A DNA stretch of 64,000 nt, taken from positions 14,405-78,404 of the forward strand of contig DASWHD010000135.1 in the NCBI GenBank assembly GCA_036393335.1. Reading direction: 5' to 3'. Position 1 is the stretch's first letter. The number at the start of each line of letters is the position of its first letter. Shown here piece by piece: positions 1-64,000 of the stretch. The notes under the pieces are model-generated. The model searched no databases. It worked only from the letters and a program-made list of their open reading frames with translations, and was not told the origin of the DNA. The DNA comes from a bacterium (GTDB lineage: Bacteria > CG2-30-53-67 > CG2-30-70-394). The position numbers and the translations under genes are program-made.

Positions 1-99
1 CCACCCCGGTCTACGTCCTCTCCGCGGGCCCGGACGGGGTCCTCCAGACCTCCGCAGGCGGGTTGCTCTCGGGGGACGACATCGGCTTCCGGATCCAGT
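1..99 (+). CDS. 3' end of an upstream gene (partial; ...DDIGFRIQ*)
   Basis: Open frame from the window edge to TAA at 97-99; its GC3-rich codon usage is continuous with the following genes. No domain can be assigned from 32 aa. Confidence 0.3.
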
Positions 100-112
100 A
101 AAGGGGGGAGAC

Positions 113-1819
113 GTGGGCCGGCGCCCGGCGGGACCAACGCCTCGTCCCGACAAGCCTCTCGCGACCGGGCCGTCGCTGCCGCTCGGGGAGCGGTTGGTCG
201 AGGCGGGTCACATCACCCGCGCGCAGCTCGCGGTCGCGCTGCGCGAGCAGCGGCGCACCGGGGATCTGCTTGGCAAGGTCCTGATCAACCTGGGCTTTGT
301 CACCGAGGAGGGCATCGAGACCAGCCTGGCCCAGGAGGCGGGGAGCATCCGCCGCCGGTTGGAGTTTCTCGACCTCGACCCGGCGGTGGTGCGACTGGTC
401 CCGGAAGAGATCGCGCGACGCTACACCCTCCTGCCGGTCGGGATGGAGGACGGGGTGTTGCAGGTGGCGATGGCGGACACCTTCGACGTGGTGGCCATCG
501 GCGCGGTGGAGCACGCCACCAGCCTGCCGGTCGACGTGGTGTCGGCGGCGCGCCGGGAGATCGAAATCGCCCTCGATCGCTACTTCCAGAGGGAGGTCTC
601 GCTGGAGGAGGTCACCGAGGAGGTCCTGAGCTACATCGCCCGCGATCAGGAGGCCGTCGAGCAGGGCACGGTCACGCCGCTGATCCGCCTGGTCGACCAG
701 CTCCTGCACAGCGCCATCGACAGTCGCGCCACCGACATCCACGTCGAGCCCGAGGCGCGCGTGTTGCGGGTGCGCTATCGCAATGACGGCCTGTTGCGGC
801 AGGTGGCGGTGCTGCCGGCGCAGATCAGCCGCGGTGTCGTCGCGCGGCTGAAGATCCTCGCCGATCTCAACATCGCCGAGTGCCGCCTGCCCCAGGACGG
901 GCGCATCTCGATCCCGATCGCGGGACGCAACGTGGACCTGCGGGTCTCGACGCTGCCGACCATTTATGGCGAGAACGTGGTGATCCGCATCCTCGACCAG
1001 TCGGGGGTGGTGCTGTCGCTCGACCAGCTCGGTCTCAGCCCGGATCACATGCGGGTGTTCGAGGAATTGATTGCGCGTCCGAACGGCATCCTCCTGGTGA
1101 CCGGCCCGACGGGCTCCGGCAAGACCACCACCCTGTACACGGCGCTCAACGCCCTCAACTCGATGGAGCGGTCGATCGCCACCCTGGAAGATCCAGTGGA
1201 ATATCGCCTGCCCATCGTGCGCCAGACCCAGGTTAATCCAACGGTCGGCATGACCTTCGGCGCCGGCTTGCGCGCCGTCCTGCGCCAGGACCCGGACGTC
1301 ATCCTGGTCGGCGAGATGCGCGATCAGGAGACCGCCGAGCTGGCGGTCAGGGCCGCGCTCACCGGCCACGCGGTCTTTTCCTCGCTGCACACCAACGACG
1401 CCGCGGGCGCCCTACCGCGGATCATCGACATGGGCATCGCGCCGTACCTGGTCGCCTCCTCGGTGAACGGCGTCATCGCCCAGCGCTTGGTGCGCCTGAC
1501 CTGCAACCACTGCAAGGAGCCGTACGAGATGCGCCGGGAGGAGCTGGCGCCCTTCGGCCTGGAGGACGCCGCCGGGTTTACCTTCTATCGCGGTGTCGGC
1601 TGTGACGCGTGTCACGGCAGCGGCTACCGCGGCCGGGCGGCGATCTTCGAGCTGTTGGTGGTGGACGATGGCATCCGCGCCTTGGTGCACGAGCAGGCGA
1701 GCAGCGCCCAGATCCGCAAGGCGGCGGAGGAGGCCGGCATGGCGGTGATGCGCCAGGATGGGATGCAGAAGGCCCTGGTCGGAATGACCACCCTGGAAGA
1801 GGTCTTCCGCGTGACGTAA
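113..1819 (+). CDS. gspE: Type II secretion / type IV pilus assembly ATPase (GspE/PilB family)
   Basis: GTG start preceded by the RBS AAGGGGGGAG. N-terminal T2SSE_N-like domain, Walker A GPTGSGKTTT, Asp/His boxes, and a C-terminal tetracysteine pair (CNHC...CDAC) typical of GspE/PilB. Confidence 0.9.
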   Translation: MGRRPAGPTPRPDKPLATGPSLPLGERLVEAGHITRAQLAVALREQRRTGDLLGKVLINLGFVTEEGIETSLAQEAGSIRRRLEFLDLDPAVVRLVPEEIARRYTLLPVGMEDGVLQVAMADTFDVVAIGAVEHATSLPVDVVSAARREIEIALDRYFQREVSLEEVTEEVLSYIARDQEAVEQGTVTPLIRLVDQLLHSAIDSRATDIHVEPEARVLRVRYRNDGLLRQVAVLPAQISRGVVARLKILADLNIAECRLPQDGRISIPIAGRNVDLRVSTLPTIYGENVVIRILDQSGVVLSLDQLGLSPDHMRVFEELIARPNGILLVTGPTGSGKTTTLYTALNALNSMERSIATLEDPVEYRLPIVRQTQVNPTVGMTFGAGLRAVLRQDPDVILVGEMRDQETAELAVRAALTGHAVFSSLHTNDAAGALPRIIDMGIAPYLVASSVNGVIAQRLVRLTCNHCKEPYEMRREELAPFGLEDAAGFTFYRGVGCDACHGSGYRGRAAIFELLVVDDGIRALVHEQASSAQIRKAAEEAGMAVMRQDGMQKALVGMTTLEEVFRVT

Positions 1820-1903
1820 GGCGCGAAGCTCGCAGCTCGATCGAAAACAACGGAATCATTAGTCCGACGAGCGAATTGTTAACCGCTGACCGCTATCCCA
1901 TCC

Positions 1904-3097
1904 ATGGCTTACTTTCAGTATCAGGCGACCTCTCTGGATGGCCAGACCCGGCAAGGCCTCATGGAGGCCAACGACGAGGGCGAGCTCTATCGGCGTCTGC
2001 GCGAGGCGGACCTGTTTCTCCTCCGGGCCCGGCCCGCCAGAGCCAAGCGGATCGACCGCTCCGTGCGGCTGAATCGCAAGGAGCGGCTGGAGATCAGCCA
2101 CCACCTCGCGACGGTGCTCGTTGCCGGCATCGGCATCCTCACGGCCCTGGAGGACTTGGCGAACCACGTGGCGCCCCGCCATCGCCAGATGGTCGCGACC
2201 CTGGCGGATCGGGTGCGCGGGGGCGACGATCTGTCCGCCGCCATGAACCTGTTCCCCGACGCCTTCCCCGAGACCTTCGTCCGGGTGATCGAGGCGGGGG
2301 AGGCGACCGGCAGCCTGGCCGAGCGCTTCCAGGATCTGGTGGCGGACCTGGAGTGGCAAGTCGAGCTGCGCCGCCTGGTGCGTAAGGCGACCGTCTATCC
2401 CATCACCGTGGTGGTGGCGTTGGTCGGGCTGGTGGCCCTGATTCTCACGGTGGTGGTGCCGCAGTTCGCGTCGGTGTTCGAGCAAGTGGGGGTAGAGCTG
2501 CCGCTCCCGACCCGGGTGGTGATGGTCACCAGCCGCTTTGTCGCCGGTCACGCGACAATCCTGGGCGGCGGCGTCGCGGCATTGGTCGTCGGGGTGTGGA
2601 TGCTGCGGCGTTTCAGCCGCGGGCGGTACCTGCTCGACCGGCTTCTCTTGTCGTTACCCGTGCTCGGTGGGTTGCGGGCGAAACTGGCGGTGGCGATGGC
2701 GGCCCATCTCCTCGGCCTCCTGTATCGCGCCGGTGTGGGCTTATTGAAGGCGCTCCAGATCACCTCAGGGGTGGTCGCGTCGCCGGTCTATCAGTCGGCG
2801 TTGCGGCGTGCGGGAGAGCGGGTGCGGGAGGGGGCGACCCTGTCCGAGGCCCTGGGCAGCAGCGGCTGCTTCCCGTCGCTGTTTCTGCGCATGGTGCAGG
2901 TGGGCGAGAGTACCGGCGACCTCGATACCACCCTGGCGCGCGTCAATCGCTACTTCCGTGCCGAGGTGCCACGGACGGTGGAGATGTCCCTGGCCGTGCT
3001 CCAGCCGACATTGTTGGCGATCCTCGGTGCCGTGGTCGGGGGCGTGGCCCTGTCGGTCTTTTTGCCGATGTACCGCATGATGGACGTGATCCAATGA
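1904..3097 (+). CDS. gspF: Inner-membrane platform protein GspF/PilC family
   Basis: 397 aa with two T2SS-F domains (repeated GE(A/S)TG motif) and three predicted TM segments; directly downstream of the ATPase. Confidence 0.9.
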   Translation: MAYFQYQATSLDGQTRQGLMEANDEGELYRRLREADLFLLRARPARAKRIDRSVRLNRKERLEISHHLATVLVAGIGILTALEDLANHVAPRHRQMVATLADRVRGGDDLSAAMNLFPDAFPETFVRVIEAGEATGSLAERFQDLVADLEWQVELRRLVRKATVYPITVVVALVGLVALILTVVVPQFASVFEQVGVELPLPTRVVMVTSRFVAGHATILGGGVAALVVGVWMLRRFSRGRYLLDRLLLSLPVLGGLRAKLAVAMAAHLLGLLYRAGVGLLKALQITSGVVASPVYQSALRRAGERVREGATLSEALGSSGCFPSLFLRMVQVGESTGDLDTTLARVNRYFRAEVPRTVEMSLAVLQPTLLAILGAVVGGVALSVFLPMYRMMDVIQ

Positions 3098-4686
3098 GCG
3101 CCGTCCGGCGGTCTACCGGCCGCCTCGTACGGCGCCAGAGATCCGCATACCACCTGAGCGTGGTGGTGACCCGGGGTCGGGGCCTGATTGCCGAGCTGGA
3201 GATCGGCGCCCGCGGCCCACGGCCGGTACGGGCGGTGCCCTTCCTCTTCGCCAAGGACGACTGGCAATCGCTCCGCGCGGCGCTGCACGACGCGGTCCGC
3301 GGTGGCGGCTGGCGTGCCCGGCAGGTCTCCTTCGCCCTCGGTGGCGATGGCGTGCGCCACGGCGTGGTGGAGGTGCCGTTGTTGCCCGACAGTAAGTTGG
3401 ACCGCCTCTTGACCCACGAGGCGGCGGCATTGGCCGGGGCCACGGAGGAGGCGGCGCCCATCACCGGCTACACGTGGGGCTACCACCGCTATCCGTCCGC
3501 AGGGGGCGCGCAACAGGTGTTGCTCGCCCTCGCCGACCGGCAATTGGTTGACGCAGCGGTCGCCGCCGTGGTCGACGCGGGCCTCATGCCGGCGCGCGCT
3601 ACGACCATCGAGATCGCCGGCCTGCAACGCCTCCTGCGAGACGATGTGTTTGCCGAGAGCGGTCTGGTGGCACACGTGGCCGTCGACGACGAGGAGACAT
3701 CGTTCACCGTCTTCGACGGGGAGCGCCTGGTTTTCAACCGCGCCCTCCTGCGCGGTTTCCGACCCATGGGGGGAGCGAGCGGCACGGTGGGGCCGGAGGA
3801 GAGGGCGGCCCTGGAACGACTGGCGCTGGAGCTGCAGCGCACCACCCTGTACATCAAGCGGGAGATGCGCCGTCCCGTGGAGTTGATGGTCATCGGCGGC
3901 ATCCCGCGCGCGGCCCAGGCGGCACGGGAGGTGATCGCGGAGCACCTGCGGCTGCCGCTCGCGTGGGAGAGCCTGCCGCCGGAAGGCATGCAGGCGGAAG
4001 CCGCCGCCGAAGTGCTCTACCTGGCGGCCGTCGGCGCCGCCCTCTCGGGGAGGTCCATCGTCGCCATCGATCTGCTCCCACACCGCTCCTTCGACGAACG
4101 CCACCCATGGGTCGGCTGGGAGGCGGTCGCGGCCGGGGTGGCGCTCTGGGTTGGCGCCGGGGCATGGGTTGGTGGGGAGCTTGCGGCGCTTCGGGGTCAG
4201 ACCACGGTGGCGGCGGCGCGGCTTGCCGGGCTGCAGGAGCGTTACCAACCGACGTCGCGGGTGATCGACGGGGCGTATCGTGAATTGCAGGACCGTCGCG
4301 CGGAGATCGACCGCTACCTGCGGGCCGCCGGACCCAGCCACGCTCCCCTAACCCCCACCGCGGCGATGGCGATTCTCGGCGCCGGATTGCCGGGTGACGT
4401 GGTGCTCCTCGACTGCCTGCTGGAACGGGTTGGCCAGGCGTGGTGGTGCACCCTGCGCGGGGCACTGGTGGTCGCCAGTCGTGCCGCCGCCGAACGGAGC
4501 TACCAGAATCTCCTCACCCACCTGGAACGCTCTCCCTACGTCACCTTGGAGATAACCGGGCGGGAGCGCGTGCCGCCCACCTCCGGGCGTGCCGGCAAGG
4601 TTAATCTGGCCCGGGACGTCGATGGCGGCTCCATCTACCCCTTCGAGATCACTTGCCATCTGGCGGTGCCGGGAGAGGGGCGATGA
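3094..4686 (+). CDS. GspL-like protein: a fusion of PilM-like (actin-like, cytoplasmic), a TM helix and a PilN-like periplasmic domain
   Basis: ATGA overlap with gspF. The N-terminal ~340 aa resemble PilM/GspL-cyto. A single TM segment (WEAVAAGVALWVGAGAWVGG) is followed by a periplasmic domain. The real start is the internal Met of the 696-aa ORF. Confidence 0.65.
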   Translation: MSAVRRSTGRLVRRQRSAYHLSVVVTRGRGLIAELEIGARGPRPVRAVPFLFAKDDWQSLRAALHDAVRGGGWRARQVSFALGGDGVRHGVVEVPLLPDSKLDRLLTHEAAALAGATEEAAPITGYTWGYHRYPSAGGAQQVLLALADRQLVDAAVAAVVDAGLMPARATTIEIAGLQRLLRDDVFAESGLVAHVAVDDEETSFTVFDGERLVFNRALLRGFRPMGGASGTVGPEERAALERLALELQRTTLYIKREMRRPVELMVIGGIPRAAQAAREVIAEHLRLPLAWESLPPEGMQAEAAAEVLYLAAVGAALSGRSIVAIDLLPHRSFDERHPWVGWEAVAAGVALWVGAGAWVGGELAALRGQTTVAAARLAGLQERYQPTSRVIDGAYRELQDRRAEIDRYLRAAGPSHAPLTPTAAMAILGAGLPGDVVLLDCLLERVGQAWWCTLRGALVVASRAAAERSYQNLLTHLERSPYVTLEITGRERVPPTSGRAGKVNLARDVDGGSIYPFEITCHLAVPGEGR

Positions 4687-5264
4687 TCACCCTGCGTATA
4701 CCCGCGCTGCGCCGCCGTTGGGTGAGGCTCGTCGTGGCGGCAACGCTCCCCTGTCTCCTGGCCGGAACGTTCTACGGTCTGGCCGTCCAGCCGGTCATCC
4801 ACGGCGGCAAGCGGGTGATGGCGAGCTGGAATGGCATCGTCGACGCGTTAGGGGGGACGGTCCAACGCAGCCACGCAATCGCAGGCGGCAGCCTCAGGGA
4901 GGTGGCAGTCTGCGCCAAGTGGATCGAACAACGGGTGCCGGCGACCGTGGCGCCGGCGGCCTTCCTGGAGGAGCTGCGAGAGATCGGCGCCGAGTTGGGA
5001 ATCGAGCGCTTCGAGTACCACAGCGGCACCGCCAGGGCGATCGGCGACACGGGTTACCGGGCCGATCCGATCGAGGTGCGCATCGTCGCACCGTACGCGG
5101 TGCTCCTCGCCTTCTGGCAGCGCATCGAACCCATGGACCGGCCGCTGGCGTGGACGACCTTGCGCCTGCGCCGCTACGGTGGCGGCGTCGCCGCGACCTT
5201 CGTCATCGAGCTCTTGTCGCGCCCCGCGGTCGCCGCGGACGGTCCCGCCGGAGGGGTGAGGTGA
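4683..5264 (+). CDS. PilO/GspM-like bitopic membrane protein
   Basis: ATGA overlap with the upstream gene; N-terminal TM segment (LVVAATLPCLLAGTFYGLAV) followed by a ~150 aa periplasmic domain. The assignment rests on position in the cluster. Confidence 0.45.
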   Translation: MITLRIPALRRRWVRLVVAATLPCLLAGTFYGLAVQPVIHGGKRVMASWNGIVDALGGTVQRSHAIAGGSLREVAVCAKWIEQRVPATVAPAAFLEELREIGAELGIERFEYHSGTARAIGDTGYRADPIEVRIVAPYAVLLAFWQRIEPMDRPLAWTTLRLRRYGGGVAATFVIELLSRPAVAADGPAGGVR

Positions 5265-5824
5265 GCGGCATTCCGCGCCCGGTGGTTATTGCCGCACTGG
5301 TGGCACTCGCCACCGCCGCAGTGGTGCGTAACGTGATCTTCTTCGGGGGCTACGGGAGCGACCGCGTGAGGCCGGCGAGCTCGACCGATGGTTCGCTGGC
5401 CGCGGTGGTTGTACCGAAGGTGGGGAGCGGGGTGGCGATACAGGGAGGGGCCGGGGGACCCCCGTCGGCTACGCCACCCGAGCGACGCCTCGCGGCGTTG
5501 CTGCGGAGTGCGCCAGTCGTGCCGGCGGATGCGGCATCGGCGCGGGACCCCTTCCACCTACCGCCACCCCCGCCACCGGCGCGACCCCAGGAGATCGCCA
5601 CCCCACCTAAACCGGGGACGCCCGAGTTGCGCATCCTCCTGACCTCGGAGAAGCGTCAGGTCGCGATGGTCGACGGGCACATCGTAGCGCCGGGCGATCG
5701 GGTCCGAGGCCGGCGGGTCGCCGAGATCACCGCCGAGGGCCTGCGCCTCGTTGGCAGGGGCGGGGAGACGCGGATTGAGTTGCCACTCCTGCCAACCGAT
5801 CTAGCGGACGATGAACAACGTTGA
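5261..5824 (+). CDS. PilP/GspC-like protein (N-terminal TM/lipo segment, Pro-rich linker, C-terminal PilP/HR-type beta domain)
   Basis: GTGA overlap start. The C-terminus (ILLTSEKRQVAMVDGHIVAPGDRVRGRRVAEITAEGLRLV) matches the PilP / GspC HR domain pattern. It sits directly upstream of the secretin. Confidence 0.5.
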   Translation: MSGIPRPVVIAALVALATAAVVRNVIFFGGYGSDRVRPASSTDGSLAAVVVPKVGSGVAIQGGAGGPPSATPPERRLAALLRSAPVVPADAASARDPFHLPPPPPPARPQEIATPPKPGTPELRILLTSEKRQVAMVDGHIVAPGDRVRGRRVAEITAEGLRLVGRGGETRIELPLLPTDLADDEQR

Positions 5825-7424
5825 AGCCATACGGGTGACATTTGTCACCCTCGCCGCCGGTGCGGTGCTGGCAGCATGCGCGCATGGCCCGGCCGGGCCG
5901 GCCCCGGCGCTTCCGGTGTTGGCGCCGCCGCACGTCGAACCGCAGGTATTGCAGGTGATCGACGTCGTCGCGGTCGAGCCAGAGCCCGGGCCGGAGCGGT
6001 TCACCCTGGCGGTGACGGACGCGGACCTCGCCGAGGTGCTGATGGTCCTGGCGAAGGATGCATCGTTCTCCGTCACCCTCGCCCCCGGCGTGCACGGGCG
6101 GGTGACCGGCGACCTCAAGGCGGTGACCCTCAGCGAGGCCCTGGACGCCCTGCTCGAGCCCTTGGGGTATGCCTACCGCATCGCGGGGGAACGGGTGCAC
6201 GTGTTCCCGCCCGGCGTGATGACCCGCACCTTCTATCTCGACTATCTGAACGCCAAGCGCGGCGGCAACACGACCCTGACCATCAGCGCCGGGGCGGGCG
6301 ACGGTGTGGGCGTGGGCGGACATGCGAGCTCTTCCATCAGCCGCAGCGTCGACGTCGACCTCTGGGACGAGGTGGCAACGGGGTTACAGACGGTGATCAC
6401 CTCGGGAGGGACGGCGGCCGGTGCTGTGACCCAGGTGGTGATCAATCGCCAGGCCGGCACCCTTCTGGTGACGGCGCACCCGCCGGTGATGGAGCGGGTC
6501 GCCGCGTACCTGGACGAGATCCAGCGCTCCATCGTTCGGCAGGTGATGATCGAGGCGAAGATCATCGAGGTGCAGCTCTCCGACGGCTTCAAGATGGGGG
6601 TGGACTGGGCGGCCATCCCGGGCATGGCCGGGGGGTTCACCGGCAACCTTACCGGTGGGATCGCCGACAGCCTCGGCCTGCGGCCCAGCCTCAGTCAGGA
6701 CCTCGGCGGTAGCAACACGGCGTTTCGCTTTGGCGCCACCTCCCACGACCTCACCCTTCTCCTGGATGCCATCGCTACCCAGGGACAGGTGCGGGTCCTG
6801 TCGAGCCCGCGTATCGCGGCGCTGAACAACCAGCCCGCAGTGATCAAGGTGGCACAGGAGCAGACCTTCTTCTCCGTAGACCGCCAGACCAACATCGATG
6901 CCGGGGTGCAGCAGGACAATTTCAGCGTGGACAAGGAGAAGTTTACCATTGGCATCGTGCTCGACATCCTGCCGCGCATCGCGGCGGACGGCACGGTGGT
7001 GATGAACGTCCACCCGAGCGTCACGGAGTTCGTCGCGGAGAAGGTGTTCCCACCCACTGCCAGGGGCGATCAGGTGCTCGCCAATGCCCCCATCCTCGAC
7101 GTGCGGGAGATGGACACCGTGGTCCGCGTGCACGATGGCGAGACTCTGGTGATCGCCGGCCTGATGCGCGAGGAGGATCACGAGCAGATCAGCGCCGTAC
7201 CAGTGCTGGGAGCGATCCCGTTTCTCGGCACCCTGTTTCGCAACACGGACCAGCAGCGCCGTAACTCGGAGCTGGTGATCTTCCTCACGCCGCACGTGAT
7301 CGACGAGGCGACCGACCTCGCGGCGGCGTCGCCGCTCAGCGAGCGGCGGTCGAGCTACCACCTGGGCGGCAAGGCGACGCGCTTCGGGGTGGAGGCGGAG
7401 ACCGAGCTGCGGGGGTGGCGATGA
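5811..7424 (+). CDS. Secretin (PilQ/GspD family), predicted lipoprotein
   Basis: Lipobox LAAC near the N-terminus; secretin_N-like repeats; conserved C-terminal secretin domain (LLDAIATQGQVRVLSSPRIAALNNQPAVIKV...LVIFLTPHVI). Confidence 0.85.
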   Translation: MNNVEAIRVTFVTLAAGAVLAACAHGPAGPAPALPVLAPPHVEPQVLQVIDVVAVEPEPGPERFTLAVTDADLAEVLMVLAKDASFSVTLAPGVHGRVTGDLKAVTLSEALDALLEPLGYAYRIAGERVHVFPPGVMTRTFYLDYLNAKRGGNTTLTISAGAGDGVGVGGHASSSISRSVDVDLWDEVATGLQTVITSGGTAAGAVTQVVINRQAGTLLVTAHPPVMERVAAYLDEIQRSIVRQVMIEAKIIEVQLSDGFKMGVDWAAIPGMAGGFTGNLTGGIADSLGLRPSLSQDLGGSNTAFRFGATSHDLTLLLDAIATQGQVRVLSSPRIAALNNQPAVIKVAQEQTFFSVDRQTNIDAGVQQDNFSVDKEKFTIGIVLDILPRIAADGTVVMNVHPSVTEFVAEKVFPPTARGDQVLANAPILDVREMDTVVRVHDGETLVIAGLMREEDHEQISAVPVLGAIPFLGTLFRNTDQQRRNSELVIFLTPHVIDEATDLAAASPLSERRSSYHLGGKATRFGVEAETELRGWR

Positions 7425-8422
7425 CGACGGCCCGCGAATATCCCAAAAGGATGATCCGGAGTACTCGACAGACCCTGCTGGCTGGGGCGGTCTTCGCATC
7501 TGTTGGGTGGTCCGGGCCAATCGCGGCCGGAGGCGTGGCCGGTGACCTGGACGCCCTGGTCGAGGAGTTGCAAGCCGGCAACCGGTCCGCATACGAGGTG
7601 TTTCCGCCGTTACCGCCGGTCCGCGAAGTTGAACGGTCACCCGCCGGGGGCAAGGTGGTGGCGCCCACCGAAGGCACCGCCGGGACCATGCAGCCCATTG
7701 TCACAGGCGCTGGCAGCGAGCCGGCTGCAAGTAGCCGGCCGACGGTTCGTGCTCGAGTCTTCAGGAATGGCGAGGCGAGTGGCAGCAAGGCCCTGGCGGC
7801 GGACCTCATCCGTCGCGGTACTGAGGCCCTGGACGCCGGGGCGAACGAGCGCGCCGTGCGTCTGCTGCGGGAGGGAGTGAAGCTCGACCCGGGCCATGTT
7901 CCGGGCTACACGAACCTCGGCGCGGCGTTGTTGCAGGCGGGTCGACCCGGGGAGGCGGTCGCGACCCTGGAGACGGCGGTGGCCCTGGATCCCGACCAGG
8001 CGGCGGGTTGGAACAATCTCGCCGTGGCCGAATGGCGCAGCGGTTCGTTCGCTGCGGCGCGCGAGCACTTTCTTCGTGCCGCGGCATTGGACCCCGGTGC
8101 GGCGTCGGCGCTGGTGAACCTCGCCCTTCTGCAATCCCAGCACGGCGATCGCGAGGGCTCGCTGCTCACGCTCCGGCGCGCCCTGGCACGGCCCAACGTG
8201 CCACCCCAGGCCCACCTGCAGTTGGCATTCGCCCTGGAGAGGGCCGGACGCCCGACGGAGGCGGCGTCCCATCTGGAAATCTATCTTGCGACGGCGGTGC
8301 TCCCGGAGCCCGGGCTTGGGAAACGCCTCCAGGCCCATCTGCGAGAGCTACGCACGGCGCCCATGGAGTCCCCCCTCGCGGGCGATCGCCTGCGCAGCCG
8401 GGGCATAGTGAGCGACGATTGA
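7421..8422 (+). CDS. TPR-repeat protein with signal peptide (candidate pilotin/PilF-like accessory)
   Basis: Overlaps the secretin stop. Signal-like N-terminus, then >=4 TPR units (e.g. LGAALLQAGRPGEAVATLETAVALDP). Start could be GTG 7415, ATG 7421 or ATG 7451. Confidence 0.65.
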   Translation: MTTAREYPKRMIRSTRQTLLAGAVFASVGWSGPIAAGGVAGDLDALVEELQAGNRSAYEVFPPLPPVREVERSPAGGKVVAPTEGTAGTMQPIVTGAGSEPAASSRPTVRARVFRNGEASGSKALAADLIRRGTEALDAGANERAVRLLREGVKLDPGHVPGYTNLGAALLQAGRPGEAVATLETAVALDPDQAAGWNNLAVAEWRSGSFAAAREHFLRAAALDPGAASALVNLALLQSQHGDREGSLLTLRRALARPNVPPQAHLQLAFALERAGRPTEAASHLEIYLATAVLPEPGLGKRLQAHLRELRTAPMESPLAGDRLRSRGIVSDD

Positions 8423-8534
8423 CGCCCCTCCACCCCTCTCCCCTGCATTTCTCGGCCACGGTGAGCAGGACGGTTTCGTCCCCGCGACGTACCGTCGCGG
8501 TAGGTCCGCGGTGGGGCTCCCGCCCGGGCGTGGG

Positions 8535-8768
8535 CTACGCGAGCTGCAGCTCCTCCCGTGCCTTCTCCAGCACGTGGTCGAGCTCGCCCTTCAGGCGTTC
8601 CACCTCGGCCTGGAGCTCGTCGATGTCGTGGCACTCCGGGCAGATGAGGTTGTACCCCTGGGCATCGACGTGCACCGGGTTGACGTAAATGCTCGCCGTT
8701 GGATCCCCCCAGGTGGCGCCTTCGTGACGTTTGGAGATGACTAGGTGGAGGTTGTGGGACATGGCCAT
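8535..8768 (-). CDS. Small hypothetical protein (77 aa; one CPEC motif, C-terminal coiled coil)
   Basis: GC3-biased ORF in an otherwise empty gap; no recognisable family. Confidence 0.35.
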   Translation of the reverse strand: MAMSHNLHLVISKRHEGATWGDPTASIYVNPVHVDAQGYNLICPECHDIDELQAEVERLKGELDHVLEKAREELQLA

Positions 8769-8910
8769 CCTCTCTCGGTTGTCTCAGCAAAAGTATAGCC
8801 GGAGCGGGACGTCCCTCTTGCGCCGGTGGGTGACCAGCCAGCCGGGATCTGTTGAGGCCACCGGCGCGGGTCAGCGGGCGACGCGGAGAATGGCTGGCGG
8901 CCGAATGCGA

Positions 8911-9282
8911 TCAGCGCCCGGAAGACAATCCCGCAACCAGTCGCGGCAGATGCGCGGAGAGCTCGGACCGGGCGACCACCTTGTCGGCGCCGAGGGCGAG
9001 GGCGCGGCGAATGCCCTCGACGTTACCGTGGTTCGTGTAGGCGAGGACCGGTACCCGCACCTCGGGGTCTCCTTTCAGGCGCTCGATGATCTGCATGGCG
9101 TCGATGCGGCCGTTGTCGAGGTCGATGACCAGGCAGGCCGGCGTCCCATCGGCGAGCGCAGCGAAGATCTCCGCCGCGCTGCCCAGCTTCACCACGGTGT
9201 AGCCGTGTGGCTTCAGGGAGGCCTGAATCTTGGCGACAAAGAAAAGATCGGCGATGGCGGTGAGGACGACGGGGGCAGACAC
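8911..9282 (-). CDS. Single-domain response regulator (REC domain only)
   Basis: REC fold signatures are present (phospho-acceptor D in LVIDLDNG, T in AYTNHG, K in ADKVV). The N-terminal acidic pair is degenerate (AIAD). Confidence 0.7.
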   Translation of the reverse strand: MSAPVVLTAIADLFFVAKIQASLKPHGYTVVKLGSAAEIFAALADGTPACLVIDLDNGRIDAMQIIERLKGDPEVRVPVLAYTNHGNVEGIRRALALGADKVVARSELSAHLPRLVAGLSSGR

Positions 9283-9430
9283 GACTGGGCACCGGCGAGA
9301 TCGAGGGGGTACGCTAGGCAGGGCGGCGAATCAACGCAAGGCTGATGTCGGCCGACGCGCGTCGGGGTGTCTGGCCTGGTTTGGGCCGGGCATTCCACTG
9401 CCAGAGAGACGCTGCCACGCCACCCGCGTG

Positions 9431-10948
9431 TCACCGCTGGCGATCCAGGACCTTCCGGATCGCCTCGGTCATCTGCCGGATGCGATACGGCTTTTTCAGA
9501 AAGCCGATGGGGCCATGCGGGGTATCCGGTAGCTCCACGGTGCCGTGACTGGCGGAGAACAGAAATCGTACCGAGGGCGCGATGCAGCCCATCTCCCTGC
9601 AAAGATGGTCGCCGTCGATCCCCGGTGAGGAGAGGTCGAGGAGGACCAGGTCGATGGCGTCGTGGTGCGCGCGGAATAGTTGCAGTGCTTCGGTGGTATT
9701 ACAGGTGGCGATCGAGTTATATCCGGCCTGACCGAGGATCTTCTGGACCGTCTTACACACCACCTCATCCTCGTCCACGATGAGGATCGTTTCGCTGCCG
9801 CCGACCAAGCGCGAGGAGATTGACGGCGGGGGCGCGCTGGCCGGTGTCATCGGCCCGTTAGCGGCGGCCGGGAAAAGTAGCGTGAACGTTGTTCCTTCTT
9901 CTTCCTGGGTGAAGACGTCGACCGTGCCGCCGTGGTTTTCCACGACGGAACGCACCATGGCGAGACCGAGGCCGGTGCCGGCCGCCAGCGGCTTGGTGGT
10001 GAAGAATGGATCGAAGATCTTGCCCACCACCTCCTCGGAGATGCCCACGCCATTGTCCGAGATCGCAATCTCGATGTAGCGTCCCGGCTCCAGACCCTCT
10101 GCATTGTCGTCGGGCAGATACAGGGGACGGGTGGCGAACCCGAGCTTGCCGCCGTCGGGCATCGCCTCGCCCGCGTTGAGGGCGAGGCTGAGGATGACCT
10201 GGTGCAGTTGGCCTAGGTTGCCCTCGATCCGGGGTAGGTCTCGTGCGAGGTTGGTATCGATCTGAATCCGCGGTCCCAGGAGGCGCGGGATCTGGGCGGC
10301 CACTTCCCGTATCACCTGATTGAAGTCGATGGTGTGTCGGCGCGGGATGCGGCTCTCGGAGGCGGTACCGAGGAGCGCCCCGGTGAGCTCCGACGCGGAG
10401 GGTTGGGCCTGACGGTTCGGATCGTGGGCATGAGCCTTCTCCGTGGTGCGCATCGGATTGAGCAGCAGTGCACCGCGCTGCACCACGGTTTGGACCTGGT
10501 GGTGACCGTCGGTGAGCGCCGCCGCGGCCAGCCGGGCAAGCTCGGCGGCGTGACGGAATGCGGCGGCCTCCCGCCGTGCCTCGGCTAGCTCGGCGAGGAG
10601 CGGTGGTAGGAGCACCTTGCGCACCCCCGTGATGAACAGGCTACCGAGCCAGAATGCGCTCGCCAGGAGGAGGGCCGCCAGGACCCCTCCGGAAGGGAGC
10701 GGGGTGCCCAACTGTCGGCAGACGACGGGTAAGGTCACCAGGAGCACCGCGGTGAGGCAGCAGCCCAGGGCCGCACCGCGAGTGAGCAGTCGCGCCACTG
10801 GACGGGGGAGTTGGTCGTCGGGTAAGCGGCCGTCCATTGTCGATTTGCCAGTTGCCTGGGTTGACCCGTGTTCGAGAAAGCGCGGTAACAACGCTGCGAG
10901 GTCGGGATCGTCGGTCTGGAAATGAGCTGCCCGATGTCCTGCCAACAA
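9431..10948 (-). CDS. Membrane-anchored hybrid sensor histidine kinase (2 TM, HATPase_c, C-terminal REC)
   Basis: Two TM helices; G1/G2 boxes (DNGVGI, GTGLGLAMV); C-terminal receiver (ILIVDEDE...LLDLSSPGIDG...KKPY). Start may be the internal Met at 10837. Confidence 0.8.
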   Translation of the reverse strand: MLAGHRAAHFQTDDPDLAALLPRFLEHGSTQATGKSTMDGRLPDDQLPRPVARLLTRGAALGCCLTAVLLVTLPVVCRQLGTPLPSGGVLAALLLASAFWLGSLFITGVRKVLLPPLLAELAEARREAAAFRHAAELARLAAAALTDGHHQVQTVVQRGALLLNPMRTTEKAHAHDPNRQAQPSASELTGALLGTASESRIPRRHTIDFNQVIREVAAQIPRLLGPRIQIDTNLARDLPRIEGNLGQLHQVILSLALNAGEAMPDGGKLGFATRPLYLPDDNAEGLEPGRYIEIAISDNGVGISEEVVGKIFDPFFTTKPLAAGTGLGLAMVRSVVENHGGTVDVFTQEEEGTTFTLLFPAAANGPMTPASAPPPSISSRLVGGSETILIVDEDEVVCKTVQKILGQAGYNSIATCNTTEALQLFRAHHDAIDLVLLDLSSPGIDGDHLCREMGCIAPSVRFLFSASHGTVELPDTPHGPIGFLKKPYRIRQMTEAIRKVLDRQR

Positions 10949-11005
10949 GAGCCGAAGAAGGACTAGCCCGACGTCACCCGCGTACCCGCCGATGGAGGGT
11001 GGTTG

Positions 11006-11284
11006 CTAGTCCGATTGGGTCTTACGCAACTCCTCGTTTTCGCGCTTGGTTGCCTCGAGATCGAACAGCAGGTACTTGATGCCGAGTTGCAGGTTACCGA
11101 GCTGCCCGAGGGCCTGTGCGGTCGCCTTGCGCATCTGTTTGTGCAGGCGTTCGGTGGCATCCGCCAGCTGCTCCAGCTCCGCGCGCTTCTCTTCTGGGAG
11201 ACACTGGATCTCCTTGCGCAACAGGGCCAACTTGTCCTCGAAATCGCTTGGCCTGTTGTCGTTGTCCGGATTATGGGGCTCCAT
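11006..11284 (-). CDS. Small coiled-coil hypothetical protein (92 aa)
   Basis: Strong GC3 codon bias and heptad-like charged sequence; no family recognised. Confidence 0.4.
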   Translation of the reverse strand: MEPHNPDNDNRPSDFEDKLALLRKEIQCLPEEKRAELEQLADATERLHKQMRKATAQALGQLGNLQLGIKYLLFDLEATKRENEELRKTQSD

Positions 11285-11586
11285 GGCGCGCTCCTGGGGC
11301 AGGGTCGGTAGGTGGCATCGTCGGAATGGAATCGCTTGCGGCGCCCGTGAGCTGCGCTGACGCAGGCGTTGTCTCTAGGGAACTTCCTCTCAATTCGCGT
11401 GCCACCTGGCCCTGATTGCCTTGATGGATGTAACTAATTGAAAATGCGTACTATGCGTTTTGCTGCTGCATTTTTGTCTGACCCAGTTTGAGACGCCGAA
11501 TGGCAGTCAGGGTTCTCAATTTGAAACGATTACGATATCGATGGTTATAGCCAGAAGGTCATGTTGACTCTAATTGGAATCACGGC

Positions 11587-12345
11587 ATGCTTTTTATCCC
11601 CGCAATCGATCTCAAAGAGGGCCGCTGCGTGCGCCTGCTGCAGGGCCGGATGGATCAGGCCACGGTCTTTTCCGACGACCCGGCTGGTCAGGCCGTCACC
11701 TGGATGGAGGCGGGTGCACCCTATCTCCACTTGGTCGATCTCGACGGTGCCGTCGAGGGGGTGCCGCGTAACCTGGATGCGGTGCGCCAGATTCTTGCCA
11801 CCGTCTCCATCCCGGTGGAGCTGGGTGGAGGGATCCGCGACCTCGACCGGATCGAGGCCCTCCTCGCCGAGGGTCTTGATCGGGTGATTCTCGGGACCGT
11901 CGCGGCGCGGGAGCCGCACTTGGTGCGTGCCGCGTGCCGCGCCTTCCCAGGCCGTATCGCCGTGAGTATCGATGCCCGGGACGGTCGGGTCGCGGTGCGC
12001 GGCTGGGTGGAGGTGACCGATCTGGACGCCGTGGAGCTGGCCAAGCGACTCGCGGACGCCGGAGTGAGCGCGTTCATCTACACGGACATCAACCGTGACG
12101 GCATGATGCAGGGGCACAACGTCGCGGCCACGGAGGCGTTTGCCGCCGCCATCGGCGTCGGGGTGATCGCGTCGGGAGGGATCGCCTCGCTGGACGATGT
12201 GCGTGCGATCCTGCCCCTGGCGAAGGTTGGGGTGGTAGGGATGATCTCCGGTCGCGCGCTGTATGATGGCGCCCTCGACGTGCGCATGGCGGTGGACGTG
12301 TGCCGGGTGGTCTCGGGGGTGCAGAAATCGGCTGGAGGGGTGTAG
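11587..12345 (+). CDS. hisA: ProFAR isomerase HisA
   Basis: [17 protein letters not shown]... with the HisA (beta/alpha)8 signature; follows a ~300 bp AT-richer promoter region. Confidence 0.9.
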
Positions 12346-12418
12346 AAGGAGGCCTGCGGGTGAGCGACGGGCTGGGGTCGCCGATCATCGGAGTCTTTGC
12401 GTACGGCTGGAGCAGGAC

Positions 12419-13195
12419 ATGCTGAACAAACGGATTATCCCGTGTCTCGACGTGACCAACGGACGCGTAGTCAAGGGGGTGAACTTCGTCGATCTGCGGG
12501 ATGCGGGGGACCCGGTCGAGGTGGCGGAGCGCTACGACGCGGAGGGGGCGGACGAACTGACCTTTCTCGACATCACGGCGACTCACGAGGGACGGGACAC
12601 CATCTTGGAGATCATCGAGGCGACCGCGGAGCGGGTCTTCATGCCTCTCACCGTGGGTGGCGGCGTGCGCAACTTGGACGACATCCGCGCCTTGCTCCAG
12701 GCGGGGGCGGACAAGGTGTCGATCAACTCGGCGGCGGTGCGCAATCCCGACTTCATCCGAGCGGCGGCGGAACGGTTCGGCTCCCAGTGCATCGTCGTGG
12801 CCATCGACGCAAAGCGGGTGAGCGATACTCCGCCGCGCTGGGAGATCTTTACCCACGGGGGGCGGCGGCCTACCGGGATCGATGCCCTGGAGTGGGCGGA
12901 ACGCATGGAGGCCTACGGTGCCGGGGAGTTCCTGGTCACGAGCATGGACCGGGATGGGACCAAGATCGGCTACGACAACGAGCTCAACCACGCGATCTCC
13001 AGCCGCGCGCGGGTGCCCCTGATCGCATCGGGGGGGGCGGGCAACCTGGAGCATCTCTATGACGGCTTCGTTGAGGGGGGCGCCGATGCGGTGCTCGCCG
13101 CCTCGATCTTCCATTACCAGCAATACACCATCGGCGAGGCCAAGGCCTACCTGGCGGAGCGCGGAGTCCCGGTTCGTATTTTGGAGCAACGATGA
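12419..13195 (+). CDS. hisF: Imidazole glycerol phosphate synthase cyclase subunit HisF
   Basis: [23 protein letters not shown]... is the canonical HisF N-terminus; start is the internal ATG of the longer ORF. Confidence 0.9.
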
Positions 13196-13902
13196 GTTGG
13201 CTTGATGCGGTGAAATTCAACGCCCAGGGGCTGGTGCCAGCGATCGTTCAAGACGCGGACAATGGTGAGGTCCTGATGCTTGCCTACTGCAACCGCGAGG
13301 CGGCGGAGCTCACCGCCGATACTGGCTTCACTCACTTCTACTCCCGCTCCCGGCAGAAGCTGTGGAAGAAGGGGGAGTCCTCGGGTCACCTCCAGGCGGT
13401 ACGCGAGATCCGCTACGACTGTGACGCGGATACCCTGCTCTTCCGGGTCGAGCAGGCGGTCGCCGCCTGCCACACCGGCCGCCGGAGCTGTTTCTTCAAC
13501 CGGGTCACGGACGGACAGGCCGAGGCGGTCGGAGAGTCGCTATTCGATCCGGTGCAGGTGTACGGCGGGGCGCCGGCGCCTGGGGAGGTGCTGGATGCCT
13601 TGGCGCGGGTGATCGCCGATCGCCGCGCCGCGGACCCGGCATCATCCTACGTCGCCAGCCTATTTTCCGGGGGTGCCAATACCATCGGTGCCAAGCTCCG
13701 TGAAGAGGCGGCAGAGCTGGCGGAGGCGGTCGCACAAGGCGATGAGGTCGCCATGGTGCACGAAGCCGCGGACCTCCTGTTTCACGCCTTGGTCGCGCTC
13801 GGCAGCCGGGGACTCGATCTGCAGTCGGTGCTGGCGGAGCTCAGTGGACGGTTTGGGACGTCGGGCCAGGCGGAGAAGGCCGCACGTGCTCCCGGCGAAT
13901 AG
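13192..13902 (+). CDS. hisI: Bifunctional phosphoribosyl-AMP cyclohydrolase / phosphoribosyl-ATP pyrophosphatase HisIE
   Basis: ATGA overlap with hisF. The N-terminal HisI domain (VPAIVQD...CHTG) is followed by a HisE domain ([11 protein letters not shown]...HEAADLLFH). Confidence 0.9.
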
Positions 13903-14035
13903 CCGGTCGGCGCGTCACCGTGATGGGTGGCATGGGAAGGATGGAGATTCGCCGGTGCTCGCCGAAAAGGGGAGAGGGGCCGTGTGCCTGGCGGGGCACG
14001 GGCGGGATCCGGTGGCAACGGATCAGGAAGGCTCA

Positions 14036-14485
14036 ATGGGCGGCACCGTGACGGGGAAGCGCATTCTTGTGGTGGACGACAACCGGGGGAATGCCGCGCT
14101 GCTCGCGACCTACCTGCGCAAGTCGGGGCACCGCGTATCCCTGGCCTACGATGGCTCCGCGGCCCTCGATGCCCTGCGCGAGAGTCCTCCCGACTTGATG
14201 ATCCTCGACGTGCGGATGCCCGGAATGAGTGGCTATGAGGTGCTCGAGGCGATCAACGCCGAGCCCGCCATCGGCTCCCGGCCGGTCCTGATGTTGACCG
14301 CGCTCAATCAGCCCCACAATCGGCAGCGTGCCGTGGAGCTCGGGGTCGATGACTTCCTCAGCAAACCGGTGAGCAAGCTCGACTTTCTCCACCGGGTGGA
14401 AGCGCTGCTCGAGGTCGCGGAGCTACCCAGTGGTCTTCAACGCACCCTCGCGTATTGCGAGGCGTTGGACCGACTCCGCGCATAG
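14036..14485 (+). CDS. CheY-like single-domain response regulator
   Basis: KRILVVDDN...LMILDVRMPGMSGYEV...LTALNQ...KP are the canonical REC motifs; start is the internal ATG of the 270-aa ORF. Confidence 0.8.
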   Translation: MGGTVTGKRILVVDDNRGNAALLATYLRKSGHRVSLAYDGSAALDALRESPPDLMILDVRMPGMSGYEVLEAINAEPAIGSRPVLMLTALNQPHNRQRAVELGVDDFLSKPVSKLDFLHRVEALLEVAELPSGLQRTLAYCEALDRLRA

Positions 14486-14648
14486 TCAGGCTTCCTCCAA
14501 AGTGGGTCTGGCGAGCGCGACAGCGATCCACACCGTCGAACGAGCCCCTCGCCATGCCGCCGCGTGCCTATCCGGACCGTCTTGCCGCTGAGCCGGCAAC
14601 TCCGCAGCACCGGCTCTCGCGACCGCCACCGGTGAGCGACGAGGTGAG

Positions 14649-15575
14649 CTACAGCGTCACGTCACCGAACAGGCTTGCCAGCATCGGCGCCGCGTCGTCC
14701 ATCGCCTCCTCGACGGCGGCGAAGCTCGCCTCGTCCGACATGAGGTGGCGGTACGTGCGGAGGTCTCCCTCTTGGGCGGTGGCCGTGGACAGCATGAGGC
14801 GGCGCTCCGAGCAGCGGTCCGCGATCTGTACCACCAATGGCAGAATGTCCGTAGCCGGCGGCTGGGGCACAACCTCATGAGGATCCCCACCCATCCATGT
14901 GGCCATCGGGCTGCGTCGCGGCTCTTGATGGTGGCCGGAGATCACGGCTTTCTGTTCGTCGGATAGCCGCCACTGTGTGGCGAGGGAACGCCCGAGGATG
15001 GTGTGGTCGACCCCGAAGCGTTCTCGTTCAAGCTGACAGAGGGGACGACTCGCCGGGAGAAGGGGCGTCTGCCCATCCAGGTTCTCCGCGGCGCCCTCCA
15101 TCAGCAACATGCCGATGTCATGCAGCAGACCGGCGGTGAAGGCGTCACCCTCGCGTGCCGGCTCATGCTGCTTCATCAGGTATGCGGCGCCGAACGCAGT
15201 CTCCAGGCCATGGAGACAGAAGGTAATGCCTTTGACGCCGTACACCACCATTTCCTCTTTGGCGGCCTTGGTAAAGAAGGCCTGGGCGAGGGCCAGGGCA
15301 CGAATCCGGCTGAGGCCGAGCAACGGCACAGCGCGACTGATGTCCGATACCGGCGACGGTAAGGCAAAGATTGCCGAGTTGACCCACTGGAGCACCTGGG
15401 CGGCGAGCGCCGGCTCGCTACCCAGAATGCTGGCGATCTGCTTCGAGGGGACCTCCAATTGCGGATCGGAGGTAAGGTCGAGGAGGCGGCGCGCCGCAGC
15501 GGACGGGGCCATCAGATGGGCCTGGCGTTCCACGAGGCGATCGATCTGGGCAGGGGAGAGGAGGGTGGCAGGCAT
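14649..15575 (-). CDS. HDOD domain protein
   Basis: HDOD signatures (LPSPVSDISRAVPLLG, LLHDIGMLLM, VDHTILGRSL). The ORF upstream of MPATLL is Arg-rich overlap with the next gene, so the start is set at MPATLL. The start coordinate is +/-1 nt uncertain: my reading of the homopolymer near 15598-15601 disagrees with the ORF track frame. Confidence 0.65.
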   Translation of the reverse strand: MPATLLSPAQIDRLVERQAHLMAPSAAARRLLDLTSDPQLEVPSKQIASILGSEPALAAQVLQWVNSAIFALPSPVSDISRAVPLLGLSRIRALALAQAFFTKAAKEEMVVYGVKGITFCLHGLETAFGAAYLMKQHEPAREGDAFTAGLLHDIGMLLMEGAAENLDGQTPLLPASRPLCQLERERFGVDHTILGRSLATQWRLSDEQKAVISGHHQEPRRSPMATWMGGDPHEVVPQPPATDILPLVVQIADRCSERRLMLSTATAQEGDLRTYRHLMSDEASFAAVEEAMDDAAPMLASLFGDVTL

Positions 15576-15631
15576 GGCTCTCTTCCAGAAGAAAATGATT
15601 TGCTTGTCTGTTCGGTCTCTTGCCGGCGTAG

Positions 15632-16576
15632 CTAAATCCATGCGGGCAAGAATGGGTCGACCGGGCAACCCTTGGTGACCGAGGTCACCGGCTGTGCCGT
15701 TCGCTCTCTCGTATCGGTAACGGCTGCGAACCGGCCAACGGGCCGTCCCCTTTGCGTGAGATCCTCGTGCCAGGCAGGGAGTCGACGGCGCAGGAATTCG
15801 ATGGCACCGGCATCGGCGCCCGTGAAGCGCACGTCGATCCGGCCGTCGCTGGCCGTCAGAGTGCTTTCCAATGTACCGAGGGCCGCCAGCACAAGGTGCA
15901 GCCTCACGCTTGTCCTCTCCCGCCCGGCACGCCCGTCGCCCTTGCGGCGATCGACGGCGATTTGCACCTGCACGAAGGGGTCCCGGGCAGGGAGGGGCAC
16001 GACCTGGGGTGGAGGGGTCGTGGACGAGGCGTCGTGGGTCGGCACGACGGTGGGTGGCGCGGGAGGGCGTTCCGCCGTCTCTCTTCCCATGGTCGCAGCC
16101 TCTGGACCGCGATCCAATGATGGGCCGGGCGGCGGAGTCGCCGGTGATGGTGTGGCCGGGCGGCTGGTGCGCGTCGGTCCAGCACCCGGTGCAGGGGCGC
16201 CACGGTGCTCCGCCGACATCCGTAGTGGTGGCATGTTCGGGGATCTTCTGGCCTGGCTGGATCGCGAGTCGGGCGCCACACCCCGGCGCACCGGCGCCTC
16301 CGGCCGCACCAGGCGTAGCTGAAGTCGTGGCCACCGGCGCGTCACCTCTACCTCGATCTCCGCCGTTCGTGGGGCCGGTCCATCCCACCGGGCGCGCACC
16401 ACTACCTCCCCGATCTCCAGCAGGAGCTCCTGCCGCGGGAGGACCTGTACCACCCGGGCGAGCCAGCGGGTGCCGACCGCGAGGTCGGCAAGCGTCGTCT
16501 CTCCGGCGGGCACGGCCTGCGTGGCCGGGACGGCTGCCCAGTGCAAACACTTCACGGCGGGGGGGATACCGGCCAT
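15632..16576 (-). CDS. FliK-like flagellar hook-length control protein (Pro-rich linker plus C-terminal Flg_hook-like domain)
   Basis: The C-terminus (VRLHLVLAALGTLESTLTASDGRIDVRFTGADAGAIEFLRRRLPAWHEDLTQRG) matches the Flg_hook pattern L.L.P..LG...V....DG...V.F.......L...LP.L...L...G. The central Pro/Thr/Ser-rich region and the location beside the flagellar genes agree. Confidence 0.5.
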   Translation of the reverse strand: MAGIPPAVKCLHWAAVPATQAVPAGETTLADLAVGTRWLARVVQVLPRQELLLEIGEVVVRARWDGPAPRTAEIEVEVTRRWPRLQLRLVRPEAPVRRGVAPDSRSSQARRSPNMPPLRMSAEHRGAPAPGAGPTRTSRPATPSPATPPPGPSLDRGPEAATMGRETAERPPAPPTVVPTHDASSTTPPPQVVPLPARDPFVQVQIAVDRRKGDGRAGRERTSVRLHLVLAALGTLESTLTASDGRIDVRFTGADAGAIEFLRRRLPAWHEDLTQRGRPVGRFAAVTDTRERTAQPVTSVTKGCPVDPFLPAWI

Positions 16577-16716
16577 CCCTCTCTTATCGCCGTTCCGACG
16601 GATTTCTCATCCGTGGGCCACCCGAAAAAAAGAGGGAAATTTGACGCGCCGCCGGGAGGGGCGACAGGAAATCGACTCCCCCGCCCTTCCCCGCGGGGCG
16701 CTTCTTGCCGTGGAGG

Positions 16717-16735
16717 GCCGGCAAGAGTTGCCGGC
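16717..16735. promoter_or_regulatory. Perfect palindrome GCCGGCAA-gag-TTGCCGGC in the divergent fliK-like / flgF intergenic region
   Basis: 8-bp arms with a 3-bp spacer, ~100 bp upstream of the sigma-54 promoter; a candidate dimeric regulator site (e.g. for an enhancer-binding protein). Confidence 0.35.
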
Positions 16736-16832
16736 GGCTTGGCCACAGCGGGTGGGTAACTCCCTGTCGTATCGGAGAGAAACCCATTGGAGGTCCGATG
16801 GATCTCGGGCCCGTGTGGCGGTTTTTTTGGTA

Positions 16833-16848
16833 TGGCATAACGCTTGCT
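16833..16848 (+). promoter_or_regulatory. Sigma-54 (RpoN) -24/-12 promoter: TGGCAT-N5-TTGCT
   Basis: TGGCATAACGCTTGCT fits the TGGCAC-N5-TTGCW consensus with correct GG-N10-GC spacing; it lies ~55 bp upstream of the flgF start. Confidence 0.5.
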
Positions 16849-16902
16849 CCAAGGCGACGACAGGCGCTGCCTCGTCGTGCATCCGTCGCCTCGGATTTCT
16901 CT

Positions 16903-17619
16903 ATGAACGCCATCTTCCTCGGACTCACCGGTGCCTCTGCCAGAGAGCGGCAGGTCGAGGTCATGGCCAACAACCTGGCGAACGTCTCCACCAGCGGCTT
17001 TAAGGGCGATCGTCTCCGGTTCGAGTCGGTCCTGCTTGCTGAGGAGGGTGCCGCCGGGGTGAAGGTCGCGGCGACCGTCCCCGACCTCAGCGACGGATCG
17101 TTGATCGCCACCGGCCGAGCCCTGGACGTCGCCCTTCAGGGCGGCGGGCTGATGGCGGTCCGCGGGCCGGCAGGGGAGCGGTTCGTGCGCGGCGGCTCGT
17201 TGATGATCGACACCGACGGTAAGCTCGCCCTCACCACGGGGGAGGTGGTGATCGCGGAGACCGGCCGGTCCCTGGAGGTGGGACGGGGCAATGAGGAGCG
17301 GGTGGCGTACACCGGCGACGGTGAAGTGCTGGTCGACGGGGTCTCCGTGGGGCGCCTGCGCCTGCGTATCTTCGCCGAGCCGGAGGCCCTGGTGCGGGAG
17401 GGCGCCGGGCGGTTCCGCGCACCACCCGAGGCGGGTGCGCAGAAAGGTACGGTGCACGTGCACGGCGCCACCCTCGAGCGCGCCAACACCGACGTGACCC
17501 GGGGCCTGGTGGAGATGATCCGCCTGCAACGCGCCTACGAGGTGCAGGTCGAGGCCATGCATCAGCGAGACGGGATCACCCGCACCACGATCGAGGAAGT
17601 AGGCCAGATCGGCCGTTAG
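16903..17619 (+). CDS. flgF: Flagellar basal-body rod protein FlgF
   Basis: N-terminal rod motif (MANNLANVSTSGFK) and C-terminal rod motif (RLQRAYEVQ); ~240 aa; precedes flgG. Confidence 0.8.
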   Translation: MNAIFLGLTGASARERQVEVMANNLANVSTSGFKGDRLRFESVLLAEEGAAGVKVAATVPDLSDGSLIATGRALDVALQGGGLMAVRGPAGERFVRGGSLMIDTDGKLALTTGEVVIAETGRSLEVGRGNEERVAYTGDGEVLVDGVSVGRLRLRIFAEPEALVREGAGRFRAPPEAGAQKGTVHVHGATLERANTDVTRGLVEMIRLQRAYEVQVEAMHQRDGITRTTIEEVGQIGR

Positions 17620-17639
17620 CCGCAAGGTAAGGAGCCACG

Positions 17640-18428
17640 ATGATCCGCGCGCTATTCACCGCCGCCACCGGCATGGAGGCACAGCAGCTCAATATCGACA
17701 CCATCGCCCACAACCTGGCGAACGCCAACACCACCGGGTTCAAGCGCGGGCGCGCCGACTTTCAAGACCTCCTCTACCAGACGGTCACCGCACCGGGCAC
17801 CGCTTCCTCCGCGTCGACGGAGGTGCCGGCCGGTCTGCAGGTCGGCCTCGGGGTGAAGCCGGCGGCGGTGGGTAAGATCTTCGCCCAGGGAGACTTTCGC
17901 AACACCGGCGGCGACCTCGACCTGGCCATCGAGGGGGATGGCTTCTTTCAGGTGGTGCAGCCGAACGGGGAGATCGCCTACAGCCGCGCCGGCGCCCTGA
18001 AGCGCGATAGCACCGGCCAGCTCGTCACCAGCAACGGCTACCTGTTGGAGCCCGCGATCACCCTGCCGGATGACGCCACCTCCGTGACCATCGCCTCCGA
18101 CGGGACGGTCTCGGTCCTCCAGGGCGGGTCGACGACCACCACCATAGTCGGCACGATCGAGCTGGCGGTGTTCCCCAACCCCCAGGGGCTGAACGCGATC
18201 GGTCGCAACCTGTTCGTCGCGAGCGACAGCTCCGGCGATGCCATCACCGGCGTGCCCGGCGAGTCGGGTATCGGCACCCTGAGCCAGGGCTTTCTTGAGA
18301 TCTCCAACGTGTCGATCGCCGAGGAGCTGGTGAACATGATCATGAGTCAGCGCGCCTTCGAGGTGAACTCCAAGTCGATCCAGGCGGCGAACGAAATGCT
18401 GCAGACCACCAACAATCTGATCCGGTAG
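17640..18428 (+). CDS. flgG: Flagellar distal rod protein FlgG
   Basis: [36 protein letters not shown]...[13 protein letters not shown] is the canonical FlgG; 262 aa; RBS AAGGTAAGGAG. Confidence 0.9.
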
Positions 18429-18434
18429 CCGATC

Positions 18435-19190
18435 ATGGCCAGTGCGATCCCTCCTACGATCAGACCCAAGTGGGCCATGGTGGTGACGCTGGTGGCCACG
18501 CTCGTCACGACCGTGGGTGGGCCATGGCCCGCACTCGGTGCCGATGGCGTGCGGGGCCTCGCGGCGGCGGAGGTCCGCAAGCTGGTAGAGCGTTACGTCG
18601 ACGAGCGGCTTGCCGGCTCGGACGACCGCTGGCGGGTGGGCGCGATCCGGGTGAGCGGTGATCCGCAGGTGCCGACGGGTCCGCTGACGATGTCCGTCTC
18701 CCACGGCCGTGGCGTGGAGCTCGTCGGCCCCACGGTCCTGCACCTGGTGGTAAAGGGCCCAGGGGGCTACCAGCGCCGCTTGCGGGTCACGACGGTGATC
18801 GATCGCGACACCCGGGTGCTGGTGGCACGGCGTGATCTGGAGCGCGGCGCCGTGCTCGATAAAGAGGACGTGGGCACCGACTATCGGCCACTGCGTTCCC
18901 TGCCCAACGACGCCACCGCAACGCCGGATGCGGTGATCGCCAAGCAGCTCATCCGCCCGGTGTCGGCGGGCGCCGTGCTGCGGGCCAGTCTGCTCACCAC
19001 CGTACCGGTCGTCAGCCGTGGCGCCCAGGTCTCCCTGGTCGCGAGGCGTGGTGCCCTGCGCATCACGACCCCCGGGATCGTCCGGAAAGACGGCGGTGCC
19101 GGAGAGATGGTGTCGGTGGTCAACCCGGCATCGGGCCAGGTGGTCAACGGACGGGTTGTGGACGGTAAGACCGTGGAGGTGATGTTTTGA
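18435..19190 (+). CDS. flgA: Flagellar P-ring assembly chaperone FlgA
   Basis: Signal peptide plus a C-terminal SAF/FlgA domain (RPVSAGAVLRASLL...GEMVSVVNPASGQVVNGRVV); position between flgG and flgH. Confidence 0.75.
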   Translation: MASAIPPTIRPKWAMVVTLVATLVTTVGGPWPALGADGVRGLAAAEVRKLVERYVDERLAGSDDRWRVGAIRVSGDPQVPTGPLTMSVSHGRGVELVGPTVLHLVVKGPGGYQRRLRVTTVIDRDTRVLVARRDLERGAVLDKEDVGTDYRPLRSLPNDATATPDAVIAKQLIRPVSAGAVLRASLLTTVPVVSRGAQVSLVARRGALRITTPGIVRKDGGAGEMVSVVNPASGQVVNGRVVDGKTVEVMF

Positions 19191-19213
19191 TCGGGTTGTC
19201 GAAGGCGTGGCCA

Positions 19214-19993
19214 ATGGCTACCAACAGGGGGGCGACGCGTGGCAAAGGGCGACACCTCCTGCTGCCGCTCTTCGCAAGCGCCGTGTTCGGCGTCGTCGGG
19301 ATCGGTTGTGCCGGCCACCACCGCGGGCTTCCCAAGCCGCTGCCACCGGACATCACCCCGCAGGCGGAGGTGGTGCCCCCCGCCGAGCCACCACCGCTCA
19401 TCGGCTCCCTATGGACCCAGGGGCGTAGCAGCCTGTTCACCGATTACCGTGCCCGTGTGGCGGGCGACATCGTAACGATCAAGATCACGGAGAACGCCAA
19501 GGCATCGAAGTCGGCGAAGACCGACCTCACCAAGAAGGACGACGTAAAGTTCGGTATCCCTTCGCTGTTCGGCCTGGAGACCGCCGCCGATGCCCGCAGG
19601 GACCGGGTGGAGGCCGCCAACGCCGCGGGCGCTGCGGCCATCGGCCTCGACCTGAGCTCGATCCTCGCGGCCTCCAGCGAGAAGAACTTTGCCGGCGACG
19701 GCTCCACCGAGCGTAGCGGCAAGCTGGAGGCGACGCTCACTGCCGTGGTGACCCGCGTGCTCCCCAGCGGCAATCTGTTTATCGAGGGCCGGCGGCGTAT
19801 CAATCTGAACGAAGAGAACCAGTACCTGCTCCTCACGGGAATTGTGCGCCCTGAGGATATCGCGCCAGACAACACGGTGCCGTCGTCGATGATCGCCGAC
19901 GCCTCCATCAGTTACTACGGTGAGGGGCGGGTCGCGGATCAACAGCGGCAGGGGTGGTTCATCACCCTGATGGACAAGGCATGGCCCTTCTAA
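19214..19993 (+). CDS. flgH: Flagellar L-ring lipoprotein FlgH
   Basis: Lipobox GIGCAG; FlgH core (GSLW...SLFTDYRARVAGDIVTIKI...LTAVVTRVLPSGNLFIEGRR). Alternative TTG starts at 19187/19196. Confidence 0.85.
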   Translation: MATNRGATRGKGRHLLLPLFASAVFGVVGIGCAGHHRGLPKPLPPDITPQAEVVPPAEPPPLIGSLWTQGRSSLFTDYRARVAGDIVTIKITENAKASKSAKTDLTKKDDVKFGIPSLFGLETAADARRDRVEAANAAGAAAIGLDLSSILAASSEKNFAGDGSTERSGKLEATLTAVVTRVLPSGNLFIEGRRRINLNEENQYLLLTGIVRPEDIAPDNTVPSSMIADASISYYGEGRVADQQRQGWFITLMDKAWPF

Positions 19994-21195
19994 CAATCGA
20001 TTCTCCCCGTAGGGGAGTCCTCAGGGGCTCTCTCCCTCTGGGACCGGGACGGGGTGAGGGTGTGTGGCACCATCGCCGGTCTCCACTTCGTCTCGCCCGG
20101 ACCGCCGTGGTAGGTTTCCTCCTCCTCTCCCTGGCCGCGGCGGCCCGGAGTGAGGCGACGCGGTTGAAGGACTTGGCCGACCTCACCGGCGTGCGCAACA
20201 ACCAGTTGATCGGTTACGGCCTGGTCGTCGGCCTGGACGGCACCGGCGACGGCGTGAAGAGCACCTTCACGCGCCAGAGCCTGACCTCGATGCTGCGGCG
20301 GGTGGGGGTGACCGTGGATGCCGAGGCGTTGAAGGTGGAGAACATTGCCGCGGTGGTGGTGACCGCGACCCTGCCGCCATTCGCGCGCCAGGGCAGCCGC
20401 GTGGACGTGACGGTCGCCAGCATCGGCGACAGCGAGAGCCTGCTCGGTGGAGTCCTGCTGATGACGCCGCTCGCGGGGATCGATGGCGAGGTGTACGCGG
20501 TTGCCCAGGGGCCGGTCTCGATCGGTGGCTTCTCGTTTGGCGGACGCGGCGGGGGAGGGGTACAGAAGAATCACCCGACCTCCGGCCGGATCGCCAACGG
20601 TGGATTGGTGGAGCGCGAGGTGCCGGTCGAGTTCGCGGCACTGGAGCAGTTTCGCTATGCCCTGCACGAGCCGGACTTCACCACCGCGCAACGCACCGCC
20701 ATCGCGATCAACGAGCACTTCGGCATCGAGGTGGCACACCCGACCGATGCCGGCACCATCGAGGTCGAGGTCCCCGCCGACTACCGCGCGCAGCCGGTAC
20801 TCTTTGCCGCGGCCCTGGAGTCCATCGACGTCCACCAGGATCGCGCCGCTCGGGTGGTGCTCAACGAGCGTACCGGCACCGTGATCATGGGCCAGGACGT
20901 GCGCCTCTCCACCGTCGCCATCTCCCACGGTGGCCTATCGATCACCATTACCGAGACCCCTGTCGTGTCGCAGCCCAATCCCCTGTCGCGGGGCGGGCAG
21001 ACGGTGGTGGAGACCCAGTCGCAGGTCGAGGTGACGCAGGAGGAGCGGCGCCTGATCATGGTGGAAGAGGGCGTCAGCCTGGCCGAGGTGGTCCGGGCAT
21101 TGAACGCCCTCGGTGTCGGCCCGGGCGACTTGATCGCTATCCTGCAGGCGGCGAAGGCGGCCGGCGCACTGCACGCCGAGCTGGAGCTCATCTGA
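19981..21195 (+). CDS. flgI: Flagellar P-ring protein FlgI
   Basis: Signal peptide then RLKDLADLTGVRNNQLIGYGLVVGLDGTGD... (FlgI). Start could also be GTG 20063; ATG 19981 overlaps the flgH end. Confidence 0.85.
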   Translation: MALLTIDSPRRGVLRGSLPLGPGRGEGVWHHRRSPLRLARTAVVGFLLLSLAAAARSEATRLKDLADLTGVRNNQLIGYGLVVGLDGTGDGVKSTFTRQSLTSMLRRVGVTVDAEALKVENIAAVVVTATLPPFARQGSRVDVTVASIGDSESLLGGVLLMTPLAGIDGEVYAVAQGPVSIGGFSFGGRGGGGVQKNHPTSGRIANGGLVEREVPVEFAALEQFRYALHEPDFTTAQRTAIAINEHFGIEVAHPTDAGTIEVEVPADYRAQPVLFAAALESIDVHQDRAARVVLNERTGTVIMGQDVRLSTVAISHGGLSITITETPVVSQPNPLSRGGQTVVETQSQVEVTQEERRLIMVEEGVSLAEVVRALNALGVGPGDLIAILQAAKAAGALHAELELI

Positions 21196-21530
21196 TGCAT
21201 CCGATCCTCGTGCCGTCGCTGCTGACCCAGCCGCTCGATCCCTCGCCGGCCGCGGCCCAGCGGCGCGACTCCCCACAGGCCCTGCACAAGGCGGCGCAGG
21301 ACTTCGAGTCCCTCTTCATTCACATGATGTTGAAGGCCGGTCGGGAGAGCGTCGGGGATGGCGGGATCGTGCCGCGCGGGAGCGGCGAGCGGTTCTTCAC
21401 CGATGTGCTCGACCAGGAGTTGGGCCGGCTCGCGGCCCAGCAAGGGGGATTTGGGATCGCACGGCAACTGGAAGAACAGTGGAAAGGAGCGGTAACCCAT
21501 GACGGCAACGGTCCAAGCTCTGCCCCATGA
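21195..21530 (+). CDS. flgJ: Rod-binding protein (FlgJ N-terminal domain only; no muramidase domain)
   Basis: AAQDFESLFIHMMLKAGRES is the Rod_binding/FlgJ-N signature; only 111 aa. Confidence 0.7.
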   Translation: MHPILVPSLLTQPLDPSPAAAQRRDSPQALHKAAQDFESLFIHMMLKAGRESVGDGGIVPRGSGERFFTDVLDQELGRLAAQQGGFGIARQLEEQWKGAVTHDGNGPSSAP

Positions 21531-22035
21531 TGCGCTGGCGTCGTTCAACGCCCTGCTGCGCCGGATGGAAGAGGAGGCACGGCTGTTCGAGCGGCTGGCG
21601 GGGCTCCTCGATAGCGAGCGCGACGTCCTTCGCAACCTGCGTGCCCCGGGGCTCAAAGAACTCAACGCCGAGAAGGAGCGGGTCCTGATCCTCATTGACC
21701 GGGTGGCTGCGGCGCGGGCGGATACCCTGGAGGAGCTCACCGAACGGCTGGGTCTGAAGAGCGAATCGCCGCACCTGGCGGAGCTCCTCGATCGTTTGCC
21801 GGCGGTCGAGACCCGGTGCCTGGATGAGGCGCGGCGCCGGCTGCTGCGGGTCGCAGAAATGGTGCGCGCGCGGGGCGAGGTCTCGGAGCGGCTGCTCTCG
21901 GTATCGCTCGACGCGATTCATGAAATACTTCAGTTGCTGCGCAAAGAGAACGAGGAGTCTGCACAGACATACGGCGACCAAGGTGCCGTGACGGCGCCGC
22001 GGGGCACCGGCATGGTCGTGCGTCAGACGGCTTGA
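21499..22035 (+). CDS. FlgN-like flagellar export chaperone
   Basis: All-helical 178 aa with a FlgN-like leucine-heptad pattern; directly upstream of flgK-flgL, the usual FlgN clients. Confidence 0.45.
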   Translation: MTATVQALPHDALASFNALLRRMEEEARLFERLAGLLDSERDVLRNLRAPGLKELNAEKERVLILIDRVAAARADTLEELTERLGLKSESPHLAELLDRLPAVETRCLDEARRRLLRVAEMVRARGEVSERLLSVSLDAIHEILQLLRKENEESAQTYGDQGAVTAPRGTGMVVRQTA

Positions 22036-22047
22036 ACGAGAGGCAAT

Positions 22048-23712
22048 ATGGGCATCTCCGGCATTCTCGACATGGGGCGACGAGCCCTCGAGATGGCCCA
22101 GATGCGCGTGCAGACCACCGCGCACAACATCTCGAATGCCGCCACCGACAGCTATAGCCGGCAGATCGTGCTCTCGCAGACGACCCGGCCCCAGCTTGTC
22201 CAAGGAGGCCTGCTCGGCACCGGCGTCCAGCCGGACACGGTCGAGCGGATCACCTCGCGATTTCTGGAAAATCAGCTCCTCGCGGAGCGCCAGGTGAAGG
22301 GACAGCTCGACCTGCTGGCCACCGCCTTCAGCCACGTCGAGGAGGTGTTCAGCGAGTCGCAGGTCGGCGGGTTGTCCGAGGCGATGTCGGCGTTTTTTGC
22401 CTCCTGGCAGGACCTGGCCACCAACCCGGAAGGGGTGGCGGAGCGCCAGGTGCTGGTCTCCCAGGCCGGGGCCCTGACCCGGCAGTTCTCCCTCTATGCC
22501 CAGGGATTGGCGCGCGTGAGCACGGACATGCTCGCCGATCTCAAGAGCTCGGTCGCGACCGTCAACGAGATCACCCTACGGATCACGGAGACCAACAAGG
22601 CGATCGTCTCCGCCGAGGCGGGTGGGCAACCCGCCAACGACCTGCGGGATAGTCGCGACCGGCTCCTCAACGAGCTGGCCAACCTCACGGAGTTTTCCGT
22701 GATCGATAACGGGGAGGTGAACGACTTCACCGTGCAGGTGCGGGGCCAGACCCTCGTGCAGGGGGTGCGGCGGCAGTCGATCACCGTCGTGGATGACGGC
22801 TCCGGCTCGCCATCGCTCGCGGTCGAGCAAGGCGCGGGCTGGCGGACCTTCTTCGCTCTGCCGGAGCTGGGTAGGATCGGCGGCGCCCTGTCGGTGCTGC
22901 GCGAGTCGCTGCCCGCGGCGGAAGAGGGACTCAATGAGGTCGCAGTATTCCTGGCGGCCAACGTCAACGCCTACCACCGGCAGGGCTATGCGATCGATGG
23001 CACGACCGGCCTCAATTTCTTTCTCAGCCCGATGCAGGGAGCACCGAATCCGGCGAACACCGGCGGCGCGATGATCACATCCACGCCAGTGGTCGATGGC
23101 ACGCAGTTCACCGCCCATCGCTACGAGATATCGTTCGTGGCCGCCGACAGTTACCAGGTCACTGACGTCGACACCGGCGCAGTGGTGGTGCCGGCAGCGC
23201 CGGCAAACTACGTGAGCGGCAATCCCATCCTCTTCGACGGCGTGTCCGCGACGATCACCAATGGCGGCGGTCCCCCGGCGGCCGGGGATCTCTTCGTGGT
23301 GGACATCAACCCCAGTTATTTCAGCTCGATCGCGGTCGATTCAGCCATCGAGACCAACCCCCAGCGCGTGGCCGCGGCCTTGTCGTTGACCGGTCTTCCG
23401 GCAGACAACGAAAATGCCCTGAGGATCGCCTCCCTGGACAGTCAGGCGATCATGTCCGGTGGCACCGGCACGCTGATCGACTCGCTCTCCAGCCTGGTGT
23501 CGCAGGCGGGTATCGACTCCAGCCGCGCCACCGTGGGGCTAGAACGGCAGTCCTTGGTGGTCGATCAGGTCCTCGCCCAGCGCGAGGCGGTCTCCGGCGT
23601 GTCCATCGACGAGGAGGCCGCCAATCTCGTCGAGTTCCAGCGCTCCTATCAAGCCGCGGCCAGGGTCATTACCACGGTCGACCGGATGTTGGAGACCCTC
23701 CTGAACACGTAG
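22048..23712 (+). CDS. flgK: Flagellar hook-associated protein 1 FlgK
   Basis: N-terminus GISGILDMGRRALEMAQMRVQTTAHNISNAATDSYSRQ and C-terminal flagellin-like helix; 554 aa. Confidence 0.85.
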   Translation: MGISGILDMGRRALEMAQMRVQTTAHNISNAATDSYSRQIVLSQTTRPQLVQGGLLGTGVQPDTVERITSRFLENQLLAERQVKGQLDLLATAFSHVEEVFSESQVGGLSEAMSAFFASWQDLATNPEGVAERQVLVSQAGALTRQFSLYAQGLARVSTDMLADLKSSVATVNEITLRITETNKAIVSAEAGGQPANDLRDSRDRLLNELANLTEFSVIDNGEVNDFTVQVRGQTLVQGVRRQSITVVDDGSGSPSLAVEQGAGWRTFFALPELGRIGGALSVLRESLPAAEEGLNEVAVFLAANVNAYHRQGYAIDGTTGLNFFLSPMQGAPNPANTGGAMITSTPVVDGTQFTAHRYEISFVAADSYQVTDVDTGAVVVPAAPANYVSGNPILFDGVSATITNGGGPPAAGDLFVVDINPSYFSSIAVDSAIETNPQRVAAALSLTGLPADNENALRIASLDSQAIMSGGTGTLIDSLSSLVSQAGIDSSRATVGLERQSLVVDQVLAQREAVSGVSIDEEAANLVEFQRSYQAAARVITTVDRMLETLLNT

Positions 23713-23816
23713 CCTCGATCAGCCGATACGGTTGATGGGCAGCCACGGATCTCGAGCGCCGAGACGGCCTGTCCCAGGGCCAGGCAAGAAGCACAGTTGG
23801 GTCGGTGGATTAGCCG

Positions 23817-24989
23817 ATGATTCGCGTCACACAGACCGTTTTCTTGAACAACATCCGCAGCCAGCTCGCGCGCAACGGGCGGCGGTTGGCGATCGCGCAG
23901 GAGCAGGTCGCTACCGGCAAGCAGGTCAACCGCCCGTCCGACAACCCTACCGGCGCCTTTCGCGTTCTCAGCCTCAAGCAGCTCACGGCAGCGAACGACC
24001 AATTTGAGCGCAACCTCGACTCATTGGAGGCGAATCTGGGGGTTGCAGAGAATGTCCTGGGGCAGACCCAGGAGGTTCTCTATCGCACGCTGGAGCTGGC
24101 GATCCAGGCGGCCAATGCATCGGTGGACCGCAGCCAACGCGCCGTGATCGCGACCGAGGTGTCGCAGCAGCTCGACGAGGTCAAACGCCTAGGGAACACG
24201 CAGCTCGGCGCGCGCCACCTCTTCGCTGGCTATCTCAGCGACAAACCGCCCTTCATCCGTGACCTGCAGATTTCTGCCAGTGCCGGCAACACGGGCACCG
24301 GTACCATTGCGGTGGGTATTTTCGACGGAGACGCCGTCGGGGGGTCACGCTACGAGATTCGCTTCACCGATCCCGCCACCTACGAAGTCTTCGAGGCCGG
24401 CACGGGCCTGACGGTGGCCAGTGGTACGTACACCACCGGTGCGCCGATTGACTTCGATGGCAACGGCAACGAGGTCGTGATCGACGGCGCACCGGCGGCG
24501 GGGGACAGCTTCCGCATCGTGCCGCGCATGGTCTACCGGGGGGACAGCAACGAGATCATGGTGCCGGTGGGCGAGGGCCAAAGGGTGGCGGCGAACGTGC
24601 GCGGCCATCAACTCTACCTAGGCGACGGTAACCTCGATGGCACCGCCGACGCGGGGCGTGTGAGTGTCTTCGCGGCGCTGGAGGACCTTAAGTTCGCTCT
24701 GGAGGACGACGATCAGGCGGCCATTCAAGCGGTCATCGATCAACTCGATGGGGCCGTCGGACAGATGAGCGAGGGGCGCGGTATCATCGGAGGCCGGCTG
24801 AACTTGGTCGACTCCGCCAAGCAAGATCTTTCCCAACGGAATTTGACGATCGAGGGGCTGCGGTCCGAGATTGAAGACGCCGACATGGCAGAGGCGATCA
24901 CGCGCCTGACGCAAGTGGAATCGGTCTTTCAGGCGACCCTGGGTACGGCCGCCAGAGTCCTACAGCGATCGCTCTTGGATTACCTATAG
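23817..24989 (+). CDS. flgL: Flagellar hook-associated protein 3 FlgL
   Basis: Flagellin-like N-terminus (MIRVTQTVFLNNIRSQLARN...RPSDNPTGA) and C-terminus; follows flgK. Confidence 0.8.
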   Translation: MIRVTQTVFLNNIRSQLARNGRRLAIAQEQVATGKQVNRPSDNPTGAFRVLSLKQLTAANDQFERNLDSLEANLGVAENVLGQTQEVLYRTLELAIQAANASVDRSQRAVIATEVSQQLDEVKRLGNTQLGARHLFAGYLSDKPPFIRDLQISASAGNTGTGTIAVGIFDGDAVGGSRYEIRFTDPATYEVFEAGTGLTVASGTYTTGAPIDFDGNGNEVVIDGAPAAGDSFRIVPRMVYRGDSNEIMVPVGEGQRVAANVRGHQLYLGDGNLDGTADAGRVSVFAALEDLKFALEDDDQAAIQAVIDQLDGAVGQMSEGRGIIGGRLNLVDSAKQDLSQRNLTIEGLRSEIEDADMAEAITRLTQVESVFQATLGTAARVLQRSLLDYL

Positions 24990-25053
24990 CTCGGAAATGG
25001 ATTTCCCATACGGTATCCATAAATGGCGCCTACGGTGATCCGGAAAGGAGCGC

Positions 25054-25302
25054 ATGTTAATTCTGACAAGGAAGTCAGGACAGACGATCGTCATCGGCGG
25101 AGGGGTGCAGATCAAGATCCTGGAGATTCGGGGAAAGCAGGTCCGCATCGGGATCGACGCGGCGCCCGAGGTGGCCGTCTACCGGGGTGAGCTCTTCGAG
25201 CTGATGCAGGAAGAGAATCGGCGCGCTGCCAAGAGTCAAAAGAGCGGCCTGGCAGGTCTCGTGCAGAGTATGAAGCCACGGGGGAAGAAAACCGATGGCT
25301 GA
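25054..25302 (+). CDS. csrA: Carbon storage regulator CsrA
   Basis: MLILTRKSGQTIVIGGGVQIKILEIRGKQVRIGIDAAPEVAVYRGELF is the canonical CsrA; RBS GGAAAGGAG. Confidence 0.9.
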   Translation: MLILTRKSGQTIVIGGGVQIKILEIRGKQVRIGIDAAPEVAVYRGELFELMQEENRRAAKSQKSGLAGLVQSMKPRGKKTDG

Positions 25303-25327
25303 CGCGCGACCGCAGGGGGAGGAGCAG

Positions 25328-25780
25328 ATGAGGCGAATACGGAGCAACCAGCTCGGTGACATCGCGGTGGCCGACGAGGCGGTGATCCACTTCCTTGAAG
25401 GGATCCCCGGGTTCGAGGAGTGCCACGACTTCGTCCTCATTGAGGACGAAGAGATAACCCCCTTTCGCTGGCTCCAATCCCTGGACGACGGCGCGATCGC
25501 CTTCATCGTCGTCGATCCGGTCATCATCTTCCCCGGCTACCAGGTAAAACTCGGGCCCGCCGAGACGGCGGCGATCCGCCTCACCGACGCCAAGCGTGCC
25601 CAGGTACAGGTCATCCTTACGATCAGCGAGGACCCGGAGAAGACTACCGCCAACTTGCAGGGGCCTCTGCTGATCAACGCCGAGAAAAACCTCGGCTGCC
25701 AGGTCCTCCTCACCCGCTCCCTGTACGAGACGCGCTACCCGGTCATGCAGGGACTCGCCGCCGCAGGCCGCACCCGCTAG
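25328..25780 (+). CDS. fliW: Flagellar assembly factor FliW
   Basis: IHFLEGIPGFEECHDFVLI...PFRWLQSLDDGAIAFIVVDP is the FliW signature; start at the internal ATG (MRRIRSNQLG). Confidence 0.85.
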   Translation: MRRIRSNQLGDIAVADEAVIHFLEGIPGFEECHDFVLIEDEEITPFRWLQSLDDGAIAFIVVDPVIIFPGYQVKLGPAETAAIRLTDAKRAQVQVILTISEDPEKTTANLQGPLLINAEKNLGCQVLLTRSLYETRYPVMQGLAAAGRTR

Positions 25781-25883
25781 CAGCCGCCACACGGGGAGCG
25801 ACGGTACGGCCGACTTTAGCCTCTTCTTGATGCCTCGGCGTTGTAGCGCTCTTGGGACTGCCCGCGCCCCCGGCTAGGGTTAG

Positions 25884-26759
25884 TCATCCTGCCATCTGTA
25901 GCCGTAGTGCCTGGAGGGTATTCTCGAGCAGGCATGCGTTGGTGATGGCGCCGATGCCGCCGGGAACCGGCGTGATGTGTGACGCTTTCTCCATCACCGC
26001 GGCGGTGTCCACATCACCGACGGTGCGGCCTTGCTGGGTGCCGGCTTCATCGACGTACTCCTCCCAGTTGATCCCCACGTCGATCACCACGGCCCCGTTG
26101 CCGACGTGATCGGCGGTGACGAAGTGCGGGCGACCGATGGCGGCGATCAGCACGTCGGCGCGGCGGGTGTGGAAGAGAAGGTCGCGGGTGCGGGAGTGGA
26201 GGGTGGTCACCGTGGCATGACGTGCCATACACAGCAGCCCCACGGGCTTGCCGACGGTGGCACTGCGTCCGACCACTACCACTTCCTTGCCCTTGAGCTC
26301 GATGCCCGCCGCATCGAGGGCGACCATGCAGGCGCGGGCCGTAGAGGGGACGAGGCGCGGGACGTCGAGGAGGAGGCGGCCGAGGTTGTTTGGGTGGAAG
26401 CCGTCGATGTCCTTGGAGGGCGGGAGACACTGGATGACCGCGTCGTCGCTGACCCCTTTCGGGAAGGGACGCAGAGGGAGGATACCGTGAACGGAGGCGT
26501 CGTCGGCGAGCTCGCGCACATGCGCCTGGATGGATGGGAGGTCGGCGTTGGCCGGCAGGCGAGCGTCCACGTAGCGGTAACCCATGCCGGTGGCGAGGCG
26601 CTCGATCTGGCCGCGGTACTGGGCGGCGCCGTAGTCATCGCCCACCAGGAGGGTGGCGAGGCACGGTGTGCTCTCCTCGGGGAGGGCCATCATTTCCTGG
26701 GCAAGTCGCTCCTTGATCTGTGCGGCGATCGCCTTGCCATCGATGATCTGCGCCCGCAT
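25884..26759 (-). CDS. folD: Bifunctional methylene-THF dehydrogenase / methenyl-THF cyclohydrolase FolD
   Basis: MRAQIIDGKAIAAQIKERL...VVVGRSATVGKPVGLLC...TPVPGGIGAITNACLLENT. Confidence 0.9.
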   Translation of the reverse strand: MRAQIIDGKAIAAQIKERLAQEMMALPEESTPCLATLLVGDDYGAAQYRGQIERLATGMGYRYVDARLPANADLPSIQAHVRELADDASVHGILPLRPFPKGVSDDAVIQCLPPSKDIDGFHPNNLGRLLLDVPRLVPSTARACMVALDAAGIELKGKEVVVVGRSATVGKPVGLLCMARHATVTTLHSRTRDLLFHTRRADVLIAAIGRPHFVTADHVGNGAVVIDVGINWEEYVDEAGTQQGRTVGDVDTAAVMEKASHITPVPGGIGAITNACLLENTLQALRLQMAG

Positions 26760-26836
26760 TCCTTACTCCCGATCTGCTGCGGGTGCACATCTACCCGCAT
26801 CTTCCGGCCGTGGGTGCAGGCTGCGGGCGGCCGTCA

Positions 26837-27466
26837 TCAGGCGAGCCTCCCGTAGACGATCTCCAGTATCTTCTGGCGCTCCTCGGCGGCGGCGATCGCC
26901 AGGACCTGACCCTCGCTCCACAGCTCTTCCGCCCGGTCACGATCGGCGAGGCTGTCGGCGTTGATCTTCACGGTGATTAGCGCTGCCTGCAGGCCCGCCT
27001 CGGCAAAGGCGACGGCGCATCCGGCATCGCTGACCAGCATCGGGTTGCCGCGTTCGGCGGTGGCGCGGCACAGGGGGATTACCTCAGAGCAGGCACGGCA
27101 GATGTCCAGCGATGCCTCGCCGGCTGTGTCGAGGGCCAACTGCAACGCTTGTTTGCGGGTCGCCTTGTCCGCGTCGCTCTCCTTGGGCATGCGATAGCAC
27201 GCCATCACCTGGTCGAAGGCCTCGGTGTCGCGGTCCATTAAGTTGAGCAGCGCGGCGCGCAGCCGCTCCGCATCGGCGACGATCTCCTGCATCTCTCCCT
27301 CGACGGCGGCGAATTTCTCCTTGCCGACCGTGAGGTTGGCGACCATGGCGGCAAGGGCCGCGCCCAGGGCACCGACCAAGCCGGCGGCCGCTCCGCCCCC
27401 CGGCGTGGACGCCTTGGAGGCGAGGCGGGCGGAAAAGGCGTCGAGGGTGTCGGTGGTGTAGGACAT
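26837..27466 (-). CDS. fchA: Cyclodeaminase/cyclohydrolase family protein (FtcD C-domain / FchA-like, methenyl-THF cyclohydrolase)
   Basis: LDAFSARLASKASTPGGGAAAGLVGALGAALAAMVANLTVGKEKF is the FTCD_C signature. Confidence 0.8.
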   Translation of the reverse strand: MSYTTDTLDAFSARLASKASTPGGGAAAGLVGALGAALAAMVANLTVGKEKFAAVEGEMQEIVADAERLRAALLNLMDRDTEAFDQVMACYRMPKESDADKATRKQALQLALDTAGEASLDICRACSEVIPLCRATAERGNPMLVSDAGCAVAFAEAGLQAALITVKINADSLADRDRAEELWSEGQVLAIAAAEERQKILEIVYGRLA

Positions 27467-27593
27467 GCTGAGATAGGGGATAGGGGGTTGCGGGGAGGAG
27501 GTGGTGGTAGTGAGGGTAGGAGAGGGACGGGAAGGTCCACTGCCAGCCCCCAGGGCTCGCGGCCGTTTCCTAGTCCCGAACCCCCTGCCCGCG

Positions 27594-28217
27594 TTACCAG
27601 TACACCAGCAGTCGGCCGTTCTCCACCTTGTTCTCGAACTGTTTGAGCGGCCGTTTCCCTACCTTGATGCATTTGCCCGTGCAGATGTCGAACTCCCAGT
27701 GGTGCTTCGGGCAGGTGAGGGTGTTGCCGTCCAGCTCCAGGGGGATGTCGGTGGACTGGTGGGGGCAGTGGGAGTCAAAGACCAGGAAGCCATCGCCGTT
27801 GCGGTGGACGAGGAGCTTGCGGCCGTCGGCCTCGGTGCGCACCGTCGCGCCGGACGCGACGTCGCCGCCGGCGACCACGTCGTGCCACGCGGGCTTCGTG
27901 CCGAGCATGACCGGTTGGAACTCCGGGATCTCCATGTCGAGGATGATGTCGAAGGCCCAGACGATCTTCGCCAGGCCGAGGGCCGGGAAGGCGAACAGGA
28001 TCGCGTCGATCACCTCGTCGGCGGTCGCACCCTCGCGCAGGGCCCGCGGCAGGTACTGGCGCAGCCCGCCCTCGGTCTGGACCGCGATCTTGGTGATCAC
28101 CGAGATCAGGGCGGCGGTCTTCTTGTCCAGGTGGGTGGCCGACTTCTTGAGGAAGTCGAAGTAGGCGGTCATCGCCTCGGGGCGGGTCTGGATCAGGTAG
28201 TCGAGGGATTTGCTCAT
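27594..28217 (-). CDS. Fusion protein: carboxymuconolactone decarboxylase (AhpD-like) domain plus C-terminal Rieske [2Fe-2S] domain
   Basis: N-terminal CMD-like region (KKTAALISVITKIAV); C-terminal Rieske boxes CPHQ...(17 aa)...CPKHHW. The real start is MSKSLDYLIQ (207 aa); the upstream 360 aa of the ORF are Arg-rich junk. Confidence 0.6.
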   Translation of the reverse strand: MSKSLDYLIQTRPEAMTAYFDFLKKSATHLDKKTAALISVITKIAVQTEGGLRQYLPRALREGATADEVIDAILFAFPALGLAKIVWAFDIILDMEIPEFQPVMLGTKPAWHDVVAGGDVASGATVRTEADGRKLLVHRNGDGFLVFDSHCPHQSTDIPLELDGNTLTCPKHHWEFDICTGKCIKVGKRPLKQFENKVENGRLLVYW

Positions 28218-28460
28218 TGTTCTGGCTCCATTCGTCACAGGGTATCGCCGGCGGTCCGGAGCGTCGCCCGCGACGATGGCGCGACGGCGCAGCGGACTCC
28301 CGAGGAGGAGAAAAATTACCGGAAGCTGCCGCCCTCCACAACGCGCCCTTTCCTGGTGGAGTGGTCCGCGGGCGGTTACATAACGAGGGAGCGAGGCGGG
28401 CTCGCGCCTTGCCGCACCATCGCGGCGGTCCATGATGGATAAGAATGAGGAACCCAATCC

Positions 28461-29165
28461 ATGAGTGAACAGCCCTTGCACTTTGGCCTCGCCGGTCCGG
28501 AGTCCATGCCGGACCACGGCCAGCCGGCCGACTCCCCCCAGCGCCAGCGCGCCGCACTCCAGCGGGGCCTGAAATTCGTCGGTCCGGATCAACCGGCCCG
28601 CCGGGCCGAGCTGCTGGTGGCCCTCGGCAGGGTAGAAAACGAGCTCGGCAATTCCCCCGCGGCGTGGGAGGCGGCACGCTACGCCTTCGCGATCTGTGCG
28701 GGGATCGAGAACTGGGTCGGAGCGGTGGAGGCGTGCGACGCCCTGTTCGAGTCGGGCCAGCCCGAGGCACTCAAGGCCCTGGCCCACGGCCTGTGGCTCG
28801 CCGTCACCTATCCCATCGATCCGGAGCTCTCCGTCGGCCTCCTCGGCCACTTGGTGGAGGAGGCGGCCCACGACGACATCGGCGCGGTGGCCGCGACTAC
28901 GGCCAACTACGTGGCACAGATGCGCGCCCCCGCGGGAGAGGCCGGGGAGCGGGTGCAGGAGAAGGCCGCACGCATGCTCAACGCGGTGGCGTGGACCCAC
29001 GGCAAGGTGCACGACGAGCGCGATTTTGAGATCTGGTACAAGACCAATCAACTCGACGACCCGGGCGTCTTCCTCCCCATCCTCTCCCAGGCATTGGACA
29101 AGATGGTGGACGGGGAGTGGTGGATCGATCGCGACGCGCTGCGGGCGAAGCTGCCGGCCGAGTGA
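28461..29165 (+). CDS. Hypothetical alpha-helical protein (234 aa)
   Basis: Strong GC3 bias and a clean intergenic context; no family recognised. Confidence 0.4.
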   Translation: MSEQPLHFGLAGPESMPDHGQPADSPQRQRAALQRGLKFVGPDQPARRAELLVALGRVENELGNSPAAWEAARYAFAICAGIENWVGAVEACDALFESGQPEALKALAHGLWLAVTYPIDPELSVGLLGHLVEEAAHDDIGAVAATTANYVAQMRAPAGEAGERVQEKAARMLNAVAWTHGKVHDERDFEIWYKTNQLDDPGVFLPILSQALDKMVDGEWWIDRDALRAKLPAE

Positions 29166-29244
29166 CGTGGCCGCCGGTGGGATCGAGCGGCGGCGCTCTC
29201 CCCATGGTATAGTTCGCCTCCGTTCATCGCGCCGCCCGTCCGCC

Positions 29245-30060
29245 ATGTCCACCACCGTACCCGAACTCCTCCAGCGCGCCCGGGAGGGGCGGCGTCTGGT
29301 GATCCTCACCGCCTACGACTACGGCGGCGCGCGGCTCGTGGCCGCCGCGGGGGTCGACACGATCATGGTCGGCGACTCCCTCGGCATGGTGGTGCAGGGG
29401 CGAGCCAATACCCTCGGTGTGACCCTCGACCAGATGGTCTACCACTGCGAGATGGTGAGCCGTGGGGCGCCGTACGCCCTGGTGATCGGCGATCTGCCGT
29501 TCATGAGCTATCAGGAGGGCCCAGCCCAGGCGGTGCGCAGCGCCGGTCGGCTCGTGAAGGAGGGCGGCTGTGGCTGTGTGAAGCTGGAGGGCGGGATGCG
29601 TATGGCGGAGCAGATCGCGGCGATCGTGCGCGCCGACATCCCGGTGATGGCCCACATCGGTCTCACCCCCCAGTCGATTCACCAACTCGGCGGTTATCGG
29701 GTGCAGCGCGATGCCGACCGACTCCTCGCCGATGCCCTGGCGGTGCAGGAGGCGGGGGCGTGGTCGGTGGTCTTGGAATGTGTGCCGCGGGAGGTCGCAG
29801 AGCAGATCACCGACCGCCTGACGATCCCCACCATCGGCATCGGGGCAGGACCCGACTGCTCCGGGCAGGTCCTTGTTTTTCACGATATTTTGGGTCTTTC
29901 TGACGGAAAGCCGATGCGCTTCGTGAAGCGCTACGCCGACCTTCAGGCGGGCGTGACCGCGGCGGTGCGGGCGTACAAGGACGAGGTCGAGGCGGGTCTC
30001 TTCCCGGCCGCCGAGCACTGCTTCACCGCCGGTGGATCCGGCTCGCAGGGGGAACGCTGA
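29245..30060 (+). CDS. panB: 3-methyl-2-oxobutanoate hydroxymethyltransferase PanB
   Basis: [32 protein letters not shown]...IGIGAG is the PanB signature; internal ATG start. Confidence 0.9.
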
Positions 30061-30503
30061 TGCTGGCCGTCGGCGCCGATCACGGCGGCGTGCATCTCAA
30101 GGAGGTCGTGGTGCGCGCCCTGGAACGGCGCGGTATCCCGTTCGTCGACCTCGGAACCAACGATGTGGCCTCGGTTGACTACCCGGACTTTGCCGCCAAG
30201 GTGGCGAGCGGGGTCGCCAACGGCGACTACGATCGCGGCATCCTGATCTGCGGCACCGGCATCGGCATGTCGATCGCCGCCAACAAGTTCTTCGGGGTGC
30301 GCGCGGCCCTGTGTCACGACACCTACACCGCGCGCATGTCCCGCCTGCACAACGACGCCAACATCCTGGTCCTGGGGGAACGGGTCACCGGCCCCGGGGT
30401 CGCGGAAGAGATCGTCGAGGTGTGGCTCGACACATCCTTCGAGGGGGGGCGCCACACCGTCCGTGTGGAGAAGATCCACCGGCACGAAAACCGACACCGG
30501 TGA
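30060..30503 (+). CDS. rpiB: Ribose-5-phosphate isomerase B (RpiB/LacAB family)
   Basis: [10 protein letters not shown]...[28 protein letters not shown]. Confidence 0.85.
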
Positions 30504-30546
30504 GCCGCGGTACCCGTTTTGGCACCGCGGACGCATTCCTCTGCAA

Positions 30547-30619
30547 GGAAAGCAGGAAGGCAGGAAATCCTTCTCTCATGGGTTGCCGACTCTTCCCTCT
30601 TCCTGCTTTCCTGCCTTCC
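30547..30619. repeat. GCAGGAA-unit hairpin (family A) between rpiB and glyA
   Basis: GGAAAGCAGGAAGGCAGGAAA pairs with CTTCCTGCTTTCCTGCCTTCC across a ~30 nt loop. It is preceded by a 7-bp stem CCGCGGT/ACCGCGG at the rpiB stop. Confidence 0.5.
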
Positions 30620-30675
30620 TTAGAGGATTGTGCGACGTCGTAGCTGTCAGACCGTCGCGGATTGGAGAGTCATCT

Positions 30676-31935
30676 ATGCTCAAGCTTGCCAATACCACCG
30701 ATGCCCTCCGCGCAGTCGATCCCGAGGTCGCGGCCGCCCTGGATGCCGAGCGCGAGCGAGAGAACGACACCCTGGTCCTGATCGCCAGCGAGAACTACGC
30801 CTCGGAGGCGGTGCTCGCGGCCCAGGGGTCATTGCTCACCAACAAGTACGCCGAGGGCTACCCGGGCAAGCGCTACTATGCCGGCTGCGAGAACGCCGAC
30901 ACGGTGGAGGCCCTGGCCATCGAGCGTGCCAAGCGGCTCTTCAAGGTGGACCACGCGAACGTTCAGCCGCACTCGGGCAGCTCCGCGAACATGACCGCCT
31001 ACCTGGCGGTATTGAAGCCGGGCGACAAGATCCTCGGTATGTCCCTGGCGCATGGCGGGCACCTCACCCACGGTGCCAAGGTGAGCTTTTCCGGCAAGCT
31101 CTTTTCGTCGTTCTTCTACGGTGTCGACGTGGCTACCGGACGGATCGACATGGCGGAGGTGGCGCGCATCGCGGCCATCGTCCAGCCGCGGATGATCGTC
31201 ACCGGCGCCTCCGCCTACCCGCGCTTCTTCGACTGGCAGGCCTTCCACGACATCGCCAATGAGCACAAGGCGTACCTGATGGCGGACATCGCGCACATCG
31301 CCGGACCGGTGGCCGCCGGTCTCCATCCCAGCCCGGTGGGGTATGCCGACTTCGTCACGACCACGACCCACAAGACCCTGCGCGGACCGCGCGGTGGCAT
31401 GGTGATGTGCACCGCGGAGCACGCCAAGGCGGTGGACAAGATCCTCTTCCCCGGGCTCCAGGGGGGACCACTGGTCCACACCATCGCGGCCAAGGCGGTG
31501 GCCTTGCACGAGGCCCTGCAGCCCGCCTTCGTCGACTACCAACGGCAGGTGTTGGCCAACGCCCGGGCCCTGGGCGAGCGCCTCGTGGCGCACGGCTTCG
31601 ACCTCATCTCCGGCGGCACCGACAACCACCTGGTGCTGGTCGACCTGCGTAACAAGGGGGTGACCGGCGCCGATGCCGAGGCCGCCCTGCACGCGGCGGG
31701 CCTCACCTGCAACAAGAACGGTATCCCCAACGATCCGCAGCCGCCGGTGGTGACCAGTGGCGTCCGTCTCGGCACGCCGGTGATGACCACCCGCGGCATG
31801 GGCACCGAGGAGGCGCTACAGGTCGCCGACTGGATCGACAAGATCCTGCGCGACCCGGGCGACACGGCGGTGCAGCGCCGGGTGCGCGGCGAGGTTACCG
31901 CGCTGTGCCGCCGCTTCCCGGCGTACAGCGAGTAG
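30676..31935 (+). CDS. glyA: Serine hydroxymethyltransferase GlyA
   Basis: ENYASEAVLAAQGS...VTTTTHKTLRGPRGG (PLP-lysine region); 419 aa. Confidence 0.95.
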   Translation: MLKLANTTDALRAVDPEVAAALDAERERENDTLVLIASENYASEAVLAAQGSLLTNKYAEGYPGKRYYAGCENADTVEALAIERAKRLFKVDHANVQPHSGSSANMTAYLAVLKPGDKILGMSLAHGGHLTHGAKVSFSGKLFSSFFYGVDVATGRIDMAEVARIAAIVQPRMIVTGASAYPRFFDWQAFHDIANEHKAYLMADIAHIAGPVAAGLHPSPVGYADFVTTTTHKTLRGPRGGMVMCTAEHAKAVDKILFPGLQGGPLVHTIAAKAVALHEALQPAFVDYQRQVLANARALGERLVAHGFDLISGGTDNHLVLVDLRNKGVTGADAEAALHAAGLTCNKNGIPNDPQPPVVTSGVRLGTPVMTTRGMGTEEALQVADWIDKILRDPGDTAVQRRVRGEVTALCRRFPAYSE

Positions 31936-32088
31936 GCGCCTGCGAACCGCGCCGCGTTGCGGCGGTCGGTGACCGTGGGCGCTCGCCGGTATCGAGTGGT
32001 GGAGCGGCGGAGAGTGCGTGGGCGATCCCGAGACGACCATCGCCGCGTTTCTGAGCCAGTACCTCCTCTCACCGACTGGCTCAGTCCG

Positions 32089-32127
32089 CAGGCCGGCCCT
32101 CTCCCACACCGGCCTGTCTTTTTTTTT
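32089..32127 (+). terminator. Rho-independent terminator (GC stem CAGGCCGG/CCGGCCTG plus T9), preceded by a second hairpin at 32052-32082
   Basis: The stem-loop is immediately followed by TCTTTTTTTTT, downstream of the glyA stop. Confidence 0.6.
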
Positions 32128-32143
32128 GCGGGCAGGCTGCTGG

Positions 32144-32932
32144 CTACCGCCCGTACCGATCGAGGACGCCATCCACGCCGAGACCGAAGGTCAGAACGAA
32201 ATACACGAGATCCCAGCGCTGGCCATCATCGAGGCTGTCCTCAAACGACGGCATCGGGGTGCCGTTCAGGCCGGTGGTGAAGGTCCGGTAGATGTCCGCC
32301 GGCGTGGCGCCGCCCTCGATCAACTCGGGATTCGTGAGATCCGCCGGCGGGCTCGGATTGCCGCGGTGGTCCTTGAGACCGGGGGCCGAGGGGCCGTCGC
32401 CGCGGCCGTCCGGACCGTGGCAATGCCAGCACTGGACCTTCTGCCAGAGCTCCTTGCCCCGCTCGATCGCCTCGCGGGTGGCGGGCGGTGGTTCGGGGAT
32501 GGTAATAGGCTCGGCGTGTTCCTCCGGGTCGCCCCAGCGCGGCGAGAAGGTCTTGAGGTAGTGCACCAGGGCCCAGCGCTTCTTGGAGGAGAGATCCTTG
32601 AAGGGGCGCATGTTCTTCGCCGACTCCATGGAGAGGCGGATCCCCTTGGTGAGGGTGCGGTACAGGTCCTCGTCCGCCGGCAGATAACCCGACGGCGTGG
32701 TGCGGAACTCGAAGATCGCCTCGGTGAAGTCGCGGCACACCATCCCCAGCGACTGCGCCGCCGGCCCCAGACCCTTGCCGTCCTCGCCGTGGCACTCGGC
32801 GCAGTACTGGGAGTAGAGCTTGGCCCCCTCCTTCAGGAGCTTGGGGGTGGCCTCGTAGGTCTTTTCCGCCCCCAGGGTGGGCGGGACGAAGAGGAGCATC
32901 ACGGCGGGAATCAAGGCATTCGCGGCGCGCAT
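32144..32932 (-). CDS. Periplasmic diheme c-type cytochrome (c4-like)
   Basis: Signal peptide MRAANALIPAVMLLFVPPTLGA; two CXXCH motifs (CAECH, CWHCH). The start is the internal ATG; the upstream ORF part is Arg-rich junk. Confidence 0.8.
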   Translation of the reverse strand: MRAANALIPAVMLLFVPPTLGAEKTYEATPKLLKEGAKLYSQYCAECHGEDGKGLGPAAQSLGMVCRDFTEAIFEFRTTPSGYLPADEDLYRTLTKGIRLSMESAKNMRPFKDLSSKKRWALVHYLKTFSPRWGDPEEHAEPITIPEPPPATREAIERGKELWQKVQCWHCHGPDGRGDGPSAPGLKDHRGNPSPPADLTNPELIEGGATPADIYRTFTTGLNGTPMPSFEDSLDDGQRWDLVYFVLTFGLGVDGVLDRYGR

Positions 32933-32950
32933 GGCGGACCTCGCGAGGTG

Positions 32951-32981
32951 AAAAAAAAGGGGCGGGGCATCGCCCCGCCCC
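32951..32981 (-). terminator. Intrinsic-terminator-like hairpin (GGGGCGGGGC-atc-GCCCCGCCCC followed by U8 on the minus strand)
   Basis: Perfect 10-bp GC stem; the plus-strand A8 run sits 5' of it, which becomes a U-run after the stem on the minus strand. It lies between the OMP gene stop and the cytochrome gene start. Confidence 0.5.
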
Positions 32982-33006
32982 CTGGAATGAAAGACCGGCG
33001 GGACGC

Positions 33007-34149
33007 TTAGAAGCCGAAGCGGGCGATCAGGCGGCCCTTGATCGCCTCGTCTTCGTCGTCGGCACCCGAAGAGCTCTCTTCGAAGTCGAGGAAGCGGAGC
33101 TCGGCGCCGAGCTGGACATTGGGGCGGGTGTACCAGGAGGCGTGGAGGGTCCACTGCTCGAAGTCACCGTCACCGGTAAACCCGTCGTCGCTGAGCTTGT
33201 CCCAACGGGCGCCGACCACGAAGTCGCCCACCGGGTAGAGGAGCTCGACGAGGATGTCGTCACCCTCCAGATCGTCGCCGCCGGAGGGTCCGTCCATGGT
33301 CGCGTCGAACCAGGCGAGGGTCAGAATCGCGCCGGCACCGTGGAGCTCGGCGGCGATCGACCAGCGGTCGATGTCGGCCTCGTCACCGGCGTGATGCTGG
33401 TAGTGGGCCCCGAGGGTCTGCTCCATGAAGGTCAGCTCGACGGTGCCGTAGACGCTCTCAGAAAGGTCGCTCTCGTTGCCGGGGGCACCCGCGTCGTTGT
33501 CCAGGGTGTAGCCCAGGGCATAGCGAACGGTCAGCCCCTCGTCCTCCGGCAGGATCTGACCGTTGGCCTCCAACCCGACGGCGGTGCCGAAGAAGCCCAG
33601 GTCCTCGGCGGCGTAGCCGTCGAAGACGATGGAGCGGGCGGGGGAGAGGAAGCTAAAGTCGACGTCGTAGGCGCCGGCGCGCAGGTTGAGCTGGGCCTCG
33701 CCCACCAGGTCGTTGTACTGGATGAAGACCGGCCCCAGGTCCGCGCCCTCGCCGCGCTCGAGGATGATCTCGCCGAAGGTGGAGATGCGCGGCCCGAGGG
33801 TGGTGCCCCAGAAGACCTCGACCTCCGGTTGCATGATGGTGAGGGAGTCCTCACCGCGTTCATCCTTGTCGAAATCGTCCCACTCCACCTCGATCTCGGC
33901 GAGGGCGGCGACCGGCCACGCCGGGATGTCCCAGACGTCCGTCCCCTTGGTGCCCTGGAGGCGATAACCGTTGTTTTTGAAGGTGATGCCGAACTCGTTG
34001 AGCTTCGGGAAGGCGACGTGACAGTAGGTGCACTTCTGTTTCGTTTGCCGGGCGAAGGCGGGGATCGCCTCCGCATCGTCGGGGGCGAGCAGGACGCTCA
34101 GGGGCAGCGCCAGGGCTGCCAGGAGGGGAACGAGAATGAAGCGTTTCAT
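33007..34149 (-). CDS. Outer-membrane beta-barrel protein with an N-terminal monoheme CXXCH motif (Cyc2-like fused cytochrome-porin)
   Basis: Signal peptide; CTYCH ~10 aa after the predicted cleavage site; alternating amphipathic beta-strand pattern rich in D/E/G; C-terminal ...ARFGF (aromatic terminal residue typical of OM barrels). Confidence 0.65.
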   Translation of the reverse strand: MKRFILVPLLAALALPLSVLLAPDDAEAIPAFARQTKQKCTYCHVAFPKLNEFGITFKNNGYRLQGTKGTDVWDIPAWPVAALAEIEVEWDDFDKDERGEDSLTIMQPEVEVFWGTTLGPRISTFGEIILERGEGADLGPVFIQYNDLVGEAQLNLRAGAYDVDFSFLSPARSIVFDGYAAEDLGFFGTAVGLEANGQILPEDEGLTVRYALGYTLDNDAGAPGNESDLSESVYGTVELTFMEQTLGAHYQHHAGDEADIDRWSIAAELHGAGAILTLAWFDATMDGPSGGDDLEGDDILVELLYPVGDFVVGARWDKLSDDGFTGDGDFEQWTLHASWYTRPNVQLGAELRFLDFEESSSGADDEDEAIKGRLIARFGF

Positions 34150-34267
34150 AGGAGATCCTCCATGACCGGGGGTGGTGTGCCCACGGCGCGCGACGCCGTG
34201 AACGGTGGGATGTGCCCTGCAACGCCGGGAGGTTGGCTAAATTTCATCGAATAGGTCAACAACAAGT

Positions 34268-35176
34268 TTACTGCGACGGCACGGGCATTCGGTCGGATGA
34301 TTCCGAGGTTTGCGAGAGGTCCACGGCAAACGCGGTAGTCCGCCCCGCGACGATCCCCATCCGTTGCTGGACCGCAGGGTGTGGGGGAAGCTCAAGGCGC
34401 ACCTCGTGCACCCCCGATGGCAGGTCGATGTGGAAGGGGGTGGTGCCGTAGTAGGCGCCGTCGATATACACCTGCGCCCCCGCCGGCGTGGTGTCGATCT
34501 GCAGCCCCCCCGTGGGGGGAGTGACGGGGGCAGAAGGCCGGGTACCGAGGGCGCGGAGCAGCTCGTTCCACAGGCCATCGATATCTTCCTGCATGAGCAG
34601 GGTGAGATGGGCCATGGCGGTGCCGCCGACCCCGGTGAACTGGGTGTGATCCCGGCGCGCGGTCTGCTGCCACTCCGGCGAGGCTGAGTCGGCCCGGTGG
34701 AGCGCCAAAGACAAGGCCGTGGTGAACCGATCCTCGGTCCCGGCAGCGAGCTCCAGCTCAGCGACGGTTGGCTGGAGCCACACCGCCGGCGGCGGGGTAC
34801 CGGCCGCCAGGACCCGCGCGGTCAGGCCGTGGACGGCAAGGATCGCCACCAGGCGCTCGGTCGCCCACTCTGTCACGGGTCGATCGAGACGCACCGCCCG
34901 CCGGCCGCTGCCGACGTTGTTACGGCGCCATCCCAAGGCCCGTGGATCGCTGGCCGCCGCTCCATCACCATCGCGGCCATCGATCGCCGGCGCCACCCAC
35001 ACTATGCCGCCGTCGCGCAACGCCGCCGGGGGCTCCGGCGCGGGGGCCTGGACCACCACGGCGCGATGGCCGCAGGCGATGATGAGCAGCGGGAGGAGAG
35101 ACGGGAGTAGACCGCGGCGCACAAACTCCTCGGCGTGGGAGGGTAGGTAAGCTGACCGGTCACCTAGCAGATGCAT
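34268..35176 (-). CDS. PEGA-domain lipoprotein
   Basis: Lipobox LLIIACG; C-terminal PEGA domain (LQIDTTPAGAQVYIDGAYYGTTPFHIDLPSGVHEVRLEL). Start at the internal MHLLG. Confidence 0.55.
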   Translation of the reverse strand: MHLLGDRSAYLPSHAEEFVRRGLLPSLLPLLIIACGHRAVVVQAPAPEPPAALRDGGIVWVAPAIDGRDGDGAAASDPRALGWRRNNVGSGRRAVRLDRPVTEWATERLVAILAVHGLTARVLAAGTPPPAVWLQPTVAELELAAGTEDRFTTALSLALHRADSASPEWQQTARRDHTQFTGVGGTAMAHLTLLMQEDIDGLWNELLRALGTRPSAPVTPPTGGLQIDTTPAGAQVYIDGAYYGTTPFHIDLPSGVHEVRLELPPHPAVQQRMGIVAGRTTAFAVDLSQTSESSDRMPVPSQ

Positions 35177-35364
35177 CGATCTGCGGCAAGAGGTGGCTTC
35201 CCGGGTCACCGCCGCTCCGGCACCGCCTGCCTGCCGCCATCGGCCGGGGATGGTTCCTGCTCCGGCTTGCGTTGGCGCGCTGCGCAAAATGTGGTGTGAT
35301 CCCCGGAGCGGCGGAGCAGTCGGCGTAGGCTGAACGCGGTGACCGCCACCGACCGACAGACACC

Positions 35365-36078
35365 ATGCGTCCCGATCTTCCTGCAGCCGAGACCCGCCGG
35401 GCGTTGCTCAAGGCGGTGTCGATGGCGGTGGTGCTGATGCTCCTGATCTACGGTGTGCGGCGCTCACCGTTGTCGGTCTATCTCGACCCAGAAAACCTGG
35501 CACCGTGGCAGGAGTTGGTCGGGGATGCCGGGACGTGGGCGAAGCCGCTGTTCATCGCGGTGGGCACGGTGGTCATCTCGGTGGGTGTGCCGCGCACCGT
35601 GGTGAGCCTGGCGGGCGGCATGCTGTTCGGCATCGCCATGGGACTGGTCACGGCCATGGCCGCCACCATGTTCTCCGCCATGCTGACGTTCTACATCGGA
35701 CGATGGGCGGGGCATCGCTATGTGCGGCGGCGTTTTGGTGAACGGATCGGTGAGGTGCGGCGCATGATGCGACAGCACGGCGTCGTGGCGATGATCTTGA
35801 TCCGCCAGCTACCCATCACCGCGCTGGCCAGCAACCTCCTGTGCTCGGTGAGCGGGGTGCGGGCGCGCCACTACTTTTTCGGATCCCTGATCGGGCTGTT
35901 GCCCGGTGCGATCATCTTCGTCGTCTTCGGCGCCGGGGTGCGGCGCGACTTTGGCCTGCGCGCGACGGCCGCCAGCCTGCTGTTGGTCGGCGTTACCTTC
36001 GTCGCCCTCTGGGTAGTGAATCGTACCCCGTGGCTACAGCCCTTGCGTGAGATGTTGCAGAAGGAAGACAAGGGTTGA
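35365..36078 (+). CDS. DedA / TVP38-TMEM64 family membrane protein
   Basis: Multi-TM protein with the SNARE-associated motif (GVPRTVVSLAGGMLFG...FYIGRWAG...RQLPITALASN). Confidence 0.8.
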   Translation: MRPDLPAAETRRALLKAVSMAVVLMLLIYGVRRSPLSVYLDPENLAPWQELVGDAGTWAKPLFIAVGTVVISVGVPRTVVSLAGGMLFGIAMGLVTAMAATMFSAMLTFYIGRWAGHRYVRRRFGERIGEVRRMMRQHGVVAMILIRQLPITALASNLLCSVSGVRARHYFFGSLIGLLPGAIIFVVFGAGVRRDFGLRATAASLLLVGVTFVALWVVNRTPWLQPLREMLQKEDKG

Positions 36079-36242
36079 GACGTGGCATTTGGGCAGCGTG
36101 ACAGGAGACCATCGGCGCCGGGCGTGGCTAGCGGGCCCCAGGACGCCGGGGCATGGGCAGCGTTGGGTTCTGTGAATCGGCGATGCCGCTCACGTCACCG
36201 CCCAGCGTGCGGCAGGTAGCCGGGAGAGCACGGGTGAGGCCA

Positions 36243-38489
36243 ATGGAGTCCTCGCGCTTCGACGGCCGCCTGCAAAGAGGGGTGGAAGAGCTCTTTGCGC
36301 GCTGGACCGTTGTCCTGATGCGGCGGCCCCGACGGTGGTGGTGGTGGGTGGGTCTGCTCTCTGTCCTGCTTCTTGCCGGCCTGCCGCGCTTGCAGTTGGA
36401 CGTGCGCCTCGACGCCTTCCTCGTGGAGGATGACCCGGACTTTCTCGCCTTCCAGGCATTGCGCGAGCGCTTCGACAATGACGAGCTGCTCCTGGCGGTG
36501 GTCGCACCGCCGGTGGGTATTTCTCTGCTGGATCCGGTGATGGTGGACGGCCTGCGTGCGGTGCACGACGGCGCCACCGGGATTGATTCGGTGGCGTGGG
36601 TAAGCAGTCTGGCGCGGGCGCGCCGTTTGCAGGTCGGGCCCCAGACCCTTTCCTGGGAGTTGTGGCTGCCACCGGCGGCGACCCCTACCCACACCGCGGC
36701 GATCCTCCAGGAGCAGACTCTACGTGGCCGGCTGCTGGGGCGGGATGGCGAGACCCTCATCCTGCGCCTCGGTCTCGAGAACAGTGACTCGATCGAGCTG
36801 GTGCCGACGCTGGAGGCATTGTTGCGTGCCCAAATGCCCCCCGGGAGCCGCTGGTGGATGGTCGGGACGCCGGTGGTCAAAGAGGCCCTCCGCGAATCCC
36901 TGCGCACAGACGGATTGCGTGTCGGTCCTGCCGCGGCGGTGGTGTGCTTCTGCCTGCTTGCCCTTGCCCTGCGCTCCCTGCGCCACGCCTTGATCACGGT
37001 GGGGGCAGCACTATTGGCGACGCTCTGGACCCTCGGGCTCATGGGGTGGGTGGGGGCGCCCCTGACCATCGTGTCGGTCATCGTCCCGACCCTGATCCTG
37101 GTCATCGGCCTCACCGACGGGGTCCATCTCCTCACGGCCGCCGGTCACGGCGGTGTCGTGCACGCCTTGAAACGGGTCGGACCGGCATGCGTGTGGACCT
37201 CGGTGACCACCATCGCCGGTTTTCTCGGCCTCAGCTTCATGGGGGTCCCCGCCCTGCGGGACACCGGCACCTGGACGGCGGTAGGAATCACCATCGCCTT
37301 TCTCCACGCGGTCGTGACGTTGCCCTTGCTGCTGCGGCGCTTTCCCTATCGCCCCGCCGTGGAGCTGGAAAAGGTGGGGCGAACCGGGTGGTGGGGTGCC
37401 CACACGGCGCGGCCAACGGTCACCATCGCCCTGCTGGCGTTTGTGGTCCTCGCTCCCGGGATCCGGCAAATCGAGTCGGAGACCGACCTCGTGCGCTACT
37501 TCGCGGTCGATGACCCTCTCCGTATCGGTTACCGCCAGGCCGAGGCGGCCCTCGGCGGTTCCACACCGCTCAGCCTGTTGGTGGAGCGGCGCGACGGTGG
37601 CTCGATGATCGACGAGGAGCCGTTGGTGGTCGTGGAGCGGCTGCGTGCCGCATGTCTGAATCATCCGCTGGTCCTGTCGGTGGACGCCATTCCTGGCCTC
37701 CTCCACGAGCTCCAGGGGGATGCGCCCGACAGTCGCACGAGGATCGACCGGGGACAGGCGGCGCAGCTCCTCCTCCTGGCCGAGCTGGCCGGGGCCAGCG
37801 GTCCCGCCAATGCCCTGCTCAGCAACGACCGGCAGGTGGCGCGGCTCCTCCTCTTTCTTCCGGAGCTGAGCTCGCGGAGGATGGTCGAGATGGCCGACTG
37901 GCTACGCCGGACGGCGACCGAGGCGGTGGGACTGCAGTACCATGTAAGCCTGGCCGGGAATGCTCTGCATCAGGCCAACACGATGAATGCCCTCGACTAT
38001 GGTCTGCCGTGCGGCGTAATCGTCACCTTGGTCTTGATCGCGGTGTTGTTCCGTGCCCTTTTCGGCTCCTGGAGTTGGAGTGGCATGGCCCTGCTGCCCA
38101 ACCTGCTGCCCGTGGTCGGCGTGCTGGGCACGATGGGTTGGCTGCGTATTCCCCTCGACCTGTCGACCGCCATGACCGGCTCCGTCGCCCTCGGCTTGGC
38201 CGTGGACGACACGATTCACATGGCCCTCGGTTACCGCCACCATCGCGAGCGCCGGCTGGGGATCGAGGACGCGATGGCGGCGACCCTGGCGACCAGCGGC
38301 CGTGCGCTGTGGCTCACAACGAGCGTGTTGATGGCCGGCTTCGGTCTTCTCGTGCTCTCCTCGTTTGCGCCCACCCGCCGCTTCGGGCTCCTTACCTGCC
38401 TTACCCTTGCCCTCGCGCTGGCCGCGGATCTGGTGGTGCTGCCGGCCCTCATCCGCTTGTGGGAGGGGCGGCGCCGGGCGGCCGGCTGA
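36243..38489 (+). CDS. MMPL/RND-superfamily exporter (two TM bundles, SSD-like; HpnN-like)
   Basis: ~750 aa; two 6-TM bundles, each followed by a periplasmic loop. Start placed at MESSRFDG; the ORF begins 90 nt earlier. Confidence 0.75.
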   Translation: MESSRFDGRLQRGVEELFARWTVVLMRRPRRWWWWVGLLSVLLLAGLPRLQLDVRLDAFLVEDDPDFLAFQALRERFDNDELLLAVVAPPVGISLLDPVMVDGLRAVHDGATGIDSVAWVSSLARARRLQVGPQTLSWELWLPPAATPTHTAAILQEQTLRGRLLGRDGETLILRLGLENSDSIELVPTLEALLRAQMPPGSRWWMVGTPVVKEALRESLRTDGLRVGPAAAVVCFCLLALALRSLRHALITVGAALLATLWTLGLMGWVGAPLTIVSVIVPTLILVIGLTDGVHLLTAAGHGGVVHALKRVGPACVWTSVTTIAGFLGLSFMGVPALRDTGTWTAVGITIAFLHAVVTLPLLLRRFPYRPAVELEKVGRTGWWGAHTARPTVTIALLAFVVLAPGIRQIESETDLVRYFAVDDPLRIGYRQAEAALGGSTPLSLLVERRDGGSMIDEEPLVVVERLRAACLNHPLVLSVDAIPGLLHELQGDAPDSRTRIDRGQAAQLLLLAELAGASGPANALLSNDRQVARLLLFLPELSSRRMVEMADWLRRTATEAVGLQYHVSLAGNALHQANTMNALDYGLPCGVIVTLVLIAVLFRALFGSWSWSGMALLPNLLPVVGVLGTMGWLRIPLDLSTAMTGSVALGLAVDDTIHMALGYRHHRERRLGIEDAMAATLATSGRALWLTTSVLMAGFGLLVLSSFAPTRRFGLLTCLTLALALAADLVVLPALIRLWEGRRRAAG

Positions 38490-38550
38490 CCGGCGGCGCA
38501 CGCACGGGCGCCGCCTTGACCCGTCGCCGTGACCGCGGAGAGACTGGCCC

Positions 38551-38838
38551 ATGAGGCTGTCAGATCTACAGGAGGAGTTGGAGCAGGTGGCAGAGCGCCT
38601 CGGAGTGACCGTACGCTACGAGCGTGCGACCTTCACCGGCGGCTCGTGTACCCTGCGCGGCGAGGCCCTGATCATCGTCAACAGCAGGCTGACGCTACGA
38701 GAGAAGGTGCGTGCCCTGGCCAAGGAGGTGTCGCGCCTGCCACTCGACGACATGTTCATCCGGCCCGAGGTGCGGCGCCACCTCGAGGGGATCGGTCCCT
38801 TACCGCTGGCCACCGACCGCGACACACCTCATTCGTAG
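38551..38838 (+). CDS. Small hypothetical protein (95 aa)
   Basis: GC3-biased ORF filling the gap before the pseudouridine synthase gene; no family recognised. Confidence 0.3.
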   Translation: MRLSDLQEELEQVAERLGVTVRYERATFTGGSCTLRGEALIIVNSRLTLREKVRALAKEVSRLPLDDMFIRPEVRRHLEGIGPLPLATDRDTPHS

Positions 38839-38845
38839 GCAATCC

Positions 38846-39592
38846 GTGCAGTCCATCCCCCGAGTCCGACTACAGAAGTTTCTCGCCGACGCCGGGTTGT
38901 GTTCGCGGCGCGAGGCGGAGGAGTGGATCCTCGACGGCCGCGTGGAGGTCAATGGCAAGCCGATCCTACGCCTCGGCGTGGCGATCGACCCCGACGCCGA
39001 CCACGTGCGTTGTGACGGCCAGCGGGTGCGGGTGCGGAGACGCTATCACTACCTCGTGCTGCACAAGCCGCGACGTGTGGTGTGCACGGTGAAGGATGAT
39101 CGCGAGCGGCCAACGGTGATGGACTGTTTGCCGGCCAACACCCCGCGCCTGTTTCCCGTGGGGCGCCTCGACTACGACACCGAGGGGTTGCTGTTGCTCA
39201 CCGACGACGGCGACCTCGCGGCGCGTCTCACCCATCCGCGCTACGGGGTGGAGAAGGTGTACCACGCCCGGATCAGTCGCCACCCGACACCCCAGGAGGT
39301 GGCCAAGCTGCGTCGCGGGCTACGCCTGGAGGACGGACCGGCGCGGCCGACCCGGGTCCGTCTCCTGAGGAAGAACCCGCAGAGCGCCTGGCTGGAGATC
39401 GCCTTTCGCGAGGGGCGCAACCGCCTGGTGCGGCGCTATGTGCAACGGTGCGGCCTGCTGGTGGAGCGGCTCATCCGGGTAGGGGAGGGGCCCCTCGCCT
39501 TGGGTGAGCTGGCACCGGGCGCCTACCGCCCCCTGACCCGCCAGGAGGTGGCGAGCCTGCGGCGGGCGGTGGCGCCGAGGGAACGGCCATAG
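38846..39592 (+). CDS. rluB: RsuA/RluB-family 16S/23S rRNA pseudouridine synthase (S4 domain plus PseudoU_synth_2)
   Basis: S4 motif (RLQKFLADAGLCSRREAEEWILDGRVEVNGK), catalytic VGRLDYDTEGLLLLTDDG. GTG start inferred. Confidence 0.8.
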   Translation: MQSIPRVRLQKFLADAGLCSRREAEEWILDGRVEVNGKPILRLGVAIDPDADHVRCDGQRVRVRRRYHYLVLHKPRRVVCTVKDDRERPTVMDCLPANTPRLFPVGRLDYDTEGLLLLTDDGDLAARLTHPRYGVEKVYHARISRHPTPQEVAKLRRGLRLEDGPARPTRVRLLRKNPQSAWLEIAFREGRNRLVRRYVQRCGLLVERLIRVGEGPLALGELAPGAYRPLTRQEVASLRRAVAPRERP

Positions 39593-39610
39593 CCGGACGC
39601 GGCCCGGTAG

Positions 39611-39638
39611 GTAGGGGCATGGCATGCCGTGCCCCTAC
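39611..39638 (+). terminator. GC-rich stem-loop downstream of rluB (GTAGGGGCA...GTGCCCCTAC), no U-tract
   Basis: 9-10 bp stem with a palindromic loop GGCATGCC, 19 nt after the rluB stop. Confidence 0.3.
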
Positions 39639-39816
39639 GGTGCGGACTCTTCCGCCGCCGCTGCTCGACCAGGGCTGTCCTTGGCAGTCGGCCGAGCGTG
39701 GGCTATAAACTCCGCCCACTTTGAAGTCTGTCCTCCACCACTGCGTTGCTGCTGGTACCGACCTTCACGCCCGCGCCACGGCGTTCCTCGCGCGCCATCC
39801 AGATCCCGTCACCCGA

Positions 39817-42117
39817 ATGAAGGTTCTCCTTGCGGCGGCGGTGGTCTGTCTGGTGCTGGTGGCGTCCATCCAGGAGTCGTACTCCGACTCGCCGGAAGGC
39901 AAGCAGGTGGTCTCCATCGAGGTGGTGGGCAATCACCGGGTCGATAATGCGACGATTCTGTCCAAGCTCCTCACCCGACCGGGCAAGCCGTACTCCGGCT
40001 ACTTGTTGCGCAATGACATAGCCACCCTCTTCAAGCTCGGTCAGTTCGACGACATCCAGGTCGACTCGACGGAGGTGCCGGGGGGGATCGCCCTCACCTT
40101 TCGGGTGGTGGAGAAGCCGGCGGTGGTCGCGGTCTCCCACCGGGGCAACGACAAGATCCGCGACGACCTCATCGACCCGGAGGTGCACGTCAAGGTCGGC
40201 GACGTCTACGACGCACGGCGGGTGGAAGAGGACCGGAAGCGGATCCTGGAGCTGTACAAGAAGGACGGTTACGTCTTCGCCGAGGTCACGCCCCAGGTGG
40301 AACGACCGCAGGCGGGCGGGGTGGAGATCACCTACGCCATCGATGAGGGCGCCAAGGTGTCGGTGCGGGAGATCGTCTTCTCCGGCAACACCCACTTCAA
40401 GGAACGCGAGATCCGCAAGGTGATGGCGACCAAGAAGCACAACATGTTCTCCTGGCTCACCGGTTCCGGGGTCTACAATCTGGAGGTGGCCAAGGTCGAC
40501 ATGGACCGGATCCGCGCCCTGTACCACAACGCGGGGTTCATCGAGGCCAAGGTCGGGGGACCCGAGGTACGGCTCTCCGAGGACCGCAAGGAGGCGACGG
40601 TGGTTTTCTCCATCGTCGAGGGGGCGCAGTACACCGTGCGTTCTCTGGCCCTACGCGGCAACGAGCACATCGCCACGGACAAGCTGTTGGAGGGGCTCAA
40701 TACGGTGGTCGGCGAGCTGTACAGCCGGGAGAACGTGCGCAAGGACATCGCCAAGCTCTCGGAGCGGTATGGCGACGAGGGGTATTTTTTCGTCGACATC
40801 GTGCCCCGCACCCAACCGGACGCCGAGACCCACGAGGTCGACCTGGTGTTCGACCTCGAAGAGGGGGAGAAGGCGTACCTCGGTCACATCCAGATCACCG
40901 GCAACGACCGGACCCGTGACAAGGTGATCCGTCGCGAGCTGCGCTTCGACGAGGGCGACCTATACAACAGCAGCAAGATGCGCCGTTCGTTCGAGCGCAT
41001 CAACAACCTCGGCTACTTCGAAAACGTCGAGCTCATCCCCAATCGGCGGGTCGGGAGCAACGTCCTGGACATGGAGATCCGGGTAAAGGAGCGACCGACC
41101 GGCTCGCTCACCATGGGCGCCGGTTGGGGCTCGGCGGACGGCTTCGTCGGCACCTTCTCGATCAGTGAGGCCAACCTGTTCGGTACCGGCCGCAAGCTCA
41201 ACCTTTCCCTGGAGCTCGGGGAGGAGCGATCGCGTATCAACCTGCGCTACCTGGAGCCTTACCTGTTCGGCTACGACATGACCGGGCGGGTGGACATCTT
41301 CAACACCGTCCAGCAATACGACGATTTCGACCGCAAGAGCAGGGGTGGCGCCCTGACCGTGTCCAAGGCATTTGGCGAGTATTACAGCGGTCAGGCCGGC
41401 TACCGCCTCGACTCCCTGGAGATCGACGACGTCAATCCGGACGACGAAGAGGATCTGGCGACGGATACGGTCTCGAGCAGCGTCATCCTCGGCTGGACGC
41501 GCAACACCGTGGACAGCATCTTCGACCCGGCTCGCGGTTCACGGTTGGAGCTAAGCAGTGAGTACGCGGGTGGACCGCTCGCGGGCGACAACGACTTCCT
41601 CAAGCTCTCCGCCGAGCACAACTGGTTCCATCCCCTGTTCTGGAAATCGGTCTTTGGGTTCCACTTCCGCACCGGTTACCTGGCCGACTTCGAGAGCGAT
41701 GACGACGCCAAGGAGGACATCTACCGGCTAGAGGGCTTCTACCTCGGGGGGATCAACTCCCTGCGCGGCTTCGCGCCGCGCTCGGTCGGCCCCAAGTCGG
41801 GGGATTTTACCGGCAATCCGGGGGCGGGTATCGACCTCGGCGGTAACTTCATGCTCCTCGCCAATTTCGAGGTGACCTTTCCCCTGGTGGAGGCGGCGGG
41901 GCTCAAGGGTGTGGTGTTCCTCGACATGGGGGATGCATGGAGTCGCCTGGAGCCGGTGGTGCTCGACGACCTGAAGGTCTCCTCCGGCTTCGGCCTGCGC
42001 TGGCTCTCGCCCCTCGGCCCGCTGCGCCTCGAATGGGGCTACAAGATCACCGATTCGGATGACCTAAGCGATTCGGAGAACTCGCGCTTCGAGTTCTCCA
42101 TCGGCACCTTCTTCTAA
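39817..42117 (+). CDS. bamA: Outer-membrane protein assembly factor BamA
   Basis: Signal peptide; POTRA repeats; C-terminal Omp85 barrel ending ...RFEFSIGTFF; followed by skp-lpxD-fabZ-lpxA as in the canonical locus. Confidence 0.9.
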   Translation: MKVLLAAAVVCLVLVASIQESYSDSPEGKQVVSIEVVGNHRVDNATILSKLLTRPGKPYSGYLLRNDIATLFKLGQFDDIQVDSTEVPGGIALTFRVVEKPAVVAVSHRGNDKIRDDLIDPEVHVKVGDVYDARRVEEDRKRILELYKKDGYVFAEVTPQVERPQAGGVEITYAIDEGAKVSVREIVFSGNTHFKEREIRKVMATKKHNMFSWLTGSGVYNLEVAKVDMDRIRALYHNAGFIEAKVGGPEVRLSEDRKEATVVFSIVEGAQYTVRSLALRGNEHIATDKLLEGLNTVVGELYSRENVRKDIAKLSERYGDEGYFFVDIVPRTQPDAETHEVDLVFDLEEGEKAYLGHIQITGNDRTRDKVIRRELRFDEGDLYNSSKMRRSFERINNLGYFENVELIPNRRVGSNVLDMEIRVKERPTGSLTMGAGWGSADGFVGTFSISEANLFGTGRKLNLSLELGEERSRINLRYLEPYLFGYDMTGRVDIFNTVQQYDDFDRKSRGGALTVSKAFGEYYSGQAGYRLDSLEIDDVNPDDEEDLATDTVSSSVILGWTRNTVDSIFDPARGSRLELSSEYAGGPLAGDNDFLKLSAEHNWFHPLFWKSVFGFHFRTGYLADFESDDDAKEDIYRLEGFYLGGINSLRGFAPRSVGPKSGDFTGNPGAGIDLGGNFMLLANFEVTFPLVEAAGLKGVVFLDMGDAWSRLEPVVLDDLKVSSGFGLRWLSPLGPLRLEWGYKITDSDDLSDSENSRFEFSIGTFF

Positions 42118-42195
42118 GTCGGTGGAGCCACCTCCGCGTAGCGGCCGGGCTGGGACATCACTGTCCATTTCCCTCTCAGGAGAGCAGGAGGTTTA

Positions 42196-42265
42196 GGAAC
42201 GCAGGAAGGGGGGAACGCGCGCCGTAGCTGGGGAAGTCGTTCCTGCCTTCCTGCTGCTTTCCTGG
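42196..42265. repeat. GCAGGAA-unit hairpin (family B) between bamA and the palindromic element
   Basis: GGAACGCAGGAAGG ... GTTCCTGCCTTCCTGC; same arm units as the hairpin at 30547-30619. Confidence 0.45.
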
Positions 42266-42272
42266 ATTCTTT

Positions 42273-42473
42273 AGCCCGCATTTCTCACCAGGGATCGTGG
42301 CGAGACCGTGCAAACGCGCGTAGACCCTGGCCGGCCCGCGGTAGGAGCCGATTCTATCGGCGACCCCATGTGGCAGATCGCCGAAGGGATTCGGCTCCTA
42401 CCCCGGACGAGGACCCGGCTAGGAGATGCGGGCGGTTGCGCGGTCGCAGCAGAGTCATGGTGAGAAATGCGGG
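42273..42473. repeat. Palindromic repeat element copy 1 (~200 bp, 16-22 bp terminal inverted repeats CCCGCATTTCTCACCA / TGGTGAGAAATGCGGG; MITE-like or structured RNA)
   Basis: Roughly 75 bp at the 5' end and 50 bp at the 3' end are near-identical to the element at 58276-58502. The internal sequence is an extended imperfect palindrome. Confidence 0.65.
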
Positions 42474-42615
42474 TTAGAGGGGCTGCCAGTCGGCTCGTCA
42501 TCAGGGATTACCCGATGCGCCACCCGCTGGTGGCCGGTGGTCGCGGTTCCGCCTTTCTCCTGGCGGTCGGGTGCCGGATAATGGTCTCTTCACGCAGACA
42601 ACGAAGGAGAGGTCG

Positions 42616-43137
42616 ATGAGGAAGATGTGCTTGGCGATGATGGTTGCGATGTTGGCGGCGGCGGCGGTCGCGCGGGCCGATGCCAAGATCGCCGTAGTGG
42701 ACGTGCAGCGGGTGATCGACGATTCGGAGAAAGGCAAACAGGCGCGCGAACTGTTGAAACGGAAATTCGAGCAAGAGAAGGCCGTTCTGGAGAAACAGGG
42801 CAAGGAGATCTCCGTGCTCAAGGAGGACCTGGACAAGCAGGCGCCGGTGCTCACGCCAGAAAAGCGTGAGGAACGGGAGGTGGACCTACGCCAGCGGATC
42901 AAGGACTTCAACCGGCTGAAGAAGGACAGACAGGACGAGTTTAACGCCAAGCAGATGGAGGTGCTCCGGCAGGTGATGACCAAGGTCATGGAGGTCATTG
43001 CCGAGATCGGCAAGGAGGGTGGCTACACCGCCGTCCTCGATGGCACCAACGGGCCCGTCCTGTATGCCGCCGAAGGGGTGGACATCACCGATATGGTGAT
43101 CCAGCGTTTCAACCAGGCATCCGCCGGCAAGCCGTAG
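42616..43137 (+). CDS. skp: Periplasmic chaperone Skp (OmpH)
   Basis: Signal peptide MRKMCLAMMVAMLAAAAVARA then IAVVDVQRVI... coiled-coil OmpH domain; start at the internal ATG. Confidence 0.85.
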   Translation: MRKMCLAMMVAMLAAAAVARADAKIAVVDVQRVIDDSEKGKQARELLKRKFEQEKAVLEKQGKEISVLKEDLDKQAPVLTPEKREEREVDLRQRIKDFNRLKKDRQDEFNAKQMEVLRQVMTKVMEVIAEIGKEGGYTAVLDGTNGPVLYAAEGVDITDMVIQRFNQASAGKP

Positions 43138-43189
43138 CCCCGTTTTCCCGGAGGACACGGTCCGAGCACGGTGTCAGGGCGTCCAGGGG

Positions 43190-44242
43190 ATGGTAATGGA
43201 AAAGAGCCTGCAAGAGCTCGCACAGCAGATCGACGCGACGGTGGAGGGTGATGCGGCGGTGCGAGTGCAGGGCATGGCGACCATCGAGAGCGCCGGCCCT
43301 CACGACCTCACCTTCGTGGCCAACCGCCGTTACCTGAAACATTTGCAGACGACCCGCGCCGGTGCGGTGATCCTTGGCCCGGGCATCGCGTGCGACCGGC
43401 TGCCCGTGCTGCGTTGCGGCGACCCGTACCTCGGCTTCGCCCGAGCGATGCGTCTGTTCCACCCGTGGACCCACGCGGCGGCCGGCATCTCCCCCGCCGC
43501 GGTGGTCCATCCAGATGCCACTATCGGCGCGGAGCCGAATTTCATGGCCGGTTGCCACGTGGCGATGGGAGCGCGTATCGGCGATCGTGTCACCCTGTCG
43601 CCGGGCGTGTACGTCGGTCAGGGCTCGGTGATCGGTGACGACTGTTACCTCTACCCCAACGTCGTGATTCGCGAGGGGGTCACCCTGGGCAAGCGATGCA
43701 TCATTCAGCCCGGTGCGGTGCTCGGTGGCGACGGCTTCGGCTACGCCCAAGAAGCGGGCGGTGCTCTGAAAATTCCCCAGGTCGGCGGTGTGCGCCTTGG
43801 CGACGACGTGGAGATCGGCTGCAACACCACGATCGATCGCGGTGCCCTCGGGGACACGGTGATCGGCAACGGGGTGAAGATCGATAATCTGGTGCAGGTC
43901 GCCCACAACGTGCAGATCGGTGACCACACCATCATCACCGCCATGGTCGGCATTGCCGGTTCCACGGAGATCGGTGCCGGCGTGGCGATCGGCGGCCACA
44001 CGGCGATCGCTGGCCACATCCACATCGGCAACGGGGTATCCATTGCGGCCATGAGCGGTGTGCCTGGTAACCTGGAGGCGGGTAAGGTGTACGCCGGCAT
44101 ACCCGCCCAGGAGCACCACGAGTGGCGCCGCGTGATCGGCACGGTGCCGCGCCTCCCCGCGATGCGGAAAGAGCTCGCCGGTCTCCGTAAACAGGTCGAC
44201 GCGCTTACCCAGGCCCTGCGATCCCTATCCAGCGAGACGTGA
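43190..44242 (+). CDS. lpxD: UDP-3-O-acylglucosamine N-acyltransferase LpxD
   Basis: N-terminal LpxD domain plus left-handed beta-helix hexapeptide repeats; position before fabZ. Confidence 0.9.
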   Translation: MVMEKSLQELAQQIDATVEGDAAVRVQGMATIESAGPHDLTFVANRRYLKHLQTTRAGAVILGPGIACDRLPVLRCGDPYLGFARAMRLFHPWTHAAAGISPAAVVHPDATIGAEPNFMAGCHVAMGARIGDRVTLSPGVYVGQGSVIGDDCYLYPNVVIREGVTLGKRCIIQPGAVLGGDGFGYAQEAGGALKIPQVGGVRLGDDVEIGCNTTIDRGALGDTVIGNGVKIDNLVQVAHNVQIGDHTIITAMVGIAGSTEIGAGVAIGGHTAIAGHIHIGNGVSIAAMSGVPGNLEAGKVYAGIPAQEHHEWRRVIGTVPRLPAMRKELAGLRKQVDALTQALRSLSSET

Positions 44243-44249
44243 GGTTCTC

Positions 44250-44699
44250 ATGCTCGATATCAATGAGATCATGGCCATTCTGCCCCACCGGTACCCGTTC
44301 CTGTTGCTGGATCGGATCACCGCCATCGACGGTCACCAGGCGGCCGAGGGATACAAAAACGTCACCATCAACGAGCCGTTCTTCCAGGGACACTTCCCTG
44401 GCCACCCGATCATGCCCGGGGTGTTGATCATCGAGGGGATGGCACAGCTTGCCGGTGCCCTGGCATTGACCACCGTGGACGACCCATCGACCAAGGTCAT
44501 CTACTTCATGTCCATCGACCAGGCGAAGTTTCGCCGGCCGGTCTTGCCGGGTGATACCCTGCGCTACCGCGTCGAGCTGGTGAAGCAGCGCTCCAACATC
44601 TGGATGATGGCGGCTAAGGCCCACGTCGGGGAGGATCTGGTGACCGAGGCGCATTTCAAGGCGATGGTGGTGGATCGCCAAAAAGCAATTAGCGGTTAG
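44250..44699 (+). CDS. fabZ: 3-hydroxyacyl-ACP dehydratase FabZ
   Basis: ILPHRYPFLLLDRI...FFQGHFPGHPIMPGVLIIEGMAQ. Confidence 0.95.
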   Translation: MLDINEIMAILPHRYPFLLLDRITAIDGHQAAEGYKNVTINEPFFQGHFPGHPIMPGVLIIEGMAQLAGALALTTVDDPSTKVIYFMSIDQAKFRRPVLPGDTLRYRVELVKQRSNIWMMAAKAHVGEDLVTEAHFKAMVVDRQKAISG

Positions 44700-44731
44700 C
44701 TATTAGCCATCAGCTGACGGCGAGGAAAACC

Positions 44732-45523
44732 ATGGTGAAGATCCATCCTACCGCCATCGTGGAGGAGGGGGCCCAGATCGCCGACGGTGTCGAGGTCGGC
44801 CCATTCGCGATCATCGGCCCCCAGGTGCGGATCGGCGAACGCACCGTCGTGGGTCCCTACACCGTGATCCAGGGACGCACCGAGATCGGCGCGGACAACC
44901 GCATCCACCAGTCGGTGTCCATCGGCGACGTCCCCCAGGACTTGAAGTACGAGGGTGAGGAGTCGGCGGTGCGCATCGGGAATCGCAACACCGTGCGCGA
45001 GTTCGTCACCATCCACCGCGGCACCCAGGGCGACCAGATGGTCACCGTGGTGGGCGACGGCAACCTGCTGATGGTCGGAGTGCACCTCGCCCATGACGTG
45101 GTGGTGGGCAACCACGCGATCCTGGCCAACACCGTCGCCCTGGCGGGGCACGTGCATGTGGGCGACCACGCGATCATCGGCGGCCTGTCTGCGGTCCACC
45201 AGTTTGTGCGCATCGGTGACCACGCGATGATTGGCGGCGCCTCGGCGGTAGCCAACGACGTGCCGCCGTTCCTCACGGTGCTCGGCAACCGGGCCGTGGC
45301 CCAGGGGCTCAACCTGGTGGGGCTGCGGCGGCGCAAGTTCTCGCGCGAAGCGATCAACACCATCCGCGAGGCGTTCGAGATCCTCTACCGCTCCCAGCTC
45401 CCACAGAGCGAAGCCCTGGAACGGGTGCGCAAGGAGCTGCCGGACATCCCGGAGATCCGCACCTTCCTCACCTTCATCGAGCAGTCGGAGCGCGGCATCG
45501 TTCGCTGCGTGGACTGTGTGTAG
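44732..45523 (+). CDS. lpxA: Acyl-ACP--UDP-GlcNAc O-acyltransferase LpxA
   Basis: MVKIHPTAIVEEGAQIADGVEVGPFAIIG...hexapeptide repeats...FLTFIEQSERGI. Confidence 0.95.
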   Translation: MVKIHPTAIVEEGAQIADGVEVGPFAIIGPQVRIGERTVVGPYTVIQGRTEIGADNRIHQSVSIGDVPQDLKYEGEESAVRIGNRNTVREFVTIHRGTQGDQMVTVVGDGNLLMVGVHLAHDVVVGNHAILANTVALAGHVHVGDHAIIGGLSAVHQFVRIGDHAMIGGASAVANDVPPFLTVLGNRAVAQGLNLVGLRRRKFSREAINTIREAFEILYRSQLPQSEALERVRKELPDIPEIRTFLTFIEQSERGIVRCVDCV

Positions 45524-45640
45524 GGGAGAGGGTAAGAGCCGACTCCGATCGGCGATTCACGCCCGCGGAGCGTGGCACGGCAAGCGCTGGACAGCACAAG
45601 AATGGTCGCCGATGGGAATCGGCTCCTACCTTTATTGAAG

Positions 45641-46225
45641 ATGCTTGACGCCATCCGCCAGCAATTCCTCGCCAGTGCCGCCGTCCAGCAGGAGGCGGCG
45701 CGAACCCTGGCCGAACCGGTCGCGGCGGCCGCCGAGAAGGTCATTGCCGCCCTCCGCGCGGGTCGCAAGGTGCTGCTGTGCGGTAACGGCGGCTCTGCCG
45801 CCGACGCGCAACATATCGCCGCGGAGCTGGTGGGGCGCTACGCTCGCGAGCGACGCGGCTTGCCCGCCGTGGCCCTGACCACCGACACCTCGGCCCTCAC
45901 GGCCATCGGCAACGATTATGGCTTCGACCGGATCTTCGCGCGCCAGGTCGAGGCCCTGGCCCAGGCCGGGGACGTGCTCATCGCCATCTCCACCAGCGGC
46001 AACTCGCCCAACGTCTTGCAGGCGGTGGAGACGGCGCGGCAGCTGGGCGTGGGCACCATCGGCCTCGCGGGCCGCGGTGGCGGTGCCCTGCGCGCGCTGG
46101 TCGACCTCTGCCTCGTCGCCCCCCATGAGGAGACCGCGCGCATACAGGAGCTGCACATCACCATCGGGCATATCCTGTGTGACTTGGTGGAGGCGGCCCT
46201 GGTGTCAGAAGAGGGTGCGGGGTGA
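45641..46225 (+). CDS. gmhA: SIS-domain phosphoheptose isomerase (GmhA/DiaA family)
   Basis: LLCGNGGSAADAQHIAAELVGRY...DVLIAISTSGNSPNV (SIS). Start could be 45572. Confidence 0.7.
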   Translation: MLDAIRQQFLASAAVQQEAARTLAEPVAAAAEKVIAALRAGRKVLLCGNGGSAADAQHIAAELVGRYARERRGLPAVALTTDTSALTAIGNDYGFDRIFARQVEALAQAGDVLIAISTSGNSPNVLQAVETARQLGVGTIGLAGRGGGALRALVDLCLVAPHEETARIQELHITIGHILCDLVEAALVSEEGAG

Positions 46226-46227
46226 CA

Positions 46228-46336
46228 AGTAGACAACAGTAGGTAGTAGACAGTAGACAGTAGACAGCAGGGCTCGACTCCGGGCCTGAGGCCGGCTCCC
46301 CTCTGTCTACTGTCTACTCCCTACTGTCTACTCTCC
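46228..46336. repeat. Long imperfect hairpin built from tandem GTAGACA heptamers
   Basis: The 5' arm AGTAGACAACAGTAGGTAGTAGACAGTAGACAGTAGACAG is mirrored by the 3' arm CTGTCTACTGTCTACTCCCTACTGTCTACT around a GC-rich loop. It ends 4 nt before the ATG at 46341. Confidence 0.6.
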
Positions 46337-46340
46337 CCTC

Positions 46341-47282
46341 ATGCCCTTTCCCCAGATCGACCTCGCCAAGGGCAAGACCCGTCCCTTGGCGGAGCGGCCG
46401 AACAAGGTCAACACCGGCCACTTCGCGGCGCCGGTCACAGGCGTCCCGGACATCGCCGCCTTCATCGACGGCCTGCCCAAAATCCTCGCGGCCGATGACC
46501 TGCGCTCCCTGATCGACGCCATCGTCACGGCCCGGCAGCGCGGGCGCCCAGTAGTCCTGGCCATGGGCGCCCACGTCCTTAAGACCGGTCTCACTCCGCT
46601 GTTGCTCCACGCCCTTGACCGGGGGGTCGTCACGGCATTCGCCTTGAACTCCGCCGGCTCTATCCACGACCTGGAGATCGCCCTGATCGGCGCGACCTCC
46701 GAGGACGTGGCGGTGGGGATCGAGGATGGCTCGTTCGGCATGTGGCAGGAGACCGGCGCATGGATCCACCGCGCGGTCCAGGCCGGATTACAGGACGGCC
46801 TCGGCTATGGCGAGGCCGTGGGACGGGCGATCCTGCGCGATGCACCCCACCCTGAGTATTCGTTGCTCGCCCGCTGCGCCGAGCGCCAGGTCCCCGCCAC
46901 GGTCCACGTAGCGATTGGTACCGACATCGTCCACATGCACCCGGAGATGAACGGCGCCACCCTCGGCGAGGCGAGCTTCGTCGACTTCAAGATCATCAGC
47001 CGGGTGGTGGCCGACCTGGAGGGCGGCGGGGTGTGGATCAACTGCGGCAGCTCGGTGATCCTGCCGGAGGTGTTCCTCAAGGCGGTGACCCTCTGTCGCA
47101 ACCAGGGCTACCCGGTAGCCGACATCGTCACCGCTAACCTCGACATGATCCGCCACTACCGTCCCCACGAAAACGTGCTCGCCCGTCCCACCAGCCGCGG
47201 CGGTCGCTCCTACCAGCTCATCGGCCACCACGAGATCATGGTGCCCCTGTTACTGCACGGCTGCTTCGCGCGACTCGTCTGA
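46341..47282 (+). CDS. Conserved hypothetical protein, possibly deoxyhypusine-synthase-like (DS family) fold
   Basis: Weak pattern resemblance to DHS (...AMGAHVLKTGLTPLLLHALDRGVVTAFALNSAGSIHDLEIAL...). Not confident. Confidence 0.35.
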   Translation: MPFPQIDLAKGKTRPLAERPNKVNTGHFAAPVTGVPDIAAFIDGLPKILAADDLRSLIDAIVTARQRGRPVVLAMGAHVLKTGLTPLLLHALDRGVVTAFALNSAGSIHDLEIALIGATSEDVAVGIEDGSFGMWQETGAWIHRAVQAGLQDGLGYGEAVGRAILRDAPHPEYSLLARCAERQVPATVHVAIGTDIVHMHPEMNGATLGEASFVDFKIISRVVADLEGGGVWINCGSSVILPEVFLKAVTLCRNQGYPVADIVTANLDMIRHYRPHENVLARPTSRGGRSYQLIGHHEIMVPLLLHGCFARLV

Positions 47283-47333
47283 CTTAGACGGTATGACTCC
47301 CGCAGCGGGAATCATCCTGTCTCAGCATCCAAG

Positions 47334-50300
47334 ATGAGCCTCATCACCACCTCCGTGGAGCGCCAGGTCTCGGTCACCGTCGGGGTGGCGCTGGTGGTGC
47401 TATTCGGGGTGATCTCCCTGGTGCGTACCCCAGTGCAGCTCACCCCCGAGGTGTCGCGGCCGGAGATCACGGTGGAGACCGTGTGGATCGGTGCCAGCCC
47501 CGAGGAGGTGGAGACGGAGATCGTCCAGCGCCAGGAGGACCAGCTCAAGAGCGTCGAGGGCGTGGTGGAGATGAAGTCCGAGTCCCAGGACAGCCTGGGA
47601 CGGGTGGTCCTCACCTTCGAGCCCGGCACGGACATGGACGCCGCCCTGCTCAAGGCGAGCAACCGCCTCAATCAGGTGAAGGACATCCCGCTGGACGCCG
47701 ACCGCCCGGTCCTGTCTACGGTGAACACCGGCGACCAGGCGATCGCCTGGTTCATCCTCAAGCCTAAGCCGGGCAACACGCGGCCGATCTACACCTATCA
47801 GGAATTCACGGAGGACAACGTCAAGGCGCGCTTCGAGCGCGTGCCGGGGGTGGCCCGGAGCAACGTCCTCGGCGGGCGGGAGCGGGAGCTCCAGGTGGTG
47901 GTGGACCCGGCCAAGCTCGCCGCGTACGGCATCACCCTCGGCGAGCTGATCCACTCCCTCGACGCCGAGAACGTCAACATCTCCGCAGGCAGCTTCGACG
48001 AGGGCAAACGGCGCTACGTGGTGCGTACGGTGGCGGAGCTGGTGGCCCCGGAGGAGGTGGAGAAGATCGCCCTCAAGACCGCCTCCGGCGAGCGCATCTT
48101 CGTGCGCGACGTGGCTACCGCCCGCTTCGGCTACAAGACGCAGACCATCGCGGTGCGCCAGAACGGCGAGCCGGCGATGGCGGTCAACGCCCTGCGCGAG
48201 TCGGGGTCGAACGTCCTGGAGGTGATGGCCGGCCTGAAGGCCGCGTTGCAGGAGCTGAACGACGGCGTGGTCGGCGCCGAGGGGCTCTACCTCACCCAGG
48301 TCTACGACGAGACCGAGTACATCACCTCGGCCATCGACCTGGTGCAGCAGAACCTGTGGGTCGGCGGGACGCTCGCGGTGCTGGTGCTGCTGCTCTTCCT
48401 GCGCACCCTTTCGCCCACGGTGATCATTGCCACGACGATCCCCATCTCGGTGGTCGGGACCTTCATCGTCATGCGCCTGATGGGCCGCACCATCAACGTC
48501 GTCTCCCTTGCGGGCCTGGCGTTCGCCGTCGGCATGGTGGTGGACAACGCGATCGTCGTGCTGGAGAACATCTTTCGCCACCTGCAGATGGGCAAGGGGC
48601 GCAGGCAGGCGGCCATCGATGGCGCCCGGGAGGTGTGGGGGGCGGTGCTCTCCTCCACCCTGACCACCATCGCGGTCTTCCTGCCGATCCTGTTCATCGT
48701 CGAGGAAGCGGGCCAGCTCTTCCGCGACATCGCCATCGCGATCTGCGGGGCGGTGGGGCTGTCGCTGCTGGTCTCCGTGTCTGTGATCCCGTCGTTCGCC
48801 GCCCGGGTCCTGGGTGATGCGACGCTCGCGGCCGAGGCGCAGCACGGCCGGAACCTGCGCGGGCTGTTCGGCCTGGTGGCGCTGGCGGAGCGGTTCACCG
48901 ACTGGCTCGCCGAGCTTGCCTACCGCATCAGCCGCAGCCTCGTGCTCAAGCTGCTGGTGATCGCCGGCCTGACGGGTGCGTCGCTTGCCGCCGCCTGGTT
49001 TCTCGCACCCAAGCCCGAGTACCTGCCCACCGGCAACCGCAACCTGATCATCGGTCTCCTCCTGCCGCCGCCGGGCTACAACGTGGAGGAGTTCAATCGC
49101 ATCGGCGGGGAGCTGGAGGCACAGCTAGCCCCGCTGTGGGAGCGGGAGAGCACCGGGCCCGACGAACCGCCGGCGATCAAGAACTTCTTCTACGTGGCCC
49201 GCGGCCGGCAGATCTTCATGGGGGTGAGGGCCAGGGACTCGCGGCGCATCCGCGAGCTGATCCCGTACATGCAGCAGCGCCTGGCGCAGGTGCCGGGGAT
49301 GATCGCCGTCGTCACCCAGACCTCGCTCTTCGATCGCTCGCTCTCCGGCGGCCGCACCATCAGCGTAGAATTCTCGGGCGACGACATTACGCGCCTGGTG
49401 GCGGTGGGCGGACGCGCCTTCGGGGCGATTACCCAGGCGATCCCGGGCGCGCAGATCCGGCCGGTGCCGAGCCTCGACCTCGCCAATCCGGAGATCCGTG
49501 TCCTCCCGGATCGCGTGCGGCTCGCCGATCTCGGCCTCACGGCCCACGAGCTGGGGATCGCCGTCGACGCCCTGCTGGACGGCACCAAGGCGAGCACGGT
49601 GAACGTCGGTGGCAACGAGCTGGACCTGACGGTGATGGGCGGGGAGGAATTTGCCAGCCGCACCCAGGACTTCGCGGGCCTCCTGATCCGCGCGCCGGGG
49701 GGCCAGACCCTGCCCCTCGGCGCCCTGGCGCAGGTCCGTCTCATGGCGGGACCGGAACAGATCAACCACTCGGAGCGCCAGCGCACCATCAGCCTCGACG
49801 TGCGTCCCCCGGAGGAGACCCCTTTGGAGGCGGCGATGGAGACGATCCTGGAGAAGGTGATCGCTCCCATGGAGACGGAAGGGGTGGTGGGCAAGGACGT
49901 ACGGGTGCGGCTGGCCGGCACCGCCGACAAGCTGCGCACCACCTTCAACGTCCTGCAATGGAACTTTCTCCTCGCCCTGGCGATCACCTACCTGCTGATG
50001 GCCGCCCTGTTCGAGAGCTTCTTCTATCCCCTGGTGATCATGTTCTCCGTCCCCATGGCGATGGCGGGCGGCTTCCTCGGCCTATGGCTGGTGAACGTCT
50101 TCATCGCCTACCAGGCCCTGGATGTGCTTACCATGCTCGGCTTCATCATTCTGGTGGGGACGGTGGTCAACAACGCGATCCTGATCGTCCACCAGGCGCT
50201 CAACTTCATGCGCGACGCCGGCATGGAGAGCCACGCGGCCCTGCGCGAGTCGGTGCGTACCCGCGTGCGTCCGATCTCCATGTCGGTGGGTACGTCGGTC

Positions 50301-50495
50301 TTCGGTATGCTGCCGCTGGTGCTCTTCCCCGGCGCGGGGAGCGAACTCTACCGCGGACTGGGGTCCGTGGTCGTCGGCGGCCTCGCCCTCTCCGCCGCCT
50401 TCACCCTGCTGCTCGTCCCCGCCATGTTCAGCCTCGCCATCGACGTGCGCCACGCCCTCACCGGCCGCGCCGCCAAGGGCACCAAGCCGGAGTAG
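47334..50495 (+). CDS. RND efflux transporter permease (AcrB/HAE1 family)
   Basis: 1053 aa; 12 TM segments with two large periplasmic loops; conserved TM4 region (GLAFAVGMVVDNAIVVLENIFRH). Confidence 0.9.
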   Translation: MSLITTSVERQVSVTVGVALVVLFGVISLVRTPVQLTPEVSRPEITVETVWIGASPEEVETEIVQRQEDQLKSVEGVVEMKSESQDSLGRVVLTFEPGTDMDAALLKASNRLNQVKDIPLDADRPVLSTVNTGDQAIAWFILKPKPGNTRPIYTYQEFTEDNVKARFERVPGVARSNVLGGRERELQVVVDPAKLAAYGITLGELIHSLDAENVNISAGSFDEGKRRYVVRTVAELVAPEEVEKIALKTASGERIFVRDVATARFGYKTQTIAVRQNGEPAMAVNALRESGSNVLEVMAGLKAALQELNDGVVGAEGLYLTQVYDETEYITSAIDLVQQNLWVGGTLAVLVLLLFLRTLSPTVIIATTIPISVVGTFIVMRLMGRTINVVSLAGLAFAVGMVVDNAIVVLENIFRHLQMGKGRRQAAIDGAREVWGAVLSSTLTTIAVFLPILFIVEEAGQLFRDIAIAICGAVGLSLLVSVSVIPSFAARVLGDATLAAEAQHGRNLRGLFGLVALAERFTDWLAELAYRISRSLVLKLLVIAGLTGASLAAAWFLAPKPEYLPTGNRNLIIGLLLPPPGYNVEEFNRIGGELEAQLAPLWERESTGPDEPPAIKNFFYVARGRQIFMGVRARDSRRIRELIPYMQQRLAQVPGMIAVVTQTSLFDRSLSGGRTISVEFSGDDITRLVAVGGRAFGAITQAIPGAQIRPVPSLDLANPEIRVLPDRVRLADLGLTAHELGIAVDALLDGTKASTVNVGGNELDLTVMGGEEFASRTQDFAGLLIRAPGGQTLPLGALAQVRLMAGPEQINHSERQRTISLDVRPPEETPLEAAMETILEKVIAPMETEGVVGKDVRVRLAGTADKLRTTFNVLQWNFLLALAITYLLMAALFESFFYPLVIMFSVPMAMAGGFLGLWLVNVFIAYQALDVLTMLGFIILVGTVVNNAILIVHQALNFMRDAGMESHAALRESVRTRVRPISMSVGTSVFGMLPLVLFPGAGSELYRGLGSVVVGGLALSAAFTLLLVPAMFSLAIDVRHALTGRAAKGTKPE

Positions 50496-50575
50496 CCCAT
50501 CCCACAGGAAACCGCTGTGCCGCCCCCTCTGCGCCTGCGCGCGAGAACCTTCAAGACTCCGTAGAAGGAAGCAGG

Positions 50576-50647
50576 GTGGTTGCTGTAGGCGGATCCTATC
50601 TGCGTTCATTCGCGTCCATACGCGGCTCAACCCGATTCGCACGGTGG
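50576..50647. repeat. ~65-70 nt conserved motif U (direct repeat partner at 52231-52299)
   Basis: GTTGCTG...GCGTCCATACGCGGCTCAACCC...ACGGTGG versus GTTGCTG...GCGTCCACGCGCGGATCAACCC...ACGGTGG. Confidence 0.45.
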
Positions 50648-50856
50648 TTGACGCTTCCCCCTTTCGCCTGCGTGTTTTGGCGCCATTGAGTCAAGCAGTT
50701 GCCGGCTCACCCGTGCTGGTCCTCCCGGCGTGCGGCCGGTTCCGGTACGATGGGTCCCCGGGTGTGGCGATGATGCGTTCGATCCTACTGGCTGGGGCGG
50801 GTGCTGTGATCGTGGTGGGCATCGTTCGTGCGACGGAATGACGAGGAGCGGGGACC

Positions 50857-52128
50857 ATGAGCCTGATTCCGTATACCCTGGTGACCGTCTTCCTGCGCGA
50901 GGGGCGGGACAACCCCCGCGACCTGGTGGAGAAGGTCCGCCGCCTCGGTCTCTGCGCCCGCTGCCTGGTCACCCCGGCGAGTGAGGGGTGCTTCGAGAAC
51001 GGGGAGGTGGCGACCACCAAGATCCTCGTCCTCTCCACCGCGCTCCCCAAAAAGGTGGAGATCATCGTGCCGGAGGCCGACACCCAGGCGGTCCTCGACC
51101 TCCTCGACCGCGAGGTGGTCGACGGCATCGTCACGGTGGCGCCGGCGCCGGTGGTCGTGCACCGCACCGCCAAGCGGCTGATTCCCAACCACCTGCAGGT
51201 GCGCCACGTGATGAACCCGTCGGTCACCGTGGCGACGCCGGAGCTGGGTCTGGATGAGGCCGCCCGCCGTCTCGTGGCCGGCGGCCTCGTTGCCCTGCCG
51301 GTGGTCGACGAGGGGCGGCGGGTGGTGGGGGTGCTCAGCCAGCGCGATCTCTTCCAGCAGGGCTACCTGTCATTGCGTGCCGGGCTGTTCGCGATCCTCA
51401 ACGAGGAGGATGCCCGGGAGGTCCTTGCGCCCCTCTCCGGCAAGTGGGCACGGGACGTCATGACCACGCCGGCGGACACGGTACGTGACGATACCTACCT
51501 TCCGGATGCGGTGCGGTTGCTGGAAGAGACGGGGCACAAGCGCCTGCCCGCGGTGGATGAGGAGGGGCGCCTCACCGGCCTCTTCGCCCGCCTCGACATC
51601 CTCAAGGCGATCACCCACCACACCCCCGGGTGGTACGCCAAGGGTGCGGAGCACGTCGACCTGATGCGGGCGCGGACCGTCGCCGACGCCATGCGCCCAC
51701 GCCCGGAGGCGGTGCGCACCGATGGTTCCTTGAGCGACCTCCTGGAACTCTTCCTCGCGACCGGCCGCTGCTGTGTCCCGGTCCTGGACAACGGGGACCA
51801 CTTCCTGGGCCTGGTCTTCGACCGCACCCTGGTGGGCCATCTTGCCGGCCACGGCCGCGGCCTCTGGGAGCTCGTCACCGGCAAGGTCTCCCTCCATGGC
51901 CTCGCCACCCGCCACCGCAGCCTGGCGGAGGCACTTCAGCAGACCAGCGCCGAGGCGCTCCTGGACCGGCAGGTGACGACCATCCGCCCCGAGGCCCCCA
52001 TCGAGGAGGCGGTGCGCCTCATCGCAGCGACCGGCTACCGCTATCTGCCGGTGGTCGATGGCGATGGCCGGCTGGTGGGGTTGGTGGGCCGCACCGACCT
52101 CCTCACCGCCGAGGTGGCTGGCGGGTGA
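50857..52128 (+). CDS. DUF190 (PII-like) plus tandem CBS-domain protein
   Basis: N-terminal MSLIPYTLVTVFLREG...KILVLSTALPKKVEIIVPEA (PII-like/DUF190 pattern), then four CBS motifs (e.g. GLVALPVVDEGRRVVGVLSQRDL; YRYLPVVDGDGRLVGLVGRTDL). Confidence 0.7.
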   Translation: MSLIPYTLVTVFLREGRDNPRDLVEKVRRLGLCARCLVTPASEGCFENGEVATTKILVLSTALPKKVEIIVPEADTQAVLDLLDREVVDGIVTVAPAPVVVHRTAKRLIPNHLQVRHVMNPSVTVATPELGLDEAARRLVAGGLVALPVVDEGRRVVGVLSQRDLFQQGYLSLRAGLFAILNEEDAREVLAPLSGKWARDVMTTPADTVRDDTYLPDAVRLLEETGHKRLPAVDEEGRLTGLFARLDILKAITHHTPGWYAKGAEHVDLMRARTVADAMRPRPEAVRTDGSLSDLLELFLATGRCCVPVLDNGDHFLGLVFDRTLVGHLAGHGRGLWELVTGKVSLHGLATRHRSLAEALQQTSAEALLDRQVTTIRPEAPIEEAVRLIAATGYRYLPVVDGDGRLVGLVGRTDLLTAEVAGG

Positions 52129-52230
52129 CGGCGGGCCAGGGGAGGCCGGCAGGTCCGTGCATCGGTACGCCATCGGCACGATCCCCGGCGCGAAGTGCTG
52201 GTGGAACACACCGCGGAAGGCCGCGGTATG

Positions 52231-52299
52231 GTCGTTGCTGGCGGAGTCGACTCGCGTGCCTTTGCGTCCACGCGCGGATCAACCCCTCTCCTACGGTGG
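52231..52299. repeat. ~65-70 nt conserved motif D (partner of 50576-50647)
   Basis: See motif U; located between the convergent CBS and PAP2 genes. Confidence 0.45.
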
Positions 52300-52337
52300 C
52301 GGCTGGAAGCGCCGCATTGCCCGCTGCCTCTCCGCGG

Positions 52338-53138
52338 TCAGTGCGGCCGGCGGAAAAGGAGGGGGCGGGAGCGTTGGTAGGCGGTGAGGCAGGAGGCGAC
52401 GCCGATCATCAGGAGGGGCCAGCGCCAGCTATCCGGGACCATCTTGGTCTTGAACGCCTGCCAGGTGAGGAGCAGGCCGATCAAGAACAGGAGGAGGGCG
52501 TGGAGGATGTGGCCGCGGGGTTGGCTGCGGTGCAGGCGCAGGCGTGACCACAAGCGATCGAGCACCGGCCGGGCGGCGTCTACGGCGAGGCCGATAGCAC
52601 TGCCCAGCAGGCAGCCGGCTACCATGTCGATGGGAAAGTGGACGCCATTGTAGACGCGGCTGAAGGCCACGAGGCCGGCCAGGGCTAACAACGGTACTGC
52701 GACGGCGGGAAATCTCTTCGCGAGCACCCACGCCACCGCCACCGCCGTGGTGGTGTGTCCCGAGGGGAAGGAAAAGTTCCTCAGGTAGGGGCCGAGAACC
52801 CGTAGCCCCTCGACCAGGGCGGGTGGCCGTGGGTGTGCGAAGAGGTGCTTGAACAGGGCGACCGTGACGGCGGTGAGGGCCAGGGTGACCAGGGCGTCGC
52901 CGACGAATGGGCGCCGCACGACAAGCGCCGCCCAGAGGAGCAGGGTGAGGATCAGGGCGGCGTCGCCCAGGAGGGTGAGGTGGAGGAAGATGGCATCGAG
53001 CCACGTCACTCGCAGGTGGCGCTGGACGAAGAGCAAGACCGCCCGGTCGATGGCCAGGACCGGCGCGGTGGTGGCCATGGATCCGAGGGCAACCAGAGCC
53101 GCCACTAGCAAGGTGATGACGAGGACTCGCCCCTTCAT
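52338..53138 (-). CDS. PAP2-family phosphatase (BcrC/PgpB-like, candidate undecaprenyl-diphosphate phosphatase)
   Basis: The three PAP2 motifs are present: KHLFAHPRP, PSGHT, SRVYNGVHFPIDMVAG; 6 TM helices. Start at the internal MKGRVLV. Confidence 0.8.
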   Translation of the reverse strand: MKGRVLVITLLVAALVALGSMATTAPVLAIDRAVLLFVQRHLRVTWLDAIFLHLTLLGDAALILTLLLWAALVVRRPFVGDALVTLALTAVTVALFKHLFAHPRPPALVEGLRVLGPYLRNFSFPSGHTTTAVAVAWVLAKRFPAVAVPLLALAGLVAFSRVYNGVHFPIDMVAGCLLGSAIGLAVDAARPVLDRLWSRLRLHRSQPRGHILHALLLFLIGLLLTWQAFKTKMVPDSWRWPLLMIGVASCLTAYQRSRPLLFRRPH

Positions 53139-53283
53139 GTGGTCTCCACGGGCGAGGGCAGTAAGCGCGGGAAAGCCGGTCTCAACCGACCAGCAGGCGT
53201 GGTGGGCGAACGGTGTCCCTCGGGCTGTAGCCTGTATTATGAAGGGGGGCTTCAGCGACAGGCGCGGTGCGGGTGCCGCGCGC

Positions 53284-54606
53284 CTACTTGCCCCCCTCCA
53301 TGCCGCACGGTCGGCCAATGCTGCGATACTTGAAGCCGATCTCGGTGACCCGTTTGGGGTGGTATACGTTGCGCAGGTCGATGAAGGTTGGGGTGCGCAT
53401 GCTGCTCTTGAGCCGCTCCAGGTCGAGATTGCGGAACACATTCCACTCGGTCGCCAGCACCAGACAGTCGCTGCCCTCGGCTGCATCGTACGCGTCGTTG
53501 CAATAGACGATGTTCGACAGCTCGGCCTTGGACGTTTCCATCGCCGCCGGATCGTAGGCGCGCACTGTCACCCCGGCCTGTTGCAGGCCGCGGACGATCA
53601 CCAGGGTAGGGGATTCGCGCATGTCGTCGGTGTTGGGCTTGAAGGCGAGGCCGAGCAACGCGACGGTCTTGCCCTGGGGCTCTCCCAGCTCCTCCAGCAC
53701 CAAGTCGAGGGCGCGTTGTTTCTGCCGCTCGTTGACCTCGACCACGCTCTCCACGATCTGAAAACGATAGTCGTGGTCGCGAGCGATGCGGGTCAGGGCG
53801 AGGGTGTCCTTGGGGAAGCACGAGCCGCCATAGCCGGGGCCCGGATGGAGAAACTTCGCGCCGATGCGGCCGTCCAGTCCCATGCCTTTGGCCACGTCCT
53901 GGACATTGGCTCCCACCCGATCGCAGAGGTTGGCGCACTCGTTGATGAAGCTGATCTTGGTGGCGAGGAAGGCGTTCGCCGCGTATTTGATGAACTCGGC
54001 AGTCTCCAGATTGGTGATTACCATCGGCGTCTCGATGAGATAGAGCGGACGATAGAGGTCCTTGAGGATCGCCACCGCGTGCTCGTCGTCGGCGCCGAGG
54101 ATGACCCGGTTGGGACGCATGAAATCTTCGATGGCGCTGCCCTCACGGAGGAACTCCGGGTTGGAGGCGACGTCGAAGCGGTGACGACCCTGGAGGACCT
54201 CCTCCATGATCTTCTGCACGCGCCGCGCCGTGCCCACGGGCACGGTCGACTTGTTGACGATCACCTTGTAACCGTCCATCACCTCGGCGACTTGGCGGGC
54301 GACCGCCTCGACGTATTGCAGGTCGGCGGAACCGTCCTCACCGGGTGGGGTGCCGACGGCAACGAAGATCACCAGCGAGCTGTGGACGCCTTCCGCGAGG
54401 TCGGTGGTGAAGTGGAGCCGGCCTTCCGCCACGTTCTTGGCCACCAGGCGGTCGAGGCCCGGCTCGTAGATCGGGATCTCGCCGCGCTTCAGGGCCGCGA
54501 TCTTGGCCACGTTGTTGTCCACGCAGGTGACATGGACGCCGAACTCGGCAAAACAGGTTCCGGTTACCAGACCGACGTAACCGCTTCCGATCACACAGAT
54601 ATTCAT
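53284..54606 (-). CDS. ugd: UDP-glucose 6-dehydrogenase
   Basis: MNICVIGSGYVGLVTG... (NAD Rossmann), catalytic GGSCFPKD; 440 aa. Confidence 0.9.
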   Translation of the reverse strand: MNICVIGSGYVGLVTGTCFAEFGVHVTCVDNNVAKIAALKRGEIPIYEPGLDRLVAKNVAEGRLHFTTDLAEGVHSSLVIFVAVGTPPGEDGSADLQYVEAVARQVAEVMDGYKVIVNKSTVPVGTARRVQKIMEEVLQGRHRFDVASNPEFLREGSAIEDFMRPNRVILGADDEHAVAILKDLYRPLYLIETPMVITNLETAEFIKYAANAFLATKISFINECANLCDRVGANVQDVAKGMGLDGRIGAKFLHPGPGYGGSCFPKDTLALTRIARDHDYRFQIVESVVEVNERQKQRALDLVLEELGEPQGKTVALLGLAFKPNTDDMRESPTLVIVRGLQQAGVTVRAYDPAAMETSKAELSNIVYCNDAYDAAEGSDCLVLATEWNVFRNLDLERLKSSMRTPTFIDLRNVYHPKRVTEIGFKYRSIGRPCGMEGGK

Positions 54607-54800
54607 GTCTATATCCCGCGAAGTGGAGGTGGAACGGCACGAGCCGTCAGGGCCGCGTAGATGGATTCTCGGGGCACGACGGTCCGCGCGGCAAGCGCCG
54701 TGGAGCGATCCCCGTTAGGAGCACGGGAGGCGCGAAAAGGTTTCGCCGCGGTGACCGCGTGGCGCGCCTCTGGCTGCCGGCCACGCAGCCAGGGGACGGA

Positions 54801-55958
54801 TCACACCCGGGCGGCGAGGCGTCCCCGGGCCGCGCGGCGCGCCCATTCATCCACGGCCAGGACCTCCGGCAGGGAGGTCGGATCGCCGCCGTCGTGGTCC
54901 GCCATCACCTCCTCGATCACCTCGGCAATGGCGGCAAAGGGGATGCGGCCGGCGAGGAAGGCGGCCACCGCCTCCTCGTTGGCCGCGTTGAGGACGCAGG
55001 GCAGGCCGCCACCCTCTTGGAGGGCCTGGTAGCCGAGGCGCAAACAGGGGAAGCGCTCCAAGTCGGGTGGGTGAAAATCGAGCCGGCCGATCGCGAGCAG
55101 ATCGAGCGGTCGCATGGCGTCCGCTAGCCGCTCGGGATACGCCAGGGCGTAGGCGATCGGACCTCGCATATCGGGCATGCCGAGCTGGGCGATGAGCTGG
55201 CCGTCACAGAACTCGACCAGGGAATGGACGATCGACTGGGGATGGATTACCACCTCGATCGCCTCGGCCCCATGCGCGAAGAGAAAGTGGGCCTCGATGA
55301 CCTCCAGCCCCTTGTTCATCAAGGTGGCGGAGTCGATGGTAATCTTCGCTCCCATCGACCAGTTGGGATGGTCGAGGGCCTGCTCGCGGGTGACCCGGCG
55401 GAGATCCTCTTCGGGACGGGCGAAGAACGGCCCGCCCGAGGCCGTCAAGATGATGCGGCGCACGTCGTCATGTCGCTGGCCTGCCAGACATTGAAAGATG
55501 GCGGAGTGCTCGGAATCGATCGGTAGAAGGCGACCGCCACCGGCGTGGAGCTCGCCGACGAACAGGTTACCCGCCATCACCAGCGTCTCCTTGTTGGCCA
55601 GGCCGATGGTCTTGCCGGCGCGCGCCGCGGCCAGTGTCGGCACGAGGCCGGCGGCCCCGACGATCGCCGCCACCACCATTTCCACCTCGTCGTGGGTGGC
55701 GACCGCGCATAGACCCTCCTCTCCTGCCAGGAGCTCGGTGGAGGTCCGTCCCACCAGGGCGCGCAGCTCGGGCAGCAACGCGGGGTCGGAGACCGCCGCC
55801 ACCGCGGGCTGGAACTCCCGGATCTGCTCCGCGAGCAGGTCGATGCGCCGGTGGGCGGTGAGGCCACGGACGGTGAATCGCTCCCGGTTGCGCCGGATCA
55901 GGTCACAGGTCGAGCGGCCGATGGAGCCCGTGGCTCCTAGGATCGACAGGGTCTTCAT
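54801..55958 (-). CDS. dxr: 1-deoxy-D-xylulose 5-phosphate reductoisomerase Dxr
   Basis: LSILGATGSIGRST...LANKE...NAANEEAV are the canonical Dxr motifs. Confidence 0.9.
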   Translation of the reverse strand: MKTLSILGATGSIGRSTCDLIRRNRERFTVRGLTAHRRIDLLAEQIREFQPAVAAVSDPALLPELRALVGRTSTELLAGEEGLCAVATHDEVEMVVAAIVGAAGLVPTLAAARAGKTIGLANKETLVMAGNLFVGELHAGGGRLLPIDSEHSAIFQCLAGQRHDDVRRIILTASGGPFFARPEEDLRRVTREQALDHPNWSMGAKITIDSATLMNKGLEVIEAHFLFAHGAEAIEVVIHPQSIVHSLVEFCDGQLIAQLGMPDMRGPIAYALAYPERLADAMRPLDLLAIGRLDFHPPDLERFPCLRLGYQALQEGGGLPCVLNAANEEAVAAFLAGRIPFAAIAEVIEEVMADHDGGDPTSLPEVLAVDEWARRAARGRLAARV

Positions 55959-56146
55959 GTTGCGCGTGCATCATACCATCGCTTGCGGGAGCCGTTGAGC
56001 AGCCCTTGCGTGACGTCGGCGGGGCCAGCTCCGGACGGACTATAAGTAATCAACCCCCGGCCCATGACCGTCGATAAGAGAAAACACCGGCCGGACAAAT
56101 TCGGCGGTGCGTTTATTCTCGACGACTTTCTCCCAAGGAGCACGCC

Positions 56147-58255
56147 TTGTTCGGTTTTGGGAACCGCGAGCCGGCTGACACTACCGAGTCCCTCGTTGCC
56201 GTGCGCAAGACCGGTTTTATGGCCTTCTTGAAGCGGCGCATTAACCCGATCGCCGCAGATCGGGCGGAGAAATACGCCCGTTTAGAGGCGCGGGTGGCCA
56301 GTGACACGGCGACCGGTGAGCATTTCAACCAGCTCGGGGACATGAAACGGGAGAAGGGGCTCCTGGAGGACGCCCTGGACCTGTACAAACGCGCCTGCGA
56401 TCAATTCATCGAGGAGGACTTGATCGTCAAGGCGATTGCGGTGGCGAAAAAAATCCTCAAGCAGTTCCCTGAGGATCCTTGCGTCACGGAGATGTACGTC
56501 CGGTTGGGCGAGCTCAACCAGCAACGCGGCATGATCGCCAACGCCAAGGAGGCGTACCTGGTCGCGGCGCAGCGTTACCAGGAGGCGAGCGCCATCCCGG
56601 ACGCCCTGCGCGTCTTCCAACGGCTCGCGGATCTCCTCCCGGACAACATCGACCTGAATGCCGACCTGGCACGCATGTACGTCAAGGAAGGCATGGGCGA
56701 TGAGGCGTCGAACCAGTTCGCTCGCACGGCAACCCGGCTGTTGAAGACCGGGGACTACAAGTTGGCCAAGGAGCTCAGCCTGGCGAGCCTCGGCCAGAAG
56801 GCCGGCAACCGGGAGGCATTGCAGGGCCTCCTCCAGATCGCCTTCTACGAGCAGGACTACAAGGAGGCGGACGCCTACGTGAGCCACCTCGGCCCCTATA
56901 TGGAGTCCGATTGGGGGCTATTGAAGGCGTACGGTGATCTCCTGGTCCGTCAGGAGCGGCATGACGAGGCGCTCGTCCAGTACGAGAAGGCGGTCACCAT
57001 CAATCCCATGAATCAGGAGCTTGCCGCGGTCGTGGAGAGGTTGCGGCGAGCCGAGGTAGACCGCCCGTTGGCGACGCGCGGGGCAGGGCCGGCTACCTCC
57101 GCAGAGCCGCCGGTATTCGACCTCAACGAAGTGGAAGCAGCGGATTTTGACCCTGCCGAGGTGCTCGCCGGTGCGAGCGGGGTTGGAGCCGCGCCGCAAG
57201 ACGCCACCGAGCACGACACGATTGCGACGACCGATGCCGAGGCAACGCGCGCTGGAACGGTGAATCTCGATGACTTTACGTCGCTGTTCGATGGCGTGGC
57301 CGACGCGGCCGGTAGGGCTGCCACCGGCACGGCTGACTCGGAGCCCCCTGCCACAGGGCCAGCGACGCCCCTGGTCGATCCGGACTTCCAGAAGCGGCTC
57401 ACCGAGGCCCGGTTCTACGAAGAACTCGGGATGGATGACGAGGCCAATGAGGTCTACCTGGCCCTGCTAGCTGACCATCCGGACCATCCCGCCCTGGTCC
57501 AGATCGCCGGTCGTCTCGGTCGCAAGGCGTCAGGATCAATGGCAGAACGTGGCGGCCAAGGTGAGGGAGCGGTTGCTCCGGCGGTCACGCCACCGACGCC
57601 GCCGGCCGCCGGCCATGCGACGGGCGCCGGGACGGATGCGGCGCTGGCCGATCTCCTCGCGGAAGCGGAGATTTATCTCGCCGGCACCCTGTTCGATGAC
57701 GCGATCGCCGTCTACCAGAAAATTTTGACGGATCAGCCGAACCATCCGGGTGCCCTTGCCGGGCTCGCCACGGCTCGCGAGCTCTCCGGCGACCCGCAGG
57801 TCCACCGGCAGGAACAAGACTTTGAAGAGGGAATCGAGACGCAGATGACCCACCTCCTCGCCAACCTCGTGGGAGAGGTCGAGACGGACGAGGAAGACCC
57901 CGCACTGCATTTGGAGATGGCCTGGTCGTATCTGGAGATGAACATGGTGGACGAGGCCTTGGTCGAGTTGCAGAGGGTAATGGCGGCCCCGGTCCCACCC
58001 GCGGACCTACACCTGGCCCTGGCCCGGTGTCATGTCATGCGTCGCGCGCAAGAGGACGCCGTACGCAGCTACCAGGCCTATTTGGAATGCTCGCCAGACG
58101 TCGCCCGCGCACAAGACGCTCGTTACGAGCTGGCGCTCATCCTGTTGGAGCGCGGCGAGTGGTCGGCGGCACGCCACCACCTGCAGGTGGTGGTCCAGGC
58201 GGATCCCGTCTTTCGTGATGCCCAGGAGCTACTGAACGGGATCGTGGTGGAGTAG
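56147..58255 (+). CDS. Large TPR-repeat protein (702 aa) with an acidic low-complexity central region
   Basis: Multiple TPR-like units at both ends (e.g. YKRACDQFIEEDLIVKAIAVAKKIL; AIAVYQKILTDQPNHPGALAGLA). The N-terminus is uncertain: TTG 56147 or ATG 56219. Confidence 0.55.
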   Translation: MFGFGNREPADTTESLVAVRKTGFMAFLKRRINPIAADRAEKYARLEARVASDTATGEHFNQLGDMKREKGLLEDALDLYKRACDQFIEEDLIVKAIAVAKKILKQFPEDPCVTEMYVRLGELNQQRGMIANAKEAYLVAAQRYQEASAIPDALRVFQRLADLLPDNIDLNADLARMYVKEGMGDEASNQFARTATRLLKTGDYKLAKELSLASLGQKAGNREALQGLLQIAFYEQDYKEADAYVSHLGPYMESDWGLLKAYGDLLVRQERHDEALVQYEKAVTINPMNQELAAVVERLRRAEVDRPLATRGAGPATSAEPPVFDLNEVEAADFDPAEVLAGASGVGAAPQDATEHDTIATTDAEATRAGTVNLDDFTSLFDGVADAAGRAATGTADSEPPATGPATPLVDPDFQKRLTEARFYEELGMDDEANEVYLALLADHPDHPALVQIAGRLGRKASGSMAERGGQGEGAVAPAVTPPTPPAAGHATGAGTDAALADLLAEAEIYLAGTLFDDAIAVYQKILTDQPNHPGALAGLATARELSGDPQVHRQEQDFEEGIETQMTHLLANLVGEVETDEEDPALHLEMAWSYLEMNMVDEALVELQRVMAAPVPPADLHLALARCHVMRRAQEDAVRSYQAYLECSPDVARAQDARYELALILLERGEWSAARHHLQVVVQADPVFRDAQELLNGIVVE

Positions 58256-58275
58256 CTAGCCCCATCCTCCACGCT

Positions 58276-58502
58276 AGCCCGCATTTCTCACCAGGGATCG
58301 TGGCGAGACCGTGCAAACGCGCGTAGATCCTGGCTGGCCCGCGGTAGGAGCCGAATCCCTGCGGCGACCCAGGCCCGTAGGGCCTGCTGCGTGGATCGCC
58401 GGTGCAACCGGCTCCTACCCCTGTCGAGGACTCGGATGAGGACCCGGCCAGGAGATGCGGGTGGTTGCGCGGGCGCAGCAGATTCATGGTGAGAAATGCG
58501 CG
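58276..58502. repeat. Palindromic repeat element copy 2 (~225 bp; TIR GCTAGCCCGCATTTCTCACC / GGTGAGAAATGCGCGCTAGC)
   Basis: Shares the terminal ~75/~50 bp with copy 1 and carries an extra ~25 bp internally. Its distal GCTAGC overlaps the TAG stop of the hydrogenase small-subunit gene. Confidence 0.65.
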
Positions 58503-59255
58503 CTAGCGACGGCCGAGTAGCCGCAGGAGGCCATCGAGGATGGTGAACGGGTGGGGTGGGCAGCCCGGGACGAACAGGTCGACCGGCACCACTGCATCGG
58601 CCCCATTCAGCACCTCCGGATGGTCGATGAATGGTCCACCGGCGATGGCGCATGCGCCCACCGCGATCACGAGCTTGGGTGTGGGCACCGCGTCGTAGGT
58701 GAGACGCACGGCCTCGGCCATGTTGCCGGTCACGGGACCGGTGATGACCAGGGCATCGGCGTGGCGCGGTGAAGCGACCACCTGGATGCCAAACCGGCCG
58801 AGGTCGAAGCCGATGGTGCCCAGGACGTTGAAGTCCGCCTCGCACCCGTTGCACCCGCCGGCGCTCACCTCGCGGATGCGCAGGGCGCGGCCGTAGAGGG
58901 CGCGGATCTTGTCGGAAAGCGCGGTAGCGAGCGGCAAATCGTGGCCATCGGTGAGCAGGCCGTCCCGCGCCCGTGTCGCCAGCCGGTAATCCTGGGAGAA
59001 GACGATCGCCCCGTCCAGGCAGGCGTCGCTACAGGCGGTGCAGAAGAGGCAGCGCCCCAGGTCGATCCGCACGTCGCCGTCCAGCCGGATGGCGTCCGTA
59101 GGGCAGGCCGCCGCACACCGCTGGCAACCGTCCGGGCACTTTGTCGCGTCGACCACCGGCAGGCCGCGGAAACGGTCCGGGAGCAGTGGCTCCGCGCGCG
59201 GAAAGGCGCTGGTGCGATACCCCTGGCGGAGACGGGTGCCCAGGATTTTCAGCAT
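58503..59255 (-). CDS. Hydrogenase/complex-I-like small subunit (NuoB/HycG fold) fused to an N-terminal 2x[4Fe-4S] ferredoxin domain
   Basis: N-terminal ferredoxin motifs (CPDGCQRCAAACP, CLFCTACSDAC); NuoB/HycG cysteines (GGCNGCE ... GACAIAGG ... PGCPP). Confidence 0.8.
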   Translation of the reverse strand: MLKILGTRLRQGYRTSAFPRAEPLLPDRFRGLPVVDATKCPDGCQRCAAACPTDAIRLDGDVRIDLGRCLFCTACSDACLDGAIVFSQDYRLATRARDGLLTDGHDLPLATALSDKIRALYGRALRIREVSAGGCNGCEADFNVLGTIGFDLGRFGIQVVASPRHADALVITGPVTGNMAEAVRLTYDAVPTPKLVIAVGACAIAGGPFIDHPEVLNGADAVVPVDLFVPGCPPHPFTILDGLLRLLGRR

Positions 59256-59439
59256 GGTCGTAGGAACTGGGTGCGCCGTGCGCGTCGGGGTGCGAGATGG
59301 GGGATGAGGGTTGGGGGGATGGATGGCCGCTTCGCGGCCAGACGGTTTCTTTCGCGACGAGTCTTCAGCATCGTTTTACTCCGCCCGCAGAGCCATCCTT
59401 TCCCCCACTCCCCATCGCCCGACCCCCATCCCTCCCGCC

Positions 59440-60963
59440 TCACAGGTCGTGGCCGCAGTAGGAGAGGTTGAAGCTCTTGTTGCATAGCGGAAAGTCGGAG
59501 ATCTGCTGGTCACGCAGGGCCATGGCCAGGCCGGGCCAGTTGTGGAACGACGGATCGACGATCTTGTAACGAGCGAAGCACCCCGTGGCGTCGGTGATCG
59601 CTACGTGGCACACCTCACCGCGCCATCCCTCGACCAGGGATAGCGCGAGGCTGTTCGGGGCGAGGGGGAGCAAGGGGGTGCTCGGCGCATCATCCGGCAG
59701 CTCGTGGACCTGGCGGCGGATGAAGTCGGTGGAGGTACGGATCTCTTGCCACCGCACCCGCGCCCGCGCGTAGACATCGCCGGTCGATTCGCGGGCGGGC
59801 GTCACCGGTTTGTCCGCGTAGGCGCCGGTGGGGAACTCGGCGCGCACGTCCCGCGCCATGCCACACGCGCGCGCCGCCACGCCGACCAGGCCAAGGTCGG
59901 TACAGGTCTGGGCGGAGACGGCGCCCGTCCCTTCGAGCCGAGCCATCAGCGAGGGCTGATCCCACATCAGCCCGACGGCGTCGAGGGCGTCCGCCGTGGC
60001 CGCCGCCAGGACCGTGAGCAGCCGCTCCCCCCGCGGCTCGTCGAGGTCGAATCCCACGCCTCCGGGCCGGACCAGGCCACGGCCGAAGCGGCTACCACAG
60101 AGCAGGGCCGTGGCGTTCAGGTAGTCACCGCGGATGCGCCCGCAATAGGAGAGGGTCGGGAGGAAGCCCACGTCCCCGGCGATGGCGCCGAGGTCGCCGG
60201 TGTGGTTGGTGAGGCGCTCGAGCTCCAGGCCGATGGCACGGAGCCCCTGGGCGCGCGGCGATGGCTCGATGCCGGCGAGGGCCTCGACCACCTGGCAGTA
60301 GGCCATGGCGTGGCCCACGGTGGTGTCGCCCGCCACCGTCTCCATCTGATAGAGGGTGCACTTATCCGGGCCACCGACCAGACGCCGTTCCACCCCCCGG
60401 TGCTGGTAACCGAGGGCGATTTCCAGGTGGAAGACGGTCTCTCCGTGACACTGGAAGCGGAAGTGACCCGGCTCGATCACCCCGGCGTGGACCGGTCCCA
60501 CCGCGACCTCGTGCACGTCGCGCCCGGTGACTTGGAAGAAGTCGGTGACCGCCGGCGCGAGAGCGGTATCGGCCTGGCGGCCCCATGCATCCGCCCCGGT
60601 GCCGTAGCGGTGGTGGAAGCGCACCGGTTTGAGGAAAGGGTGGCCCTCCGGCACCACCCCCCATTGCTCTGCGATCTCGCGCTCGAATAGGTGGGCCTGG
60701 GGACAGTCCGGCGTCAGGGCGGGGTAGCGGTCGCCTACCGTGGTGCGCCACACGACGAGCCGTTGCTCACCCGGCGGTGCGACCAGGGCGAAGAGCTCGG
60801 TCACGTCCTGCGCCACGGGCCGGCCGAACAGGGCGATGAGTCGCCCCCCGGCGGCGATCGCCGCGGTGATCCGGGCGCGGAAGTCATCGATCGCGAGGCT
60901 CGGGATCGACGCCAGCGGGACGGCGCCGGTGTTGGCGATCGGGCAGAAGGCTGCGGCGGGCAA
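59440..60963 (-). CDS. Group-4 [NiFe]-hydrogenase large-subunit homologue (NuoC-like plus NuoD/HycE-like fusion), apparently lacking the Ni-binding cysteines
   Basis: GPVHAGVIEPGHFRF...LGYQHRGVER are HycE/NuoD hallmarks. TTG start just after the upstream stop. Where the L1 motif R-x-C-G-x-C-x-x-x-H is expected the sequence is TVAGDTTVGH (G and H retained, both Cys replaced). The C-terminus (...LCNKSFNLSYCGHDL) has no DPCxxCxxH/R motif and no cleavable extension. Confidence 0.7.
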   Translation of the reverse strand: MPAAAFCPIANTGAVPLASIPSLAIDDFRARITAAIAAGGRLIALFGRPVAQDVTELFALVAPPGEQRLVVWRTTVGDRYPALTPDCPQAHLFEREIAEQWGVVPEGHPFLKPVRFHHRYGTGADAWGRQADTALAPAVTDFFQVTGRDVHEVAVGPVHAGVIEPGHFRFQCHGETVFHLEIALGYQHRGVERRLVGGPDKCTLYQMETVAGDTTVGHAMAYCQVVEALAGIEPSPRAQGLRAIGLELERLTNHTGDLGAIAGDVGFLPTLSYCGRIRGDYLNATALLCGSRFGRGLVRPGGVGFDLDEPRGERLLTVLAAATADALDAVGLMWDQPSLMARLEGTGAVSAQTCTDLGLVGVAARACGMARDVRAEFPTGAYADKPVTPARESTGDVYARARVRWQEIRTSTDFIRRQVHELPDDAPSTPLLPLAPNSLALSLVEGWRGEVCHVAITDATGCFARYKIVDPSFHNWPGLAMALRDQQISDFPLCNKSFNLSYCGHDL

Positions 60964-60965
60964 GG

Positions 60966-62432
60966 CTAGTTCCCCCCCAGGGTTGCCGCGGTGGTGAAGA
61001 TCCGGGTGAGGGCCCCGGGGACGTAGAGGCCGAGGACAGCGGTGGCCAGCAGCAGCACCAGGGGCGGCGTGACGCTCCACACCGTCTCCCGCTGCCCCGC
61101 GGCCGTCGGGTGGGCCGACGCCCCCTGGGCCATACGCAGGGCCGTGGCGGTCATGCCGATGAACACCATGGCCAGGGCCACGAGCATGGCGACGCCGATG
61201 GCGGTGGCGCCGCCGTCGAAGGTCGCCTTGAGGATGGCGAGCTTGCTGATGAACACCCCGAACGGCGGCAGGCCGGTGATCGCCAGGACCCCGGCCACCC
61301 ACAAGGCGCCGGAGACGGGCATCTCATCGAGCACCCCACGCACCTGGTCCGTGGACTTGGTCTGGAAGCGGGTGAGGATGTTCCCGGCCACCAGGAAGAG
61401 CGCCGCCTTGGTCAGGGAGTGGTTGACCGCGTGCAGGAAGGCACCGGAGATCCCGGCGCCGCCGACGCCGATGCCGATGGCCAGCAGCCCCATGTGCTCC
61501 ACGGAGGAGTAGGCGAGCATGCGCTTGAAGTCGGCCTGGCGGACGAGAAAGATCGCCGCAATCCCCAGGGAGAGGAGGCCGAGGAGGATCAGCAGATCAC
61601 CGGCGAACTCTCGGTCCCCCGCGGCAGCGAGCACCAGGTAGCCGCGCCAGATGCCGAGGAAGGCGCAATTGAGCAGGGCGCCGGAGAGCAGTGCGGACAC
61701 CACCGACGGCGCCTCGCTGTGCGCATCCGGTAGCCAGGTGTGCATCGGCGCCAGCCCCATCTTGGTGCCGTAGCCCACGAGCAGGAAGATGAAGCCGGCG
61801 CGCAGCCACGGCCGGGAGAGATCCGCCGCATGGGCGGCGAGGGCGGGGACCAGTAGCGGCACGCCGTCCAGGGTCTGGCTGGCGATCGAGAAGGCATAGT
61901 TGCCCAGCAGGGCGAGGGCGATCCCGACCGAGCAGACGATGACGTACTTCCAGAGGGCCTCCAGCGAACGGCGGTGGCGGTGAAAAAAGATCAGCGGCGC
62001 GCTGGCCAGGGTGGTCGCCTCGATCGCCACCCACAGGAGGCCCAGGTGCTGGGCCATGGCGACGACGCTCATCGCCGCCAAGAACAGGGCCATGGCGCCG
62101 ACGAACCGGGCATCCGGGGCGTTGGCGAAGGTGAACCGCTCCTGAAAGTCCGGCCGCACGCCGGTCTGGGCCTCCTGCCGCAGGTAGCCCACCGAGTAGA
62201 CGGCGCAGGCGAGAAACAGAGTGGAGGTGAGGGTGAGGACCAGGCGGCCGACCGGGTCGAGGGCGATCCAGCCGTCCAGCAAGGCGGCGGGCGGCCGCCG
62301 CCACACGGCACCGGTGAGGGCCGCGTGGATCACCGCCGTGAGCAGGAGCAATGCCCGCTGCTGCGTCGCAGAGTGGAGGATGAAGGCGAGCAGTCCCGCC
62401 AGGACCGGCACCAGGAGGATCGCGAGGAGCAT
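60966..62432 (-). CDS. NuoN/NuoM/HyfF-like antiporter-type membrane subunit
   Basis: 488 aa; ~14 TM segments; conserved MGLAPMHTWLPDAH motif of complex-I antiporter-like subunits. Confidence 0.85.
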   Translation of the reverse strand: MLLAILLVPVLAGLLAFILHSATQQRALLLLTAVIHAALTGAVWRRPPAALLDGWIALDPVGRLVLTLTSTLFLACAVYSVGYLRQEAQTGVRPDFQERFTFANAPDARFVGAMALFLAAMSVVAMAQHLGLLWVAIEATTLASAPLIFFHRHRRSLEALWKYVIVCSVGIALALLGNYAFSIASQTLDGVPLLVPALAAHAADLSRPWLRAGFIFLLVGYGTKMGLAPMHTWLPDAHSEAPSVVSALLSGALLNCAFLGIWRGYLVLAAAGDREFAGDLLILLGLLSLGIAAIFLVRQADFKRMLAYSSVEHMGLLAIGIGVGGAGISGAFLHAVNHSLTKAALFLVAGNILTRFQTKSTDQVRGVLDEMPVSGALWVAGVLAITGLPPFGVFISKLAILKATFDGGATAIGVAMLVALAMVFIGMTATALRMAQGASAHPTAAGQRETVWSVTPPLVLLLATAVLGLYVPGALTRIFTTAATLGGN

Positions 62433-62566
62433 CGTGAGCCGTCAGCTTTCGGCAGAGTCTGTCGTTGGCCACAGAGGGCACGGAGCCGTTATTAAGAGCA
62501 CCCAAAAAAATCCTCTGTGTTCCCTGTGACCTCTGGGGCAGAAGGGGGAAAGCGATGCCCGAAAGG

Positions 62567-63214
62567 CTATCCGCGCAGCGACGTGAGCTGGTCGACGTCG
62601 ATGCGGTCGAACTCGCGGCGGATGTGGTAGACGAGGATGCCCATGATGAACAGGGCGACGAACAGGTCGAGGAGGATGCCGAGCTCGACCAGCAGATCCT
62701 CCTTGATCTTCAACCCTACGCTCAGCAGGAAAATGCCATTCTCCAGGACGATGTAACCCAGCACCTGCGACAGGGCCTTGCGGCGCGTGATCACCAGCAA
62801 CAAGCCGACGAACTGGGTGGAGAGGGCGACCGGCAGGACCAGGGGTGATTCCGGCGGCACCGGCAGGGGCAGACGCGACCAGAGCCAGAACGCATAACCG
62901 GTGAACAGCACGCCGAGGAACATCGCCGTGGAGTAGGAGATGGTCGGCGTGGCGGCGAGCCCCACGCCGGCGGCGCGCATGGCGCGAAACAAGAGCCACG
63001 GAAAGACTACGCCGCGCAACGCCAGGCCGAGGCCGGCGGTGGCGATCACCGATGGGCTGATGCCGTCACTGAAGTGGAGCAGGAAGGGCAGCAGGCCGAG
63101 CACGATTCCCTGTGCGGCAACGACCCGAATACTGACGCGGATGCGGCTCGTCCCGAGGAGCAGGAGGTCGGTGAACAACAGCAGGACCAAGAGGTGGGAG
63201 AGCATCGAGTCCAT
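62567..63214 (-). CDS. HyfE/NuoK-like small membrane subunit
   Basis: 215 aa; 6-7 TM segments; position between the NuoH-like and NuoN-like genes as in hyf/hyc-type operons. Confidence 0.7.
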   Translation of the reverse strand: MDSMLSHLLVLLLFTDLLLLGTSRIRVSIRVVAAQGIVLGLLPFLLHFSDGISPSVIATAGLGLALRGVVFPWLLFRAMRAAGVGLAATPTISYSTAMFLGVLFTGYAFWLWSRLPLPVPPESPLVLPVALSTQFVGLLLVITRRKALSQVLGYIVLENGIFLLSVGLKIKEDLLVELGILLDLFVALFIMGILVYHIRREFDRIDVDQLTSLRG

Positions 63215-63215
63215 G

Positions 63216-64000
63216 TCAGACGATCTGCAGGAGGAGGGCCATGGTCGCCACCGCGCCGGTGCCGAAGATGAGCTGGGGGATCTGCACCAGGCGCAGCCGT
63301 GCCATGGCAGACTCGACCAACCCCACCACCACGCCTACCGCCACGGTCCCGATCGCCCAGATTACGACCCCTGGCCAGCCGGTGACAGCCAAGGCGGAGA
63401 TCGCGATGCCGACCAGGAGCTGGATGAAGAGCCACAGCTTGAGGGCCTGGGCGTACTCGATGAAGGCGAGGTCCGGGCCCCCGTGGTCGAGCACCATCAC
63501 CTCGTGGATCATGGTCAGCTCCAGGTGGGTCGTGGGGTCATCGATCGGCATGCGGGCGTTCTCGATCAGGAGCACGACGAACAGGACAAACGCCAAGAGC
63601 GTGACGACCTCCGGGGACCGTTCCCACCCCACCGCCAGCCCGCCGCAGTAGATCAACGACAAGGAGTAGCCGCCGGCCACGAGGCCGAGGCTTACCAGCC
63701 CCAGCAGGAGCACCGGCTCCACCAGGGCCGAGTAGGCGGCCTCGCGGCTCGCCCCCATCGCCTCGAAGCTGGAGCCGACGTCCAGGGCCGCGAGGATGGT
63801 CGCAAGCCGGCCGAGAGCGAGCACGTACGCAAACAGCACTAGGTCCCCGGAGAAGTGCAGTGGCGCCGCCACCCCGGCCATCGGGACGATGGTAACGGCG
63901 ACGAGCACGGTGGCCAGACCAACGACCGGGCCGGCGCGAAACAGCCACGTGGTGGTCTGGCTGTAGACGGCACCCTTGCCGAGGAGCTTGCGCAGGTCGC
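63216..64000 (-). CDS. NuoH/HycD-like membrane subunit (5' part lies beyond the window edge)
   Basis: The open frame continues with no stop to position 64000 (…DLRKLLGKGAVYSQTTTWLFRAGPVVGLATV-LVAVTIV…); multi-TM; the ORF-track start at 63908 is a GTG inside the frame. Confidence 0.7.
   Translation of the reverse strand, partial: DLRKLLGKGAVYSQTTTWLFRAGPVVGLATVLVAVTIVPMAGVAAPLHFSGDLVLFAYVLALGRLATILAALDVGSSFEAMGASREAAYSALVEPVLLLGLVSLGLVAGGYSLSLIYCGGLAVGWERSPEVVTLLAFVLFVVLLIENARMPIDDPTTHLELTMIHEVMVLDHGGPDLAFIEYAQALKLWLFIQLLVGIAISALAVTGWPGVVIWAIGTVAVGVVVGLVESAMARLRLVQIPQLIFGTGAVATMALLLQIV

What the first reader, a model, noticed from the sequence alone, without database searches (positions are those of the whole stretch)
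50576..52299. Conserved ~65-nt direct repeats flank the DUF190-CBS gene and a tiny upstream membrane peptide
The two motifs (50576-50647 and 52231-52299) share a distinctive core (GTTGCTG...GCGTCCA(T/C)(A/G)CGCGG(C/A)TCAACCC...ACGGTGG). They bracket a 65-codon upstream ORF (ending in the hydrophobic peptide MMRSILLAGAGAVIVVGIVRATE) and the PII-like/CBS-domain protein. The core contains a short stem (CGCGT...ACGCG). The motif could be a cis-regulatory RNA leader duplicated at the 3' end, or the footprint or att-like ends of a small inserted cassette. PII-like plus CBS proteins are typical ligand-sensing regulators, which makes a riboswitch-type control plausible but unproven.
Basis: seen in the sequence. 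Interest (0 to 1): 0.5.

Follow-up and report, generated by a model that had tools for sequence, protein, structure and literature searches.

The report
Conserved intergenic repeat, not a riboswitch
The two repeats are real copies of a roughly 96-base non-coding element belonging to a rearrangement-prone gap between two core genes of an uncultured (probably Nitrospirota) bacterium; close relatives carry the same CBS gene without the repeats, so they neither control that gene nor mark its ends.

Summary
There are two direct copies (50553-50650 and 52205-52300, + strand), 65/96 identical, nhmmer E 2e-7 to 2e-9, and no third copy in the 64 kb.

The interpretation mostly fails.
- No Rfam family matches, no fold beats shuffles, and no pair covaries.
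- Relatives carry crcB-DUF190/CBS without the motif.
- One relative (L039/L041) has the motif but no crcB, CBS or AcrB gene.

Copy 1 and both its flanks are orthologous to that relative's 313-aa-gene/PAP2 spacer, so copy 1 is the resident copy. The crcB-CBS pair lies to its right and a solitary AcrB-type gene to its left. Copy 2 sits on a ~165-nt insertion found only in the window's haplotype. A fourth copy lies in an unrelated metagenome contig (L015).

The "tiny membrane peptide" is what remains of crcB after a 338-nt frameshifting deletion.

A 22-nt core containing CGCGT-N4-ACGCG is identical between copy 1 and the copy in the distant relative. I read the element as a low-copy dispersed intergenic repeat acting at the DNA level, as a probable protein-binding and recombination anchor site. 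Its function is unproven. Interest is modest.

The parts
50553..50650 (+). Repeat copy 1 (M1), the resident copy of the element
   Evidence: Matches copy 2 by nhmmer. Identical in 9 further contigs of this haplotype and in L037, and differs by 1 base in L002. Orthologous to the copy in L039/L041.
52205..52300 (+). Repeat copy 2 (M2), a diverged paralogue
   Evidence: 65/96 identical to copy 1, E 2e-7 to 2e-9. Absent from L001, L002, L003 and L032/33, which have only 38-39 nt between the CBS stop and the PAP2 stop.
50608..50629 (+). 22-nt invariant core ATTCGCGTCCATACGCGGCTCA, containing the palindrome CGCGT-N4-ACGCG (50611-50624)
   Evidence: Identical in L039/L041, although the flanking genes are only 78-86% identical. 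L015 shares the overlapping 22-mer 50612-50633.
52260..52281 (+). Core of copy 2 (CTTTGCGTCCACGCGCGGATCA), with degenerate palindrome half-sites
50524..50718 (+). Ancestral spacer block S1: copy 1 with about 30 nt on its left and about 70 nt on its right
   Evidence: Aligns to the 313aa/PAP2 spacer of L039/L041 at E 1e-10 to 6e-10. The right flank alone gives z = 5.5 and runs through the PAP2 stop of L039.
52137..52304 (+). Insertion of about 165 nt (boundaries +/- 8 nt) specific to the window haplotype: about 72 nt of unknown origin followed by copy 2
   Evidence: Window 52140-52294 has no counterpart in L001/L002/L003. The whole L002 spacer aligns to the sequence right of the insertion. Present in 9 contigs from 9 samples.
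   Evidence: L002 and L001 have an intact 125-aa CrcB here. 338 nt are missing in the window and the frame shifts.
50719..50769 (+). Segment conserved directly upstream of crcB in all crcB-bearing relatives (contains TACGAT); possibly the operon promoter
   Evidence: Alignment. No consensus promoter was called by the scan, so the promoter role is an inference.
50857..52128 (+). DUF190 (PII-like) plus 4xCBS protein gene
   Evidence: Pfam PF02641 and PF00571 x4. Only 18 homologues at E<=1e-20, and the close ones all follow crcB.
47334..50495 (+). Solitary AcrB-type RND permease gene, extra DNA relative to L003, L032/33 and L039
   Evidence: Pfam. The 313-aa gene is followed directly by crcB or PAP2 in relatives. 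Orthologues at 85% and 77% identity have an adaptor gene upstream and no motif downstream.
52338..53138 (-). PAP2 phosphatase gene, right anchor of the variable locus
   Evidence: Pfam; gene calls.
46341..47282 (+). 313-aa gene, left anchor of the variable locus
   Evidence: Syntenic in L003, L032/33 and L039/L041.

Best explanation
The repeats are two members of a small family of ~96-nt non-coding DNA elements ('M'). M belongs to the variable spacer between a conserved 313-aa gene and a PAP2 gene in a clade of uncultured, probably Nitrospirota, bacteria.

Shown:
- Copy 1 is the resident copy. Together with both its flanks it is orthologous to the spacer of a relative that has no AcrB, crcB or CBS gene.
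- The crcB-DUF190/CBS pair lies to the right of that spacer block, at the PAP2 stop. A partner-less AcrB gene lies to its left.
- Copy 2 is an older, diverged paralogue (68% identity). It arrived on a ~165-nt insertion between the CBS and PAP2 stops in the window's haplotype only.
- A further copy sits in an unrelated context (L015).

Inferred: M acts as DNA, not as a leader RNA. Its invariant 22-nt core with the palindrome CGCGT-N4-ACGCG, preceded by 10-11-nt tandem sub-repeats (GCGTYCATNN), is most simply a protein-binding site. Because the core stays identical between diverged lineages, it also serves as the homology anchor where recombination exchanges the neighbouring genes. M gets copied to new intergenic sites in the manner of REP- or MITE-type repeats.
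For: (1) Reality: 2 copies against 0.02 expected; E 2e-7 to 2e-9.

(2) The layout is not an assembly artefact: the same arrangement occurs on 9 contigs from 9 samples.

(3) Copy 1 is resident. The spacer of L039/L041 (313aa -> 297 nt <- PAP2, no AcrB/crcB/CBS) aligns to window 50527-50706 at E = 6e-10, with a 22-nt identical core. The right-flank homology has z = 5.5.

(4) M is not tied to the operon. L003, L032/33, L004/5 and L034 have crcB-CBS or its remnants without M.

(5) Copy 2 is on an insertion. There are 38-39-nt spacers in L001/2, L003 and L032/33 against 209 nt in the window.

(6) The family is dispersed. L015 matches at 33/36 in the core, plus flank features of both copies, and scores 60 bits against the 4-member profile it helped build, in a different gene context.

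(7) M is non-coding. Differences fall 9/9/8 over the three codon positions (my count on the alignment). A six-frame peptide search found nothing.

(8) Recombination anchor. Window against L002 divergence is 3/293 left of the motif's right edge and 15/143 right of it, p = 1e-5. The diverged block runs to about 52400 and then falls back to 1-4%. L003 homology to the window begins at 50651.

(9) No integrase or transposase was found in the 30 window ORFs scanned against Pfam or in the gene tables for the rest.
Against: - Only four family members are known, so copy number per genome is unknown. There are 2 copies in 64 kb and none in about 100 kb of related loci apart from the orthologous site.
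- There are no terminal inverted repeats and no clean target-site duplication. The short ACGG(Y)GG repeats at the junctions are imperfect and were noticed post hoc.
- The 72 nt left of copy 2 are unexplained.
- The binding protein is hypothetical.
- The step in divergence at the motif edge needs nothing more than ordinary homologous recombination in a conserved patch.
- Core identity could partly reflect gene conversion rather than function.
Confidence: 0.5

Rival explanations
1. att-type direct repeats. crcB-CBS entered as a cassette by recombination within M, either site-specific or Campbell-type. That would leave one M on each side (attL and attR), with L039 representing the empty site.
For: The empty site has one M (L039/L041), while the window has two direct Ms around crcB-CBS. 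Next to copy 1's right flank there is a stretch homologous to the L039 spacer through its PAP2 stop. Short ACGG-type repeats occur at the junctions.
Against: - Copy 1 is contiguous with ancestral sequence on both sides, so the insert junction is near 50718, not in M.
- Copy 2's flanks are unrelated to the ancestral flanks (z 0-1).
- L001/2 carry the operon with copy 1 only, and L003 and L032/33 carry it with neither copy.
- The copies are only 68% identical.
- No recombinase gene lies between the copies, and none was found in the ORFs scanned in the rest of the window.
Confidence: 0.12
2. An RNA-level 3' element read from the minus strand. In this reading, the reverse complement of M is a 3'-UTR, terminator or small-RNA module downstream of PAP2 (and of vapC in L015).
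For: The reverse complement of M lies 39-76 nt after the stop of a minus-strand gene in three contexts. These are PAP2 in the window via copy 2, PAP2 in L039, and vapC in L015. Copy 1 had the same position before crcB-CBS intervened. The minus strand of copy 2 ends in a 10-bp GC hairpin with a CCUU loop.
Against: - Minus-strand folds are no better than shuffles (z -0.15 and -0.10; z -0.27).
- The consensus of four copies keeps only a 4-bp hairpin with no compensatory change.
- No terminator-like or promoter-like site was found.
- The hairpin of copy 2 is not shared by copy 1.
- L001/2, L003 and L032/33 have PAP2 without M.
Confidence: 0.15
3. Functionless relic. M is simply old spacer sequence, copy 2 is a stray fragment imported by illegitimate recombination, and the core identity is chance or gene conversion.
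For: Very low copy number. No structure, no coding signal and no associated enzyme were found. The locus is visibly rearrangement-prone.
Against: A 22/22 identical core sits inside flanks that are much more diverged, and the flanking genes are only 78-86% identical. The same core occurs in an unrelated contig (L015).
Confidence: 0.15
4. A cis-regulatory leader RNA or riboswitch controlling crcB and the DUF190-CBS gene.
For: Copy 1 lies about 120 nt upstream of the crcB start in L002. crcB operons are classic riboswitch targets (established knowledge of the fluoride riboswitch, Rfam RF01734).
Against: - No Rfam hit even at E<=10.
- z-scores are near 0 or positive, and the covariation term is -0.32.
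- M is absent upstream of crcB in L003, L032/33, L004/5 and L034, which instead share a different conserved ~55 nt next to the start codon.
- M is present in L039, which has no crcB or CBS gene.
- Copy 2 precedes no gene.
Confidence: 0.03

Closest known systems
REP/BIME-type and MITE-type dispersed intergenic repeats
   Same: Short (~100 nt) and non-coding. Confined to intergenic DNA, mostly between convergent genes. Shows presence/absence polymorphism between close strains. Copies occur in unrelated contexts. In copy 1 a GTAG tetranucleotide is followed by a small hairpin, as in REPs. M also serves as a crossover point.
   Different: Only 2 copies in 64 kb. No terminal inverted repeats, no clear target duplication, no REPIN-style inverted pairs, and the element is not palindromic overall. 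No RAYT or transposase is known for it.
Integron attC sites (3' recombination sites of gene cassettes)
   Same: Sits 3' of a co-oriented gene in all contexts. Copies are of attC-like length and divergence. The L015 copy lies one ORF away from a canonical attC-like hairpin. GCTCAAC fits the RYYYAAC box.
   Different: Not an imperfect palindrome. No properly spaced GTTRRRY partner: it is 17 nt away in copy 1 and absent in copy 2. No integrase or attI was found in the parts of the window examined.
attL/attR repeats of integrative elements that target conserved genes
   Same: One copy in an 'empty' relative and two direct copies around extra genes in the window.
   Different: The flanks show that copy 1 is not at the insert junction. 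There is no integrase. Relatives keep the genes without the second copy, or without either copy.
Fluoride riboswitch (crcB motif, Rfam RF01734)
   Same: Copy 1 lies upstream of a crcB-type operon in L002.
   Different: No sequence or structure match. M is not conserved with crcB, and it occurs where there is no crcB.

Membership tests
Riboswitch / cis-regulatory leader (including fluoride riboswitch RF01734) | Match to a curated covariance model | tested here: not met
   No hit at gathering score in the window. Nothing over the motif at E<=10. Nothing in the related loci at E<=1.
Riboswitch / cis-regulatory leader (including fluoride riboswitch RF01734) | Conserved position upstream of the regulated gene in relatives | tested here: not met
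   Absent upstream of crcB in L003, L032/33, L004/5 and L034. Present in L039, which has no crcB or CBS gene.
Riboswitch / cis-regulatory leader (including fluoride riboswitch RF01734) | Structure supported by stability and covariation | tested here: not met
   z = 0.07 and 1.63. Covariation term -0.32. The 5-bp hairpin has 0 compensatory pairs and is not distinguishable from shuffles. Only 3-4 distinct sequences were available, so power is low.
Integron attC | R'' (RYYYAAC) and R' (GTTRRRY) boxes 50-140 nt apart, flanking an imperfect palindrome | tested here: not met
   GCTCAAC and GTTGACG are only 17 nt apart in copy 1, and copy 2 has no GTT box. No local inverted repeat. Folds are no better than shuffles.
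Integron attC | Location in a cassette array next to intI/attI | tested here: not met
   No integrase in the 30 window ORFs scanned against Pfam or in the gene tables for the rest. Only L015 has a neighbouring canonical attC-like hairpin (z -4.7).
MITE | Terminal inverted repeats | tested here: not met
   By inspection, the ends of M, of the 165-nt insertion and of the AcrB segment show no inverted repeat. The repeat finder reported none.
MITE | Target-site duplication | tested here: inconclusive
   There are imperfect short repeats: ACGGCGG.../ACGGTGG... around the 165-nt insertion, and ACGGTAT.../ACGGTGG... around the AcrB-to-M1 segment. They are 4-7 nt long and the boundaries are uncertain by +/- 8 nt.
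MITE | Insertion polymorphism between close relatives | tested here: met
   Copy 2 with its 165-nt segment is present in the window haplotype and absent in L001/2, L003 and L032/33.
REP / REPIN | High copy number and inverted pairs | tested here: not met
   Two direct copies in 64 kb and none elsewhere in the sequence held. The whole genome was not available.
REP / REPIN | 5' GTAG/GTGG followed by a palindrome, plus a cognate RAYT gene | tested here: inconclusive
   Copy 1 has GTAG followed by GCGGAU-CCU-AUCUGC. L015 has GTGG. Copy 2 has GCTG. A RAYT gene is not testable without the genome.
attL/attR of an integrated element | Repeats sit exactly at the junctions between resident and inserted DNA | tested here: not met
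   Copy 1 is flanked on both sides by sequence orthologous to the L039 spacer.
attL/attR of an integrated element | The DNA between the repeats is absent wherever the second repeat is absent | tested here: not met
   L001/2, L003 and L032/33 keep the CBS gene with one copy or none.
Diversity-generating retroelement TR/VR pair | One repeat at the 3' end of a target gene, adenine-specific differences, and a reverse transcriptase nearby | tested here: not met
   Both copies are intergenic. Differences involve all bases. No RT was found in the ORFs scanned or in the gene tables.

The most novel reading that the evidence does not exclude
M is the cis-acting 3' site of an undescribed, non-integron gene-cassette system. 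In this reading each unit is 'payload plus M', joined at a short ACGG(Y)GG core. The units would be AcrB+M1, crcB-CBS (or just 72 nt)+M2, and the small AT-rich ORF+M in L015 beside a canonical attC. A recombinase encoded elsewhere would build the variable 313aa/PAP2 locus by adding such units.
Probability: 0.07. Interest if true: 0.75.

Novelty: new member of a known kind. Interest (0 to 1): 0.27.

Why it matters
It removes a false riboswitch lead. The fluoride-channel operon here has no structured leader that could be detected, and the 'membrane peptide' is a crcB wreck.

It also documents a compact recombination hotspot between two core genes in an uncultured lineage. The conserved 22-nt palindromic core there is a concrete candidate binding site, testable once the genome or a culture is available.

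If the cassette reading were right, it would be a new way of assembling gene arrays. The present evidence makes that unlikely.

Tried and rejected
- Rfam: searched at gathering and at permissive thresholds on the window and on 9 related loci; nothing at the motif.
- Folding: single-sequence folds of both strands and of the whole 165-nt insertion gave z between -0.8 and +1.6. Consensus folds of both strands showed no covariation.
- Genome collection scan with the core pattern: 7 hits, all with unrelated flanks, about the number expected by chance.
- Metagenome scan: 8 hits, of which only L015 is related. L016 lies inside a coding region. That collection does not contain the samples carrying this strain, so the family is under-sampled.
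- Viral scan: 2 chance hits in a coding sequence.
- Plasmid BLAST of both copies: nothing meaningful.
- Six-frame peptides of the three copies known at that point, searched against 5.8 billion proteins: no hit at E<=10. M is therefore not a fragment of a detectable gene.
- AcrB association: M is not associated with AcrB orthologues (L035, L036, L038).
- Rejected by inspection: integron attC, Tn7-like end (TGTGGGCGG occurs in L015 only), tRNA-like 3' fragment, DGR, sigma-54 and ECF promoters, and Chi (GCTGGTGG occurs 17 times in the window).
- The DUF190 literature search returned only DUF1908-type hits.
Full report
**1. The observation**

The two motifs are in the sequence as described. The degenerate core GCGTCCAYRCGCGGMTCAACCC, allowing 3 mismatches, occurs exactly twice in 64 kb, against 0.02 expected.

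It runs from 50553-50650 to 52205-52300, ungapped, with 65/96 identical bases. nhmmer with either copy as query recovers the other at E = 1.9e-7 and 1.9e-9, and everything else scores E >= 1. The repeat finder missed the pair because the copies share no exact 9-mer.

The repeats bracket a DUF190 plus four-CBS protein gene (50857-52128) and the ORF 50644-50841.

**2. The neighbourhood, and what the 'tiny peptide' is**

Only 18 proteins in the 5.8-billion set resemble the DUF190-CBS protein at E<=1e-20. On contigs of the close relatives, a crcB fluoride-channel gene (PF02537) sits directly upstream of it. This is seen in L001, L002, L003 and L034.

Mapping the window onto L002 shows that 338 nt of crcB are missing at window 50785-50789, at a CTACT microhomology. 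The remnant reads MMRSILL and then runs out of frame through the old stop codon. No gene is called there on any of nine contigs.

crcB has been lost at least three separate times in this clade:
- the deletion in the window;
- a different deletion junction in L032/33;
- a frameshifted pseudogene in L004/5.

The window's layout is not an assembly artefact. The exact CBS protein lies on nine contigs from nine samples, all with the same arrangement.

The organism is an uncultured bacterium. NCBI labels the proteins 'MAG TPA [bacterium]', and the 90% cluster of one of the two window proteins found there (the UDP-glucose dehydrogenase) includes a Nitrospirota MAG protein. The rest of the window is core chromosome: type II/IV secretion, flagellar genes, folate enzymes, BamA/LpxD/FabZ/LpxA, Dxr and Nuo. 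No integrase or transposase was found in the 30 ORFs scanned against Pfam or in the gene tables for the rest.

**3. Is it a structured RNA?**

- No Rfam family reaches its gathering score anywhere in the window.
- Nothing overlaps the motif even at E<=10.
- Nine related loci are also negative, including for the fluoride riboswitch.
- Single-sequence folds are no better than shuffles on either strand (z = 0.07, 1.63, -0.15, -0.10). The same holds for the whole insertion.
- The consensus fold has a covariation term of -0.32.
- The one hairpin common to all copies (CGCGU-CCAY-RCGCG) shows only one-sided changes and is indistinguishable from shuffled controls. The minus strand keeps just 4 pairs.
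- The differences between the copies fall 9/9/8 over the three codon positions (my count on the alignment). A six-frame peptide search found nothing. The element is therefore not coding either.
- No promoter-like or terminator-like site was scored.

**4. Comparative evidence**

The locus between a 313-aa gene and a PAP2 gene exists in at least six states:

| Locus | Arrangement |
|---|---|
| L039/L041 | 313aa -> 297-nt spacer <- PAP2, nothing else |
| L003 | 313aa, crcB, CBS, PAP2 |
| L032/33 | 313aa, deleted crcB, CBS, PAP2 |
| L004/5 | 5'-nucleotidase, pseudo-crcB, CBS, PAP2 |
| L002 | AcrB, copy 1, crcB, CBS, PAP2 |
| Window | 313aa, AcrB, copy 1, crcB remnant, CBS, ~165-nt insertion with copy 2, PAP2 |

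The motif is absent from the states carrying crcB and CBS in L003, L032/33, L004/5 and L034. Those relatives share instead a different conserved stretch of about 55 nt next to the crcB start.

The decisive locus is L039/L041, which has no crcB, CBS or AcrB gene.
- Its spacer aligns to window 50527-50706 at E = 6e-10.
- It shares a 22-nt stretch, ATTCGCGTCCATACGCGGCTCA, identical to window 50608-50629. The flanking genes are only 78-86% identical.
- The homology covers both flanks of copy 1. On the right it runs through the position of the L039 PAP2 stop (z = 5.5).

Copy 1 is therefore the resident, orthologous copy of an old spacer element. The crcB-CBS pair lies to its right and AcrB to its left.

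That AcrB gene has no adaptor gene beside it. Its 85% and 77% orthologues do have one, and they have no motif downstream.

**5. Copy 2**

In L001/2, L003 and L032/33 the CBS stop and the PAP2 stop are 38-39 nt apart. In the window they are 209 nt apart. The whole L002 spacer aligns to the sequence on the right of a ~165-nt extra segment.

That segment consists of about 72 nt of unknown origin followed by copy 2. Its flanks are unrelated to the ancestral flanks (z 0-1).

At 68% identity, the two copies are more diverged from each other than the flanking genes of the window and L039 are (78-86%). Copy 2 is therefore not a recent local duplicate of copy 1. The segment is seen only in the window haplotype, so a gain is more parsimonious than three or more losses. 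This is an inference.

**6. A fourth member**

Exact-pattern scans of the genome, metagenome and viral collections gave chance-level hits with unrelated flanks. The one exception is L015. It matches 33/36 around the core and shares flank features of both copies. It scores 60 bits against the four-member profile it helped build.

In L015 the element lies between a small AT-rich ORF and a convergent vapBC pair, near a transposase fragment. One ORF away there is a canonical attC-like hairpin (z = -4.7).

The four-member profile finds no further copy in the window or in any other locus held.

**7. Recombination at the element**

Window and L002 differ at 3/293 positions up to the right edge of copy 1, and at 15/143 positions beyond it (p = 1e-5). 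The diverged block (8.5-17%) extends to about 52400, inside the PAP2 3' end. After that, divergence falls to 1-4% apart from a local spike near 53100-53300. L003's homology to the window also starts at 50651.

The simplest reading is homologous exchange of the crcB-CBS allele, with one crossover in the conserved element. Short imperfect ACGG(Y)GG repeats lie at the junctions of the 165-nt segment and of the AcrB-to-copy-1 segment, and in the empty sites. These are suggestive but were noticed post hoc.

**8. Conclusion**

The 'cassette ends' idea fails the flank test, although the locus is indeed a hotspot and copy 2 does ride on an insertion.

My best account (confidence 0.5) is a low-copy, dispersed, non-coding DNA element. 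Its invariant palindromic core is probably a protein-binding site, and it doubles as a recombination anchor.

The rivals are:
- a minus-strand 3' RNA element, since the reverse complement lies 39-76 nt after PAP2 or vapC stops in three contexts;
- a functionless relic;
- att repeats;
- a leader RNA.

The most novel reading not excluded is a non-integron cassette site (probability about 0.07).

**9. Limits**

Only four family members could be found. The public collections that could be scanned by pattern do not contain this strain. The genome itself was not available, and all mechanistic steps beyond the comparative anatomy are inferences.

Noticed in passing
window 50770-50841; L032 ~290-345; L004 ~3650-3950: The fluoride channel gene crcB has been destroyed independently at least three times in this clade: a 338-nt deletion in the window, a different deletion in L032/33, and a frameshifted pseudogene in L004/5. 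The adjacent DUF190-4xCBS gene is always kept intact.
   Followed up: partly
window 46228-46333: A near-perfect hairpin of about 105 nt, built from heptamer repeats (GTAGACA)n / (TGTCTAC)n, lies in the spacer before the 313-aa gene. Its MFE is -58.7 kcal/mol with z = -6.2. L003 has unrelated (GCTGACC)n repeats at the same place.
   Followed up: partly
window 47334-50495: An AcrB-type RND permease gene stands alone, without the usual membrane-fusion partner. It is extra DNA relative to three related lineages. Its closest orthologues (85% and 77%) have the partner gene directly upstream.
   Followed up: partly
window 50647 to about 52400, compared with L001/L002: A block of about 1.75 kb covering the crcB region, the CBS gene and the last codons of PAP2 is 8.5-17% diverged between two strains. 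Outside it, the same strains differ by only 1-4%, apart from a local spike near 53100-53300. This is a recombined allele.
   Followed up: yes
window 50719-50769 and the equivalent stretch in L002, L003, L004/5, L032/33: About 55 nt directly upstream of crcB (CCTCCCGGC..GCGGCCGGTTCCGCTACGATGGG) are conserved in all crcB-bearing relatives. This may be the operon's real promoter or leader. It matches no Rfam family.
   Followed up: partly
L015 minus strand, about 1945-1870: A canonical integron attC-like site (GTCTAAC ... GTTAAAC, hairpin z = -4.7) precedes a small AT-rich membrane-protein ORF in an otherwise GC-rich contig. The contig also carries vapBC and a Mutator-type transposase fragment.
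   Followed up: partly
L038 2330-2790; L035 9170-9260 and 5860-5930; L034 1-130: Other intergenic repeat families, (A/C)TTCAACGCAAAGGCGC units and CACGAAGG/GTCTTCC arrays, fill the flanks of related AcrB and crcB genes in relatives. They are not enriched in the window: the 8-mer CACGAAGG occurs only 3 times in 64 kb and the longer units do not occur at all.
   Followed up: no
window 50857-52128: The DUF190 (PII-like) plus four-CBS architecture is rare. Only 18 proteins were found at E<=1e-20 among 5.8 billion, mostly from metagenomes of one clade.
   Followed up: no

What the first reader, a model, noticed from the sequence alone, without database searches (positions are those of the whole stretch)
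58254..58505. Copy 2 of the palindromic element sits between convergent genes and supplies the stop codon of the hydrogenase small-subunit gene
Copy 2 is ~25 bp longer internally than copy 1. Its termini extend to a GCTAGC hexamer on both sides (GCTAGCCCGCATTTCTCACC ... GGTGAGAAATGCGCGCTAGC). The distal CTAG is read on the minus strand as the TAG stop of the small-subunit gene (…LLGRR*, stop at 58503-58505). On the other side a second GCTAGCC overlaps the TAG stop of the TPR gene (58253-58255). The element is therefore wedged exactly between two stop codons, which suggests insertion at a TAG-containing target or an element-borne stop.
Basis: seen in the sequence. Interest (0 to 1): 0.55.

Follow-up and report, generated by a model that had tools for sequence, protein, structure and literature searches.

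The report
Small mobile hairpin inserted at stop codon
The "palindromic element" is a 225-base non-coding jumping-DNA element (a MITE) that inserts at the four-base target C/T-T-A-A/G and copies it on both sides, so the hydrogenase gene keeps its own stop codon and an unchanged protein; this is an ordinary, though tidy, case.

Summary
The sequence facts hold. The element is 58278-58502 (225 nt) with 15-nt terminal inverted repeats, CCCGCATTTCTCACC...GGTGAGAAATGCGCG. It is flanked by a direct CTAG repeat at 58274-58277 and 58503-58506. Copy 1 (42275-42473, 199 nt) is flanked by TTAG/TTAG.

Public contigs hold at least 104 distinct copies of this family, 144-363 nt long. Three quarters of their flanking tetranucleotides are YTAR. 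Left and right flanks match far more often than chance. Conservation drops sharply just outside CCCGC|. This indicates a 4-bp target-site duplication.

The small-subunit stop (TAG, 58505-58503 on the minus strand) lies in the right duplicate, so it is the gene's own stop, copied. An orthologous locus without the element has a 250-aa protein of the same length and only 26 nt between the convergent genes.

About 31% of family copies abut the stop of a coding-like ORF, against 10% of control YTAR sites. One copy (L060) sits exactly between two convergent stops.

The second GCTAGCC at the TPR stop lies outside the element, 18 nt from the left duplicate.

No autonomous transposase partner was found, so the IS family is inferred (IS5-like by target). 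No Rfam family, plasmid record or paper in the libraries searched matched it, so I class it as a new member of a known kind, of modest interest.

The parts
58278..58502 (+). MITE copy 2, 225 nt, non-coding. Polarity is defined by the left end ...CACCAGGGATC and the right end GATTCATGGTG...
   Evidence: It folds as one long hairpin. It is 91-96% identical to other 225-nt copies that have different flanks.
58278..58292 (+). Left terminal inverted repeat, CCCGCATTTCTCACC. Imperfect complementarity continues to about 58299.
   Evidence: (I19). These positions are 93-100% conserved across 104 copies.
58488..58502 (+). Right terminal inverted repeat, GGTGAGAAATGCGCG. It has one substitution relative to the family consensus ...GCGGG.
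58274..58277 (.). Left copy of the 4-bp target-site duplication, CTAG.
58503..58506 (.). Right copy of the target-site duplication, CTAG. Bases 58503-58505 read on the minus strand are the TAG stop of the small-subunit gene.
58503..59255 (-). Group-4 [NiFe]-hydrogenase-type small subunit: a NuoB/HycG-like Oxidored_q6 domain with an N-terminal 4Fe-4S ferredoxin domain. 250 aa, ending ...LLGRR*.
   Evidence: Pfam domains; homologues. The orthologue P0002 is also 250 aa and ends ...LLDRR*.
56147..58255 (+). TPR-repeat protein gene, convergent with the hydrogenase gene. Its TAG stop is at 58253-58255.
   Evidence: The TAG stop is kept in relatives that lack the element.
58256..58273 (.). Native 18-nt spacer between the TPR stop and the left duplicate. 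It contains an unoccupied CTAG at 58256-58259 and is not part of the element.
   Evidence: The orthologous spacer in L014 is 26 nt.
42275..42473 (+). MITE copy 1, 199 nt, in the same orientation. It lies between the bamA stop (42115-42117) and skp.
   Evidence: It is 92-96% identical to other 199/200-nt copies elsewhere.
42271..42274 (.). Left target-site duplication of copy 1, TTAG.
42474..42477 (.). Right target-site duplication of copy 1, TTAG.

Best explanation

Inferred mechanism. The transposase binds the 15-22-nt terminal inverted repeats (CCCGCATTTCTCACC...). It joins the element into a target tetranucleotide YTAR cut with a 4-nt stagger. Gap repair then duplicates the target on both sides.

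Shown. In the window the target was the CTAG that already held the TAG stop of the hydrogenase small-subunit gene. The original sequence was ...cacg CTAG cgacgg..., 18 nt from the TPR stop. After insertion the right duplicate still ends the gene at the same codon, so the protein is unchanged.

Shown for the family. Landing on stop codons is a family habit. YTAR always contains TAG or TAA on both strands, and YTAR is about 6-fold depleted in this 67% G+C DNA. Gene ends are therefore a large share of the tolerated targets.

Inferred. The partner transposase is of a type that makes 4-bp YTAR duplications. IS5-group is the best-known example; IS701 also makes exact 4-bp duplications. Any effect of the roughly 100-bp hairpin on the two convergent transcripts (stalling, 3'-end protection) is possible but untested.
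For: - Terminal inverted repeats with CTAG/CTAG flanks at copy 2 and TTAG/TTAG flanks at copy 1.
- 104 distinct complete copies with unrelated flanks in metagenome and MAG contigs, in discrete size classes: 176, 199/200, 218/219, 225 and 245 nt.
- 155 of 206 flank tetranucleotides are YTAR.
- Left and right flanks are identical in 44 of 104 copies against 26 expected, with 0 of 20000 permutations reaching 44. Position 1 agrees between left and right with Fisher p = 1e-7.
- Right-arm TIR positions are 96-100% conserved, but the four flank positions only 67-94%. The right-flank first base is not inherited with sequence relatedness. TTAG/TTAG, CTAA/CTAA and TTAA/TTAA copies have unrelated flanks and belong to different size classes.
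- Empty sites: L125 and L059 carry one tetranucleotide where L066 and L102 carry two plus the element. L014 is an orthologous TPR/small-subunit junction with a 26-nt spacer, no element and a 250-aa protein.
- 32 of 104 copies abut the stop of a GC3-rich ORF of at least 80 codons, against 81 of 808 control YTAR sites.
- In L060 the element lies exactly between two convergent stops, both inside CTAA duplicates.
- The window has 73 YTAR sites against 434 expected from base composition.
- IS5 makes YTAR duplications (PMC10359306). IS701 makes exact 4-bp duplications (PMC2266710).
Against: - No autonomous element with these termini and a transposase gene was found in any held locus or in plasmids. 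The transposase family is therefore unproven.
- From memory, the IS5 terminus (GGAAGGTGCGAA...) does not resemble this one.
- 58% of copies have non-identical flanks. I attribute this to decay of old insertions (mostly transitions of CTAG), but that is an inference.
- For CTAG-flanked copies the sequence alone cannot separate a 4-bp duplication from a TA duplication with one extra terminal base. The discrimination rests on family statistics.
- All contigs of the window's own population carry both copies, so no recent movement is shown for these two copies.
- The closest empty orthologue (79% aa identity) is too diverged to align the spacer base by base.
Confidence: 0.85

Rival explanations
1. 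IS630/Tc1-mariner-type MITE. The real target is CTAG (NTAN) and only the central TA is duplicated. The element would then be one base longer at each end (G...C).
For: From my own knowledge, IS630 inserts at CTAG and duplicates TA. For CTAG/CTAG-flanked copies, including copy 2, the two models give the same sequence. Left position 4 and right position 1 are weakly complementary across copies (p = 0.025).
Against: The putative extra terminal bases are only 87% (left) and 73% (right) conserved, next to TIR positions at 96-100%. The 'terminal' right base matches the left flanking base (p = 1e-7), which is not expected if one is element and the other is flank. It does not follow element relatedness. 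Nine independent TTAG/TTAG copies would each need a G...T terminal mismatch together with a T in the flank.
Confidence: 0.07
2. A host-selected structured element, such as a bidirectional terminator or an RNA-stabilising hairpin. On this view its position between convergent genes reflects function rather than tolerated insertion.
For: The hairpin is very stable (z = -8.7 and -11.2). The stem is kept through some double changes: one pair is CG in 43 sequences and UA in 19. An AT-rich version in another phylum is still palindromic. Copies are enriched at gene 3' ends. MITE transcripts are discussed as possible terminators in PMC10969869.
Against: No terminator-like or promoter-like consensus was found and no Rfam family matched. 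The element's two ends face gene stops about equally (15 left, 19 right). Copy 1 sits inside the bamA-skp-lpxD gene row, where termination would be harmful. The L066 insertion lies in a stretch whose uninterrupted counterpart in L125 reads as protein-coding. The dispersed, target-duplicated copies show spread by transposition. A function, if any, would be secondary.
Confidence: 0.1
3. A hairpin element moved as single-stranded DNA by a tyrosine (HUH) transposase: a REPIN/RAYT element or an IS200/IS605-derived palindromic element. The flanking tetranucleotide would be a recognition or cleavage site, not a duplication.
For: The element is palindromic over its whole length. It has a fixed tetranucleotide next to both ends.
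Against: By established knowledge those elements make no target duplication and lack true terminal inverted repeats; REPs carry a 5' GTAG. Here the left and right tetranucleotides co-vary within subfamilies (TTAG/TTAG beside CTAG/CTAG among close relatives). Empty sites hold one tetranucleotide.
Confidence: 0.03
4. The element supplied a new stop codon and shortened or altered the small-subunit C-terminus (element-borne stop).
For: The stop lies directly against the element's last base. The orthologue uses TGA rather than TAG.
Against: The orthologue without the element is the same length (250 aa) and ends ...LLDRR* against ...LLGRR*. Other homologues end at or a few residues beyond this point. 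The CTAG is flank by the conservation boundary.
Confidence: 0.03

Closest known systems
IS5-group insertion sequences (IS5 family) and MITEs derived from them
   Same: A 4-bp target-site duplication with the consensus YTAR (CTAG, TTAG, CTAA, TTAA), as reported for IS5 (PMC10359306). Short terminal inverted repeats.
   Different: From memory, the terminal sequence CCCGCATTTCTCACC does not resemble the IS5 terminus. No transposase partner was found. The element is palindromic over its whole length, not only at its ends.
IS701 family
   Same: A highly conserved target duplication of exactly 4 bp (PMC2266710).
   Different: The published end consensus (---YACT-Y--YR) does not fit CCCGCATTTCTCACC. 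The paper's main text does not state the target sequence. No partner was found.
IS630 / Tc1-mariner-derived bacterial MITEs, such as Correia elements
   Same: Small palindromic non-coding repeats found in intergenic DNA and at gene ends. The target contains a central TA, and IS630 prefers CTAG (my own knowledge).
   Different: Those elements duplicate only TA. Here family statistics support a 4-bp duplication.
REP/BIME and REPIN elements
   Same: Abundant extragenic palindromes made of mixed modules, often between convergent genes.
   Different: REPs are 20-40 nt, carry a 5' GTAG, have no target duplication and are tied to RAYT genes. This element is 144-363 nt with TIRs and a duplication.
piggyBac / IS1380-type elements
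   Same: CCC...GGG termini and a 4-bp TA-centred palindromic target. piggyBac uses TTAA and IS1380 makes 4-5 bp duplications (my own knowledge).
   Different: This is a resemblance only. No transposase is in hand and no test was possible.

Membership tests
MITE (non-autonomous DNA transposon) | Terminal inverted repeats | tested here: met
   The 15-nt core CCCGCATTTCTCACC / GGTGAGAAATGCGGG extends imperfectly to about 22 nt. These positions are 93-100% conserved over 104 copies.
MITE (non-autonomous DNA transposon) | Flanking target-site duplication | tested here: met
   CTAG/CTAG at copy 2 and TTAG/TTAG at copy 1. Flanks are identical in 44/104 copies against 26 expected (0/20000 permutations). 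Position-1 agreement has p = 1e-7. Empty sites carry one tetranucleotide.
MITE (non-autonomous DNA transposon) | Small size with no room for a transposase | tested here: met
   The window copies are 199 and 225 nt; the family ranges from 144 to 363 nt.
MITE (non-autonomous DNA transposon) | Many dispersed copies at unrelated sites | tested here: met
   104 distinct copies with unrelated flanks.
MITE (non-autonomous DNA transposon) | Presence/absence at orthologous sites | tested here: met
   Filled/empty pairs: window and L014, L066 and L125, L102 and L059. All these pairs are between diverged genomes (79-87% identity). No within-population polymorphism was seen.
MITE (non-autonomous DNA transposon) | A cognate autonomous element with the same termini | tested here: inconclusive
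   None was found in about 0.7 Mb of held loci, in plasmids or in viral contigs.
IS5-group derivative | 4-bp YTAR target duplication | tested here: met
   75% of flank tetranucleotides are YTAR, and the rest are mostly one substitution away. IS5 reference: PMC10359306.
IS5-group derivative | Termini resembling those of an IS5-family member; DDE transposase of Pfam DDE_Tnp_1 type | not testable with these tools
   No ISfinder library is available and no partner is in hand. The lack of resemblance to the IS5 terminus rests on memory only.
IS630/Tc1-mariner MITE | TA dinucleotide duplication only | tested here: not met
   The outer positions of the tetranucleotide behave as duplicated flank, not as element termini.
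REP / REPIN (RAYT-mobilised) | No target duplication; 5' GTAG; units of 20-40 nt | tested here: not met
   A duplication is present. The termini are CCCGC...GCGGG and the length is 144-363 nt.
IS200/IS605-derived palindromic elements | Subterminal hairpins without TIRs; insertion 3' of a fixed tetra- or pentanucleotide without duplication | tested here: not met
   True TIRs are present, and the left and right tetranucleotides co-vary.
Curated RNA family / intrinsic terminator | A match to an Rfam model, or a stem followed by a T-tract | tested here: not met
   No Rfam hit at gathering score in the whole window. No terminator-like site in 57800-59000.

The most novel reading that the evidence does not exclude
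The full-length hairpin, rather than only the termini, may be what is selected. The same 23-nt terminus is kept across MAGs labelled as different phyla, while the interior is replaced by different sequence that is still self-complementary. This includes an AT-rich version in a Neomarinimicrobiota MAG, together with interchangeable small palindromic modules. That pattern could mean the element moves through, or is maintained by, a hairpin intermediate. It could also mean hosts keep it as a bidirectional 3'-end structure that lets tightly packed convergent genes be separated without changing either protein.
Probability: 0.1. Interest if true: 0.55.

Novelty: new member of a known kind. Interest (0 to 1): 0.3.

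Why it matters
- It explains a feature that looks odd at first: a repeat that appears to supply a gene's stop codon. The cause is ordinary, namely a YTAR-specific element whose target duplication regenerates the stop.
- It shows a general consequence for G+C-rich genomes. YTAR is scarce there (about 6-fold under base-composition expectation), so stop codons become preferred and harmless landing sites.
- About a third of the family's copies touch the stop of a coding-like ORF. The element can even pull apart two convergent genes whose stops overlapped (L060).
- For annotation, it flags an abundant repeat family that no Rfam, plasmid or paper search here matched. The family occurs in uncultivated bacteria labelled Nitrospirota, and probably fragments their assemblies, since many copies lie at contig ends.
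- This repeat should not be mistaken for an RNA gene or a terminator.

Tried and rejected
- Rfam at gathering score over the whole window: no match.
- Promoter and terminator consensus scans around both copies: nothing inside the elements.
- BLASTN of copy 2 against 72,556 plasmids: only two weak 35-nt chance hits.
- Viral contig scan with the terminus: 0 hits.
- Full-text search for the terminus sequence: only chance 12-mers in unrelated papers.
- Search for an autonomous partner. I looked at ORFs next to lone termini, at pairs of termini 700-4000 nt apart with up to 4 mismatches, and at the nature of all lone termini. These turned up only neighbouring MITEs, truncated copies or contig ends.
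- Within-population empty sites. All six contigs encoding the identical small subunit carry copy 2. The one contig with the identical LpxD that reaches upstream to the bamA-skp spacer (L136) has a spacer long enough to hold copy 1; the other contig (L137) does not extend that far. One look-up failed on frame and one on start-codon choice.
- Relatives at 88-91% DXR identity. The TPR gene is there followed by a glycosyltransferase, not the hydrogenase, so they give no empty site for this junction. They do show that the TPR TAG stop is native.
- The idea that the CTAGCCCC spacer after the TPR stop is a decayed terminus: rejected, because 27% of control YTAR sites score as well.
- A literature check on IS1380 target specificity returned nothing usable.
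Full report
**What is in the window**

Between the TPR gene (56147..58255, +, TAG stop at 58253-58255) and the convergent small-subunit gene (58503..59255, -) lie 247 nt. CTA at 58503-58505 is the minus-strand TAG stop after ...LLGRR. GCTAGCC at 58255-58261 overlaps the last base of the TPR stop.

The repeat finder pairs 58272-58299 with 58481-58508 at 89% complementarity. It also finds copy 1 at about 42272-42477 in the same orientation. The terminal 14-mer occurs four times in the window against 0.64 expected.

Both copies fold as a single long hairpin. Copy 2 gives -142 kcal/mol (z = -8.65) and copy 1 gives -133.8 kcal/mol (z = -11.2); no shuffle folds as well. Copy 1 lies between the bamA stop and skp, inside a bamA-skp-lpxD gene row.

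**Where the element really ends**

- Copy 1 reads ...ggattcT TTAG | CCCGCATTTCTCACC ... GGTGAGAAATGCGGG | TTAG agggg.
- Copy 2 reads ...cacg CTAG | CCCGCATTTCTCACC ... GGTGAGAAATGCGCG | CTAG cgacgg.

The inverted repeat is the same in both copies, but the flanking tetranucleotide differs between copies and is identical on the two sides of each copy. That is the signature of a 4-bp target-site duplication.

The resulting boundaries are:
- Copy 2 is 58278-58502 (225 nt), with duplicates at 58274-58277 and 58503-58506.
- Copy 1 is 42275-42473 (199 nt), with duplicates at 42271-42274 and 42474-42477.

The GCTAGC hexamers are the CTAG duplicate plus one flanking base (G on the left, C on the right) and the element's own terminal C or G. 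The original target was therefore g-CTAG-c.

**The family**

- An exact-match scan of one genome per species found the terminus in six MAG contigs. These are labelled Nitrospirota (two contigs of one MAG), Nitrospirae CG2_30_70_394, Neomarinimicrobiota, Chromatiales and Deltaproteobacteria. The Neomarinimicrobiota copy has AT-rich flanks and an AT-rich but still self-complementary interior.
- From all held loci I extracted 104 distinct complete copies of 144-363 nt. Their sizes peak at 176, 199/200, 218/219, 225 and 245 nt.
- The two window copies belong to the 199- and 225-nt classes. Each has relatives at 92-96% identity with unrelated flanks.
- The alignment shows conserved outer arms and exchangeable inner modules. 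One module is a 20-nt palindrome, CCTGCCTGCCGGCAGGCAGG, that sits at different positions in different copies.
- Nothing matches in Rfam, in plasmids, in viral contigs or in the paper library by sequence.

**Is the tetranucleotide a duplication or part of the element?**

- Of 206 flanking tetranucleotides, 155 are YTAR: CTAG 95, TTAG 30, CTAA 18, TTAA 12. Most of the rest are one substitution away.
- The two flanks are identical in 44 of 104 copies against 26 expected from the marginals, and none of 20000 permutations reaches 44. The first base (C or T) agrees between left and right with Fisher p = 1e-7.
- There is a sharp conservation boundary. Right-arm TIR positions are 96-100% conserved, but the four flank positions only 67-94%.
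- The first base of the right flank does not follow element relatedness. Elements with T there have nearest relatives with C 17 times and T 6 times.
- The 14 copies with identical non-CTAG flanks have unrelated surroundings and span several size classes.
- These results argue against an IS630-like model, in which TA is duplicated and the element is one base longer at each end. They support a 4-bp YTAR duplication.
- The many discordant pairs (for example CTAG/CTAA) differ mostly by transitions. That fits decay of old insertions, but this is an inference.
- Three filled/empty comparisons inside the held loci agree. L125 has ...CTGC TCAA GGGCC... where L066 has ...TTGC TTAA [element] TTCG GGGCC.... 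L059 has ...GGTCGA GCAG AATCG... where L102 has ...GGTCGA CTAG [element] TTAG CATCG.... The third pair (L028 and L088) is discussed under items noticed in passing, because its "empty" site holds a lone terminus.

**The stop codon**

The right duplicate carries the TAG of the small-subunit gene. Because the duplicate is a copy of the target, the stop is the gene's own.

The closest orthologue I could find is P0002 (79% identity), on a 1.6-kb contig (L014). That contig has the same convergent arrangement with the TPR orthologue (...LLAGIAVE*), only 26 nt between the two stops, and no element. Its product is 250 aa ending ...LLDRR*, against 250 aa ending ...LLGRR* here. The reconstructed pre-insertion spacer in the window is 18 nt. 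The C-terminus was therefore not changed by the element.

On the other side, the TPR stop is not in contact with the element. Relatives at 88-91% DXR identity end the TPR gene with GAG TAG as well but continue with GTCG..., and they have no element there. The spacer 58256-58273 is no more terminus-like than 27% of control YTAR sites. The CTAG at 58256-58259 is simply a second, unoccupied target.

**Do other copies abut stops?**

Yes. In 32 of 104 copies the stop triplet inside a duplicate closes an ORF of at least 80 codons with a coding-type GC3 excess. Fifteen are on the element's left side, 19 on the right, and two copies on both. Among 808 YTAR sites in the same contigs that are not insertion sites, 81 (10%) do so.

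In L060 a 176-nt copy (931-1106) flanked by CTAA/CTAA lies exactly between two stops. One is the TAA of a 295-aa ORF. The other is the TAG of a 169-aa ORF whose N-terminus carries a P-loop-like motif (GMPGAGKST); I did not test its family. Before insertion the two stops shared one CTAA.

The reason is compositional. Every YTAR holds TAG or TAA on both strands. YTAR is also scarce in this DNA: the window has 73 sites against 434 expected from base composition and 193 from dinucleotides, and 10 of the 73 close a coding-like ORF. Insertions inside genes are presumably lost, though the L066 copy interrupts a stretch whose uninterrupted L125 counterpart reads as coding.

**Mechanism, and what is not shown**

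Shown:
- terminal inverted repeats;
- a 4-bp duplication with YTAR preference;
- many dispersed copies;
- filled/empty pairs;
- an unchanged protein end.

Inferred: mobilisation in trans by a DDE transposase that cuts the target with a 4-nt stagger. IS5 is the textbook YTAR case (PMC10359306), and IS701 also gives exact 4-bp duplications (PMC2266710).

I found no autonomous partner. Lone termini are truncated copies or contig ends, and pairs of termini 0.7-4 kb apart are neighbouring MITEs.

The hairpin could influence the two convergent transcripts, but several observations argue that any such role is secondary:
- there is no terminator consensus;
- the element's two ends face gene stops about equally;
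- copy 1 lies within a gene row.

One stem pair shows a double change (CG in 43 sequences, UA in 19). This is weak evidence, because the alignment is of related copies.

**Host lineage**

The DXR protein's nearest named relative (90% identity) is from a MAG labelled Nitrospirota. Contigs encoding the identical small subunit come from several ENA and JGI metagenomes. One of these (3300033417, contig Ga0214471_...) shares its contig prefix with many of the family hits. The family is therefore abundant in this lineage and its community, with outlying copies in MAGs of other phyla. MAG binning errors cannot be excluded for the G+C-rich outliers.

**Verdict**

This is a real feature with an ordinary explanation. 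It is a new family of a known kind of element, and the stop-codon contact is a predictable by-product of YTAR targeting plus target duplication. Its "TAG-containing target" reading is right. "Element-borne stop" and "exactly between two stops" are not.

Noticed in passing
window 46236-46332: An intergenic hairpin whose arms are built of tandem heptads: GTAGACA about 5 times, then TGTCTAC about 4 times in inverted orientation. The arms are 40 nt and 83% complementary, 12 nt apart. It is unrelated to the MITE and its nature is unknown.
   Followed up: no
L060:927-1110: A 176-nt family copy flanked by CTAA/CTAA lies exactly between the TAA stop of a 295-aa ORF and the TAG stop of a convergent 169-aa ORF with a P-loop-like N-terminal motif. 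Before insertion the two stops overlapped on one CTAA.
   Followed up: yes
L028:1807-1990 versus L088:5877-6040: The site orthologous to a filled locus is not empty. It holds TTAG plus a lone 19-nt terminus (GCCGCATTTCTCACCAGGG). In the filled locus the element is followed by a degenerate terminus-like stretch (TCGGCATGGCTCACCAGGG). This could be a deletion between direct terminus copies, or a re-insertion at the duplicate of an older remnant. It is unresolved.
   Followed up: partly
L125 around 6034-6082: A 41-nt mini-element made only of the two termini, flanked by CTAG/CTAG: CTAG CCCGCATTTCTCGCCACGATCCCTGGTGAGAAATGCGGG CTAG.
   Followed up: no
alignment A2 (for example L019, L024, L040, L082, L099): A 20-nt perfect palindrome, CCTGCCTGCCGGCAGGCAGG, occurs as an optional module at different positions (left arm, centre or right arm) in different copies. 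It accounts for several of the size classes.
   Followed up: no
L015:4838-4880 (also L016): In a 3.3-Mb contig of a different lineage, a terminus remnant (CCCGCATTTCTCACCAGG) lies about 94 nt downstream of a small-subunit orthologue with 70% identity. It is preceded by GGCTAGCCCCGGCTAGCCAG, a second case of this family next to the same kind of gene. This is probably coincidence.
   Followed up: partly
L066:417-600 versus L125:2151-2317: Here the element interrupts a stretch that reads as protein-coding in the empty relative (...FDIQKVLERLLLKGHIVVKK...). The target was a TTAA or TCAA out of frame in CTT AAG, so not all surviving copies are intergenic.
   Followed up: partly
L119:11703-11886 and 13172-13355: Two 176-nt copies 1469 nt apart share the same immediate flanks (TTCCTTAG ... 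TTAGATGG). This suggests a segmental duplication that included the element rather than two separate insertions.
   Followed up: no
window 51295-52104: A 60-nt direct repeat family (3 copies, 60-70% identical) inside a coding region. It may be repeated domains of one gene. I did not translate it or test this.
   Followed up: no

What the first reader, a model, noticed from the sequence alone, without database searches (positions are those of the whole stretch)
58503..64000. Ehr-like (nickel-less) group-4 hydrogenase-related membrane complex
A five-gene minus-strand operon encodes NuoH-like, NuoK/HyfE-like, NuoN/HyfF-like, a NuoC+NuoD/HycE-like large subunit, and a HycG/NuoB-like small subunit fused to a 2x[4Fe-4S] ferredoxin. 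This is the architecture of group-4 energy-converting hydrogenases and formate hydrogenlyases. In the large subunit the invariant Ni-ligand motif R-x-C-G-x-C-x-x-x-H appears as TVAGDTTVGH (about 60310-60336): the spacing, Gly and His are kept but both cysteines are replaced. The C-terminus lacks the DPCxxCxxH/R motif and any protease-cleavable tail. No hyp maturation genes are visible in the window. This fits the poorly characterised 'energy-converting hydrogenase related' (Ehr) complexes, whose substrate is unknown, rather than a true hydrogenase. The small subunit keeps all four proximal-cluster cysteines.
Basis: partly seen in the sequence, partly recalled or inferred. Interest (0 to 1): 0.8.

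Follow-up and report, generated by a model that had tools for sequence, protein, structure and literature searches.

The report
Nickel-less hydrogenase-like (Ehr) membrane complex
The region encodes a typical member of the widespread "Ehr" family, a membrane complex built like an energy-converting hydrogenase but without the nickel-binding cysteines. The family has been known since 2005, is clearly kept by selection, and still has no proven substrate.

Summary
The minus strand of 58503-64000 carries five genes of an operon that has six. The first gene, a NuoL/HyfB-like subunit, lies just beyond the window end, and the NuoH-like gene is cut there.

Aligned with E. coli HycE, the four Ni-ligand cysteines are Ala211, Thr214, Ser501 and Gly504. 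The protein ends where mature HycE ends. The small subunit is a HycF/NuoI-like 2x[4Fe-4S] domain fused to a HycG/MbhJ-like domain, and all 12 cysteines are conserved.

[quoted passage not shown] The six-gene order recurs in nearly all of the 80 loci examined, across many phyla.

The altered pocket is not decay. dN/dS is 0.03-0.17, and an Ehr signature ([A/S]-G-D-[T/S], Asp470, SY-x-G-x-DL) is conserved. The same signature is present in the rhizobial Hyq "endo-hydrogenase".

Most likely function (inferred): a ferredoxin-linked, ion-translocating oxidoreductase. Its acceptor is unproven; quinone is my best guess.

This is a new member of a known but uncharacterised family, of moderate interest.

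The parts
63216..64000 (-). ehrB: NuoH/HycD-like membrane subunit, cut by the window end. About 42 N-terminal codons lie beyond 64000; the full protein is 303 aa.
   Evidence: No stop in frame up to 63998. Pfam NADHdh 4.6e-25. A full 303-aa gene is called on the near-identical contig L001. Conserved acidic residues E122, E129, E137, E189, D196, D197, E203, E209, D214 and E272 in 64 orthologues.
62567..63214 (-). ehrC: HyfE-like small membrane subunit (215 aa) with a NuoK-like C-terminal half.
   Evidence: NCBIfam PRK11492 'hydrogenase 4 membrane subunit' 2.2e-27, below its cut-off. Pfam Oxidored_q2 1.9e-7. E158 and E177 conserved.
60966..62432 (-). ehrD: HyfF/NuoM-N-like antiporter-type subunit (488 aa).
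   Evidence: Proton_antipo_M 4.6e-51; HyfF models to 8.4e-111, all below their equivalog cut-offs. E138 (TM5), K224 (TM7), K342 (TM11) and K397 (TM12) align with the E. coli NuoM channel residues. The TM8 lysine is N255, and is N/S/T across the family.
59440..60963 (-). ehrL: large subunit (507 aa, TTG start, TGA stop), a fused NuoC-like plus NuoD/HycE-like protein without Ni-ligand cysteines.
   Evidence: AlphaFold2 model pLDDT 95.1; best solved match is HycE 7z0s_E, TM 0.87. 58% identity to G. metallireducens EhrL.
60310..60342 (-). Former N-terminal Ni-ligand motif, now E208-T-V-A-G-D213-T-T-V-G-H218. The Cys positions are A211 and T214.
   Evidence: Alignment to HycE RVCGICGFAH. E208, G212, D213 and G217 are invariant and H218 is conserved in 119 of 120 close homologues. 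Asp213 is present in 99 of 111 full-length cluster representatives.
59554..59556 (-). Asp470 codon, a second Ehr-specific acidic residue (motif V-D-P-S-F).
   Evidence: Asp in 92% of Ehr-type representatives, Ser in all four cysteine-bearing sister sequences. Also Asp in Rhizobium HyqG.
59443..59496 (-). C-terminal motif D-F-P-L-C494-N-K-S-F-N-L-S501-Y-C503-G504-H-D-L507, then stop. The Ni-ligand positions are S501 and G504, and there is no extension.
   Evidence: Alignment to HycE ...LDPCYSCTDR. Nearly invariant in 120 close homologues. In the wider family C494, C503 and H505 vary.
59256..59439 (-). 184-nt spacer between ehrL and ehrS with G-rich and C-rich arms. In other loci this spacer is about 10-20 nt.
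   Evidence: Sequence. The predicted hairpin is not better than shuffles (z -1.19).
58950..59255 (-). ehrS N-terminal domain (residues 1-102): HycF/NuoI-like 2x[4Fe-4S] ferredoxin fold with cysteines 40, 44, 47, 51, 69, 72, 75 and 79.
   Evidence: NCBIfam PRK12387 'formate hydrogenlyase complex iron-sulfur subunit' 1.2e-18. PDB HycF 7z0s_F 1.7e-12 and MbhN 8e-11. Cysteines conserved in at least 62 of 68 aligned sequences.
58503..58898 (-). ehrS C-terminal domain (residues 120-250): HycG/MbhJ/NuoB-like, with proximal-cluster cysteines 135, 138, 202 and 232, followed by the stop codon.
   Evidence: MbhJ 2e-35, HycG 7.5e-30. The motif is the hydrogenase-type G-G-C-N-G-C-E, not the tandem CC of complex I. 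Conservation.

Best explanation
The locus is the 3' five-sixths of an ehrABCDLS operon. It encodes an Ehr (Ech-hydrogenase-related) complex.

Shown:
- It has a hydrogenase-like peripheral arm and a membrane arm. The peripheral arm is EhrL plus EhrS; EhrS carries three [4Fe-4S] clusters.
- The membrane arm has one NuoH-like subunit, one HyfE-like subunit and two antiporter-like subunits.
- The NiFe-binding cysteines are gone. They are replaced by a conserved polar, acidic pocket: A/S-G-D-T/S, Asp470, Ser501 and Gly504.
- The genes are under purifying selection.

Inferred:
- The complex is still a redox enzyme. Electrons pass between a soluble low-potential carrier, most likely ferredoxin, and the rebuilt pocket at the EhrL/EhrS/EhrB interface. 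The carrier would dock on the HycF/NuoI-like domain, and the electrons would travel through the three clusters.
- This reaction is coupled to H+ or Na+ movement through EhrB/C, EhrD and EhrA. It may run in reverse, using the membrane potential to make reduced ferredoxin.
- My best guess for the partner at the pocket is a membrane quinone, making it a ferredoxin:menaquinone oxidoreductase.

Probabilities:
- member of the Ehr family: about 0.95;
- ferredoxin-linked, ion-coupled redox complex: about 0.7;
- quinone as the acceptor: about 0.35.
For: [quoted passage not shown] The six-gene order is conserved in nearly all of the 80 loci from many phyla.
- Ni ligands replaced.
- Still functional: dN/dS of 0.03-0.17 in 15 pairs. 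The pocket residues are invariant or nearly so among 120 homologues. Ehr-specific D213 and D470 set it apart from the cysteine-bearing sisters.
- Redox wire: 12 cysteines conserved. The N-terminal domain matches HycF/MbhN/NuoI and the C-terminal domain matches MbhJ/HycG.
- Ion path: EhrA keeps E143, K224, K255, H344, H348 and K352, and its best match is HycC at 2.4e-70. EhrD keeps E138, K224, K342 and K397. EhrB keeps many acidic residues.
- No partner dehydrogenase: among about 290 flanking ORFs of 80 loci, the only recurrent neighbour is a regulator. This fits a diffusible donor such as ferredoxin.
- Quinone: the Hyq relatives share the pocket signature but have a plain 177-aa NuoB-like subunit with no soluble-facing clusters. 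One of their substrates should therefore be membrane-borne (PMC3357923).
Against: - No biochemical datum exists for any Ehr complex in the papers I could search.
- The complex I quinone ligands are absent. Nqo4 Tyr87 aligns with Gly212 and His38 with Ile163. The beta1-beta2 loop is hydrogenase-like, I-E-P-G-H-F-R-F.
- Riflemargulisbacteria that carry Ehr are reported to lack quinone biosynthesis (PMC6349859).
- EhrD lacks the TM8 lysine, so one of the two antiporter-type channels may not be canonical.
- Ferredoxin as the partner rests only on analogy with Ech/MBH/FHL.
- I had no coordinates of the model, so pocket geometry was not measured.
Confidence: 0.8

Rival explanations
1. It is a true group-4 [NiFe] hydrogenase (Hyf, Ech or formate hydrogenlyase type) that evolves or consumes H2 at a Ni-Fe centre.
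For: - The best solved relatives of every subunit are FHL and MBH subunits: HycE 2.7e-44, HycC 2.4e-70, MbhJ 2e-35.
- Public records name it 'hydrogenase' or 'Ni,Fe-hydrogenase III large subunit'.
Against: - All four Ni-ligand positions are non-cysteine: A211, T214, S501 and G504.
- This holds across the close homologues and nearly all cluster representatives.
- No hyp genes or endopeptidase gene were found in the window or in the flanks of 80 loci.
- All NCBIfam hydrogenase equivalog scores are far below their cut-offs.
Confidence: 0.02
2. It is a decayed, non-functional remnant of a hydrogenase, as a 2026 Geobacter paper assumes.
For: - The catalytic metal ligands are lost.
- PMC13194489 states that Ehr 'was already nonfunctional'.
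Against: - dN/dS is 0.03-0.17.
- All six reading frames are intact, and the gene order is conserved across at least ten phyla.
- The replaced pocket is itself nearly invariant.
- All Ehr subunits were detected, and were more abundant on formate, in G. sulfurreducens proteomes (PMC7894505).
Confidence: 0.02
3. It cycles H2 without the canonical Ni-Cys4 site, as claimed for the related Hyq 'endo-hydrogenase' of Azorhizobium. Here it would be a ferredoxin-dependent, unconventional hydrogenase.
For: - Rhizobium HyqG shares the pocket signature: S-G-D-S, R-D-P-S and CNKSFNCSYSGHDL, at 37% identity.
- Deletion of hyq in A. caulinodans was reported to impair recycling of nitrogenase H2 and to abolish high-rate H2 evolution at below 1 uM O2 (PMC2650096 and PMC3357923).
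- The hydrogenase-type beta1-beta2 loop with Glu164 is retained.
Against: - The Hyq evidence is in vivo and genetic only. The authors themselves call a Ni,Fe site 'uncertain, if not unlikely'.
- No chemistry is known by which an Asp/Ser/Thr pocket would activate H2.
- The window protein is only 37% identical to HyqG and sits in a different architecture: a fused ferredoxin domain and no hyqR.
Confidence: 0.07
4. It reduces a non-quinone acceptor at the rebuilt pocket, for example sulfane sulfur as in the archaeal MBS complex, or another small molecule.
For: - MBS shows that a hydrogenase-derived pocket can take a new substrate (my own knowledge).
- In the window's subclade C494, C503 and H505 are nearly invariant next to the pocket.
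- Ehr occurs in lineages reported to lack quinones.
Against: - C494, C503 and H505 are not conserved family-wide: 76, 58 and 44 of 111.
- The match to MbsL is weak, 3.8e-12.
- The gene set differs from MBS.
- No sulfur-metabolism genes recur in the flanks.
Confidence: 0.2

Closest known systems
Ehr (Ech-hydrogenase-related) complex of Geobacter (GSU0739-0745; EhrL of G. metallireducens, UniRef Q39SF8)
   Same: - Same six subunit types in the same order.
- 58% full-length identity of the large subunit.
- Same E-T-x-A-G-D-T-T-x-G-H motif and DFPLCNKSFNLSYCG-x-DL end.
- Same fused ferredoxin/NuoB-like small subunit.
   Different: - Geobacteraceae loci carry two EhrA-type genes; the window lineage has one.
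- The residue after C-G is His here and Phe in Geobacter.
- The window lacks the adjacent HTH_17-PTS_EIIA_2 regulator found in many loci.
Hyq 'endo-hydrogenase' of Azorhizobium, Rhizobium and Azospirillum (hyqRBCEFGI)
   Same: - The membrane subunit and large subunit types occur in the same order.
- The large subunit lacks both CxxC pairs and has S-G-D-S, R-D-P-S and ...CNKSFNCSYSGHDL.
   Different: - Only 37% identity.
- HyqI is a plain 177-aa NuoB-like protein without the 2x[4Fe-4S] domain.
- It has a different regulator, a 104-aa HTH protein, and nif-regulon control in A. caulinodans.
- It is the only relative with functional claims (H2 uptake and evolution), and these rest on in vivo genetic evidence.
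E. coli formate hydrogenlyase / hydrogenase-3 and -4 (HycCDEFG, Hyf), group 4a
   Same: - Best solved structural relative: HycE TM 0.87, HycC 2.4e-70, HycG 7.5e-30, HycF 1.7e-12.
- Fused NuoC+NuoD large subunit.
- CxxC-type small subunit.
   Different: - FHL has four Cys Ni ligands, a cleaved C-terminal tail and hyp/hycI maturation.
- It has a separate HycF and HycB, and an FdhF partner.
- None of these is present here.
Pyrococcus furiosus MBH and Ech-type ferredoxin-dependent hydrogenases
   Same: - Ferredoxin-facing NuoI-like clusters wired to a NuoB-like cluster and a NuoD-like subunit on an ion-translocating membrane arm.
- MbhJ is the best match of EhrS (2e-35), and MbhL matches at 1.3e-32.
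   Different: - MBH and Ech have a NiFe site and evolve H2.
- MBH has a 14-subunit Mrp-type module.
Respiratory complex I / NDH-1 (NuoB, C, D, H, I, K, L, M, N)
   Same: - Common ancestry and fold of all subunits.
- No NiFe site in the NuoD position.
   Different: - No Tyr87/His38 quinone ligands.
- CxxC instead of CC in the NuoB-like domain.
- Six genes only; no NuoA or NuoJ as such, and no NuoEFG.

Membership tests
Ehr (Ech-/energy-converting-hydrogenase-related complex) | Large subunit homologous to group-4 [NiFe] large subunits/NuoD but lacking the two CxxC Ni-ligand pairs | tested here: met
   A211, T214, S501 and G504 lie at the four ligand positions in the alignment to HycE. The same holds in the close homologues and in nearly all of 111 representatives.
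Ehr (Ech-/energy-converting-hydrogenase-related complex) | Orthology with the proteins for which the name was coined (Geobacter EhrL) | tested here: met
   58% identity over 504 aa to G. metallireducens ABB32816.1/Q39SF8. 55% to C. bemidjiense ACH40189.1. [quoted passage not shown]
Ehr (Ech-/energy-converting-hydrogenase-related complex) | Gene set and order ehrA (NuoL-like), B (NuoH-like), C (HyfE-like), D (NuoN/HyfF-like), L, S | tested here: met
   The full six-gene cluster is on the near-identical contig L001. The same order is found in nearly all of the 80 loci. ehrA itself lies outside the window.
Ehr (Ech-/energy-converting-hydrogenase-related complex) | Small subunit retains the proximal [4Fe-4S] ligands | tested here: met
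   C135, C138, C202 and C232 align with the MbhJ and HycG cysteines and are conserved in at least 62 of 68 aligned sequences.
Group 4 [NiFe] hydrogenase (HydDB 4a-4i) | Four cysteine ligands in the L1 (RxCGxCxxxH) and L2 (DPCxxCxxH/R) motifs | tested here: not met
Group 4 [NiFe] hydrogenase (HydDB 4a-4i) | Maturation machinery (hyp genes, endopeptidase) in the genome | tested here: inconclusive
   None was found in the window or in the flanks of 80 loci. Whole genomes were not available.
Group 4 [NiFe] hydrogenase (HydDB 4a-4i) | HydDB classifier assignment | not testable with these tools
   No HydDB access. As a proxy, all NCBIfam hydrogenase equivalogs score far below their cut-offs.
Respiratory complex I (NDH-1) | NuoD quinone-site Tyr (Nqo4 Y87) and His (H38) | tested here: not met
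   Y87 aligns with G212 and H38 with I163 (alignment to 2fug_4).
Respiratory complex I (NDH-1) | NuoB tandem-cysteine (CCxxE) N2 motif and an 11-14 gene nuo operon | tested here: not met
   The motif is G-G-C-N-G-C-E. The operon has six genes.
Hyq endo-hydrogenase | Large subunit without CxxC pairs, with the S-G-D-S and ...NKSFNCSYSGHDL signature | tested here: met
   The signature is shared, at 37% identity over 434 aa. At that identity this is family-level kinship, not orthology.
Hyq endo-hydrogenase | Seven-gene hyqRBCEFGI cluster with a plain NuoB-like HyqI and hyqR | tested here: not met
   EhrS carries an extra 2x[4Fe-4S] domain (250 aa against 177 aa). There is no regulator gene next to ehrA in this lineage.
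MBS (membrane-bound sulfane reductase) | Close homology to MbsL and a 13-subunit Mrp-containing operon | tested here: not met
   MbsL 6u8y_L scores only 3.8e-12, far behind HycE and MbhL. The operon has six genes.

The most novel reading that the evidence does not exclude
The former NiFe pocket has been rebuilt into a new conserved active site. Its residues are two family-specific aspartates (D213, D470), Ser/Thr hydroxyls and, in this subclade, C494, C503 and H505. The site might bind a different metal or substrate. At the extreme, it would support the nickel-cysteine-independent H2 uptake and evolution that was claimed genetically for the related Hyq complex. The Ehr complex would then be a ferredoxin-driven hydrogenase of a chemically new kind.
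Probability: 0.07. Interest if true: 0.9.

Novelty: new member of a known kind. Interest (0 to 1): 0.35.

Why it matters
- Ehr complexes sit between energy-converting hydrogenases and complex I in evolution.
- They are encoded in hundreds of bacterial species. The scan hit its 600-match limit, with hits in Verrucomicrobiota, Planctomycetota, Geobacter, Acidobacteriota, Spirochaetota and others.
- Twenty years after they were named, they still have no known substrate.
- If they are ferredoxin:quinone pumps, a common route for low-potential electrons in soil and sediment bacteria is missing from metabolic models. Run in reverse, they would be a route for making reduced ferredoxin.
- This window adds no unique leverage, because it is a standard member. 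The family-wide comparison, however, shows that the complex is under selection and is not a relic.
- It also defines a pocket signature (G-D, Asp470, SY-x-G-x-DL) that is shared with Hyq and can be tested by mutagenesis.

Tried and rejected
- True NiFe hydrogenase: rejected on the ligand alignment.
- Relic gene: rejected on dN/dS and conservation.
- Selenocysteine read-through of the TGA stop of ehrL: the downstream frame is G-rich nonsense, and all homologues end at D-L.
- Partner enzyme in the neighbourhood (FDH, CODH, NuoEFG, hyp): none is recurrent in about 290 flanking ORFs of 80 loci.
- RNA element in the 184-nt ehrL-ehrS spacer or the 134-nt ehrC-ehrD spacer: folds are no better than shuffles, and there are no Rfam hits in the window.
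- Sigma-70 promoter and intrinsic terminator scans around the operon ends: nothing found.
- Linking Hyq to this family through the last homologue search failed, because only unnamed metagenomic hits were listed. A tblastn of the plasmid collection solved it.
- Taxonomy of the window organism: cluster look-ups gave only 'bacterium'. It remains unidentified: a flagellated diderm with 67% G+C.
- The founding papers (Coppi 2005; Marreiros 2013) are not held in the library. What I say of them rests on citing papers and on my own knowledge.
- One window protein (5811-7424) was not on record for a context look-up.

Full report
**What is in the sequence.** On the minus strand of 58503-64000 there are five tightly packed genes.
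- A 250-aa small subunit at 58503-59255.
- A 507-aa large subunit at 59440-60963. It starts at a TTG two bases after the stop of the preceding gene.
- A 488-aa antiporter-like subunit at 60966-62432.
- A 215-aa HyfE-like subunit at 62567-63214.
- A NuoH-like gene that starts beyond the window end. Its frame is open from 63216 to 63998.

Pfam and NCBIfam confirm each assignment with E-values from 1e-7 to 1e-111. Every hydrogenase or Nuo equivalog model scores far below its curated cut-off, so the proteins belong to none of the curated orthologous groups. Nearly identical metagenome contigs show the whole operon. A sixth gene, a 667-aa HyfB/NuoL-like subunit, precedes the NuoH-like gene, and a divergent glycosyltransferase gene lies upstream of it. 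L001 differs from the window at 13 of about 13,000 overlapping bases. The operon is therefore A-B-C-D-L-S, and the window holds the last five genes, the first of them truncated.

**The nickel site.** phmmer against all PDB chains gives E. coli HycE as the best relative of the large subunit (2.7e-44), followed by MbhL, Nqo4 and NuoCD.
- HycE R-V-C-G-I-C-G-F-A-H lies over T209-V-A-G-D-T-T-V-G-H218.
- HycE D-P-C-Y-S-C-T-D-R lies over N499-L-S-Y-C-G-H-D-L507.
- The four Ni ligands are therefore A211, T214, S501 and G504.
- The protein stops at the residue that aligns with the last residue of processed HycE.
The only nuance is that Cys503 and Cys494 sit nearby, out of register.
- Nqo4 Tyr87 aligns with Gly212 and His38 with Ile163, so the complex I quinone ligands are absent too.
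- An AlphaFold2 model built from 98 sequences is very confident (pLDDT 95.1). Its best solved match is HycE (TM 0.87), ahead of NuoCD. No Ehr structure appears in the PDB copy.

**The small subunit.**
- Residues 120-247 match MbhJ (2e-35) and HycG (7.5e-30), with the hydrogenase-type G-G-C-N-G-C-E motif rather than the complex I tandem CC.
- Residues 9-101 match HycF, MbhN and NuoI (NCBIfam PRK12387 1.2e-18).
- All twelve cysteines are conserved in at least 62 of 68 aligned sequences.
- The subunit should therefore carry three [4Fe-4S] clusters, from a cytoplasm-facing ferredoxin-like domain to the cluster next to the large subunit.

**The membrane arm.**
- EhrA is closest to HycC (2.4e-70) and MbhH. 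It keeps the TM5 Glu, the TM7 and TM8 Lys and the TM11 His/His/Lys residues, invariant or almost so in 55 orthologues.
- EhrD keeps E138, K224, K342 and a TM12 Lys/Glu. The TM8 lysine (NuoM K265) is Asn here and Asn/Ser/Thr throughout the family.
- EhrB keeps a dense set of acidic residues.
- This is what an ion-translocating module looks like, with one unusual channel.

**Is it Ehr?** Yes.
- A cluster look-up shows that the Geobacter relatives include G. metallireducens ABB32816.1 (UniRef Q39SF8) and C. bemidjiense ACH40189.1. [quoted passage not shown]
- The window protein is 58% and 55% identical to them over its full length, with the same motifs.
- Papers describe Ehr as group-4-related complexes without the CxxC motifs and of unknown function. 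They are reported in Geobacter, Desulfotomaculum, Margulisbacteria, Nitrospira and ammonia-oxidising archaea.
- One 2026 paper treats Ehr as non-functional.

**How common, and how conserved.**
- The homologue search saturated at 8000 hits.
- The scan of one genome per species hit its 600-match limit. Hits came from Verrucomicrobiota, Planctomycetota, Desulfuromonadia, Acidobacteriota, Spirochaetota, Gemmatimonadota, Omnitrophota, Chlamydiota and others.
- In 80 fetched loci the six-gene order is almost always kept. Some loci have two EhrA genes, as G. sulfurreducens does.
- Among 120 close homologues, E208, G212, D213 and G217 are invariant, H218 is kept in 119, and the last 18 residues are essentially invariant.
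- In an exhaustive search of 1.84 billion cluster representatives, 885 proteins score below 1e-30.
- Of 111 full-length top hits, 99 have Asp at position 213, and the end reads N-K-S-F-N-L-S-Y-[C/S/A]-G-x-D-L. C494, C503 and H505 vary.
- Only four hits, at 36-39% identity, have C-G-x-C plus L-C-Y-x-C-x-D-R/L. One of them is from an anammox planctomycete. This agrees with the note that a few 'Ehr' members, such as the D. ruminis protein, may be real hydrogenases.
- The positions that separate Ehr from these sisters are D213, D470, S501, G504 and G185.
- dN/dS between 15 moderately diverged pairs is 0.03-0.17. The pocket has been rebuilt, not lost.

**Context.**
- Clustering all ORFs of the 80 loci, and scanning about 290 flanking ORFs against Pfam, shows no recurrent redox partner and no hyp genes.
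- The only recurrent neighbour, in 41 of 80 loci, is a protein of about 235 aa with an HTH_17 domain and a PTS EIIA-2 domain. It abuts ehrA on the same strand.
- About ten loci have a TGTCCA-N4-TGTCCA direct repeat 40-50 nt upstream of this gene.
- The gene is absent from the window and from L001.
- The rest of the window is housekeeping: secretin/T2SS-type genes, flagella, BamA-LpxD-FabZ-LpxA, RND and MMPL transporters, dxr.

**The Hyq link.**
- A review lists 'hyq' beside Ehr as a group-4 subtype without canonical ligands.
- The A. caulinodans papers describe a seven-gene hyqRBCEFGI operon. Its 504-aa HyqG lacks both CxxC pairs but conserves Cys491 and Cys497.
- A tblastn of the plasmid collection found such an operon on Rhizobium ruizarguesonis pTA1_4.
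- Its 504-aa large subunit has R-T-S-G-D-S-T-V-A-Y, R-D-P-S-W and ...C491-N-K-S-F-N-C497-S-Y-S-G-H-D-L. It is 37% identical to the window protein.
- Hyq therefore carries the same pocket signature and belongs to the same wider family.
- It differs in having a plain 177-aa NuoB-like subunit and a small HTH regulator.
- Hyq is the only relative with functional claims. Deleting it impaired recycling of nitrogenase H2 and abolished high-rate H2 evolution at very low O2. The authors themselves doubt that a Ni,Fe site exists.

**Mechanism.**
- Shown: the subunit set, the intact cluster ligands, the intact charged residues of the membrane arm, the replaced and conserved pocket, and purifying selection.
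- Inferred: a soluble low-potential carrier, most likely ferredoxin, exchanges electrons with the HycF-like domain, as in Ech, MBH and FHL. The three clusters carry them to the pocket at the L/S/B interface, and the reaction drives H+ or Na+ movement, or is driven by it.
- I favour a membrane quinone as the partner, at about 0.35. Hyq has no soluble-facing clusters, so at least one of its substrates should be membrane-borne, and most Ehr hosts are quinone-containing respirers (the latter from my own knowledge).
- Against this stand the missing complex I quinone ligands, the hydrogenase-like beta1-beta2 loop, and the report of Ehr in quinone-less Riflemargulisbacteria.
- The acidic, hydroxyl-rich pocket could instead bind a cation or another substrate. 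Unconventional H2 chemistry cannot be excluded, but it lacks any biochemical support.

**Verdict.** This is a standard member of a known, very widespread and still uncharacterised family. It is not a new kind of system. Interest is moderate. It comes from the open question about Ehr in general, not from anything special in this window.

Noticed in passing
L007-L086, just upstream of ehrA (e.g. L009:4227-4937); absent from the window and L001: A conserved gene of about 235 aa encodes an HTH_17 DNA-binding domain fused to a PTS EIIA-2 domain with the G-I-A-I-P-H motif. It abuts ehrA on the same strand in 41 of 80 loci. This suggests that ehr is controlled by a PTS-type phosphorelay.
   Followed up: partly
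about 40-50 nt upstream of that regulator gene in L013, L016, L018, L022, L047, L024, L030, L057, L007 and L009: There is a direct repeat TGTCCA-N4-TGTCCA, often ATGTCCAAAAATGTCCAA, which may be an operator. No such motif lies upstream of ehrA in L001. Significance was not tested.
   Followed up: partly
L089 (Rhizobium ruizarguesonis plasmid pTA1_4, 2364-9842): This is a hyqRBCEFGI-type operon. Its large subunit carries the same G-D / D-P-S / SY-x-G-H-D-L signature as Ehr, but its small subunit lacks the ferredoxin domain. It ties the disputed 'endo-hydrogenase' of diazotrophs to the Ehr family.
   Followed up: yes
window 61668-61670 (EhrD Asn255): The TM8 lysine is conserved in NuoM (K265) and also in the NdhD1, MbhH and MBS antiporter-like subunits aligned here. 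It is Asn in EhrD, and Asn/Ser/Thr in all 64 orthologues. EhrA keeps it.
   Followed up: partly
window 59256-59439: The ehrL-ehrS spacer is 184 nt here, against about 10-20 nt in most other loci. It has long G-rich and C-rich arms that can pair, but the fold is not better than shuffles (z -1.19).
   Followed up: yes
P0220, P0240, P0257, P0270 (relatives at 36-39% identity): These closest relatives keep all four Ni-ligand cysteines (C-G-x-C ... L-C-Y-x-C-x-D-R/L) and also lack a C-terminal extension. One is from the anammox planctomycete Ca. Wujingus californicus. They mark the hydrogenase/Ehr boundary.
   Followed up: partly
window about 27594-28217 (minus strand; L088:13778-14401): A 207-aa protein combines a carboxymuconolactone-decarboxylase-like (CMD) domain with a Rieske [2Fe-2S] domain. 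It lies next to folate-pathway genes (FolD, FTCD_C). This is an unusual fusion.
   Followed up: no
L026, L060, L061, L068, L070, L084, next to the ehr cluster: A SulP/STAS-family anion transporter with an extra C-terminal domain lies beside the ehr genes in six loci. The link to ehr is unclear.
   Followed up: no
window 13.8-25 kb and 0-8.4 kb: The window carries a flagellar rod/ring/hook-associated gene cluster with flagellin, CsrA and FliW. It also carries a T2SS/type-IV-pilus-like ATPase, platform protein and secretin. The organism is therefore a motile diderm. Its taxonomy could not be resolved; NCBI labels it only 'bacterium'.
   Followed up: partly
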